Below are positions 1 to 32,000 of a stretch of DNA of 32,000 bases, one piece after another (within the stretch, counting starts at the first letter, position 1; each line of letters opens with the position of its first letter). The notes under the pieces were generated by a model that searched no databases, was not told the DNA's origin, and saw only the letters and a program-made list of their open reading frames with translations. This DNA is from Staphylothermus hellenicus DSM 12710. Lineage in GTDB: Archaea > Thermoproteota > Thermoprotei_A > Sulfolobales > Desulfurococcaceae. The translations under genes and the position numbers were made by a program. The stretch lies in the NCBI RefSeq assembly GCF_000092465.1, contig NC_014205.1, positions 1,380,001-1,412,000 on the forward strand. Direction: 5' to 3'.

Positions 1-628
1 CGTTCGCAAGTCTTCTACGCAGTTCATTCAATAATCTCCTGTTAACTTTAGGACTATAACCATAAAATTTTGATAGAAAACCTAATAGGTCATTGTTATC
101 GATTCTTCCGAGAAAATTAGAAGTGAGTATGCGGGACCATAAAATACTTGGTATTTCATCTAGGTATTTATATATGTCTTTTAGCTCTAAACTCCTCATA
201 GCCTCATTATCGAGTTGTTTACTATAGATTTTTTTATTTATTACAAGCTTACCGTCTCGTCCGCGATAGAGGAGCTTGTTTTTTCTCAACCAGATATAAT
301 CTAGAATATCCGATGAAGAAGTATTATACCTAAATATCTCAGAGACTGTTATCTTGTTTTTACCATGGATCCTTCTTAGTATGTTCATTTTACTATCATA
401 TGTTATTGTTGTTTCATCCTCTACACGCTTATAGTTTTTCTCGGGAAGAAAAGATCTATAGAATTCCTCGAAAATAATTGATTTATCCGGCCTATTTTTT
501 ACTAGTTCAGATAGTGTCACATAGATTTTTATGAATAACTCGGCTCTATCTATAGATAAAGGTTCGCCTTGTCTAATATTCTCATATTTATTTATGCCTT
601 CGAAAACAATATTCTTAATATATTCCAT
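1..628 (-). CDS. hypothetical protein, C-terminus cut by the window edge; gene immediately downstream of the MoxR-like ATPase (a VWA/CoxE-type partner is suspected but cannot be shown here)
   Basis: Absent from the ORF track because no stop lies in the window. My translation from ATG at 628-626 (MEYIKNIVFEGINKYENIRQGEPLSIDRAELFIKIYVTLSELVKNRPDK...LNELRRRLAN) stays open for ~209 codons to position 2. It starts 28 nt after the stop of the ATPase gene on the same strand. Confidence 0.5.
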   Translation of the reverse strand, partial: MEYIKNIVFEGINKYENIRQGEPLSIDRAELFIKIYVTLSELVKNRPDKSIIFEEFYRSFLPEKNYKRVEDETTITYDSKMNILRRIHGKNKITVSEIFRYNTSSSDILDYIWLRKNKLLYRGRDGKLVINKKIYSKQLDNEAMRSLELKDIYKYLDEIPSILWSRILTSNFLGRIDNNDLLGFLSKFYGYSPKVNRRLLNELRRRLAN

Positions 629-656
629 GATTTTTTTATTGTCTAAACTGTTTTCA

Positions 657-1574
657 TTAGAGAACTCCATTTAGTAACTCCTCATCTTCAGGGTTTTTAT
701 ATAGTACAGCGTATCCAGCTTCTTTTAAGTCTTCCATTGATGCTTTTTTCTTCTTCTTAGATTCAGCAAGGAGCGCTGTAAGTGTTAGCCATGAAACTAG
801 ATCGGCTGTACCTGGTTTGTAAATAGCTTTTTCTCGGAGAACCCTAACGATTTTCAATGCATTCATTACTAAATCATCACTTATTTTATTCATTAAATCA
901 CCGAGTCTAAGCTTGACAATCTCGATTTCTTCCTCTATAGCTGGGTATTTGAATTCTATTCTAACAACTCTTCGTAGAAATGCATCGCTAAGATCACTTT
1001 GTGCTATGTCCAGCGGATTACTAGTGAATATTATTTGGAATCCATGGCCTCTTTGAACATATACTTTCTTAAGCTCTGGAATAACTATTCTTCTCTTATC
1101 TATTATGTCAAGTAATAGGTTTTGAAAATCTTCATTGCTCCTCCTAATTTCATCGATTAGAACTCCTGTATCTAATAATAGAGCGGCTAAAAGTGGGCGG
1201 GGAATAAAACTTTCTTCATTAAATCCCTTAGCCATAGCCATTGCTGGATGGAAATCTCCTATAACTCGGTATTCATCATAGTTTTCACTACATGGAAGTA
1301 TAAATGCTGACTTCCCGCTCCATAAAGTTAAGATTGCTTCACCTATTTCTGTCTTACCTGTTCCAGGGGGGCCTTCATATAAGACTGGTCTATTATTCAT
1401 AAATGCTGCAACAGTTAAGTAAACTATATATGGTTTAACAACTAGCTTATATTCTTCACGTAATACCTTCAACATTAAATCAGGGTTTCGAATAGGGGTT
1501 CTTTTCCTTATCACCGAGCCATATATTTCATGAACCTTTCTAACAATGGGATCTTCTATATTTTTCTCTAACAT
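657..1574 (-). CDS. MoxR/AAA_5-type AAA+ ATPase
   Basis: Walker A YEGPPGTGKTEIGEAI, Walker B GVLIDEIRRS, sensor-like FTSNP and AFLRRV. The ~305-aa size is typical of MoxR-like ATPases. A TTTATAA TATA-like box lies on the minus strand at ~1610-1616, upstream of the ATG. Confidence 0.85.
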   Translation of the reverse strand: MLEKNIEDPIVRKVHEIYGSVIRKRTPIRNPDLMLKVLREEYKLVVKPYIVYLTVAAFMNNRPVLYEGPPGTGKTEIGEAILTLWSGKSAFILPCSENYDEYRVIGDFHPAMAMAKGFNEESFIPRPLLAALLLDTGVLIDEIRRSNEDFQNLLLDIIDKRRIVIPELKKVYVQRGHGFQIIFTSNPLDIAQSDLSDAFLRRVVRIEFKYPAIEEEIEIVKLRLGDLMNKISDDLVMNALKIVRVLREKAIYKPGTADLVSWLTLTALLAESKKKKKASMEDLKEAGYAVLYKNPEDEELLNGVL

Positions 1575-1639
1575 ATCTATCCCAGAGCCATAGTATTTGT
1601 TAAGGAGTGTTATAAATATTGATTAACGGTGGTTGTTAA

Positions 1640-1993
1640 TTGGTAACAATATATAGATGTTTCTATATTGAAGGCAATGATCTAGTATGGTTCGATCTAG
1701 TTTGCGGAGACAATATGGTGAAAATATGTATAGTTTCCAGAGAAAACATATCTAGGAGTAGGAAAATCAGTAAACACTACGACGTATTTTTAAGAAAGAT
1801 AATTATCCATAGGCAAAAATATATTAAATGCCACTCATTAGAAAGGGAGAAAATATATATTAAGATAGCTGGTCGAAAAAGATTCGATGACCACTTATAT
1901 TCTGTTCTAGAAATACAGCCGCTTAAGAAAATAATATATGTTCCACAAAGTAAGGTTAATCTATTGAGGAAATGTATGAGTAATAAAGACTAA
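1640..1993 (+). CDS. hypothetical small basic protein (uncertain gene)
   Basis: 117-codon ORF with a TTG start preceded by GGTGG 7 nt upstream. It fills the otherwise empty ~415-bp gap between the MoxR start and the L2 stop. No recognisable motif; lysine/isoleucine-rich composition could simply reflect AT-rich DNA. Confidence 0.3.
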   Translation: MVTIYRCFYIEGNDLVWFDLVCGDNMVKICIVSRENISRSRKISKHYDVFLRKIIIHRQKYIKCHSLEREKIYIKIAGRKRFDDHLYSVLEIQPLKKIIYVPQSKVNLLRKCMSNKD

Positions 1994-2709
1994 CCTTTGC
2001 GTCTACCAGTCCTTCTAGCAGCAATATGGCCAACTTTTCTACCAGGAGATGTCTCCCTAGCAACTGTTGACGGCTTACCCACGTGTTGATGACTGCCTCC
2101 ACCATGTGGATGGCTTACAGCATTCATGGCTACTCCTCTAACCTTAGGCCATTTCTTCGCTTTAACCTTCCATTTATGATAAGCATTCCCGGCTTTTAAT
2201 AATGGTTTCTCAGGTCTGCCTCCTCCAGCAATTACCCCTATTGTTGCCCTTGCATTGTTTGGAACTTCTATTATCTTGCCGCTGGGTAGTTGAACTTGTG
2301 TCTTTGCCCCCGCTCTCCCAACTATTAATGCATATGTTCCTGATGATCTAACGAATTTGCCTCCATCACCAGGTCTTTTCTCAATGTTGGCAATTTGTGT
2401 TCCTTCAGGTATTTTCCCGATCGGTAAAATATTCCCATTGGATATATGCGCGTCTGGTCCTATTTCTATTATTTGCCCAACATACATTCCCTCGACAGCC
2501 GGTGTTAAGAATGTTGTTCCATCCTCTAGTGCTATTTTGGCTAGTGGAGCCCATCTTCCAGGATCATGTACTAGATCAATTATTTTTCCCTTCATGGTTT
2601 TATCTAGTTTTAGAGGTGGATATTTTGCTGGCCCAACTCTTCTATGGCTTGGGCTTCTAAATGTTGGTGTGCCCCTACCCATTCTTTGTGGAAGTATTCT
2701 TTTACCCAT
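1990..2709 (-). CDS. rpl2: 50S ribosomal protein L2
   Basis: Unmistakable L2 sequence: GRGTPTFRSPSHRR, AMNAVSHPHGGG, GKPSTVARETSPGRKVGHIAARRTGR. Confidence 0.97.
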   Translation of the reverse strand: MGKRILPQRMGRGTPTFRSPSHRRVGPAKYPPLKLDKTMKGKIIDLVHDPGRWAPLAKIALEDGTTFLTPAVEGMYVGQIIEIGPDAHISNGNILPIGKIPEGTQIANIEKRPGDGGKFVRSSGTYALIVGRAGAKTQVQLPSGKIIEVPNNARATIGVIAGGGRPEKPLLKAGNAYHKWKVKAKKWPKVRGVAMNAVSHPHGGGSHQHVGKPSTVARETSPGRKVGHIAARRTGRRKG

Positions 2710-2737
2710 ACGCTACACCCTTTCTTCTATGTTAATA

Positions 2738-3013
2738 CTAGATTAATCCTAGCTGTGAAGCAATTTCGCTTGCACGATGTTCTGGAGCTAGCTTTACATA
2801 TGCTTTCTTTTCTCCTCTACTTGTTATGAGGGTTCTGACTTTTAATACCTTCACTCCAAATACTAGTTCAACAGCGTTTTTAATATCCTTCTTAGACGCT
2901 TTTCTATCGACAATAAATGTTAATGTGTTTTCTTTATCGATAAGATTCAATGCTTTCTCAGAATGTACTGGTCTAATAATGATTTTATATAGTCTTGCTT
3001 CATCCATGCTCAT
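2738..3013 (-). CDS. rpl23: 50S ribosomal protein L23
   Basis: [39 protein letters not shown] is the typical L23/L25e fold sequence. Its ATGA overlaps the L4 stop, and it sits between L4 and L2. Confidence 0.93.
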
Positions 3014-3825
3014 AATGTGCGCACCTCATATTTACTACTAATATCTTCGAGGGCAGAACGGGTAAAGACTGTTAATCTACCAGGAACCCCTCCCGGCGCT
3101 AGATGCAGTATGCCTAAATTATTAGGTGTGGCAACATCTACTCCTGGAAAGTTTCTGACGGCTTTAGCAAATGGTTTATTATAGCTTGTTACAACGAATA
3201 ATATGCTTCTTGGCTCAACATATCTTCTACCACGCATCTTACCCCTGCCTGCACGAATTCTTATTCTCTCATAGCTTCTAACAATATCGCTCCATAAGCC
3301 AAGCTTTACTAGAAGCTCTTTAGCTTCTCTAGCCTTACTAATCTTCTCCTCAACATCATCTAGAAGCACAACTGGCAGTTTATCTTGTTGAAATATGTGT
3401 CCACGCTCTCTAACAAGCTCTACTTTAGCAGTAGCTGCAATCGCTGATGCTACAGCATATGCTTTTTCACGTTTATTTATTCTCTCATGTATTCTTTCAT
3501 CTGGCCTAGGCGGGAATGCTGCATGTCCGCCTCTGGCAAAAGATATGAAGGCTGCTCTACTATTGGGCAGCCTTGGCACTCTGGCTAATCCCCTACCAAC
3601 ACCCCAACTTCTAGCAGTTGTTCTCTTACCAGCTAATGGGTCTCTGCCTTTTGGCTGAAGCATTGATGTAAATGCTGCGAGAAAAGCTCTTCGGATCAAG
3701 TCTTTTCTAACAGGTAAACTAAATATTGTTGGTAAAATAATCTCTTCTACCTTTTCACCAGCAGAGCTAAATACGTGTGTTTCTAGTTTTTCAAGCTTGA
3801 ATGGGATAAGTATGCTCCAAGGCAT
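3010..3825 (-). CDS. rpl4: 50S ribosomal protein L4
   Basis: [28 protein letters not shown] and [12 protein letters not shown] motifs. Position in the L3-L4-L23-L2 order. AGGTGA Shine-Dalgarno (SD) motif upstream of the ATG. Confidence 0.93.
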
Positions 3826-3841
3826 TATTCTTCACCTATTC

Positions 3842-5029
3842 TTAGACTCCTTGTTTGCTTTCATGACTATAATAGATTAATTGTGGAGCTTCTAGAGGAT
3901 ACCATAAGGGGGGTCTAATAGGATGTCTTAGCACTAATAATCTCTTTCTAGGCCCAATAGTGCTTCCATAAACCATTATGTATGGTCCATAAACTATGCC
4001 GTATCCTAGGAAGCCTCCTTTAGGCGTTATTTCCCATCCATTAACACCTATTTTTATAATCCTCTTATTATACTCTGTTCTCCTATGAAAACCTGTTTGT
4101 CCTGGTTGAGGTGTTTCGCTCATAGTTCCGAAGCCAGGGCTTCTTGAACCAATTTTTCTACTACCCTTCCTATGTTTATGCCAGCGTGGAAGCTCTTTGA
4201 CCCCGAATCTCTTTATTACTCCCTGGAACCCCTTGCCTTTCGTAACACCTATTATATCTATGAATTGACCCTCTCTGAATACCTGGTCTACAGTTATATA
4301 GTTGCCTAGGAGTTTTTCAGCATAGGCTATCCTATCGTTTAGTGTTCCACCACCCACTTTTATCTCGATTATCTCGGGTTTCTTCTTACCTATACCGGAT
4401 AATACTGGTATTGTTGATGCAATTACTCTAATATCTGCTAGATCAGCTGCTTTTAGTCGTTGTAGTTTTTCTTCCCAGTTATTCTCTAAGAATTTAAATC
4501 CATACTCATTATTTGGATCAGGCTTTACTAGTCCTGGATTCACCTTTCTTAATCCTTTCAGGTATTTTCTCACAACATCTTTTATTCCAAGATTAACGAA
4601 GGGGTTATCACTGTAGATTTTCTCATATACTTCTTTTAATGCCTCTACAGGGCTTCTCCATACTTCACCGAATGATAAAAGGCCGTGCATTGGATGGATC
4701 TTGTATCCCCGTATCCCAAGGATCAGTATTGGGGGAGCATCAAGTATTGTCACAGGAACAGCTATTTCTTTACCGGAAGTAAATGTGTGGGGTCTATCAT
4801 CAATTATTATTGCATGGCTCATTCCAGCCTTATAAGCAGCGTATCCTAGAAGTACTGGTTTAGGACTGATCCCCTTATCTGTTGCTTCATCTCCTAGTTT
4901 CTCAACTAGTAAATCAAACCATGACTGCGTAGGCCAACTTCTTATTCTAGGCACTATTTTAGCGGCTCGTTTCCTAGGTCTAACCCCTAAACTGCCATGT
5001 CGCGGCGCGCTATGTTTTCTATGCCCCAT
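3842..5029 (-). CDS. rpl3: 50S ribosomal protein L3
   Basis: [23 protein letters not shown]-terminus, [36 protein letters not shown]-terminus. I prefer ATG at 5029 (AGGTGA SD 5 nt upstream) to the track's GTG at 5038. Confidence 0.95.
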
Positions 5030-5073
5030 TATCTTCACCTGCTAATCTCTGCATACATACATTACATAGGGTA

Positions 5074-5913
5074 TTATAAGTTCTCTCCATAAATAAACAT
5101 GTTAATTACTGCTAGTGTTGATATTAATGCTTCCTCGCTCCTTATAGTTTTAACCATTTGTTCAGGTATTGTATTCCATACCTTATCAACTTTATTCTCT
5201 AGAGCAAAACCTTCCTTCTCAGCTATTTCATATAATCCTCTATGGGGGCCGCCGAATAATATTATTGTCGTCTTTCCTTTAACACCTGCTAATTCCTTAT
5301 AATTCGGAATCCTCCCATACCTGCTAGTAGCAATTATGAGGTCCACTATCCTCCCATATTCCTCTAAAACTTCTCGTAAACTATCCGCAAACGCGAGAAC
5401 AGGGCCCCTATATGGTTCCTCATCTAGACATATTGCTCTTCTAGTATTCATATCAACTATTTCAACATACCCTATATCGCCTGGCTCACAGTTTCCAGCT
5501 TCTATCCTATAAGGTTTTAAAAGCCCTATATCTGCCAACAACTTATTTTTCTCCTTATAGATAAAGCCTAGTCTCTTCTCTCCAACATAACCATTACGGC
5601 TTACATCGAAAATATTTAGTCTCAGCGGCGGCAATAATCCTACAAATTTTAGATCCGGATCTTTAGGTATAAGTTTTCTTCGTAGATAAGGAGGAGTTAA
5701 TAGGTATCGCCATATTTTCTCTATTAGAGCAGAGTATTTATTGTGCTGAGAAAAATCTGTGAATGGGTCGCGGAAGAATACTATTTCTAATACGCCAAAA
5801 ATAGAGGAATACCTGATAACCTGGTATATTTTCATTGTTTTTAAGAGAAGACTTGACTCAGTACTTAAAATACTAGTTGGTAATGCAACGAGGATTTTTC
5901 TAGAAATCTTCAT
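5074..5913 (-). CDS. SPOUT-superfamily RNA methyltransferase-like protein (DUF171/COG2106 type)
   Basis: C-terminal trefoil-knot-like segment TIILFGGPHRGLYEIA...VWNTIPEQMVKTIRSEEALISTLAVINM. From memory, this family is commonly encoded just upstream of rpl3 in archaea. Confidence 0.7.
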   Translation of the reverse strand: MKISRKILVALPTSILSTESSLLLKTMKIYQVIRYSSIFGVLEIVFFRDPFTDFSQHNKYSALIEKIWRYLLTPPYLRRKLIPKDPDLKFVGLLPPLRLNIFDVSRNGYVGEKRLGFIYKEKNKLLADIGLLKPYRIEAGNCEPGDIGYVEIVDMNTRRAICLDEEPYRGPVLAFADSLREVLEEYGRIVDLIIATSRYGRIPNYKELAGVKGKTTIILFGGPHRGLYEIAEKEGFALENKVDKVWNTIPEQMVKTIRSEEALISTLAVINMFIYGENL

Positions 5914-6020
5914 CTACGCTTCTTACCTTTAGCTCTTGTTTTCTCCCTAGCTTCTCGAGCCATTCTCTCCGTCACTTTCTCCTTCGTCAGAAATAAACTT
6001 GTTTTTTGTCTCCCACCCAT
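5910..6020 (-). CDS. candidate 36-aa highly basic small protein (not in ORF track)
   Basis: My translation: MGGRQKTSLFLTKEKVTERMAREAREKTRAKGKKRR. AAGGAGTGAGG SD-like motif lies ~8 nt upstream. Its TGA stop overlaps the ATG of the SPOUT gene (ATGA), suggesting translational coupling at the head of the r-protein operon. Confidence 0.35.
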   Translation of the reverse strand: MGGRQKTSLFLTKEKVTERMAREAREKTRAKGKKRR

Positions 6021-6156
6021 ATTTATCGCCTCACTCCTTATTCGGTTCTCATAGAGTATTGGATTCTTCCAGTATTATTAGATTTTCGGGGATAAAACCG
6101 GCCTAGTATTTTTGGCCATGCTCAGATACGACCGCATATTTCATCCCTAGTATCGA

Positions 6157-7827
6157 TTAAGCCCGCCTTTCATCATCGCTTATAATATGTTTATGTTTTT
6201 CTCTCATAAAAGTTGGTGTTCTAACATGTAGAATGATTGGATGAGGATCTAGAGCGTTTAGAAGGAGTGCTTCGCCCACACCTAGATATGCAAGCTTTTT
6301 CACAATTTCTCGAGGCAACCCTAGGAATCTCTCAGCATCTCTCCAATAATCCTCGTTTCTCGAACCAAACATTATGAGTAGATGTGTATTCTCTATTATT
6401 TCTCTTGGTATATCTCTAGGATTCTGAGTTGCTAGAACAACTCCTAAATGCTTGCTACGGCCTTCTTTAACAAGTTCTTCTAAACCATTTAAACGACTAA
6501 TTCTCCAAGCTTCATCTATAATTAAAAGCTTAGGTTTATCGATCATCTCAGTTGAGAAAACTAGTTTTTTATATATATGCATGAGAAGCCCGCCATAAGC
6601 ATTTTGGAAAGCTGTTCCATACTTTCCCAGATCAAAAACTACATGATTACTCAAATACTTCATAAGCACATCATACTTAGGCTTACTTGTAATAAGTTCT
6701 ATTAGGGGAGATAATAGCGATAAATCCCTGTCCAATAATACATCCTTTTCATTTATTACTTGGTTATTGCTTGTAATCTTATTCATTATTTTAATAAAAT
6801 TCTCTTTACTAATACCTATAACATTAGATAATACATCACTAACTGCTAAATACCAATCAATAATCTGGAAAAAGCTTGGTCTAACAAGAATATTGATCGG
6901 GTAATCGTTGGGAGTTAAATGTACTATGCCTTCACTGTAAACCATATTTGCTAAGTCCCCTTTAAAATCAATAGCGAAGACAAGAATACTTGACAAACTA
7001 GTTATACCCTCAATCATTGATGCTAGAAGAGTTGTTTTACCACGCCCTGTCGGGCCTAGTATTAGAACGTGTTTATCAAATAGTTTATAAGGTATTATTA
7101 CCGGCCATCCTGTCTCAGTATCTATTCCTATAGGTAAACCATCCTCTTTCTCCATTATAGGTTTTTTATTTTTAGGCAGAGGCATCATTGTCGATAATCG
7201 TTCATTATCTACTATTATTGATTTAATATTGGTTTCAATAGATAATCCTAATTCGTTTTTCAGAATATCCAATAATTCTCTTCGACTAGCCATTTTCATC
7301 TTGATACCGAAATAGTTTTGCATAATTCCCATAGTTTTGCTAGAATAAATATCCGCTAAATGTTTGGCATTATCTATACTATTTGAGACAACACGTATTT
7401 TAATGACTAAGTTAACACGAGTAATTGGTTTACTTTTAATAATATTTTCGTAAAGAGCTTCTAAGATTTTCAGTTTAACTTCTGCTCGTCTCTTAATATG
7501 CGGTTCTTCAACAGTATCCAATGTTGCACGCAAGTTCATCATTTCATTACTGATCTTTCGGAGAAGCTTTTCAATGCTCATTCTCCTTTTAATTATCTCG
7601 GCTTCTGAATAGGGAGGTAATGCATCTAACAATTCAGAAAACATGTTAGCCATTATCGATATTTTACTAGGATCTAATTCTTTAACACCATAATCAACTT
7701 CCTCAGCTATAAGATACCTGGTGAGATTTATTTTTCCCCGCAGAAACACTATTAGATCCGGAGGATCTATTTTATATTCTACTTTCCCACCTATTATTTT
7801 TTCAAATATTCTTACTATTTTTTTCAT
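6157..7827 (-). CDS. VirB4/TrbE/CedB-like P-loop ATPase (HerA-FtsK superfamily)
   Basis: Walker A VLILGPTGRGKTTLL, FAIDFKGDL, Walker B KLLIIDEAWRI, GVVLATQNPRDIP. This is the DEAW...TQ..D pattern characteristic of VirB4-type ATPases. Last gene of a membrane-protein operon. Confidence 0.8.
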   Translation of the reverse strand: MKKIVRIFEKIIGGKVEYKIDPPDLIVFLRGKINLTRYLIAEEVDYGVKELDPSKISIMANMFSELLDALPPYSEAEIIKRRMSIEKLLRKISNEMMNLRATLDTVEEPHIKRRAEVKLKILEALYENIIKSKPITRVNLVIKIRVVSNSIDNAKHLADIYSSKTMGIMQNYFGIKMKMASRRELLDILKNELGLSIETNIKSIIVDNERLSTMMPLPKNKKPIMEKEDGLPIGIDTETGWPVIIPYKLFDKHVLILGPTGRGKTTLLASMIEGITSLSSILVFAIDFKGDLANMVYSEGIVHLTPNDYPINILVRPSFFQIIDWYLAVSDVLSNVIGISKENFIKIMNKITSNNQVINEKDVLLDRDLSLLSPLIELITSKPKYDVLMKYLSNHVVFDLGKYGTAFQNAYGGLLMHIYKKLVFSTEMIDKPKLLIIDEAWRISRLNGLEELVKEGRSKHLGVVLATQNPRDIPREIIENTHLLIMFGSRNEDYWRDAERFLGLPREIVKKLAYLGVGEALLLNALDPHPIILHVRTPTFMREKHKHIISDDERRA

Positions 7828-7972
7828 TATACCACCATAGAATAGTTCTTAGAACAATAATGGATACTGTCAACAACACTATGAGCCCAATAATGCGTAA
7901 ACCAAATAACATCACAACAAATATTGGAAACAAAAACATCATTACCCAAATTATTTTCTCAGCTATACTCAT
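7802..7972 (-). CDS. candidate 56-aa two-TM membrane protein (not in ORF track; positionally VirB3/CedA2-like)
   Basis: My translation: MSIAEKIIWVMMFLFPIFVVMLFGLRIIGLIVLLTVSIIVLRTILWWYNEKNSKNI. Its ATG overlaps the TGA of the upstream 458-aa gene (ATGA). GGTGA SD lies 7 nt upstream. Its 3' end overlaps the ATPase start by 26 nt. Confidence 0.5.
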   Translation of the reverse strand: MSIAEKIIWVMMFLFPIFVVMLFGLRIIGLIVLLTVSIIVLRTILWWYNEKNSKNI

Positions 7973-9345
7973 AAACCAGTCACCACAATGCGGGCTATTC
8001 GCGAAGACGAGCCGCCTAAGAGTCTAGCTAATGCTAGAGATGCTGAAAATAAAACTGATAAGTAAATCATTGGTCCTAGAAATAGTCTATATATTAGGAT
8101 CGTTATTGGATAAACCAGGTTGGTTAGATCATTCATTTCTATGCCTAAAGTATCTCTTCCATAATATATTTCATCAAATACTGGCTCAGCTGTGCCGGAT
8201 AAAACATATGTAATCTCCACTAAGTGGTTACCCCTCGATAAACTGTACTCTTCTGCTTCAAACTTTGCTCCGCCCCATTCATAGGAATATGTGGTGGCAG
8301 GTTCTGCTTGAACATTATCTATTGATACAGAGAAGCTGTCGCTTTCTAAACCAATAATAATCATTGATGTAGCTTCTGATGCATTAATGTTGAGAATCGC
8401 TAGTGAATCATCCATGTAGAGGAGGCTGAAATTATTATAATTCATTAGTGCTAAGTATCTTAGAGGCTTAATAACTACTAGGTTATTGATTTTAATTGTT
8501 ATATTAACTATTCCTCTGCTTGAAGGATATTTTTTAGGATCAATCATGGTTTCATAGTGATAACCTGCAACATCTATTTTAACTCTATGCATACTATAAG
8601 GTATGCCTGTCTCAACAGTTGATGCATTAATGAATCCATTGGGATCAGATCTGTATCTAGCTTGAAGCTTGTTGTTTAAACTATATATTTCATATAAGCA
8701 ATAAGGAACACCAATATTGTTGTCGTCATAAACATGTATTTTTGCAAAAACAAATCCTTCATTACTAACACCTAAAATACTGGGAGGAGATATTGTATCT
8801 ATAAATCTAGGCATTAATGGCGTTCCAATACTGAATATTATCACTAAAGAAATAAGCATAGCCCCACTACTCCTCGTTATTCTAAAAGGAACGGAATGTA
8901 GAAGTATTCCCAGAGATAATATTGTTGGAGCCAATGTTACCAGTGCAGTTATTAAGATCGATGTTGTAATGAGAAACATTAACAAATATGTTAAACTCGA
9001 TACAAGAGGAGAAATCATAGAATTAGCGATAAATCCCAGACCAATACTGGATAACCCGATACCTATAAGTTTCAGCATAAGAATTGTCGTAACTATAACA
9101 TTTATCTCGTTTGCAAACCATAAATAATAGTTGTTCCAATCCGATCCCAGAGCTTCTCCGAGATAACCTATAATCCATAAAATAAAAGTATATGAGAATA
9201 CTAAAATAGCGGAAAATATACCATCAACCATTAGCTGGGGAGCCCATTTCTTTAAGCCATAAAAAGGTATTGGCAACATATAAATGAGGGTACCCATGTA
9301 ATAGGATAGAACAGATAAATAAAACGCTATCACTAATAGTTCCAT
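7969..9345 (-). CDS. polytopic membrane protein with a large beta-rich extracytoplasmic insert (candidate CedA/VirB6-like channel component)
   Basis: About 6 hydrophobic helices in residues 1-180. A ~220-residue hydrophilic, beta-strand-like region follows (VFAKIHVYDDNNIGVPYCLYEIYSL...VKIDVAGYHYETMID...). C-terminal hydrophobic helices (LVYPITILIYRLFLGPMIYLSVLFSASLALA) close the protein. The CDS itself is solid; the function is inferred from operon context. Confidence 0.6.
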   Translation of the reverse strand: MELLVIAFYLSVLSYYMGTLIYMLPIPFYGLKKWAPQLMVDGIFSAILVFSYTFILWIIGYLGEALGSDWNNYYLWFANEINVIVTTILMLKLIGIGLSSIGLGFIANSMISPLVSSLTYLLMFLITTSILITALVTLAPTILSLGILLHSVPFRITRSSGAMLISLVIIFSIGTPLMPRFIDTISPPSILGVSNEGFVFAKIHVYDDNNIGVPYCLYEIYSLNNKLQARYRSDPNGFINASTVETGIPYSMHRVKIDVAGYHYETMIDPKKYPSSRGIVNITIKINNLVVIKPLRYLALMNYNNFSLLYMDDSLAILNINASEATSMIIIGLESDSFSVSIDNVQAEPATTYSYEWGGAKFEAEEYSLSRGNHLVEITYVLSGTAEPVFDEIYYGRDTLGIEMNDLTNLVYPITILIYRLFLGPMIYLSVLFSASLALARLLGGSSSRIARIVVTGL

Positions 9346-9391
9346 GAGACAATCCCTGCAGAGTTTATTGTTTTAGAAGAACTCTTTAATA

Positions 9392-9658
9392 TTAAATAGT
9401 CGGAGGCTCCGGTAGAGGCTGGTAAAACGTATTTGCAACATAAGCTATCAATGCAAATACAGTAGTACCCATTGCTAACCAGAAAGCAGCCCACACTGCA
9501 TCCTCTATTAGCCTCTCCCCTGCTCTTTTAACCCTCATAAATGGAATAGGAGCCCCTTTAATAGCCCAACCTATAACCCATGTTAGAAAGAAAACTATCC
9601 AAGCAACAACAGTTATATTAACAATTATTTCCTGGATAAATCCTATTATGTCTGTCAA
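9392..9658 (-). CDS. 88-aa helix-loop-helix membrane protein (candidate CedA1/VirB2-like pilin)
   Basis: TTG start with GGGTGA SD 7 nt upstream. Two long hydrophobic helices are separated by the basic loop KGAPIPFMRVKRAGER. First gene of the operon, 46 nt upstream of the polytopic protein gene. Confidence 0.55.
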   Translation of the reverse strand: MTDIIGFIQEIIVNITVVAWIVFFLTWVIGWAIKGAPIPFMRVKRAGERLIEDAVWAAFWLAMGTTVFALIAYVANTFYQPLPEPPTI

Positions 9659-10070
9659 AATACTTCACCCTTTAATACGAAGAACATGTTTAAGTAATAG
9701 TGAGTTCTGTGAAAGTATTATTCCCTGTTATATTCTATAATGATCCCAGAATTTATTGTTCCAGCAGAGAAATACTGTATACCACTAAGTTTTGATTCGT
9801 GAACATATAATATTACAGGAATAACGTAATTTTCATATAAACACAATAGAGTATATTGCAGGGTTAAATGATGCTTTCCCTATATTAAATAGTGCCTATT
9901 CATTGTTGGACGCATCCTTTCATTCAACTCTTATAAACTGAATCTAGATAACTGCAAAATAAATAACCATCTAAATACTATAAAACACTTGAAGCAAACA
10001 TAAAAGCCCACGATTAATTTAACAGTTAAAAATAAAGGTTTAAACAAAATAGGCCCATGGAGATATTGTA
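9659..10070. promoter_or_regulatory. unusually long (412 bp) AT-rich divergent intergenic region between the membrane/ATPase operon and the PP-loop gene
   Basis: No ORF longer than ~20 codons on either strand by my reading. Several TATA-like A/T runs. It must carry both divergent promoters. Confidence 0.4.
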
Positions 10071-12041
10071 ATGAAGAAAATATGGCCTAAAAAGACAAGG
10101 ATTTACTGGGACCCAGAATATAATATACCGATAGTTAAGCCTTTACCGGGACAAGAGGATCTATTCTATATACTAAAACTCACAGAACCAGGCGATGCTA
10201 GACCAGCGTTTCATATTGATCATGAAAGGCTAATTAATGCTATAAAATATGAGTTTGGCGATGAAAAAATCTACAATGCATTCTTCAAGGACTATTTCAC
10301 ATTGCTTAACAAGGTTCCTCATTGGGATCAAATGTGGGAAACAATTGCTTCTGGTAATGTATTGGGCCAATTATACTATGATCCATTCCGTGAAAGATGG
10401 AGGTTTAGACTAAATTATGCAGGTGCATATATTGCTGTTAGAGACGGCCTCGTAGATCTTGTTAAAACCAGTAGTAAAGTCTTTAGAGGAACCTATATTA
10501 ATAAGTCCTCTACTAGTTCGCGTCAAGTAGTGATTATCAATGAGAAAGATGAAATAGTGGGTATTGGTGAAAATGTAGGGGATAAAATAATTGTTATAAA
10601 AACGTTCAGAGAAAAACGCTTACCAGTAGAAACCAGTATGAAGAAATCAAATTTGGAAACAGTCCTGAAACACAATGATTACGGCATAGAATTCTATAGA
10701 AGGAAAGCTGTAAAATTCCTAAGAAAACTCTACGAGAAAAACAAACTACCCATTGTTGTATCGTATTCTGGGGGAAAGGATAGTTTAACAGCATTGAATT
10801 TAACGCTTGAAGCATTTGGAGACGCTGAATTACTATTTAATGATACCGGGTTAGAATTACCGGAAACTATTAAGAACGTTGAGCATGTTTCAAAACATTA
10901 TGGTTTAAAATTAGTTAAGGCATCTGCAGGCGATGCATTCTGGAAATCAGTTTGGATCTTTGGTCCCCCCGGGAAAGATTATCGTTGGTGCTGTAAAGTA
11001 GCGAAGCTTGTGCCTATTGCTCGAGTAACCAGGGCTAAATGGGGTAATGGTGCACTAAATATTGTTGGTCAGAGAGCATATGAATCAATAGATCGTGCAA
11101 GAAGCCCTAGTGTTTGGAGAAATAGGTGGGTTCCACATCTATTGAGCGCATCACCTATTCAGGAATGGAACCAACTAGTTGAATGGCTTTATATAATTAA
11201 GTATAAGCTTCCATACAATAAACTATATGATATAGGGTTTGAAAGACTCGGATGTTATGTCTGCCCCTCAAGCACGCTAGCCGAGTTTAAGGAGATAGAA
11301 AAACATTACCCGGAAGAATGGCGGAAATGGATTAATGTTCTAGAGTATTGGAGGAAAAAATTAGATCAACCAATTGAGTGGATAAAGTATGGTTTGTGGA
11401 GATGGTTAACTCCAGCAGTGGCTAAATATAGATTAGCAAGACATATACCGGGATACAATGTAGATTGGAGACGAGAATATATATTAAGACTGCTGAATAG
11501 CACTGTCAATTTAGCCCCACTAAAGACCTCCTCTATTAATGAACATTTAACTATTATATTCAACAAGAACATAATTATTGACGAAGCACAACAACAACTA
11601 ATACATAATATACTTATGCTTAAGAAGAAAATCTATAGAGACAACGACAAGATCATAATTGAAACTAAAAATACAAGTATTATAATAGAGAAGAACAAGG
11701 TTGAGGTGTATCCTTATAAAGAACCTGAAAATTTAGAAGATCTAGTAGATCTCCTAAAAATAATATATAGAATCTATGGATGCGCCAAATGCGGAAGCTG
11801 CGTATTATGGTGTCCTCTAAAAATAATAAAGCTAACAAAATACGGGCCTATACCAACAAAGCCATGTATGGGTTGCAGAATATGCTTAGAAGTCTGCCCT
11901 ATCTCCGAGATATTGGTGGAGAAAGTAGTATTGCCATTGATAACAAATGATCCGGGTATATGGAAGAGGCCTAGTAGGAAACATGGATTGGAAGTTATAG
12001 AAACATTTCGTATGGCAGGGATAATACCTGGCGAAACTTAG
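10071..12041 (+). CDS. PP-loop ATP pyrophosphatase of the PAPS-reductase/DndC-like family with an N-terminal PUA-like region and a C-terminal 2x[4Fe-4S] ferredoxin domain
   Basis: PP-loop VVSYSGGKDS. Family motifs YRWCCKVAKL, GQRAYESIDRA and RLGCYVCP. C-terminal CAKCGSCVLWCP and CMGCRICLEVCP (two CxxCxxCxxxCP clusters). Residues ~100-180 (VVIINEKDEIVGIGE...) look PUA-like. Confidence 0.8.
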   Translation: MKKIWPKKTRIYWDPEYNIPIVKPLPGQEDLFYILKLTEPGDARPAFHIDHERLINAIKYEFGDEKIYNAFFKDYFTLLNKVPHWDQMWETIASGNVLGQLYYDPFRERWRFRLNYAGAYIAVRDGLVDLVKTSSKVFRGTYINKSSTSSRQVVIINEKDEIVGIGENVGDKIIVIKTFREKRLPVETSMKKSNLETVLKHNDYGIEFYRRKAVKFLRKLYEKNKLPIVVSYSGGKDSLTALNLTLEAFGDAELLFNDTGLELPETIKNVEHVSKHYGLKLVKASAGDAFWKSVWIFGPPGKDYRWCCKVAKLVPIARVTRAKWGNGALNIVGQRAYESIDRARSPSVWRNRWVPHLLSASPIQEWNQLVEWLYIIKYKLPYNKLYDIGFERLGCYVCPSSTLAEFKEIEKHYPEEWRKWINVLEYWRKKLDQPIEWIKYGLWRWLTPAVAKYRLARHIPGYNVDWRREYILRLLNSTVNLAPLKTSSINEHLTIIFNKNIIIDEAQQQLIHNILMLKKKIYRDNDKIIIETKNTSIIIEKNKVEVYPYKEPENLEDLVDLLKIIYRIYGCAKCGSCVLWCPLKIIKLTKYGPIPTKPCMGCRICLEVCPISEILVEKVVLPLITNDPGIWKRPSRKHGLEVIETFRMAGIIPGET

Positions 12042-14839
12042 TCATTATCTTTTAAATAAGTCTTAATTCTTAGATACTTCTTCTCGCTCTCATATAATTC
12101 GCTATATAAATCGTGGCCTTCAAGCACACGGTTAATTACACGAATAGCCTCGCTCACCCCGACTCCTCTAGAAGCTAGAACCTTGAGAGCTAATTCTCCG
12201 AACTGTGAATAAAGTATTGCTCGTTTCCTAAGATCTTCAAGAACAGCCTTTTCTTTCCTGCTTAACTTTGTTCTATTTAAAGCCTTCTTAACAATTATAG
12301 CTTCTTTCTCAGCATCCCCTTTAACCGGTGCCAGAGCCATATATCCACATCTAGGACATTTCCTAATATTAACCAACTTGCTTACGGTATCGGTGACCAC
12401 GTATCCACAATGTAAACATATTAAGCTCATCCGCCTCTTCATTATATGCTGCAAATACTTCTCCCTACCTGCCAATGAGGCTGGCATTACTGTTCTTATT
12501 TCACCATAATATGTTACTAACTGTCTCCCCCCATTAGTTAGTTTACTTGTAATTCTAGAGACAACTTTTATTTTACCATTTATGACTAAGTCAGCCAGTT
12601 TTCTGATTGATTCAATATCATAGTCTTTCCATAAAATCTCGTTTAACGCTTCATATCCTATAACAGTGTCCACAAAGGCTTCGAGCATAGCTCTAGTAAT
12701 TTTGTTTTTCTCAGGATCTATTGCTCCAAATCGTTGGGCTACTTGAAATATTCTCCAATGAATAGTGCCTTGTTCAATTGCTATTCTCTTTAAAATTTTA
12801 TGGTTCAGATATCGATTAATATTATGTATTACTTGTTCTATTGTTCTAACTACTTCTCTAACATATTGTTTATTATTTAATGTAATGAACACTGCGTATG
12901 GAGTAGAGTATGCATTAATTCTTAGAAACGGGTATCTCCATTGAACTACTGATTTCAATAGATCCCTCATAAACCTATTAACTCTTGAACCCCCATTAAT
13001 ATTAACTATTACGAGGCCGAGTTCAGTATTTCCCTCAATTATAATGGTTTTATCATCGGCGAGATCATTAATGCCTTCAAGTTTTATTTTATCATCCAAT
13101 AAGAGTGTTTTATAATAGTCAATCTTCTTGTTTGAAGAAATTCTTCTTATAAGTGATCCGACTTCTCTAGCTAGCTTGTATTCTACCGGTATGTTTTCGC
13201 CCTCCCAGTGAGGTATTACTATATTTTCGGATGCGCTATATGGTTCAACATATAGTTTAGCATTTTGTTGATCATATCCTATGACTTTCCACGGTTTTCC
13301 CCCAATAACTACTATGTCTCCTTCAGAGATATTTAGAACAACGTATTCCTCGTTTAACACACCTATTCGGCGGTCATCTACAATATTTATTATTATAACG
13401 TCTTTAGTGAATGGAATCATTGATGTTTTATATATGAATAATTTTGACCTAGAAGTTGGCTTGATAATATTATCTCTAACCTTGATAAGCCTAGCATATT
13501 TTAAGTATTCGATTAAGTCGTTGAATTCTTTTACATCAAGATCTCTATATATAGGATTCATAATTAACAATGAGTAAAGATCATATATGTTAATACCCCC
13601 AGTAAACAAACTATATAATACAATGGAATAAGCAAGAACATCTAATGGCTTAACAGGTATTCTCTCTTCCTCTATAACATTATTAATCGCTCTTCTAGCT
13701 ATTACGAGGGATTCTAGTATTTGTAAAGTATTGTTTTGAACAATTATTTCTCCACGAGAAACCCCAAATAATTTATGGCCGCTCCTACCAATTCTCTGAA
13801 CAAGCCTGACAACTTGTCTCGGAGACATGTATTGAATAACATAATCAATAAATCCAATATCAATACCTAGTTCCATGCTTGAAGTCGCAATTAAACCTTT
13901 TAAATATCCATTCCTAAAATCTTCTTCAACCCTTAATCTATGATTCCTTGACAAGCTTCCATGGTGAACTTCTACACGAACATTATTACCTCCTAATTTT
14001 TCGTCAGCAACTTTTAATAAATAACCAAGCTTCTCAGCTATCGATCTAGTATTGACAAATATGAGAATACTCCTCTTAGATCTAAACAAGTCATATATTC
14101 TAAGAATTCTAGCAATTAATTCTTCATCATCTATAATTGAGCCGAGAAGTTTACATTTATAATTATCCTTGCACTGGGGAACCACTACTTTTACATCGAT
14201 AGGCTTCAAAGTATTATCGATCAGCACATCTACGTTGCTAGGAAAAGTTGAACTACTCAATATTTCCATTGCCAAATTAATATTTTTCAAAGTTGCCGTT
14301 AAAGCGATCTTGATAAGTTTACGTCTGAGATGATGTTCTAATAGATAAATACTCGTTAATAATAATATACCACGTTTATTTTCTATTAAATCTCTAAATT
14401 CATCAATAACAATATATTTTAAATTAGCAAGATGTTTTCTCATCTTATTATTTATCAATATATAATTAAATGTTTCAGGAGTTGTAACGAGAATGTGAGG
14501 CGGATTTGCTTCAATATATTTGCGGATCTTATAGGGAGTGTCACCATGCCTTAAATTTATTGAAACCCCAAAACATTTAGCTAGCTTTTCCATTCTTTTC
14601 TTAATATCTCTATTAAGCGCTCTTAATGGTGTTATATAAATAGCCGATATTGGCTTATACCTATACTTATTTATTCTATACATTATTGGCAGCAGAGCAG
14701 CTTCTGTTTTACCAGAACCAGTTGGTGCAACAATTATTACAGAGTTTTTTTCATTATATATAGCTTTGAATGCTTTTTTCTGGAGAGATGTAAGTTCCCT
14801 ATATCCTATTTTCTGCAGACATTTAACAATATTGGTCAT
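12038..14839 (-). CDS. lhr: Lhr-type superfamily-2 DNA/RNA helicase with a C-terminal zinc ribbon
   Basis: Motif I APTGSGKTEAALLP, Ia YITPLRALNRD, II VIDEFRD, III LTATL, V ATSSMELGIDIG, VI QRIGRSGH. Long Lhr-like C-terminal extension with CLHCGYVV...CPRCG. Its stop overlaps the PP-loop gene stop by 4 nt (convergent). Confidence 0.85.
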   Translation of the reverse strand: MTNIVKCLQKIGYRELTSLQKKAFKAIYNEKNSVIIVAPTGSGKTEAALLPIMYRINKYRYKPISAIYITPLRALNRDIKKRMEKLAKCFGVSINLRHGDTPYKIRKYIEANPPHILVTTPETFNYILINNKMRKHLANLKYIVIDEFRDLIENKRGILLLTSIYLLEHHLRRKLIKIALTATLKNINLAMEILSSSTFPSNVDVLIDNTLKPIDVKVVVPQCKDNYKCKLLGSIIDDEELIARILRIYDLFRSKRSILIFVNTRSIAEKLGYLLKVADEKLGGNNVRVEVHHGSLSRNHRLRVEEDFRNGYLKGLIATSSMELGIDIGFIDYVIQYMSPRQVVRLVQRIGRSGHKLFGVSRGEIIVQNNTLQILESLVIARRAINNVIEEERIPVKPLDVLAYSIVLYSLFTGGINIYDLYSLLIMNPIYRDLDVKEFNDLIEYLKYARLIKVRDNIIKPTSRSKLFIYKTSMIPFTKDVIIINIVDDRRIGVLNEEYVVLNISEGDIVVIGGKPWKVIGYDQQNAKLYVEPYSASENIVIPHWEGENIPVEYKLAREVGSLIRRISSNKKIDYYKTLLLDDKIKLEGINDLADDKTIIIEGNTELGLVIVNINGGSRVNRFMRDLLKSVVQWRYPFLRINAYSTPYAVFITLNNKQYVREVVRTIEQVIHNINRYLNHKILKRIAIEQGTIHWRIFQVAQRFGAIDPEKNKITRAMLEAFVDTVIGYEALNEILWKDYDIESIRKLADLVINGKIKVVSRITSKLTNGGRQLVTYYGEIRTVMPASLAGREKYLQHIMKRRMSLICLHCGYVVTDTVSKLVNIRKCPRCGYMALAPVKGDAEKEAIIVKKALNRTKLSRKEKAVLEDLRKRAILYSQFGELALKVLASRGVGVSEAIRVINRVLEGHDLYSELYESEKKYLRIKTYLKDND

Positions 14840-14935
14840 AGTACATTTTCCCTTATAATAAGAGGGGTAAAACCCTTTTTAATTATCGCTGTATTATTAT
14901 AGATAACGAAATAAAATCTCTTATAAAAAATAATT
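14840..14935. promoter_or_regulatory. 96-bp divergent promoter region between the Lhr helicase and the membrane-anchored ATPase
   Basis: TATA-like elements are visible: CTTATAATAAG at 14852-14862 and TTATAAAAAA at 14921-14930. The exact transcription start sites cannot be assigned. Confidence 0.35.
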
Positions 14936-16804
14936 ATGAAAAATATGGATGATGATATGATTAATAAATATGTAGCTTGGATAAGGATTATTGTTGGGCT
15001 CATCATCAATTTCTTATATGTACATATATTGTCTCTTGTCTATAGCGGTTATAATATAGGTGGTCTAATACCTAATCCGTATTCCAATAGTGTTGTAATT
15101 TTTTTATTAAATATCGTCTTTGTTCTCGTTTCAAGCCTATTATATTCTTCGAACATTCTCGGAGTAATAAACTATACTATTATATATTGGTTAAATAAGT
15201 ATGTACTCAAATCCGGAATTGGTACAGCATTTTATGTTTATATGTTCTCACTTATCATAGCTCTAATATTTACTATATTGATTACTACAAAAATTTTGGG
15301 AACACATGATCTTATTCGAGAATATAGTTTTATAAAATCATTTGATATTTCTATTTTACATTTAATTACAATATATTTATCTATTCTTTCACTTAGCTTG
15401 CCTTTTTTATATCCTGTTTTCTATAGGGCCATGAAGTATTTTCTAATGGATAATATTGGCATAGTTGCTAATGCGATCATAACATCTGTATTTTCGCTGC
15501 AGGGTATGAGGAAATACATATATATTGTTCCTCTAGGAGTACTATCTATCTTTAGCTATTTAGCATCAGTTCCAATTATAGCATATATTTTATCTATTAT
15601 GATATCATATGAAGTATTTGAGTATAAATTATCAAAAATAATAACTCAGAACAGCGAACACATATATTTTGGAAAGATAAAAGCGATCCTTACATATGGT
15701 GTTCCTAGAAAAGTGTATCAGGAAATACATCATTATCGCCTCAAAAAGAAGACATGGTTTTGGAGAGCGATCGAAAAACCTCTATATATAGATCTAACAT
15801 CTTTGCCTAACAGACATATTTTAATAACAGGTGCAAGTGGTACGGGAAAGTCCTTGCTTGCAAAACATCTTGTCCTCGAAATTTATAAAAAATACGGACA
15901 TTCCTTTATAATTATAGATCCACATAATGAATATAAAATTCTTAGAAGATATATCCCTAAAATAAACATAGTAGATGCTTCAACACTTAGCATTAATCCA
16001 TTGGAACTTGGACGCTTAGGCCCGAAAGAAAAAGCATACCAGATATCAAGTTTCATATCAACCCTTTTCAAACTAGGCCCGATACAGAGGCATTTATTTG
16101 CAGACCTAATATTAGAGGTATATAGGTTAAAAGGAATTTATCCGGATAAGCCGGAAACGTGGAGCAATAAACCTCCGACAATACATGATCTATTAGAGTT
16201 CTGTCAGAGATTAATGAGTGATAATGAGCTCTATAAGAAAATCTATCCATATCTGCGAATTCTAGCTGATAACGTCTTTAGCTCGACAAATATTAGCTTT
16301 TATGATCTAACAAAAACTCCTACAATAGTGACCCTAAATGGTTTAAGTAGTGATTTTGTAAAGGCATTATATGTGAATGCTCTTTTACAGAGAATATTGG
16401 ATAGTATGTATATTGGTGAGTTAAGGAAGAAACTAATGATAGTGCTTGATGAAGCATATATGTTTCTTAGAAAAGGATTAAGCAGAAACATTGTATCAAA
16501 ACTATTAATGGAGAGCAGAAAATATGGTCTAGGATTAATAATTATATCACAACAGATCCTAGCAGTACCGGATCCTGTTGTGGAAAATTCTTCTATAAAG
16601 ATCTTTTTCAACACATCTGAGCCTAAAAACCTGGAATACTCTTCCCGGATAATATGTAGTGGATGCGATAAATACGGAATTATTGCTTCAAAATCGGCTT
16701 TAACAAATCTTAAAAGCTATAATTATATTCTATCAATTAGTGGGTTTAACGAAATATTTATTGTTAATGAAGAGGATATTGCACAAAATATGTATGCAGG
16801 GTGA
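14936..16804 (+). CDS. HerA/FtsK-type (DUF87-like) P-loop ATPase fused to an N-terminal polytopic membrane domain
   Basis: Residues ~10-230 contain ~7 hydrophobic helices. The ATPase part has Walker A ILITGASGTGKSLLAKH, the HerA-like IIIDPHNEY, Walker B LMIVLDEAYMF and ESRKYGLGLIIISQQ. Confidence 0.8.
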   Translation: MKNMDDDMINKYVAWIRIIVGLIINFLYVHILSLVYSGYNIGGLIPNPYSNSVVIFLLNIVFVLVSSLLYSSNILGVINYTIIYWLNKYVLKSGIGTAFYVYMFSLIIALIFTILITTKILGTHDLIREYSFIKSFDISILHLITIYLSILSLSLPFLYPVFYRAMKYFLMDNIGIVANAIITSVFSLQGMRKYIYIVPLGVLSIFSYLASVPIIAYILSIMISYEVFEYKLSKIITQNSEHIYFGKIKAILTYGVPRKVYQEIHHYRLKKKTWFWRAIEKPLYIDLTSLPNRHILITGASGTGKSLLAKHLVLEIYKKYGHSFIIIDPHNEYKILRRYIPKINIVDASTLSINPLELGRLGPKEKAYQISSFISTLFKLGPIQRHLFADLILEVYRLKGIYPDKPETWSNKPPTIHDLLEFCQRLMSDNELYKKIYPYLRILADNVFSSTNISFYDLTKTPTIVTLNGLSSDFVKALYVNALLQRILDSMYIGELRKKLMIVLDEAYMFLRKGLSRNIVSKLLMESRKYGLGLIIISQQILAVPDPVVENSSIKIFFNTSEPKNLEYSSRIICSGCDKYGIIASKSALTNLKSYNYILSISGFNEIFIVNEEDIAQNMYAG

Positions 16805-17070
16805 AATCTTCATTGATTTTGGAGGAGAATAGTGAAACATTAGAAGAGAAGGAAGAAACAGAAGAAAAAATACCGCCTCGCCTTGTAAGAATAAACTATC
16901 TAGAAAAATTCATTAAAACAACTATTCTATGGGAAAAATTTATTCACGGAGACATATCACTTAGAGACCTAGAAAAAGAACTTGCTAGAACAAAAAAGCG
17001 CAAAAAGACCGCTAAGAAGAAGGCGTCTAAGAAGAAATCAGCTAAGACAAAGAAAAAATCAGCTAAATGA
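16801..17070 (+). CDS. small protein with an acidic N-terminus and a poly-lysine C-terminal tail (putative nucleic-acid binding)
   Basis: GTG start overlaps the ATPase stop (GTGA). An alternative TTG at 16813 lies 8 nt after GGGTGA. Tail: RTKKRKKTAKKKASKKKSAKTKKKSAK. Confidence 0.6.
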   Translation: MKSSLILEENSETLEEKEETEEKIPPRLVRINYLEKFIKTTILWEKFIHGDISLRDLEKELARTKKRKKTAKKKASKKKSAKTKKKSAK

Positions 17071-17446
17071 ATTGTTTATGTATATCTACACTGCTGTAAC
17101 CTATTTTCTTAAGGCAGCTTATTACTTTATCAACACTAAATCTTCGATCAAAGACTATTTCAACATTATTCTCAGAATCTTTTTTGAAAAGTTTAATTTT
17201 ATGAACGACAACTCTACCCAAAATAACGTCTCTCTGCTCTTTAGGTGGAGCTATATATTCTTCGAATCTCTTCCTAGAAAACCTGTAAAACTCCTCAAAG
17301 TTCCTGATGATCCGCAGCGCTTCTTCGAGATCTCTAGTTATACTAGTATTTTCACCAATACACTCTAGTAGCTCTATTGCTTTTTTCCATGATAATTGAA
17401 CATGGGGGCTCTTAGCAAGATCAATAACTATGCTTATTTCACTCAA
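17063..17446 (-). CDS. hypothetical protein
   Basis: 127 codons, TTG start with GGGTG/AGGT SD-like sequence upstream. Divergent from PCNA. No motif I can name. Preferred over the overlapping plus-strand ORF 16982-17368. Confidence 0.5.
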   Translation of the reverse strand: MSEISIVIDLAKSPHVQLSWKKAIELLECIGENTSITRDLEEALRIIRNFEEFYRFSRKRFEEYIAPPKEQRDVILGRVVVHKIKLFKKDSENNVEIVFDRRFSVDKVISCLKKIGYSSVDIHKQFI

Positions 17447-17546
17447 TAACCTGCACCCGTTAATTAACTTATTATGCTAGGTTTAAAAGCATCGGATTAC
17501 AAATTTTATTCTTGAACAAAGTAAATTATAGTTTGGTGTTATAAAT

Positions 17547-18305
17547 ATGTTTAGAGCCAGCTACACAGCTACATCGAAATTCAAATACATAACACAAACA
17601 ATAGCTAAGATAACTGATGAGGCACCATTTTATGCTACACAAGATGCTTTAGAAGTTAGAGTCCTCAGCCCTGATAAGACAACACTTACAATAGTTAAAA
17701 TACCATCCATAGCTTTTGAAGAATATGAAGTGGATGAGGAGAAACACTTTGTAATTGGAGCCGGCGAGCTAAATAAGATAGTGAAAAGAGGAACCAGAAA
17801 CGATATCTTAGTATTTGAGCTTGACGAAGAAAAGAACCAGTTAAAAATCATTTTCAGAAACAAGAAGACTGGTATTGAGAGAAGCTTTGTTCTTGAAACA
17901 AAGCCTCGGACAGTTGAGAAAATACCTGAACCACAAATAGATCTTGGAGTCACAGCTAGATTTGTTGCTGATGATTATAAACATATAATTAGAGACTTGA
18001 AAATAATTGGAGAAGAAGCAGTATTTCATTATAAGGACGGGAAGCTCTATATATATTCTCATGCAGAACAAAAAGAGTATAGAGGAGAATTCTCGGAAGG
18101 AAACCCGCTCACATATTTGTCTGCAACAATAGATGAAGCACGCGCAAGATATAGTGTTGGATTATTGGAAGCCACACTTAAACCTATTCAAGCAGCAAAG
18201 TTTGTAACGTTATCGTTTGATCGAGATAAACCCATGAAGATAGAGTTCGAAATAACAGAAGGTGGATACGTAGTATACTGGATAGTTCCCAGGATTGAAG
18301 CATAA
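17547..18305 (+). CDS. pcn: DNA polymerase sliding clamp (PCNA)
   Basis: 252 aa, two-domain PCNA-like pattern (FRASYTATSKFKYITQTIAKITDEAPFYATQDALEVRVLSPDKTTL...YLSATIDEARARYSVGLLEATLKP...MKIEFEI). Confidence 0.9.
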   Translation: MFRASYTATSKFKYITQTIAKITDEAPFYATQDALEVRVLSPDKTTLTIVKIPSIAFEEYEVDEEKHFVIGAGELNKIVKRGTRNDILVFELDEEKNQLKIIFRNKKTGIERSFVLETKPRTVEKIPEPQIDLGVTARFVADDYKHIIRDLKIIGEEAVFHYKDGKLYIYSHAEQKEYRGEFSEGNPLTYLSATIDEARARYSVGLLEATLKPIQAAKFVTLSFDRDKPMKIEFEITEGGYVVYWIVPRIEA

Positions 18306-18522
18306 ATATAGACACTATAAAAACATTAAACTATACACTTATTTAGATTCTAGAATTATTTTTAGAAGCTGCAAAAATTGTTTTAAGAATCATTATGTTC
18401 ACTCTTCTAAATCCTCCACAATAAAATGGTTCGGGAAATATAGATGAAGACTCCTAGTAGCTTATATGAAGCCCCGACATAAGAGGGTGGGAACAAGCTC
18501 AAAAACAATACATGAGCAACCG

Positions 18523-18768
18523 CTATGAGCTAAGCTTTGATAATAGTTCTTGGAAAACTTTTGTTTTATCAGCTTCTTTAGTTGTTTTTCCAGTCTTACC
18601 CATAGTTTTTGTTTTAAATTCAATAGACCAAGCAGGTTTAGGACAAATTTTTCTCTTAGGACACGATAAGCAACAGTGTATGCATACCATTAAATCCGGA
18701 TATAATGTACACTGTTTTACCGGCTCATATCTGCCGCAGAAATCACATCTTTCCCAATAAATCGTCAA
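18523..18768 (-). CDS. small cysteine-rich (8 Cys) metal-binding protein with a basic tail
   Basis: TTG start with GGTGA SD 8 nt upstream. Cysteine pattern CDFCG..x8..C..x8..CIHCCLSCP..x5..CP. The overlapping plus-strand ORF lacks an SD and looks like an antisense shadow. Confidence 0.5.
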   Translation of the reverse strand: MTIYWERCDFCGRYEPVKQCTLYPDLMVCIHCCLSCPKRKICPKPAWSIEFKTKTMGKTGKTTKEADKTKVFQELLSKLSS

Positions 18769-18935
18769 TTTATTCTCACCACACAGGATAATTATTATGG
18801 TTTAATGATTGTTAAACTTATTGCAGACTTCTTTTATTGTTCAGAATCTACTTATTTATTTATGATAATATAAAATATACTTACACGTATATATCATATT
18901 AGAGAGGCAAATTGCTGGTTGGAGCGGATGAGCTA

Positions 18936-19523
18936 ATGATGTATGAAATAATATTTTATGGTAGAGGCGGTCAGGGAGGAGTGACCGCTGCTAATATACT
19001 TGTTCATGCAGCACTATATCAGAAACTATATGGACAAGGCTTCCCATTCTTCGGCGCTGAAAGGAGAGGGGCTCCTGTTATGGCATTTGCTAGGATCAGT
19101 GATAAACCAATAGTTAGACATGGAATGTTCTATGAAGCAGATATTCTAGTAATACTAGATCATAAACTAATAGATATTGGAGCGACAAAGAAAGTCTATG
19201 TAAGAGATAATGGATATGTAATCGTAAATATGCCGAGTGATTATGAAATTGATTATGGAAAATTCAATATTTTAGGTAAAGCGAGATTCTATGGTGTTAA
19301 CGCTAAGAAAATAGCTTTAGAAAATAAGCTAGTTGTTGCAGGATGGCCCGTAGTAAATACTTCAATGCTTGGAGCATTATCTAAAGCTACAAAGATAATA
19401 AGTGTTGAAAACATAATGAAAGCAATAAAATCCTATTTTGGAGGAAGAGTTGGGGAAGCTAATGCTAAAGCAGCTTTTCAAGCCTATAATGAAACTCCCT
19501 TGATAAGAGAGGTGAATATGTAA
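18936..19523 (+). CDS. porG: 2-oxoacid (pyruvate/2-ketoisovalerate):ferredoxin oxidoreductase, gamma subunit
   Basis: [22 protein letters not shown] and [10 protein letters not shown] motifs. I prefer ATG 18936 to the track's TTG 18912. Substrate (POR or VOR) cannot be told from the sequence alone. Confidence 0.9.
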
Positions 19524-19804
19524 TGCCTGATAAATTAATAACTATGGGCTCATCATATAAGATACCCTTAGCGAAACCAGCTGTTGGAGTAGCTGGAAAA
19601 ACTGGTTTTTGGAGAACGACTAAGCCTCTAGTAGATAATAGTAAATGTGTTAAATGCTTCTTATGCGAAATATATTGTCCAGTAAATGTTATCAGGGTTG
19701 AGCCTGAAACAGGTGTTACAATTAATTATGACTACTGTAAAGGATGCGGTGTATGTGTAGATGTATGCCCGGTTAATGCAATAAAGCTTGTACCTGAAGA
19801 GTAG
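19523..19804 (+). CDS. porD: 2-oxoacid:ferredoxin oxidoreductase, delta subunit (2x[4Fe-4S])
   Basis: [12 protein letters not shown] and [21 protein letters not shown] upstream. ATG abuts the gamma stop (TAATG, 1-nt overlap). Confidence 0.92.
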
Positions 19805-19818
19805 GGGAGGTGTATTAG

Positions 19819-20997
19819 ATGGGTAAACTCGTAGCTTTAACAGGTAATTATTCTGTTGCATACGCAGCCAAGTATGCACGAATAGATGTTGTCGCAGCAT
19901 ATCCTATTACACCACAAACAAGCATCGTTGAGAAACTCGCGGAACTAATAGAGTCTGGAGAACTAGATGCTACAATGATCCGTGTTGAAAGCGAACATTC
20001 AGCATTAGCCGCAACTTTTGGAGCTGCAGTAGCTGGTGCCCGCGCATTTACGGCGACAAGTAGCCAGGGACTCATGTATATGCATGAATGGGTGCATTGG
20101 ACTGCTCGAGCAAGAATTCCAGTAGTTATGGCTATAGTAACTAGGGCTCTAGCTCCTCCGTGGAATATTTGGCCTGATCACACGGACTTCATGGATCAAC
20201 GTGATACAGGATGGATTATGAGTTTTGGAATGGATAATCAAGAAGTATTCGACTTAACACTACAAGCATTTAAGATCAGCGAAGATCCTAGAGTATATCT
20301 GCCAGTCATGGTTGGATTGGAAGGATTTATTCTAGGACATACAACTATGCCTGTCGAACTACCCGATCAGAAGGATGTAGATGATTGGCTGGGCCCACGT
20401 AAACAAGGCTATGTAGTCGATGGTAAAGAGCCCATTGCTATTGGTAATCTCGCATGGCCTGAAGATACAGAGGAAATGCTTATGGATATACAGAAAGCTA
20501 TGAACGAAGCTAAAAACGTTATAAAAGAAGTAGATCAGGAGTATGGGAAAATCTTTGGTAGAAGCTATGGCGGCTTAATACAATGTATTAATTGTGAAGA
20601 CGCCAAATACTATGCTGTATCCATGGGTGCGTGGAGCGGGGATCTTATAGAAGCTGTTAATATGCTACGTGAAGAAGGATATCCTATAGGAGTATTAAGA
20701 ATAAGATACTATAGGCCATTCCCATACGAGGATATATGGGAGAAAATTAGAGGTGCTAAAGGAGTAATTGTTTTCGATAGAGCAATAAGCTTTGGTGCTT
20801 GGGGACAAATATTCACCGACTTAATTACTGGTTTAACCATGTATACTAGAAATCTTCCAGTGATATCGAATATTGTAGCTGGCATAGGAGGCGTCAATGT
20901 AACATATACTGAATTCTATAACTTAGTCAAAGAATTCATAGAAAAAATTGAGAAGGGAGAAGAACCCCCGCTTTTCAAATGGTATCATAGGAGGTGA
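19819..20997 (+). CDS. porA: 2-oxoacid:ferredoxin oxidoreductase, alpha subunit
   Basis: LTGNYSVAYAAKYARIDVVAAYPITPQT and ESEHSALAATFGAAVAGARAFTATSSQG. GGAGGTG SD upstream. Confidence 0.93.
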   Translation: MGKLVALTGNYSVAYAAKYARIDVVAAYPITPQTSIVEKLAELIESGELDATMIRVESEHSALAATFGAAVAGARAFTATSSQGLMYMHEWVHWTARARIPVVMAIVTRALAPPWNIWPDHTDFMDQRDTGWIMSFGMDNQEVFDLTLQAFKISEDPRVYLPVMVGLEGFILGHTTMPVELPDQKDVDDWLGPRKQGYVVDGKEPIAIGNLAWPEDTEEMLMDIQKAMNEAKNVIKEVDQEYGKIFGRSYGGLIQCINCEDAKYYAVSMGAWSGDLIEAVNMLREEGYPIGVLRIRYYRPFPYEDIWEKIRGAKGVIVFDRAISFGAWGQIFTDLITGLTMYTRNLPVISNIVAGIGGVNVTYTEFYNLVKEFIEKIEKGEEPPLFKWYHRR

Positions 20998-21914
20998 TCT
21001 ATGTGTCTAAACAAACAACCAGACCTAAACCCCCATTACCATATAATATGAGAGATGTGGTTCTTCCAGGAGATGCTGCTTGTCCTGGATGCCCTATACC
21101 TATGGGGTGGAAGGTTGTATCAGCTGTTTTTGGTGAAAAAACAATATTTGTTATACCAGCTTCTTGTTCATCCGTAGTAGTTGGAGCGTATCCAGGTAAT
21201 TCGTTAAAAGCTAGCGTTGTACATGTAGCATTTGCATCCGCTGCAGCTGTTGCATCCGGTATTGCTGAAGCATTACGGAAAAGAGGAATAACTGATGTAC
21301 AAGTAATTGCTTGGGCGGGAGACGGTGGAACAGCAGATATTGGTATGGCTAGTCTTAGTGGAGCAGCTGAGAGAAACCATAATATGATCTATATAATGTA
21401 TGATAACGAAGCATATATGAATACCGGTATTCAGAGAAGCTCGTCAACACCTTATGGTGCGTGGACAACAACTACCCCTATAATTGGTAAAACAGAGCAT
21501 AAGAAGGATGTTGCAAAAATAATGATTGCACATGGAGTTCCTTATGTAGCAACTGCAAGTGTTGCATATCCACATGACCTCTATTCCAAGCTTCAAAGAG
21601 CTAAGAATATTCCAGGCTTCAAATTCATACAACTACATGCCCCATGCCCTGTTGGATGGAGATTTGATCCTAAATATACTGTGAGAGTGGGAAAACTAGC
21701 TGTAGAAACAGGGTTATGGATACTATACGAATACTATGATGGAAAAATACGATTATCAGGCCCAAGCAGACCATTCATTGATCCTGCTAAGAGAAAGCCT
21801 ATCGAAGAATATTTAAAGCTTCAAGGCAGGTTTAAGAAGATTACAAAAGAGAAAATAGAAGAGATCCAGAGATACGTAGAAGCAAATTGGAACTGGATCA
21901 AAAAACATATGTAG
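20994..21914 (+). CDS. porB: 2-oxoacid:ferredoxin oxidoreductase, beta subunit (TPP-binding)
   Basis: CPGCP, AWAGDGGTADIGMASL and YDNEAYMNTGIQRS motifs. GTG start overlaps the alpha stop. An alternative GTG at 21003 lies 5 nt after GGAGGTGA. Confidence 0.93.
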   Translation: MIYVSKQTTRPKPPLPYNMRDVVLPGDAACPGCPIPMGWKVVSAVFGEKTIFVIPASCSSVVVGAYPGNSLKASVVHVAFASAAAVASGIAEALRKRGITDVQVIAWAGDGGTADIGMASLSGAAERNHNMIYIMYDNEAYMNTGIQRSSSTPYGAWTTTTPIIGKTEHKKDVAKIMIAHGVPYVATASVAYPHDLYSKLQRAKNIPGFKFIQLHAPCPVGWRFDPKYTVRVGKLAVETGLWILYEYYDGKIRLSGPSRPFIDPAKRKPIEEYLKLQGRFKKITKEKIEEIQRYVEANWNWIKKHM

Positions 21915-21923
21915 ACGTATTCA

Positions 21924-22793
21924 TTAATGTTGTAATTGTTTTTTTAACCTATACTCACTACCAGTTATACGGAACCCGTTTTGGAGAAATGCTCTGATCA
22001 TTTTATTCTTGCTAGAATCTATGTTTACAGATATCTGTTCAGCACCTAAACTATATGCTATATCGCCAAGCTTAGAGATGATCGCTAATAATGCTTCTAT
22101 AGGCTTATGATAAGATACCGCTAGATAATCCACCAGGATCTTTTTATCTGGTTGAAACTCGGCGACACCTCTAAGCTTGCCATCTTCATATACAATCAAT
22201 ATTTTCTCATCCGTTATTCTATGATATACGAGCTTATCAACTGGCTCAGTAATATTGCTCCACCAAGTTGTGGGAAGCATATGAGCATTGATCACAGCGT
22301 CTTTAGCATTCTTTAATATAAATGAATAATTAGGAATAGTTATCTTCGTAACTTTACTTACTTGTTGAGAAAGCTCTAATACAACACCATCTATGACATA
22401 GTCATTTTTCAAATAAAAGCCCAGAGCAGAATAGTTATCTTTTTTAACACTTAAATAAATAGTTTTCTTCTTCTTACCTCTAAGTCTCTCCTCTAGTTCT
22501 CTAAGCAACTTAGAACCTATTCCAAGACCTCTATGTTTTGGATCAACAGCTAATGAATCAATATATATTTTATTATGCCTTCTATAAGCTATTAGGAAAC
22601 CCACAACTTTGCCGTGATAATCTGCTACAAGAACTATTCTCCCACTACTTTTAACCTTTAATAAGTTATAGAACCATTCATAGTCTTCCTCATCTAGTCC
22701 ACTAAGACTGTCTAAATGTATTTTGAAGATATCATATGCTTCGCTTGATCTGGGAAACCTTATCTTAACAGCTACATCTTCACTTAGATCCAT
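21924..22793 (-). CDS. tandem GNAT-fold N-acetyltransferase
   Basis: N-terminal domain carries the acetyl-CoA motif LAVDPKHRGLGIGSKLLRELE. The C-terminal half repeats a GNAT-like strand pattern (LVDYLAVSYHKPIEALL...NGFRITG) without the Q/RxxGxG motif. Confidence 0.75.
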   Translation of the reverse strand: MDLSEDVAVKIRFPRSSEAYDIFKIHLDSLSGLDEEDYEWFYNLLKVKSSGRIVLVADYHGKVVGFLIAYRRHNKIYIDSLAVDPKHRGLGIGSKLLRELEERLRGKKKKTIYLSVKKDNYSALGFYLKNDYVIDGVVLELSQQVSKVTKITIPNYSFILKNAKDAVINAHMLPTTWWSNITEPVDKLVYHRITDEKILIVYEDGKLRGVAEFQPDKKILVDYLAVSYHKPIEALLAIISKLGDIAYSLGAEQISVNIDSSKNKMIRAFLQNGFRITGSEYRLKKQLQH

Positions 22794-22882
22794 ATTTTAA
22801 ACTGCATCCTCTTGCTTAATTGTATATTCTTAAATTAATCATGTATTTAAGGAGTTTATAAATATTTGAATCATATACTTTC

Positions 22883-23074
22883 TCATAATATTTTTTCCAG
22901 AACAATAATTATTGCTGTAAATATAAGTGCAATAGCTATCAAGACCTGGGGTTTCATTCTTATACCTACATCTGCTTCTTCATAAAATCTAATAAGCCCA
23001 GCAGCTGTGAAGGGGCCTGGTGCTTCCTTCTTTTTTCTACCATGCGCTCTCCTAGATTTTTTAGGCAAATACAT
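22883..23074 (-). CDS. secG: preprotein translocase subunit Sec61-beta (archaeal SecG)
   Basis: AAGLIRFYEE...IRMKPQVLIAIALIFTAIIIVLEKIL, the conserved Sec61-beta motif plus a C-terminal tail-anchor TM. The start may be the TTG two codons in. Confidence 0.85.
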   Translation of the reverse strand: MYLPKKSRRAHGRKKKEAPGPFTAAGLIRFYEEADVGIRMKPQVLIAIALIFTAIIIVLEKIL

Positions 23075-23149
23075 CCCCTCTACAATGTTTGTATTTAAAT
23101 GTAATAAACCTTATTAAATCTATTAGAGTTTTTCCAGAGGTGATACATT

Positions 23150-23410
23150 ATGGGCAGAGACTCTATGAGTATTAGACAAGCACAGTTATTGATAAGGGAA
23201 AAATACTATGAGAGGGATCATGCCCGGGGATTATTTGCTACTTATACATGGTTTATTGAAGAGGTGGGCGAATTAGCAGAGGCACTGCTTTCCCAAAACA
23301 AGGAGTCTATAGAAGAGGAGATAGCAGATGTTTTAGCATGGCTGTTAAGTGTTGCAAATCTTGTTGGTGTTGATGTGGAGAAAGCTTTTGAGAAGAAATA
23401 TCTTAAATGA
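23150..23410 (+). CDS. MazG-like nucleotide pyrophosphohydrolase (small single-domain type)
   Basis: EEVGELAEAL...EEEIADVLAWLLSVANLVGVDVEKAFEKKY, an EExxE...D metal-binding pattern. AGGTGA SD upstream. Confidence 0.8.
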   Translation: MGRDSMSIRQAQLLIREKYYERDHARGLFATYTWFIEEVGELAEALLSQNKESIEEEIADVLAWLLSVANLVGVDVEKAFEKKYLK

Positions 23411-24148
23411 TTAGTTCTTTTTTATAGCTGAGATTATCTTAGATGCCTTATCAGGATCTTCTTCGACAATAGTACCAGTAACAATTATGTCTGCACCGCT
23501 TGAGACAAGCTTCTTCGCAATAAATGGAGACCTTATTCCGCCACCAACCATTGTGATTAGATTAGTATTTTTCTTTACTATAGCGGGAAAGCTTGGTGGT
23601 ACAGGTTTAGGTGAACCACTACCTGCTTCTAAGTAAATATACTTGATCCCAATCATTTCAGCTGCCCATGCATATGATAATATTATTTCTGGCTTGTTAA
23701 CTGGGATCGGATACGTTCTACCAACATGTGCGACAGCTGTTTCACTATATACAACTATGTAACCAGTGGGAAGAGTTTCTAGTTTATATTTCTTAATTAT
23801 GGGTGCTGCAGCTATTTGGGCATGCATTAAATAGTAGTGCTCCATAGAATTCATCAAGATCATGAATAATACGGCATCAGCATATGGTGTTAAACAATTA
23901 ATATTTCCGGGAAATATGATTACGGGTAAGCCTGTTTTTTTCAAAATCTTCGCTGTCTCACCTGCTTCCTCGGGTGTAACACCTAAGCTTCCACCTATTA
24001 GGAATGCGTCGGTTCCAAATTCTACCATTCTAGCAGCTGTTTCTTCAAGTTTTCCAAGATCATTTACTCTATCAGGATCTATAAGTGTAAAATGAAGTTT
24101 TCTACCATTATTTATATTTTCAACTATATAGTTATTCACTTTCCCCAA
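23411..24148 (-). CDS. geranylgeranylglyceryl phosphate synthase (GGGPS/PcrB family)
   Basis: HFTLIDPD, LIGGS, IYLEAGSG, VGGGIRS and IVTGT motifs. TTG start (or GTG at 24139). Confidence 0.92.
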   Translation of the reverse strand: MGKVNNYIVENINNGRKLHFTLIDPDRVNDLGKLEETAARMVEFGTDAFLIGGSLGVTPEEAGETAKILKKTGLPVIIFPGNINCLTPYADAVLFMILMNSMEHYYLMHAQIAAAPIIKKYKLETLPTGYIVVYSETAVAHVGRTYPIPVNKPEIILSYAWAAEMIGIKYIYLEAGSGSPKPVPPSFPAIVKKNTNLITMVGGGIRSPFIAKKLVSSGADIIVTGTIVEEDPDKASKIISAIKKN

Positions 24149-24449
24149 CTACTTCACCGGCCCTTTCTTCTTCGTTTTTCTTTCTAAACTCAACCTCTAT
24201 GCTGCCTTCTTCGAATGCATCAATAAATTTAGCGTAAACGTCGAGAGCCTCATAGAGTTCTGGTACTTGCATTTCAGCATGTAATCCACATGTTCCACAT
24301 GTAATAATTGCTTTCTTATATCCTGGAATCTTTAATTTTTCAAACCTGATCGTTAATGTCTTGGCTCCACAGTTAGGGCATTGAAAGATCTTAGGAATCT
24401 TTCTTACCTTCCTAATTGGTTTCCTATACTTTTTCCTCCTACGCCCCAT
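24132..24449 (-). CDS. elf1: transcription elongation factor Elf1 homolog (zinc ribbon)
   Basis: MGRRRKKYRKP...FQCPNCG...ITCGTCG...LDVYAKFIDAFEEG. I prefer the MGRRRKK start (24449) to the longer track ORF (24467). Confidence 0.75.
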   Translation of the reverse strand: MGRRRKKYRKPIRKVRKIPKIFQCPNCGAKTLTIRFEKLKIPGYKKAIITCGTCGLHAEMQVPELYEALDVYAKFIDAFEEGSIEVEFRKKNEEERAGEVVGESE

Positions 24450-24879
24450 TAACTCTTCCCCTCTCATATCTTCTATTCCTACTAATATTATAAAGTAGTT
24501 TCCTAAGAGTCGGGCTTAACCCTATCCTAATTATTTCATTAATAATTTTCTTCAATAACATTAAATCTTCAATAAATACTTCTCTATACATTGATTTATC
24601 CAGTGCATATCGAAGCATAACTAAATGTTTACAGCTCGGCTTCTTTTTCTTCGACATAACATGTATTGTGAAGTTTTTACAAGAACAGAACACATATGGA
24701 ATCATTACATGATCCCTTTTCTCGCCGACATAGAAATATATGGGATAATAGATTTCTCTCTTATCCAAAACAATTCTTGGCCTAATAATCTTTTTCAACT
24801 GCACACGTGAAATAAGGCTTCTTTCAATATCTTGTTCATGTATTCTTAGAATATAATTTATTGTTTCTTCAACACTCAT
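24439..24879 (-). CDS. SWIM zinc-finger domain protein
   Basis: A CxC...CxH pattern is visible: YVFCSCKNFTIHVMSKKKKPSCKHLVMLRYAL. Confidence 0.65.
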   Translation of the reverse strand: MSVEETINYILRIHEQDIERSLISRVQLKKIIRPRIVLDKREIYYPIYFYVGEKRDHVMIPYVFCSCKNFTIHVMSKKKKPSCKHLVMLRYALDKSMYREVFIEDLMLLKKIINEIIRIGLSPTLRKLLYNISRNRRYERGRVNGA

Positions 24880-24883
24880 TTAT

Positions 24884-25582
24884 TTATCGCCTACTATATA
24901 CTCTAATAATATTTCCTGGATAGGATACAATCACATAGTCAACAAGGTTATTAGGAAACAAGCCGGTTTCAACTACACCATTAATTTTCTTTATTTCCTC
25001 GTCCACACGCCTTGCATCCTGTATTTTTTCATAGATAAGATCTATAATGAAGTCCCCATTATCAGTTATAATAGGGCCATCCTTCATTTTCCCCATGCGA
25101 AGAACGGGTTTACCTAGAATGGCTAGTTTTTCTATCACGTAATATGCTGTATTGGGAACTACCTCTATAGGTACAGGTTTCATGTAGAGATACGGTTCTG
25201 GATTAACTTTTGTATAATCTGCGACATAGATCCTCAGCTTGCTTCTAATAGCTAATTGTTTTTCCCATAGAAGAGCTGCTCCCCGCCCCTTTATAATATC
25301 CATGTTAGAATTGATCTCGTCTAATCCATCAACATATATATCTACATAATCACAGTTTATTGGAGTATAAGCATCTATTCCATGTTTACGGAGATAGTTA
25401 AGAGTAGCATAACTTGAGACAACCACTTTTTTATCCTTAAGCATATCTAACCTGATAAGCTCATCTATGAAATACTTAATCGTAGAGCCTGTGCCAATCC
25501 CTAATATTTTGGAATCCCTTATTTTATCCATGAACATTCTCAATGCATAAATGCTGGATAATTTCTTTAAATACTCATACAA
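24884..25582 (-). CDS. rpiA: ribose-5-phosphate isomerase A
   Basis: LGIGTGST, VDGLDEI, KGRGAALLWEK and ETGLF motifs. Confidence 0.92.
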   Translation of the reverse strand: MYEYLKKLSSIYALRMFMDKIRDSKILGIGTGSTIKYFIDELIRLDMLKDKKVVVSSYATLNYLRKHGIDAYTPINCDYVDIYVDGLDEINSNMDIIKGRGAALLWEKQLAIRSKLRIYVADYTKVNPEPYLYMKPVPIEVVPNTAYYVIEKLAILGKPVLRMGKMKDGPIITDNGDFIIDLIYEKIQDARRVDEEIKKINGVVETGLFPNNLVDYVIVSYPGNIIRVYSRR

Positions 25583-25637
25583 TATCTGATCCCTACATAA
25601 CGTATTCTAATCAAAGTAAAACAAGTTTTGGTTAGGA

Positions 25638-25750
25638 ATGGGCCCGCGGGGATTTGAACCCCGGGTCACGGGGAGTTCCGCCCCATATTCAGCGGCTGCT
25701 TTTATAGGGGTCCCGAACCCCGCATCCTAGTCCAGGCTAGACGACGGGCC
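25638..25750 (-). tRNA. tRNA-Pro (anticodon CGG) with a 37-nt intron; no encoded CCA
   Basis: Hand-folded: acceptor GGGCCCG/CGGGCCC with A73; D arm GUCU/GGAU; anticodon stem CGGGG/CCCCG; loop UU-CGG-G; T arm CGGGG-UUCAAAU-CCCCG. 113 nt with the intron, 76 nt without it. Confidence 0.9.
25674..25710 (-). other. tRNA intron at the canonical 37/38 position, flanked by a bulge-helix-bulge (BHB) motif
   Basis: After the anticodon stem there is a 4-bp central helix (UUCG/CGGA, including one G-U pair). It is flanked by the 3-nt bulges GGA (5' side) and ACU (3' side). An outer helix CCCC/GGGG completes the motif. Cleavage after the second bulge nucleotide gives a 37-nt intron. Confidence 0.7.
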
Positions 25751-25826
25751 CATTCATATTTTGTTGTCTAAGTGTAAGTCTTATTATTTTTTCTCAAATT
25801 AGTTCATAAATGTTCTATTTAGTGGT

Positions 25827-26900
25827 TTAGTTGTTTTTCAGAATTTTCGGTAAGTTTTCTCTATAGGGTGGCTTAACAACTCCTTTCTCTGTTATTATTG
25901 CTGTTACAAGATCTGGATCTGTTATGTCAAATGCATAATTCAACGCTGGTACATCAGGTAATGTAATAGGTTTTCCGAGAACTTTACGGACTTCGTCAGG
26001 GTTTCTCTCCTCTATCACGATATCGTTTATTGTGGATTCTAAATCTATAGTGCTTGTTGGAGCAGCAACATAGAAGGGTATTCCTTTTCTCTTTGCAGCT
26101 AATGCTATCATGTATGTACCTATTTTGTTAACAACGTATCCCTCGCTTGTTATTCTATCAGCACCAACTATTACAAGATCAACTAGTCCCTTCCTAATAA
26201 CGTAGCCTGCCATATTATCGGTTATAAGAGTAACAGGTATTCCCTCCTTTACAAGCTCCCAAACAGTAAGCCTAGCACCTTGCAAAACAGGCCTAGTCTC
26301 TGTAGCTATGACCTTTATTTTTTTACCCTTATACCATGCAACCCTCATAATACCCTCAGCTGTTCCAAAAGCAGCTGTTGCTAAAGCACCTGCATTACAA
26401 TGCGTTAAAATAGTGGAGTTGTCGGGGACAAGTTCTGCACCATATTCTCCGAGTCCTATATTTGCACGAATATCCTCATCCATTATATGTTTTGCTTCAT
26501 TCTCAAGAATTTGGACGACTTCATCAATGCTAACTCCCTTCTCTACAGCTTCATGAAGTTTTTTACGCATTCTACGGAGAGCCCAGAATAGATTATGTGC
26601 TGTTGGCCTAGTATTCCATAAGATATTAATAGCTGAATCAACTTCTCTATAGAAACTATCTATATCTCTCGTTTTCACCTTGTTAGCATATGAAGCAACA
26701 GCTAATGCGGCAGCTACCCCTATTGCGGGTGCACCACGGATCTCCATTTCGATAATTGCTTTAGCTACTCTTCCAGGATCACTACTACAAATTATTTCTT
26801 CTTTAAATGGCAACTCCTTTGTATTGATCCAGCAGATGCTTTTATCCTCTTCTCTCCACCAGACAGCTCTAATCTTTATAGGGTAAGGATAACTACTCAT
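25827..26900 (-). CDS. mtnA: methylthioribose-1-phosphate isomerase / aIF-2BI (eIF-2B alpha/beta/delta family)
   Basis: IRGAPAIGVAAALA, RPTAHNLFWAL, THCNAGALATAAFGTAEG and VGADRI motifs; ~357 aa with the MtnA-type N-terminal extension. Confidence 0.88.
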   Translation of the reverse strand: MSSYPYPIKIRAVWWREEDKSICWINTKELPFKEEIICSSDPGRVAKAIIEMEIRGAPAIGVAAALAVASYANKVKTRDIDSFYREVDSAINILWNTRPTAHNLFWALRRMRKKLHEAVEKGVSIDEVVQILENEAKHIMDEDIRANIGLGEYGAELVPDNSTILTHCNAGALATAAFGTAEGIMRVAWYKGKKIKVIATETRPVLQGARLTVWELVKEGIPVTLITDNMAGYVIRKGLVDLVIVGADRITSEGYVVNKIGTYMIALAAKRKGIPFYVAAPTSTIDLESTINDIVIEERNPDEVRKVLGKPITLPDVPALNYAFDITDPDLVTAIITEKGVVKPPYRENLPKILKNN

Positions 26901-26984
26901 ATCATCTATCCTCCGACAAAATTTACATATATAATTGTATTAATTATAATTAATAATATTAAACAATATGCAGGTTGTTTACTC

Positions 26985-27596
26985 ATGGATCTGGAATCAG
27001 CTAAGATACTTGGTTTAGTAGGCGTTATATTAGAGCTTGTAGGATCACTAACTGGAGTTTCTGGATATGGTTCAATATTGTCGATTGTAGGCCTAGTCCT
27101 CTTACTAATAGCCGTCCATGAACTAGCCGAGATAAGCGGTGTTAAAGCAATTTTCGATAAGTATTTGATGGGAGTAATATTTGTGATAATAGGGGTTGTA
27201 ATAGTCATCATCATTATTATACCTCTAGGACTTATGGGTATTGGTGTGCCTGTATATATTCGAGGGAATGGATTCCCATCAACATCATTGCCTTCACTAC
27301 CCATCGCAGTAATTATAGCGGTAATTATAGCATTTATTATTATGTATATATTCCTGCTACTTGGATATATTAGGATAAGAGATAGCTATTACATGATAGC
27401 TGACACATTTAAACACAACATATTCCATACAGTGGGAACAATTTATTTCATAGGAGCAATACTAACAATAATCCTAGTCGGATTTATCATATTACTAATA
27501 GGCAATATAATAGAATTAGTTGCTTGGGCCACACTACCAACACAAAGGGTAGGTGTATTCGAGGAAACAACTAAACGTGAAGCACCCATTATATAA
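26985..27596 (+). CDS. polytopic membrane protein (possibly DUF996-like)
   Basis: About 5 hydrophobic helices. The N-terminus MDLESAKILGLVGVILELVGSL resembles my recollection of archaeal DUF996 proteins. Preferred over the overlapping minus-strand ORF 26906-27304. Confidence 0.7.
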   Translation: MDLESAKILGLVGVILELVGSLTGVSGYGSILSIVGLVLLLIAVHELAEISGVKAIFDKYLMGVIFVIIGVVIVIIIIIPLGLMGIGVPVYIRGNGFPSTSLPSLPIAVIIAVIIAFIIMYIFLLLGYIRIRDSYYMIADTFKHNIFHTVGTIYFIGAILTIILVGFIILLIGNIIELVAWATLPTQRVGVFEETTKREAPII

Positions 27597-27683
27597 TATT
27601 GTGTAGCTATCATTATTAAGACATAAATGCTACAACATATAAGAATATATAAATACTTGTAAATATACGGGGAATATTTAGAG

Positions 27684-28205
27684 ATGAAATACAACTATAT
27701 AGTGTGGTTTGATCGATCTCGATGTATAGGTATGGTTAAAGACAAAAAGACCATTAATGATTTAGAGAAAAAATGGTATGGTAGGCTGGAAGGAGAAAAC
27801 TTGGTTTTAGATATTGTTGAGATAGCATATCTGCTTCTACAAGGTAGAATACGCCTAGCTATGGAAGGATTAGAAATAACAACGTATAATGAGTTTTTAG
27901 AGAAAAACTATAGTTGCCTAAAACAATTCTTTTGGCCAAAACTAGTTGTATATAAGGATCTGAGGGATCGGGGGAGAAAAGTAAGAGTTATAGATGATAA
28001 GAAGTTTCTGGTTAAAGATAAGCATGGTGATCTAAGACTAGTTGTTATATTAGAGGAAGGCTCAAAAAGACCAGTAGATACTATTATTAAAGATATTGAA
28101 ACAGCACATAGTAATAGCTTAGAACTCATTTATGCTATTGTTAGTTTGCAAGGAGATTTAACATATTATGAAGTTTCAAAAATAGAGCCGAGGAATGAGC
28201 GTTGA
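27684..28205 (+). CDS. endA: tRNA-splicing endonuclease (EndA) family subunit, probably the non-catalytic/structural type
   Basis: YGRLEGENLVLDIVEIAYLLLQGRIRL and LVVYKDLRDRGRKV match the conserved EndA N- and C-domain signatures. The C-terminal strand pattern LIYAIVSLQGDLTYYEVSKI also fits. The segment that normally carries the catalytic Tyr and Lys looks shortened or altered. Confidence 0.7.
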   Translation: MKYNYIVWFDRSRCIGMVKDKKTINDLEKKWYGRLEGENLVLDIVEIAYLLLQGRIRLAMEGLEITTYNEFLEKNYSCLKQFFWPKLVVYKDLRDRGRKVRVIDDKKFLVKDKHGDLRLVVILEEGSKRPVDTIIKDIETAHSNSLELIYAIVSLQGDLTYYEVSKIEPRNER

Positions 28206-29491
28206 AAAAAGAACTTATACAAACACCTAGAGGAGTAAGAGATCTAGTAGGAATAGATGCGCAGCTACATGAGTACTTAATTGATAAGTTCAGGAAAATA
28301 TCCATGTTAAACGGGTTTAAACCCATAAATACACCGGTAATCGAGTTCTTCAAATTATTCGAAGTTAAAAGCGGCGAAGAAATCAAGAAATCAATGTATG
28401 TATTCAAAGATAAAGCTGGAAGACTGCTAGCACTTAGGCCAGAAATAACTGCTAGCATTGTACGTGCATATCTTAAACATATGCAGGGATGGACTAAACC
28501 TATTAGATTATACTATGTTGGACAATGCTTTAGATACGAGGAACCGCAGAGAGGCCGCTACCGTGAATTCTGGCAAGCGGGTTTGGAAATAATTGGTGAT
28601 AAAAATATAAATGCTGATATCAGCGCCGCGTATACAGCTTCAAAATACCTTGAAGAAATCGGGATAAAGCATTATTATCTAGTAGGCAACGTAGCCATAT
28701 ACCGAGCTATTATGAGTAAATATAATTTACCGGTTGAAGAACAAGATCATGTGCTTCACCTAATCGATAAAAAAATAATTGATGAAGCACTACATTATTT
28801 AAAACAAAAGAATGAAGAACTATACGAAATCATAGAAAAATTATTGCAAACACCGCTGAACAAGTTAGAGGATTTCCTAGAACAATATAGGGAGATATTT
28901 GGAGAAAAATATGAACAGCTGAAAGAGGAGGTCAACAAACTAATTATTTTCATTAACAATTTAAAAGAAATAGGTTTCAACACCATATATGATCCTTCCC
29001 TAGTTAGGGGATTAGCATACTATACTGGGCTTATATTCGAGTACAAAGCCGCTAAGGGGTTAGATATAAGTATTGGTGGTGGAGGAAGATATGATGGATT
29101 AACAGAGATTTATGGTGGAACATATGAATACTCAACTGGATTAGCATTAGGACTAGATAGGATTATGCTAGTTATGAAAGAAATAAATTATAATCCGCCT
29201 AAGCCTATATCAGCATTAATTATTATTCTCGGCAATACACCCATAACAATAGGGTATAAGATACAGGAAAGATTATCATCTATAGGAATATCTTCATGGG
29301 TATTTACAACAAATAAACTAAGAAAAGCTCTAAGCATAGCTAATAAAGAAAACATGGATTTCGCGATTATTATTGGAGAAAAAGAATATAGAGAAGAAAA
29401 ACTATCCATAAAAGATCTGCAAGCCAAAGAGCAGATAACAATTAATAATAAGCTTCTCGAGGAAAAACTACTAGATCTATTATTGAAATAG
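28202..29491 (+). CDS. hisS: histidine--tRNA ligase
   Basis: TPRGVRDL, ALRPEITAS, CFRYEEPQRGRYREFWQ, RGLAYYTG and GGGRYD motifs. TTG start overlaps the EndA-like stop (TTGA). Confidence 0.95.
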   Translation: MKKELIQTPRGVRDLVGIDAQLHEYLIDKFRKISMLNGFKPINTPVIEFFKLFEVKSGEEIKKSMYVFKDKAGRLLALRPEITASIVRAYLKHMQGWTKPIRLYYVGQCFRYEEPQRGRYREFWQAGLEIIGDKNINADISAAYTASKYLEEIGIKHYYLVGNVAIYRAIMSKYNLPVEEQDHVLHLIDKKIIDEALHYLKQKNEELYEIIEKLLQTPLNKLEDFLEQYREIFGEKYEQLKEEVNKLIIFINNLKEIGFNTIYDPSLVRGLAYYTGLIFEYKAAKGLDISIGGGGRYDGLTEIYGGTYEYSTGLALGLDRIMLVMKEINYNPPKPISALIIILGNTPITIGYKIQERLSSIGISSWVFTTNKLRKALSIANKENMDFAIIIGEKEYREEKLSIKDLQAKEQITINNKLLEEKLLDLLLK

Positions 29492-29590
29492 AAATAAACA
29501 AGTATACAAAATAATATCAATAATAACCCCTAAAGACATTATATAATAATAACAACGCATATTTCGTACTCTTTAGGAGGTGAAATATTC

Positions 29591-31042
29591 TTGAGCCATA
29601 ATGTTAGGCTTGAAAAAATAGGGGAATATGAGTGGCGTATACCTAAAGGGTTTAAAAAATGTATGAAGACTGATGCAATAATCTTTGCTGATGAGTACCT
29701 GTTAGAAAAGATGAGATCTGATCTCACGCTTGTTCAAGCAGCAAATGTCGCTTGCCTACCTGGTATACAGTTAAACATGTATGTAATGCCAGATGGCCAT
29801 CAAGGCTATGGGTTCCCCATAGGTGGAGTAGCGGGGTTCGATGCTGAAACAGGAGTTATTAGTCCGGGAGGAGTAGGTTATGATATAAACTGTGGAGTAA
29901 GAGTTCTCCGTACTGATCTTGACGAAGAAGATGTAAGACCTAGATTAAAAGAACTAGTAAATACCCTCTTCAGAAACGTTCCAAGCGGTGTTGGTGCAAC
30001 TGGTAAACTCAGATTAAGCTTTGCCCAGTTAGATGAGGTATTAAACCGTGGAGTAGAATGGGCTGTGGAAAATGGGTTCGGCTGGCCGGAAGACATGGAA
30101 CATATAGAGGAGCGGGGAAGCTGGAAAATCGCAGATGCAGGCAAAGTTAGTAGAAGAGCTAAGCGGAGAGGACATAACCAACTCGGCACTCTAGGCGCAG
30201 GAAACCATTTCTTAGAAGTACAAGTGGTAGATAAAATATATGATCCCGAAGCAGCTAAGGCTATGGGAATAACTCATGAAGGACAAGTTACAGTAATGAT
30301 TCATACAGGCAGTCGTGGATTAGGGCATCAAGTAGCAAGTGATTACTTGTTAATAATGGAGAGAGCAATGCGAAAATACGGTATAAGACCTCCGGACAGA
30401 GAATTAGCAAGCTTACCGTTCAAAACACCGGAAGCACAAGAATATTTTAAAGCTATGGCTGCTGCTGCAAACTTTGCATGGACAAATAGACAAATAATAA
30501 TGCATTGGACACGTGAAAGCTTTAAACAAGTATTCCATAGGGATCCAGAAGATCTTGGAATGAAGCTAATATATGATGTAGCACACAATATTGCAAAAAT
30601 AGAAGAGCACATAGTAGATGGTAAAAAATACAAAGTTGTAGTTCATCGTAAAGGAGCTACAAGAGCATTCCCGCCGGGACACCCCGAAATACCAAAAGAT
30701 TATCAAAGCATAGGGCAACCCGTACTAATTCCTGGAAGCATGGGAACAGCAAGCTATATCCTAGTTGGTACAAAGAAAGGAGTTAGAACATGGCATAGTG
30801 CACCACATGGTGCAGGGAGATGGATGAGCCGTGGAGCAGCTATTAGGACATATCGTCCTGAACGAGTAGTGGAAGAATTATCGAGAAAAGGCATTATGTT
30901 ACGAGCAGCGACGAGGAGAGTTATAAGCGAAGAAGCCCCAGGTGCTTATAAAGATGTTGATAGAGTAGTGCTTGTAGCCCATAAAGTGGGCATAGGTAAA
31001 CTAGTTGTTAGGCTGAGGCCTATGGGGGTTGTAAAGGGCTAG
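29591..31042 (+). CDS. rtcB: RNA-splicing ligase RtcB
   Basis: MPDGHQGYGFPIGGV, GGVGYDINCGVR, LGAGNHFLEVQ, HTGSRGLGHQV and PHGAGR motifs. AGGAGGTGA SD upstream of the TTG start. 483 aa, no intein-sized insertion. Confidence 0.96.
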   Translation: MSHNVRLEKIGEYEWRIPKGFKKCMKTDAIIFADEYLLEKMRSDLTLVQAANVACLPGIQLNMYVMPDGHQGYGFPIGGVAGFDAETGVISPGGVGYDINCGVRVLRTDLDEEDVRPRLKELVNTLFRNVPSGVGATGKLRLSFAQLDEVLNRGVEWAVENGFGWPEDMEHIEERGSWKIADAGKVSRRAKRRGHNQLGTLGAGNHFLEVQVVDKIYDPEAAKAMGITHEGQVTVMIHTGSRGLGHQVASDYLLIMERAMRKYGIRPPDRELASLPFKTPEAQEYFKAMAAAANFAWTNRQIIMHWTRESFKQVFHRDPEDLGMKLIYDVAHNIAKIEEHIVDGKKYKVVVHRKGATRAFPPGHPEIPKDYQSIGQPVLIPGSMGTASYILVGTKKGVRTWHSAPHGAGRWMSRGAAIRTYRPERVVEELSRKGIMLRAATRRVISEEAPGAYKDVDRVVLVAHKVGIGKLVVRLRPMGVVKG

Positions 31043-31055
31043 GAAAATATGTTTG

Positions 31056-31961
31056 TTATAACAGTAGCATTATTGTTAAAAACATTATAGCATACATTAA
31101 AACTGATCTAAACCAATATCCTTTATCAATCATGGATGCGATAATTAGGGATTCAAAAACAGCAACATAAGTCATTTTCTTAATGAATGCTTGGTTAATT
31201 CCTTGATAAATAATCGATGAATCCATACTTAACATTGTATTCATGAAAACTATTACAACTAAAGGTAATGTTAGAATATATATGTAGTATATTTTGCTTC
31301 TCTCACTAAGACTCTTCCTTAAACCTCTAATATGATCTAGAATATTAATAATGTATCCAATATGTCTATAATGACTCTTACTATACTCTATAGGAGTGAG
31401 CAGTAATGAAAAAACTTTTCTTGACAATTGTGAAAAATTAACAGCATTAACGATCTCACTAGGTTTAGCACCCATTTTAAGCAGGTCAATCATCTTGGTG
31501 AAGGGGCCGTTGTGCCTATTAATTATCTTAATTAATGCACTATCAATAGGCATACCAATCCTAGACTCACCATAAACTTCTTCAAGCAAAACCATTGTTT
31601 GTGAATCGATCTCTTCAAAAATTCTATGTTTAAAATACAGGAATAAACCGGCCAGTATAACAATTATTACATGAATAACCATAAAGCTTTGAATAAAAAG
31701 CAGAGTAATTGGTGTTAAAACTATTAATGCAGTGGTTAAGACAACATAAAAAGTAGACATGTAATAATATGTTAGCTCCAACAACTTATAGGTTAACACA
31801 TATGAAAAAAGAGACAATACCATAATAACGAATACCACCAGCTCTATTGGCAACCCACCTAAAGGAATTAAAGAGTAAACAAGTATTCCAAGAAGAATTA
31901 TTAGAAATCCTTCAAACAACATATCAATAAAAGATACAATATTATTGATTCGCGTTTTCAA
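31056..31961 (-). CDS. polytopic membrane protein, possible TadC/FlaJ-type (T2SS-F domain) pilus-assembly platform; the N-terminus may extend beyond the window
   Basis: Multiple TM helices flank a soluble helical segment (MVLLEEVYGESRIGMPIDSALIKIINRHNGPFTKMIDLLKMGAKPSEI) that resembles T2SS-F domains. The reading frame stays open upstream of the TTG at 31961 all the way to position 32000. A GAGGAG motif 9 nt upstream is also compatible with a start at the TTG. Confidence 0.55.
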   Translation of the reverse strand: MKTRINNIVSFIDMLFEGFLIILLGILVYSLIPLGGLPIELVVFVIMVLSLFSYVLTYKLLELTYYYMSTFYVVLTTALIVLTPITLLFIQSFMVIHVIIVILAGLFLYFKHRIFEEIDSQTMVLLEEVYGESRIGMPIDSALIKIINRHNGPFTKMIDLLKMGAKPSEIVNAVNFSQLSRKVFSLLLTPIEYSKSHYRHIGYIINILDHIRGLRKSLSERSKIYYIYILTLPLVVIVFMNTMLSMDSSIIYQGINQAFIKKMTYVAVFESLIIASMIDKGYWFRSVLMYAIMFLTIMLLL

Positions 31962-32000
31962 AACACTGAACTCCTCTTTTATGAAGGAATCAATATAGGA

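Follow-up and report, generated by a model that had tools for sequence, protein, structure and literature searches.

A likely chromosomal Ced operon in Staphylothermus hellenicus with lineage-specific features and a conserved promoter element

What machine do four tightly packed genes for membrane proteins and an ATPase encode on the chromosome of the archaeon Staphylothermus hellenicus? The original prediction for the window (the whole stretch of 32,000 nucleotides that was analysed) was a Ced-type DNA-transfer machine or a divergent relative of one. We consider it very likely (probability about 0.9) that the locus is a Ced operon (crenarchaeal exchange of DNA) on the chromosome, encoding a domesticated apparatus that resembles type IV secretion systems. 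Few DNA-exchange machines encoded on archaeal chromosomes are known, Ced among them, and the locus is mostly ordinary because it is the Staphylothermus copy of an already described archaeal Ced machine. It adds no new kind of system. What goes beyond known Ced is a set of lineage-specific features together with a conserved DNA-damage promoter element, for which we found no published description, and the comparative data bear on how Ced is anchored, crosses the S-layer and is regulated outside the Sulfolobales.

Components of the operon and their chromosomal setting

The ORF list contains four co-directional minus-strand ORFs of 88, 458, 56 and 556 amino acids, which correspond to cedA1 (9392..9658), cedA (7969..9345), a gene at the CedA2 position (7802..7972) and cedB (6157..7827). 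The cedA gene starts 46 nt past cedA1 (gap at 9346-9391), the next junction is an ATGA overlap (7969-7972), and the 56-aa gene overlaps cedB by 26 nt (7802-7827); this packing, the junctions and the ATPase motifs had all been described correctly in the original prediction. Homologues of CedA span 100% of the 458-aa form and those of CedB align from residue 4-5. Since both sets reach the N-termini, the called start codons are supported, and the 436-aa NCBI call for CedA and one 530-aa call for CedB look truncated at the N-terminus. Both cedA1 and cedB have an SD-like GGTG motif in front of them.

The order cedA1, cedA, small two-TM ORF, cedB, located through CedA1, is repeated in dozens of independent genomes, and the block is therefore not a chance arrangement. 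When loci were compared across genomes (about 70 outside the Sulfolobales, with the Aeropyrum pernix locus itself not among them), the four components were co-conserved and tightly coupled.

VirB2-, VirB6- and VirB4-like components might also stem from an ICE or an integrated conjugative plasmid with a type IV secretion system (T4SS) that exports the element's own DNA, and archaeal conjugative plasmids do exist (PMC9905601). The setting of the genes makes this explanation extremely improbable. Ribosomal-protein, PCNA, POR, HisRS and RtcB genes flank the locus, GC content is uniform, synteny with the housekeeping neighbours is kept across families, and replication genes are among those in the surroundings. 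No integrase, relaxase or plasmid genes were found nearby, and plasmids in PLSDB cover at most 27% of the ATPase. The locus is thus encoded on the chromosome and off any mobile element. Assignment to a bacterial or plasmid conjugative T4SS was rejected separately: the ATPase scores 25.6 bits against TIGR00929 VirB4 (cut-off 643), and the locus has no mobile-element context.

The 88-aa protein is a VirB2-like two-helix hairpin with a TTG start, within the length range of about 75-90 aa for Ced pilins and, like them, without a signal peptide. It scores 123 bits against the NCBIfam equivalog Ced_CedA1 (NF041797; cut-off 100) and matches the solved Ced pilus subunit of A. pernix (PDB 8DFU) over residues 2-76 with an E value of 2.5e-24; PF27251 (CedA1) is present in 61 of its homologues. 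Judged by its sequence, it is a true CedA1 pilin, orthologous to the A. pernix subunit.

The 458-aa polytopic protein, a putative VirB6-like platform or channel, has NCBIfam CedA as its best family match (140.6 bits, E 6.5e-41, residues 2-186), followed by CedE (105.6 bits). Residues 1-186 form a helical membrane core that includes a CedA1-like hairpin at residues 2-63, and a C-terminal TM helix lies at residues 408-442; both the core and this helix appear in the AF2 model (mean pLDDT 86.4). The CedA profile matches the 8DFU pilin (E 3.7e-4), and the N-terminus of CedA proteins has been reported to be homologous to the pilin (PMC9905601). A Ced system is expected to have a polytopic CedA of 6-7 TM helices with a CedA1-homologous N-terminus, encoded beside cedA1; the 458-aa protein agrees with this, though it scores below the equivalog cut-off of 330 bits.

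The 556-aa protein is an ATPase of the VirB4/HerA type. Its N-terminal domain is VirB4-like, and its ATPase domain is of the RecA type, with Walker A and B present (GPTGRGKT at 258-265 and IIDEAW at 436-441; ATQNPRD lies at 466-472). Its best family match is NCBIfam CedB (111.8 bits, E 3.5e-32), which covers residues 36-536 and model positions 75-587 but remains below the equivalog cut-off of 700; CedD scores 45.6 bits and the VirB4 and HerA families about 26. Because CedA and CedB fall so far under their cut-offs, they are regarded as divergent orthologues.

A different identity for this ATPase would be a HerA-type repair helicase with unrelated membrane genes next to it. Its Pfam matches are HerA_C and DUF87, and by sequence profile its closest solved structures belong to the HerA clade (4D2I, E 2.8e-19, versus VirB4 4AG5, E 1.8e-7). 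The CedB family as a whole has been described as nearest to the HerA clade by ATPase-domain sequence (PMC11868833). The likeness is confined to that domain, however: HerA structures fit the AF2 model of the protein (pLDDT 88.3) in the ATPase domain only (TMq ~0.42, rmsd ~15 Å), whereas the best PDB match over the full length is TrwK/VirB4 of the R388 T4SS (8rtd_O, E 1.2e-17, TMq 0.59-0.61), which fits both domains and bears out the earlier description of the ATPase as VirB4-like. In addition, Sulfolobales CedB proteins verified by NCBIfam (823 and 890 bits) align collinearly with the 556-aa protein, the CedB model spans nearly all of it, it is coupled to cedA1 and cedA across loci, and no nurA, mre11 or rad50 gene adjoins it. 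The helicase explanation has, in our estimate, about one chance in a hundred. HerA-NurA was likewise set aside as a class. Its members have a HAS-barrel N-domain, HerA similarity over the full length and an operon with nurA, mre11 or rad50, whereas here the top matches include no HerA equivalog and the neighbours are ced genes. Clustering with HerA had been named in advance as evidence against a Ced machine; the ATPase domain is indeed nearest in sequence to HerA-clade structures, yet the protein is a CedB orthologue that groups with CedB and not with repair HerA. With CedA1 above its equivalog cut-off and CedA and CedB as best family matches, the Ced-type machine of the original prediction is supported.

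The probable CedA ectodomain and the proposed attachment of CedB to the membrane

Between the helical core and the C-terminal helix, CedA carries an insertion of about 210 aa (residues ~190-400; 8146..8778, minus strand) of tandem beta-sandwiches. The AF2 model shows only beta structure in this segment, where strands run from residue 198 to 381, and the Foldseek matches of the insertion are Ig/CnaB/transthyretin-like: the pilins BcpA, RrgB and EbpC, the S-layer protein SlaB, and transthyretin. The insertion has 2.3 N-glycosylation sequons per 100 aa, compared with 0.12 in the rest of CedA; its flanks are acidic, whereas basic charge is found in loop 1, loop 4 and the C-tail. Because of this sequon enrichment and charge distribution, the insertion is probably extracellular. 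The enlarged polytopic subunit had been noted as a difference from the Sulfolobus arrangement. The enlargement is real (458 aa versus a 259-position Sulfolobales model), but it is not peculiar to this locus because CedA measures 444-497 aa in every one of the roughly 70 non-Sulfolobales loci examined; full-length homologues of the S. hellenicus protein (n = 62) range from 436 to 482 aa. The large insertion is present in all of these non-Sulfolobales loci (A. pernix not included) and missing from the Sulfolobales form.

A second difference from Sulfolobales is the N-terminus of CedB. A two-TM hairpin is found at the N-terminus of Sulfolobales CedB and other long CedB proteins, but the first 110 residues of the 556-aa protein include no hydrophobic segment and positions 1-74 of the NCBIfam model are unmatched, so that anchoring of the Sulfolobales type, by CedB's own TM helices, is absent here. 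According to the literature, only about half of CedB, CedD and VirB4 proteins have TM helices.

The gene immediately upstream of cedB may be related to this difference. Its 56-aa product is a two-TM hairpin with a basic tail, and nearly every locus has an ORF of 50-72 aa with two TM segments immediately 3' of cedA. The protein resembles CedA2, a two-TM protein of about 50 aa whose gene adjoins cedA, in position, size and topology, all three of which are conserved across loci. Inside the small ORF, at its 3' end, is a conserved SD-like motif. Sequence comparison was less informative: the protein matches no family (NF041798, CedA2, not even at E ≤ 1), hhalign gave nothing above reversed-sequence controls, and no homology was detectable to CedA2, CedB N-terminal hairpins or VirB3. 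One member of its clade matches NF041798 at an E value of 0.069, and the ORF directly 3' of cedA in a Saccharolobus MAG matches Ced_CedA2 at E 0.004. The positional conservation of this gene is at odds with published claims of a non-conserved CedA2 and suggests a role of the small hairpin protein as a membrane tether. The small ORF is commoner alongside a CedB that has no TM anchor (31:6 versus 1:6, Fisher p = 8e-4, uncorrected for phylogeny), and in loci without the small gene, CedB has one N-terminal TM segment and directly follows cedA. Tethering is not a strict rule, since six loci hold both the small ORF and a TM-bearing CedB.

The cedA1 promoter, neighbouring genes and proposed function

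The cedA1 promoter contains a sequence, AATACTTTCACAGAACTCAC (9700..9719, minus strand), that resembles the Sulfolobus DNA-damage-responsive element (DDRE), the site bound by Orc1-2. It differs at two positions from the S. islandicus consensus AATAGTTTCRGWDTACTCWS, and the match is unique in the window, with 0.04 expected. The hexamer ACTTTC (9716..9711) precedes the TTG start by 58 nt; between the two come a TATA-like ACTTAAA (~9695..9689) and an SD-like GGGTGA (~9670..9665). Among 74 orthologous cedA1 promoters, 35 have the hexamer 52-66 nt upstream of the start codon, compared with about 5% for other genes; element positions +6, +12, +14 and +16 are also conserved and agree with the Sulfolobus consensus. 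Whether Orc1-2 proteins outside the Sulfolobales run a DNA-damage response is an open question in the literature (PMC6061795), and the conserved element makes that question directly testable.

Two genes upstream of cedA1 may also be connected with the operon. A CedD-like gene (14936..16804, plus strand), 5.3 kb from cedA1, encodes a 622-aa protein with about five N-terminal TM helices (segments at residues 18-223) and a HerA/VirB4-type ATPase domain; its best NCBIfam match is CedD, in the ATPase domain only (73.8 bits, cut-off 600, E 1.1e-20). In at least 17 of 47 loci, drawn from several lineages, the 8 kb upstream of cedA1 contain a homologue, encoded on the opposite strand, and a CedD paralogue is known to co-occur with the Ced system (PMC11868833). 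The protein is a probable additional Ced component. Between this gene and cedA1 lies a gene for a 933-aa Lhr-type DEXH helicase (12038..14839, minus strand; Pfam DEAD, Helicase_C, WHD_Lhr and DEAD_assoc, with matches to NCBIfam helicase families). At least 19 of the 47 loci have an Lhr homologue in this 8-kb region, encoded on the same strand as cedA1, and in Pyrodictiaceae and Ignisphaera loci the gene directly adjoins cedA1. Given this placement, the helicase may have a functional tie to the operon.

How might such a machine work? A. pernix is reportedly the only species with a solved Ced pilus. If Sulfolobus genetics and A. pernix cryo-EM are a guide, CedA1 would polymerise with membrane lipids on the CedA platform into a hollow pilus, and membrane-docked CedB hexamers would power the translocation of DNA and/or the assembly of the pilus. 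These parts and the CedD-like membrane ATPase encoded nearby, as extrapolated from the same two organisms, would draw DNA out of a neighbouring cell and into the cytoplasm, where it would serve recombinational repair. The CedA ectodomain may form a stalk or collar of the pilus in the space under the S-layer. Lacking a TM anchor, CedB would be tethered to the membrane in trans; the translationally coupled 56-aa hairpin protein and/or CedA are the most plausible candidates for this role. Import of DNA and induction by UV or other DNA damage characterise the Ced system, and for these the promoter element offers indirect evidence in Staphylothermus. DNA damage may turn on the operon via this DDRE-like element, which precedes the TATA box of cedA1.

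It is possible that a Ced-type pilus serves a different purpose in the Staphylothermus lineage, such as adhesion, biofilm formation, cell-cell contact or DNA export, and is not a dedicated importer. In Sulfolobales, cell contact is the task of Ups pili, and some Ced-bearing species are described in the literature as having no Ups system. DNA import has been demonstrated in Sulfolobales only (PMC9905601, PMC11868833), the Staphylothermus type has a large CedA ectodomain and a TM-less CedB, and CedA1 and CedE are reported to aid export also in S. islandicus. We nevertheless regard this possibility as unlikely, given that the core Ced components are all orthologous and that the linked CedD-like ATPase and Lhr helicase and the DNA-damage element at the promoter fit a role in DNA repair.

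The features of the operon might be combined into a more specific proposal, which we offer only tentatively and to which we give rather low odds. The ced genes of Desulfurococcaceae and Pyrodictiaceae would be under a Sulfolobales-type DDRE/Orc1-2 circuit and, if the circuit is shared, the regulon would predate the Sulfolobales. They would also encode a distinct Ced variant, in which a TM-less CedB is tethered in trans by the hairpin protein of about 55 aa in a VirB3-like role, and the beta-sandwich ectodomain of CedA is a stalk taking a true extracellular pilus across the S-layer. To our knowledge, Ced pili have never been seen in Sulfolobales, whose form of CedA has no ectodomain.

Comparison with known DNA-transfer systems

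The closest relative with a known structure is the Ced system of A. pernix (PDB 8DFU; Beltran et al. 2023, PMC9905601), which, as in Staphylothermus, is chromosomal and belongs to the former Desulfurococcales. The CedA1 proteins are orthologous and have unprocessed N-termini of the same type. A. pernix has been reported to lack CedA2 (PMC11868833), in contrast to the conserved small two-TM gene in Staphylothermus.

The Ced system of Sulfolobales (CedA, A1, A2, B, D and E in S. islandicus) shares CedA1, CedA and CedB with the Staphylothermus locus, where the ATPase is likewise of the CedB family and a CedD-like paralogue is present. The original prediction had held that the gene order differs from that of Sulfolobus. 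This proved incorrect for the small-large-small order cedA1-cedA-cedA2, which also occurs in S. acidocaldarius (saci_0569, saci_0568 and saci_0567, respectively; PMC11823120); only the adjacency of cedB differs, as it is contiguous in Staphylothermus and distant in S. acidocaldarius (saci_0748). The cedA1 promoter of S. islandicus has an ANTTTC-type DDRE, as does that of Staphylothermus. The Staphylothermus system departs from that of Sulfolobales in the CedA beta-sandwich insertion, the missing CedB hairpin, the scores of CedA and CedB far under the equivalog cut-offs, and the larger polytopic N-terminus of the CedD-like protein, which matches the CedD model in the ATPase domain alone.

T4SS operons encode the small TM protein VirB3 beside the VirB4 ATPase. 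The translationally coupled small TM gene immediately upstream of the ATPase in Staphylothermus has the same arrangement, although its product shows no detectable sequence similarity to VirB3. VirB4 architecture and a VirB2-like pilin (PMC9905601) are common to the locus and the bacterial T4SS inner-membrane complex (TrwK/VirB4, TrwI/VirB6, TrwM/VirB3 of R388, and VirB2). The Staphylothermus locus lacks the bacterial outer-membrane core, VirB8/9/10, a relaxase and a bacterial-type coupling protein, and according to the literature the Ced family imports DNA, whereas bacterial conjugative T4SSs export it.

The Ted system of Thermoproteales (TedA/B/C) is likewise a chromosomal apparatus derived from VirB2, VirB6 and VirB4. 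Its pilin has a cleaved signal peptide and its components have no sequence similarity to those of Ced, whereas CedA1, CedA and CedB of Staphylothermus match the Ced models.

The ced operon and its assignment

The operon consists of four co-directional ORFs on the minus strand, namely cedA1 (88 aa from a TTG start; 9658..9392), cedA (458 aa; 9345..7969), a small ORF of 56 aa in the position of cedA2 (7972..7802) and cedB (556 aa; 7827..6157). These coordinates are exactly those of the original prediction, and the junctions it described (a 46-nt gap, an ATGA overlap and a 26-nt overlap) are borne out in the sequence, as are the ATPase motifs Walker A GPTGRGKT, Walker B IIDEAW and ATQNPRD. Public gene calls seem to be N-terminally truncated for CedA (436 aa at NCBI versus 458 aa) and in one case for CedB (530 versus 556 aa). 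The 436-aa CedA call would lose most of TM1, and homologue alignments back the longer forms of both proteins. The public assembly also has a 36-aa ORF at ~5910-6020 (minus strand) that lies between cedB and a Methyltrn_RNA_3 methyltransferase gene and overlaps the methyltransferase start. Scans for Rfam families, tRNAs and bacterial-type promoters and terminators gave no relevant match. The terminator scan flagged, on both strands, a perfect 7-bp-stem palindrome, TAGATCCGGAGGATCTA, inside cedB at window positions 7753-7769, where it spans the stretch coding for DPPDL, a conserved N-terminal motif of CedB.

The 88-aa protein scores 123 bits against the NCBIfam CedA1 equivalog (cut-off 100) and aligns over residues 2-76 with the A. 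pernix Ced pilin 8DFU (E 2.5e-24). The best family of the 458-aa protein is CedA (E 6.5e-41, residues 2-186), with a score that does not reach the 330 bits of the equivalog cut-off, and the protein shares N-terminal homology with the pilin, a published hallmark of CedA (PMC9905601). For the 556-aa ATPase the best family is CedB (E 3.5e-32, model positions 75-587 aligned), with the CedD, HerA and VirB4 models scoring much lower, and two verified Sulfolobales CedB proteins above the equivalog cut-off, P0229 and P0266, align with it collinearly.

A HerA repair helicase, which the original prediction had set against VirB4 and CedB, would be a different identity for the ATPase. Sequence-profile comparison places HerA-clade ATPases closest among solved structures, a similarity that agrees with the published classification of CedB (PMC11868833), whereas the full-length AF2 model (pLDDT 88.3) superimposes best on TrwK, the VirB4 of the R388 T4SS (E 1.2e-17, TMq 0.59-0.61, rmsd ~7 Å). 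HerA structures match the model over the ATPase domain only (TMq ~0.42). Fold over the full length, family scores and neighboring genes all rule against a repair helicase, which we consider extremely improbable. Acquisition with an integrated plasmid or ICE has hardly any likelihood either. The chromosomal context speaks against it, as the operon is surrounded by housekeeping genes (ribosomal proteins L3/L4/L23/L2, PCNA, Rpo13, pyruvate:ferredoxin oxidoreductase, HisRS and RtcB), and the plasmid search for the ATPase returned only partial matches to bacterial ATPases and no plasmid relatives. The GC content is uniform across the window.

A CedA1 profile scan of one genome per species yielded 80 loci from Desulfurococcaceae, Pyrodictiaceae, Ignisphaera, Acidilobaceae, Thermogladius and one Saccharolobus MAG. 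In every non-Sulfolobales locus cedA1 is followed by a CedA of 444-497 aa, and cedB comes next in most loci that reach far enough; a short CedA occurs only in the Saccharolobus sp. MAG (locus L064, 10001-11195; ≤324 aa by longest ORF). Thus, the enlarged polytopic subunit noted in the original prediction is real but is not peculiar to this locus, and represents a lineage-wide state. With CedA1 above its equivalog cut-off, CedA and CedB as best families, a VirB4-like fold and a conserved operon, the Ced-type reading is supported. Since DNA import has been demonstrated only in Sulfolobales, a Ced-type pilus with a non-import role in the Staphylothermus lineage is conceivable, if unlikely.

The CedA insertion and the upstream neighborhood

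In an AF2 model of CedA built with 39 homologues as input (mean pLDDT 86.4), residues 1-185 form a helical membrane core, residues 198-381 an insertion that is entirely beta, and residues 408-442 a TM helix at the C-terminus. Foldseek relates the insertion to tandem Ig/CnaB/transthyretin-like beta-sandwiches, as found in Gram-positive pilin shafts, the S-layer protein SlaB and transthyretin. The insertion has a ~19-fold higher density of N-glycosylation sequons than the remainder of the protein, in excess of the composition-shuffled expectation (mean z 2.6), and the loop charges obey the positive-inside rule provided that the insertion is outside the cell. We infer from the sequon enrichment and loop charges that the insertion is probably extracellular.

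Upstream of cedA1 lie a divergent gene for a PAPS-reductase-like Fe-S protein with a weak DndC-like match (10071-12041, plus strand), a gene for an Lhr-type helicase (12038-14839, minus strand) and a divergent gene for a 622-aa CedD-like protein (14936-16804, plus strand), which combines ~5 TM helices with an ATPase domain of HerA/VirB4 type. Among the families, the 622-aa protein matches CedD best (E 1.1e-20, far below the cut-off), and CedD is a published Ced component (PMC11868833). The polytopic ATPase, the helicase and the Fe-S protein form a conserved neighborhood upstream of the ced operon. Of 47 loci, at least 17 have the CedD-like gene within 8 kb of cedA1 and at least 19 have lhr there. 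The genes between cedA1 and these neighbors vary among loci, and in Pyrodictiaceae and Ignisphaera lhr is the immediate neighbor of cedA1. Our literature search found no report of a link between Lhr and Ced.

A DDRE-like element in the cedA1 promoter

On the minus strand at 9719..9700, the sequence AATACTTTCACAGAACTCAC has two mismatches to the 20-bp DNA-damage-responsive element (DDRE) of S. islandicus, AATAGTTTCRGWDTACTCWS; the ACTTTC hexamer of AATACTTTCACAGAACTCAC precedes the cedA1 TTG by 58 nt. The S. islandicus element, whose hexamer is ANTTTC, binds Orc1-2 and is needed for cedA1 induction (PMC6061795). The match is unique within the 32-kb window, where 0.04 are expected. Of 74 orthologous cedA1 promoters, 35 have A[CG]TTTC at 52-66 nt before the start codon, as compared with ~5% for other genes (p ~3e-21, kinship ignored), and the hexamer precedes a TATA-like CTTAAA or TTATTAAA by 17-20 nt. 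When 28 distinct promoters are anchored on the hexamer, the flanks show no conservation; the conserved positions, +6 (R), +12 (C), +14 (C) and +16 (C), agree with the Sulfolobus consensus. No DDRE enrichment was seen upstream of the cedD-like, lhr, PAPS-reductase-like, cedB or methyltransferase genes.

Across Desulfurococcaceae and Pyrodictiaceae (promoters of loci L003-L082), the DDRE-like element is conserved in sequence as well as in its placement upstream of the TATA box. In the Saccharolobus locus L064, the region upstream of cedA1 has no exact ANTTTC where one is expected, even though DDRE dependence has been published for the cedA1 promoter of S. islandicus. Le et al. reported the S. 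acidocaldarius ced loci as being without the motif, and Sun et al. left open whether Orc1-2 proteins outside the Sulfolobales regulate a damage response (PMC6061795). We found no report of a DDRE at cedA1 outside the Sulfolobales.

The small hairpin gene and the anchoring of CedB

Family searches returned no match for the 56-aa protein, but in nearly all loci of the comparative set cedA is immediately followed by an ORF for a two-TM protein of 50-72 aa, and that of the Saccharolobus MAG matches NCBIfam Ced_CedA2 weakly (E 0.004). The 56-aa protein is therefore the equivalent of CedA2 in position, size and topology, and a possible homologue. Comparisons with hhalign of the small proteins between lineages, with CedB N-terminal hairpins and with CedA1 gave nothing beyond reversed-sequence controls, which we attribute to fast divergence. 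CedA2 has been stated to be not conserved (PMC9905601, PMC11868833), and a positionally conserved small two-TM gene qualifies those statements.

The CedBs of the Staphylothermus clade (540-560 aa) have no N-terminal TM segment, whereas those of Sulfolobales and other long CedBs carry a two-TM N-terminal hairpin. Where the small ORF is present, CedB lacks a TM in 31 loci and has one in 6; where it is absent, the corresponding numbers are 1 and 6 (Fisher's exact p = 8e-4, kinship ignored). Loci without the small ORF have CedB directly after cedA, with one N-terminal TM. This third layout, with cedB 0-9 nt after cedA and a shorter CedB of 439-525 aa, occurs in loci L060, L071, L073, L074/L076, L079 and L080, and the Acidilobaceae locus is of this type. 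Three further loci (L032, L034 and L046) combine the small ORF with a ~605-aa CedB that has two TMs. The idea that the 56-aa protein is a split-off N-terminal hairpin of CedB is unsupported, as hhalign probabilities were no better than for reversed controls, and is also countered by the several loci that carry both the small ORF and a TM-bearing CedB.

The 3' end of the small ORF contains an SD-like GGTG that is conserved across loci, and no slippery sequence shows such conservation, which indicates that the small ORF and cedB are translationally coupled; on the same evidence, a fusion of hairpin and CedB by programmed frameshifting or transcriptional slippage was rejected. Relative to the small ORF, cedB starts in the +1 frame in 35 of 38 loci, which reflects descent and the constraint of the overlap. 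In S. hellenicus the overlap (window positions 7802-7827) contains an A7 run (ATGAAAAAAAT), and a transcript short of one A would encode the hairpin and CedB as a single fused protein. As other loci do not conserve the run, it is probably incidental.

The Ced system is already described for an archaeal group that includes Staphylothermus, and the genus is not named in the Ced literature searched, including the supplements of 2025 papers. That search found no description of the CedA ectodomain, a TM-less CedB with a coupled hairpin gene, the cedD-lhr linkage or the conserved DDRE, and together these four apparently undescribed features give ground for moderate, rather than high, interest in the locus.

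Because TM-less CedB goes with the small ORF, and given the translational coupling of the two genes, we propose with modest confidence that CedB may be held at the membrane by the hairpin protein and/or CedA. The 56-aa protein had no matches to VirB3 or to any solved structure. Sequence likeness to VirB3 was thus not detected, and it is in its arrangement that the proposed hairpin-CedB tether is reminiscent of the VirB3-VirB4 pair of bacterial T4SSs.

Follow-up and report, generated by a model that had tools for sequence, protein, structure and literature searches.

A membrane-fused HerA/VirB4-clade ATPase encoded beside a probable rpo13 gene in Staphylothermus hellenicus and related crenarchaea

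The window analysed here, a stretch of 32,000 nucleotides from Staphylothermus hellenicus DSM 12710, contains a gene for a 622-aa ATPase of the HerA/VirB4 clade fused to its own membrane domain (14936..16804, + strand, ATG start), followed by a gene for an 89-aa protein that is recognisable from its sequence as the RNA polymerase subunit Rpo13 (16801..17070, +, from GTG 16801). As judged by alignment scores, the ATPase belongs to a third paralogous family beside CedB and CedD and is an orthologue of neither. The best overall explanation, to which we give somewhat less than even weight, is that Rpo13 is encoded beside a membrane pump of this third family, with an FtsK/SpoIIIE-style housekeeping function favoured for the pump.

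Architecture of the 622-aa ATPase

The ATPase gene is delineated by its open reading frame, a Pfam DUF87 match, alignments and an AlphaFold2 model. The protein matches the DUF87/HerA profile at 64.1 bits (cut-off 23.2), and 249 library proteins match it at E<1e-30, so that both this ORF and the following one can be considered genuine genes rather than chance reading frames. It is 100% identical to the S. hellenicus 'ATP-binding protein', whose NCBI record comprises only 452 aa; this annotation appears to be too short, as it is contradicted by the family alignment. The true start could be M4 (14945) or M8 (14957) instead of 14936, the M8-equivalent being the start of the closest homologue in the same alignment.

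The N-terminal polytopic membrane domain (residues 1–235; 14936..15640, +) is defined by hydropathy and by the AlphaFold2 model, which has a mean pLDDT of 89.4 and places helices at residues 4–36, 48–69, 73–92, 95–121, 139–165, 173–190 and 194–235. Coordinates, hydropathy and model agree with the description in an earlier note on this DNA of a single ORF joining about seven transmembrane helices to an ATPase domain. The length of the membrane domain is kept family-wide, and N25, S72 and N79 are invariant among close homologues. Residues 1–235 have no Pfam match, and an hhalign comparison of the N-terminal domain with CedA gave a probability of 0.04%, i.e. no similarity.

The cytoplasmic part, a beta-hairpin and a RecA-like ATPase domain (residues 240–622; 15653..16801, +; AlphaFold2, Foldseek, hhalign), is modelled with pLDDT values mainly above 90 and contains all four motifs listed in the earlier note, GASGTGKS, IIIDPHNEY, VLDEAYMF and SRKYGLGLIIISQ. 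Within the Walker A motif GASGTGKS (residues 299–306; 15830..15853, +; sequence and alignments), all 19 sequences of one family alignment agree at G299, S301, G302, G304 and K305, and G299, G302, G304 and K305 are still invariant over 60 family sequences. IIIDPHNEY corresponds to residues 325–333, of which D328, P329, H330, E332 and Y333 are invariant among the 19. VLDEAYMF (residues 503–510) includes the Walker B motif VLDEA (residues 503–507; 16442..16456, +; sequence and alignments), with D505 and E506 invariant in the smaller alignment and E506 also over the 60 sequences. SRKYGLGLIIISQ spans residues 527–539 and forms part of the conserved motif ESRKYGLGLIIISQ (residues 526–539; 16511..16552, +; alignments), where E526, S527, R528, K529, G531 and Q539 are invariant among the 19 sequences and E526, R528, K529 and Q539 among the 60. 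By analogy with HerA and VirB4, R528 is a candidate arginine finger and Q539 a candidate sensor.

The Foldseek search that the earlier note had proposed returned DNA translocases as the nearest structural relatives, namely the DndH C-domain (7es4, the top match, target-normalised TM-score 0.78), HerA (4d2i) and VirB4 (4ag5/4ag6), with E-values from 1e-12 to 1e-14. The RecA-like P-loop core characteristic of the FtsK-HerA superfamily and its HerA/VirB4 branch is present, and Pfam, Foldseek and AlphaFold2 concur with the earlier classification of the large protein as a membrane-fused HerA/FtsK-superfamily ATPase. The approximately seven-helix membrane domain is fused via the short beta-hairpin to the HerA/VirB4-clade motor. 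The motor fold indicates a membrane-anchored, ATP-driven DNA translocase, the DNA substrate and the ring being read solely from the fold. By analogy with HerA, VirB4 and DndH, the protein would form a hexameric ring that its own membrane domain tethers on the cytoplasmic side of the membrane. K305 of Walker A, D505/E506 of Walker B and R528 acting in trans would then power the ATP-dependent passage of DNA through the pore of this ring.

Rpo13 and the conserved gene block

The small ORF (16801–17070) and its final 27 residues are as described in the earlier note; this lysine-rich C-terminal tail, RTKKRKKTAKKKASKKKSAKTKKKSAK (residues 63–89; 16987..17067, +), contains 17 basic residues. The assignment to Rpo13 draws on Pfam, PDB matches and an orthologue alignment. 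The protein matches PF12136 (Rpo13) at 49.7 bits (cut-off 25, E 3.3e-13, residues 13–52), and its only four PDB matches at E≤1 are all Sulfolobus Rpo13 chains (2WAQ_Q, 2Y0S_J, 2WB1_J and 3HKZ_Y), with residues 8–87 aligned to 17–99 of 104; the E-values of these matches are weak (0.007–0.03) because of composition bias. In an alignment with the orthologues from 12 other loci, the I/L/W residues of the core are conserved and the two termini carry charges of opposite sign. The polarity is that of Rpo13, with a glutamate-rich N-terminus, a lysine-rich C-terminus and pcna downstream, and the S. marinus orthologue Smar_1004 is already listed as Rpo13 (PMC2675907). Because the small protein is most probably Rpo13, the notion of a dedicated DNA-pumping pair put forward in the earlier note is not supported.

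Compared with known Rpo13 proteins (S. shibatae 2WAQ chain Q; SSO0396, Saci_0816, Smar_1004), the window protein aligns end to end and shares the charged termini and the pcna neighbour, but is shorter (89 versus 104 aa). Unlike in Sulfolobus, where rpo13 and pcna are reported to be cotranscribed (PMC2675907), a conserved 127-aa gene stands between them (17063..17446, −; ORF, orthologues) and makes cotranscription unlikely in this lineage; it is oriented convergently to rpo13, whose final 8 nt it overlaps. Orthologues of this gene, of 122–128 aa, occur in nine of the 12 other loci; searches against Pfam, NCBIfam and PADLOC gave no match. Rpo13 would be stably bound to the polymerase as a subunit that is acidic at its N-terminus, folds into a helix-turn-helix core and holds downstream dsDNA with its lysine tail; in the S. 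shibatae protein, deletion of the equivalent tail abolished dsDNA binding (PMC3479171). In the literature searched, no mention of a conserved ATPase upstream of rpo13 was found.

The two ORFs share GTGA, and the small gene would start inside the ATPase stop codon, as the earlier note observed, with the caveat of an alternative start at TTG 16813. This second start, yielding 85 aa, may be used instead of the overlapping GTG 16801, because GGTGA over the ATPase stop codon (16800..16804, +; sequence, related loci) resembles an archaeal Shine-Dalgarno element and orthologues start at the 16816-equivalent. GGTGA is also found at the ATPase stop in two related loci (L001, L003), and GGTG or GGTGA upstream of rpo13 in two more (L002, L005). 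The junction is tight whichever start is used: no more than 14 nt separate the ATPase stop from the start of rpo13 in nine of 13 loci, and a 4-nt overlap is seen in three separate ones.

Synteny was compared across 13 loci, comprising the window and 12 related crenarchaeal loci. The order lhr(−) / ATPase(+) rpo13(+) ... pcna is found in all 13, at ATPase identities down to 27%, indicating that the small ORF is conserved downstream of the ATPase, a point on which the earlier note had made its proposal depend. The divergent helicase gene (12038..14839, −; Pfam DEAD, Helicase_C, WH_Lhr, DEAD_assoc) is of the aLhr1 type, SSO0394/Saci_0814 being aLhr1 (PMC10003305). The 96-nt intergenic (promoter) region common to lhr and the ATPase gene, delimited on the sequence (14840..14935), contains TGTATTAT at 14890–14897, and the seed GTATTA occurs seven times in the 13 orthologous intergenic regions, compared to 2.0 expected. 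The PCNA sliding-clamp gene lies downstream in every locus (17547..18305, +; Pfam PCNA_N). In 10 of the 13, a gene for a PAPS-reductase-like protein with 4Fe-4S domains is located between cedA1 and lhr (10071..12041, +, in the window; Pfam PAPS_reduct 138.5 bits, NCBIfam PRK13795-type). Other genes in the window are of housekeeping type (ribosomal protein, POR, HisRS, RtcB); the window has no tRNA genes, and no integrase was found among the ORFs scanned.

The ATPase family, the Ced system and competing explanations

The ATPase family comprises approximately 80 clusters at 50% identity, from Desulfurococcales, Acidilobales, Fervidicoccaceae (a MAG) and Sulfolobales, and its representatives have 3–8 hydrophobic segments with the Walker A motif near residue 207–334. 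In a neighbour-joining tree, the membrane-fused family groups apart from soluble HerA-like proteins, and CedD, on a long branch, falls outside the membrane-fused cluster, although this tree is crude. No close relatives of the ATPase were found on plasmid or viral contigs. The family is unnamed, unstudied and vertically inherited within a Sulfolobales/Desulfurococcales/Acidilobales/Fervidicoccales group; Saci_0815 and SSO0395 are counted among its Sulfolobales members from locus-tag numbering and one metagenomic contig.

The Ced-like operon noticed earlier is present 5.3 kb from the ATPase gene (6157..9658, −; NCBIfam). cedA1 (9392–9658) scores 123 bits (cut-off 100), and beside it are diverged cedA-like (7969–9345) and cedB-like (6157–7827) genes with scores below the cut-offs, 140.6 for CedA (cut-off 330) and 111.8 for CedB (cut-off 700, with near full-length alignment). 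A ced operon lies 3–5 kb from the block in eight of 13 loci, including the rearranged L035. The available sequence of the Sulfolobales-type loci L036 and L037 and of L038 has no ced gene, the L036 and L037 contigs ending 2–3 kb upstream, and in L001 and L003 the place of ced is taken by a tetrabrachion gene. The co-occurrence of the ATPase/rpo13 pair, about which the earlier note had asked, is complete with Lhr (13 of 13) and partial with Ced (eight of 13).

The best NCBIfam match of the ATPase is CedD (NF053655), at 73.8 bits compared to a cut-off of 600 and covering only profile positions 222–476 of 527; a genuine CedD, from S. islandicus, reaches 771.7 bits on this profile. Direct comparison with the latter yields 63.5 bits, restricted to the ATPase domain (28% identity over 277 aa), and an hhalign probability of 99.3% over residues 247–560. 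The ATPase matches the Sulfolobales protein at the lhr/rpo13 position (L036) at 150 bits, and that protein matches CedD at 67 bits, the two Sulfolobales proteins coming from different metagenomic contigs; L036 is recognised as Sulfolobales by a PCNA that matches SSO0397 at about 250 bits and an Rpo13 that matches its S. shibatae counterpart at 68 bits. Since the Sulfolobales positional orthologue scores 150 bits and CedD 63.5, the family probably represents a third paralogue and not CedD. Score, architecture and orthology each differ from those of CedD, in a comparison that for S. hellenicus covers the window. For CedB (NF041017), the 622-aa protein gave no match at E≤0.01, and its alignment with the window's own CedB-like protein amounts to 33 bits (27% identity over 71 aa). 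As for the coupling-protein-like or second-Ced-motor role suggested in the earlier note, the ATPase is not VirD4-like by Pfam score or top fold matches and does not score as a CedD orthologue; the idea of a second motor was itself reasonable, given that CedD has since been described as just that (PMC11868833, PMC11823120).

The explanation we favour is a constitutive FtsK/SpoIIIE-style housekeeping pump that would shift DNA of the chromosome with respect to the membrane, either when cells divide or in Lhr-linked repair. It is favoured over a dedicated Ced component because in every locus the gene is transcribed away from lhr and immediately precedes rpo13-pcna, because the locus is absent from DNA-damage regulon lists and because the family has a member in a Fervidicoccaceae MAG; this preference is the weakest step of the explanation. 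The lists contain cedA, cedB and cedD (PMC11868833, PMC11823120), whereas neither Table S1 of PMC11868833 (DNA damage) nor the list for the TFB3-UV iModulon in PMC11823120 includes a gene from this locus. Absence from these lists is negative evidence from two papers. In S. acidocaldarius, Lhr is given as non-cyclic, which weakens a cell-cycle link. The conserved adjacency to rpo13, discounted in the housekeeping explanation, could mean a functional tie. The ATPase could instead be a third Ced motor, docked on the CedA/CedA1 conduit via its own membrane domain and pulling or gating incoming DNA with CedB, plus CedD where present. T4SS-like machines commonly have two or three ATPases, and the match to CedD as best NCBIfam family, the hhalign result and the proximity of ced, retained after the L035 rearrangement, are all in line with such a motor; judged by proximity, a Ced-associated role is no worse a fit than a housekeeping role. 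The orders in which the family occurs are also those reported to have Ced (PMC11823120, PMC11868833). The taxonomic spread of the family almost coincides with that of Ced, and CedD is the closest named NCBIfam family, both of which stand against the housekeeping explanation. However, ced is replaced by tetrabrachion in two loci and not seen in the available sequence of three others, its proximity among related genomes may be mere inherited synteny, and the N-terminal domain has no similarity to CedA. The gene is also missing from the regulon lists, and Fervidicoccaceae belong to an order reported with VirB4 instead of CedB/CedD. A third Ced motor is thus conceivable, but we rather doubt it. 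That the protein is simply the Desulfurococcales CedD orthologue with a diverged and expanded N-terminus, as the 2025 papers may have counted it, agrees with CedD being reported alongside CedB in 'most Desulfurococcales', with the CedB-like gene in the window and with CedD being the top match there. It is unlikely in view of the partial profile match far below the cut-off, the lack of a counterpart to the TM+NTD region of CedD, the higher score of the Sulfolobales protein at the lhr/rpo13 position and the place of CedD in the tree.

The remaining alternatives concern partners and cargo. VirB4 also energises T4SS biogenesis. The motor may likewise move non-DNA cargo, in assembly of a pilus or surface filament or in protein export, as suggested by VirB4 among the closest folds, by tetrabrachion and CedA1 pilin genes nearby in some loci and by the proposal that CedB energises assembly (PMC11823120). 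This seems decidedly unlikely, as dedicated DNA translocases (HerA, DndH) are among the nearest relatives in structure and sequence, the conserved neighbours Lhr, Rpo13 and PCNA all handle DNA or RNA, and the block holds no conserved secretion substrate. Very unlikely, too, is a dedicated two-component membrane DNA translocase in which the lysine-tailed protein either moonlights or is no RNA polymerase subunit here. The invariable adjacency with stop and start often overlapping or nearly so, the similar phyletic range of Rpo13 and the ATPase family, and the non-specific binding of dsDNA by the tail (PMC3479171) fit such a unit; there is, however, no sign of physical interaction, and the adjacency always takes in pcna and lhr and therefore resembles an information-processing gene cluster. 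Three consecutive PADLOC matches, BrxP for the PAPS-reductase-like protein (160.8 bits, PAPS-reductase domain only), BrxHI for the Lhr-type helicase (271.5 bits) and DndH for the ATPase (100.2 bits, profile positions 1364–1638 of 1715), together with the DndH C-domain as top fold match, bring to mind a Dnd/BREX-type-4-like DNA-modification or defence system. These matches are confined to generic domains (PAPS-reductase core, Lhr helicase, HerA-like motor), the window ORFs that were scanned include no further component of Brx, Pgl or Dnd type, and the PAPS-reductase gene is absent from the block in L035–L038. Moreover, in four orders the block keeps one position amid housekeeping genes, which defence islands do not, and we know of no DndH or BrxC that is membrane-embedded, making a defence system highly improbable.

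A broader reading takes the invariant block of lhr, membrane ATPase, rpo13 and pcna as the sign of a core machine so far overlooked in the Cdv-dividing, Rpo13-bearing crenarchaea, a membrane-anchored HerA-type DNA pump. We regard this as doubtful, though not far-fetched. If true, the ATPase would be either the long-sought functional equivalent of bacterial FtsK or a third motor essential to T4SS-like DNA import, and Lhr, PCNA and even the DNA-binding tail of Rpo13 could be its working partners.

Comparison with known motors

HerA (S. solfataricus 4D2I; T. kodakarensis HerA-NurA 9X1M) shares the RecA-like motor with the window ATPase (Foldseek E ~1e-13), which also has a Pfam 'HerA central domain' match. 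HerA is soluble, whereas the window ATPase is membrane-embedded and has no HAS-barrel N-domain; its scores on the canonical HerA profiles (NF040937/NF040819) are about 40 bits compared to cut-offs of 800–970, and no nurA, mre11 or rad50 is among the genes listed in the window and the 12 related loci. The best superpositions are with the VirB4 C-terminal domain (4AG5/4AG6) and the DndH motor (7ES4), with target-normalised TM-scores of 0.72–0.78 but only ~22% sequence identity. The N-terminal domain of VirB4 is missing from the window ATPase, and so are the N-terminal 1,300 residues of DndH and, here, its DndF/G partners; membership in Dnd or BREX type 4 is contradicted by PADLOC matches at domain level only and by the fixed core-genome position. 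VirD4/TrwB are likewise membrane-anchored P-loop ATPases of the same superfamily, but the window ATPase has no all-alpha domain, its PF10412 match (17.7 bits, cut-off 20.5) is limited to the P-loop (residues 292–333), and no VirD4/TrwB chain is among its top 50 fold matches.

CedB (Saci_0748) belongs to the same superfamily and has a diverged gene 7 kb away in the window. CedD (Saci_0667/SiRe_1715) is also a membrane-bound HerA/VirB4-clade ATPase of the same orders, and the motifs GxSGxGK, D.HGEY, L..QR, DEA and E.RKY...I(S/T)Q are held in common. CedD has two N-terminal transmembrane helices and a soluble domain of ~170 aa resembling part of the VirB4 NTD, whereas the window ATPase has about seven transmembrane helices, just a beta-hairpin and no VirB4-like NTD. 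The neighbours of CedD also differ (fbp, thermosome); unlike the ATPase family, it is not at lhr/rpo13, where Sulfolobales have a separate positional orthologue. With FtsK/SpoIIIE, the window ATPase shares a general layout in which a polytopic membrane anchor forms the N-terminal part and a pumping ATPase of the FtsK-HerA superfamily the C-terminal part; unlike them, it ends at the motor, with neither a long linker nor a gamma (KOPS-binding) domain, and its PF01580 match (21.0 bits, cut-off 24) extends over the P-loop (residues 279–316) only. The likeness to FtsK/SpoIIIE is best taken as an architectural analogy rather than membership, with the motor itself placed on the HerA/VirB4 branch.

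Membrane domain and motor fold of the ATPase

The ATPase gene (14936–16804, + strand) and the small gene downstream of it (16801–17070, + strand) are present on this piece of the Staphylothermus hellenicus chromosome as the earlier note described them, encoding 622 and 89 amino acids, respectively, with the GTG start of the second lying within a GTGA. The four ATPase motifs quoted there were found in the large ORF, with key residues invariant across the family, and the count of about seven transmembrane helices agrees with hydropathy and with an AlphaFold2 model built from a 60-sequence alignment (mean pLDDT 89.4, pTM 0.81), which places seven membrane helices at residues 4–235. They are followed in the model by a β-hairpin (residues 243–255 and 273–285) and a RecA-like domain. 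The public record for this S. hellenicus gene, P0002 ('ATP-binding protein', 452 aa), matches the last 452 residues of the large ORF at 100% identity; it starts at M171, and most of the membrane domain is missing from it (window 14936–15445). Considering that the homologues are 590–660 aa long and align from the N-terminus, the long form is right and the 452-aa annotation is too short; the family alignments and the AlphaFold2 model support a predicted product of 615–622 aa.

The motor belongs to the HerA central domain family in Pfam (DUF87, 64.1 bits), and matches to FtsK_SpoIIIE, TrwB_AAD_bind and HerA_C lie below the cut-off, extending little beyond the P-loop. Foldseek returned the same ranking from both ATPase models, namely the C-terminal motor of DndH (7ES4), S. 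solfataricus HerA (4D2I) and VirB4 (4AG5/6), in agreement with PADLOC, which matched DndH over the motor only (100 bits). No VirD4/TrwB or FtsK chain was among the top 50 Foldseek matches. The DUF87 match, the Foldseek ranking and the seven helices bear out the proposal of a membrane-fused ATPase of the HerA/FtsK superfamily: a polytopic membrane domain is fused to a HerA/VirB4-clade motor with all catalytic residues conserved. A VirD4-like coupling protein was rejected, given the sub-threshold, P-loop-only match and the absence of this class among the fold matches. A fused CedA/VirB6-like channel was also rejected as an identity for the N-terminal domain (hhalign probability 0.04%).

Rpo13 and the surrounding gene block

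The small protein matches Pfam RNA_pol_Rpo13 (49.7 bits, cut-off 25), and the only chains that it matched in the whole PDB were Sulfolobus RNA polymerase Rpo13, aligned over nearly the full length; the gene is almost certainly the already known rpo13. The Staphylothermus marinus protein Smar_1004 was given as an Rpo13 orthologue by Korkhin et al. 2009 (PMC2675907), who also described cotranscription of rpo13 with a pcna gene. The basic tail reads as reported, and its assignment as a DNA binder was right, as the lysine tail of Rpo13 binds dsDNA non-specifically and its deletion abolishes binding (Wojtas et al. 2012, PMC3479171). The suggestion that the protein is the DNA-pumping partner of the ATPase was a false lead, which is removed by its identity as an RNA polymerase subunit.

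Conservation of the small ORF downstream of the ATPase gene was seen in 12 of 12 related loci, where the encoded proteins align with the rpo13 product, being acidic at the N-terminus and K/R-rich in the tail, with I..L..W conserved in the core. A GGTGA at 16800–16804, overlapping the ATPase stop codon, resembles an archaeal Shine-Dalgarno site, and the same arrangement is present in L001 and L003, the two closest Staphylothermus-like loci. Together with orthologue starts at the position equivalent to 16816, this makes the TTG at 16813 a plausible alternative start of rpo13.

We compared 13 loci, the window and 12 others whose ATPases are 27–64% identical to the window protein. The gene order lhr (−)/ATPase (+), rpo13 (+) … pcna is constant in all of them (in the window, lhr at 12038–14839 and pcna at 17547–18305). 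In nine of the 13, rpo13 starts within 14 nt of the ATPase stop, including three (the window, L035 and L037) with a 4-nt overlap. Across the loci, the ATPase diverges more quickly than the genes around it, as seen in L001, where identity to the window is 64% for the ATPase, 77% for Lhr and 90% for PCNA. In L038 (7402–9938, − strand), Lhr was called as two ORFs of 582 and 238 aa; the gene may be split there, or the sequence may contain a frameshift or an assembly error.

A conserved gene of 127 aa (17063–17446, − strand) converges on rpo13, with an 8-nt overlap at the rpo13 end; it has no match in Pfam, NCBIfam or PADLOC. Orthologues of 122–128 aa occupy the same convergent position in nine of the 12 other loci, and are missing from it in the Sulfolobales-type L036 and L037 and in L006 and L007. 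On the other side, a PRK13795-type PAPS-reductase-like protein of 656 aa with 4Fe-4S domains and a BrxP-like domain by PADLOC (10071–12041, + strand) is encoded convergently to lhr with a 4-nt overlap; in 10 of the 13 loci its gene separates cedA1 from lhr. A Dnd/BREX-4-like defence trio (BrxP, BrxHI and DndH in PADLOC) was discarded, since the domain matches are generic, the window ORFs scanned include no other component and the block is core-genomic.

Within the lhr/ATPase intergenic region, TGTATTAT at 14890–14897 fits the consensus of the ccr-2/aCcr1 box, a Sulfolobales consensus for a factor documented only in that order. The seed of this box, GTATTA, occurs in seven of the 13 orthologous intergenic regions compared with 2.0 expected by shuffling, the loci not being independent. 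In S. islandicus, lhr has a promoter with this box that aCcr1 is reported to repress (PMC9976892). The enrichment is suggestive and may serve as a lead, outside the evidence for the role of the ATPase.

Relation to the Ced ATPases and distribution of the family

Two ATPases are known in Ced, the crenarchaeal DNA-import system: CedB and, since 2025, CedD. The Ced-like operon claimed near the ATPase is present in the window, with cedA1 above the NCBIfam cut-off and divergent cedA and cedB genes adjoining. The CedA-like protein (7969–9345, − strand; 458 aa) matches the 259-position CedA model over residues 2–186 only, leaving about 270 residues outside the match; its orthologues in related loci have 453–469 aa. 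The CedB-like ATPase (6157–7827, − strand) scores 111.8 bits against a cut-off of 700, with nearly the full CedB model aligned, and a hydropathy scan detected no hydrophobic segment in it. It is apparently a soluble CedB, a form reported in the literature for some species. The earlier note asked whether the ATPase co-occurs with lhr and the Ced-like operon: lhr adjoins it in all 13 loci, and ced is found within 3–5 kb in eight. In the rearranged L035 the operon is on the other side, and in L001 (1–891) and L003 (1–815) a tetrabrachion (S-layer stalk) gene replaces cedA1–cedA. No ced gene was found in the available sequence of L036, L037 and L038, the contigs of the first two ending 2–3 kb upstream.

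The best NCBIfam match of the ATPase is CedD, with 73.8 bits where the cut-off is 600, over the ATPase core only. A reference CedD was located through a qPCR primer for S. islandicus cedD from the literature, which matches two JGI metagenome contigs exactly (L030 and L031). The latter encodes a bona fide CedD (4864–6489; 541 aa, 771.7 bits on the CedD model), with two TM helices and a soluble N-terminal domain (about 170 aa) preceding the ATPase, and its gene has fructose-1,6-bisphosphatase (fbp) and thermosome neighbours, with none of lhr, rpo13 and pcna beside it. L036 is clearly a Sulfolobales locus, judged by two of its proteins: the PCNA matches S. solfataricus PCNA1 (SSO0397) at about 250 bits, and the Rpo13 matches the S. 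shibatae subunit at 68 bits. The locus carries a member of the ATPase family in the same order, lhr/ATPase rpo13 pcna1; L037 is a second such locus. The window protein scores 150 bits against the L036 member (32% over 319 aa) and 63.5 bits against S. islandicus CedD (28% over 277 aa, ATPase only; hhalign 99.3%), the L036 member scores 67 bits against CedD, and the window's own CedB-like protein gives 33 bits. Identification of the ATPase as CedD was therefore rejected. Because similarity within the family across orders exceeds similarity to CedD within an order, the split between them is older than the divergence of the orders, and the ATPase is, with high confidence from these comparisons, a conserved third paralogue among the Ced/HerA/VirB4 motors, one that carries a large membrane domain of its own. 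Given that SSO0394/Saci_0814 is aLhr1 (PMC10003305) and SSO0396/Saci_0816 is Rpo13 (PMC2675907), locus-tag numbering makes SSO0395/Saci_0815 the presumed Sulfolobales members.

Word-indexed searches stopped at about 20 close clusters, without CedD among them; the family was revealed by an exhaustive HMMER search with its own profile, which retrieved 249 proteins at E<1e-30. About 80 among the representatives listed share the architecture of 3–8 hydrophobic segments followed by a Walker A motif at about residue 207–334. Only a few members carry a taxon name, their sources being Desulfurococcales, Acidilobales, 'Thermoprotei' and Fervidicoccaceae MAGs. A P-loop pattern scan of genome contigs was too general, giving among the matches listed only soluble HAS-barrel HerA-like genes of Euryarchaeota and bacteria. 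A crude neighbour-joining tree built from motor domains groups the membrane-fused members apart from soluble HerA-like proteins and puts CedD on a long basal branch, so that the tree cannot settle the deep relationship. Searches of plasmids and viral contigs gave no close relatives: plasmid matches have 25–29% identity over the ATPase domain alone, and a single viral match was marginal. These weak matches, the housekeeping content of the window (ribosomal proteins, POR, HisRS, RtcB) and the lack of tRNA genes in it led us to reject a mobile element or conjugative plasmid gene. We found the ATPase nowhere in the searchable literature, and searches by the tags Saci_0815, SSO0395, Msed_0053 and Smar_1003/1005 gave no paper on it.

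Possible roles of the ATPase

What was seen in the sequence is thus confirmed, and its interpretation is borne out in part, a coupling-protein-like role and a DNA-pumping pair being the components that did not hold. By analogy with its fold family, the ATPase would assemble as a hexameric ring on the cytoplasmic side of the membrane and, driven by ATP, may translocate DNA through the pore. Crenarchaea of these orders exchange chromosomal DNA via Ced and divide with ESCRT-III. Their known set of membrane DNA motors is incomplete, and they are not, to our knowledge, known to have a septal DNA translocase equivalent to bacterial FtsK. The analysis reveals a third conserved, polytopic-membrane ATPase of the HerA/VirB4 type at a fixed genomic address beside lhr, rpo13 and pcna. 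Its presumed orthologues Saci_0815 and SSO0395 make it a concrete, genetically tractable candidate that merits experiments in Sulfolobus, and two paralogues may have been mixed up among the proteins called 'CedD' outside Sulfolobales.

A function in Ced DNA import would fit the paralogy with CedB and CedD, the occurrence of the family in nearly the same orders as Ced, and the frequent proximity to the ced operon. We give it slightly less weight than a housekeeping DNA pump in the style of FtsK/SpoIIIE, the reading that we tentatively prefer while regarding it as somewhat short of probable. Three observations point towards the pump: the tight, universal linkage of the gene is to rpo13, pcna and lhr, not to ced; published DNA-damage regulons holding cedA, cedB and cedD do not contain it; and the ATPase occurs in Fervidicoccaceae, where VirB4 has been reported for the order instead of CedB/CedD. 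The reading draws as well on the resemblance to FtsK/SpoIIIE, whose layout, a membrane anchor joined to a pumping ATPase, is the same as that of the ATPase.
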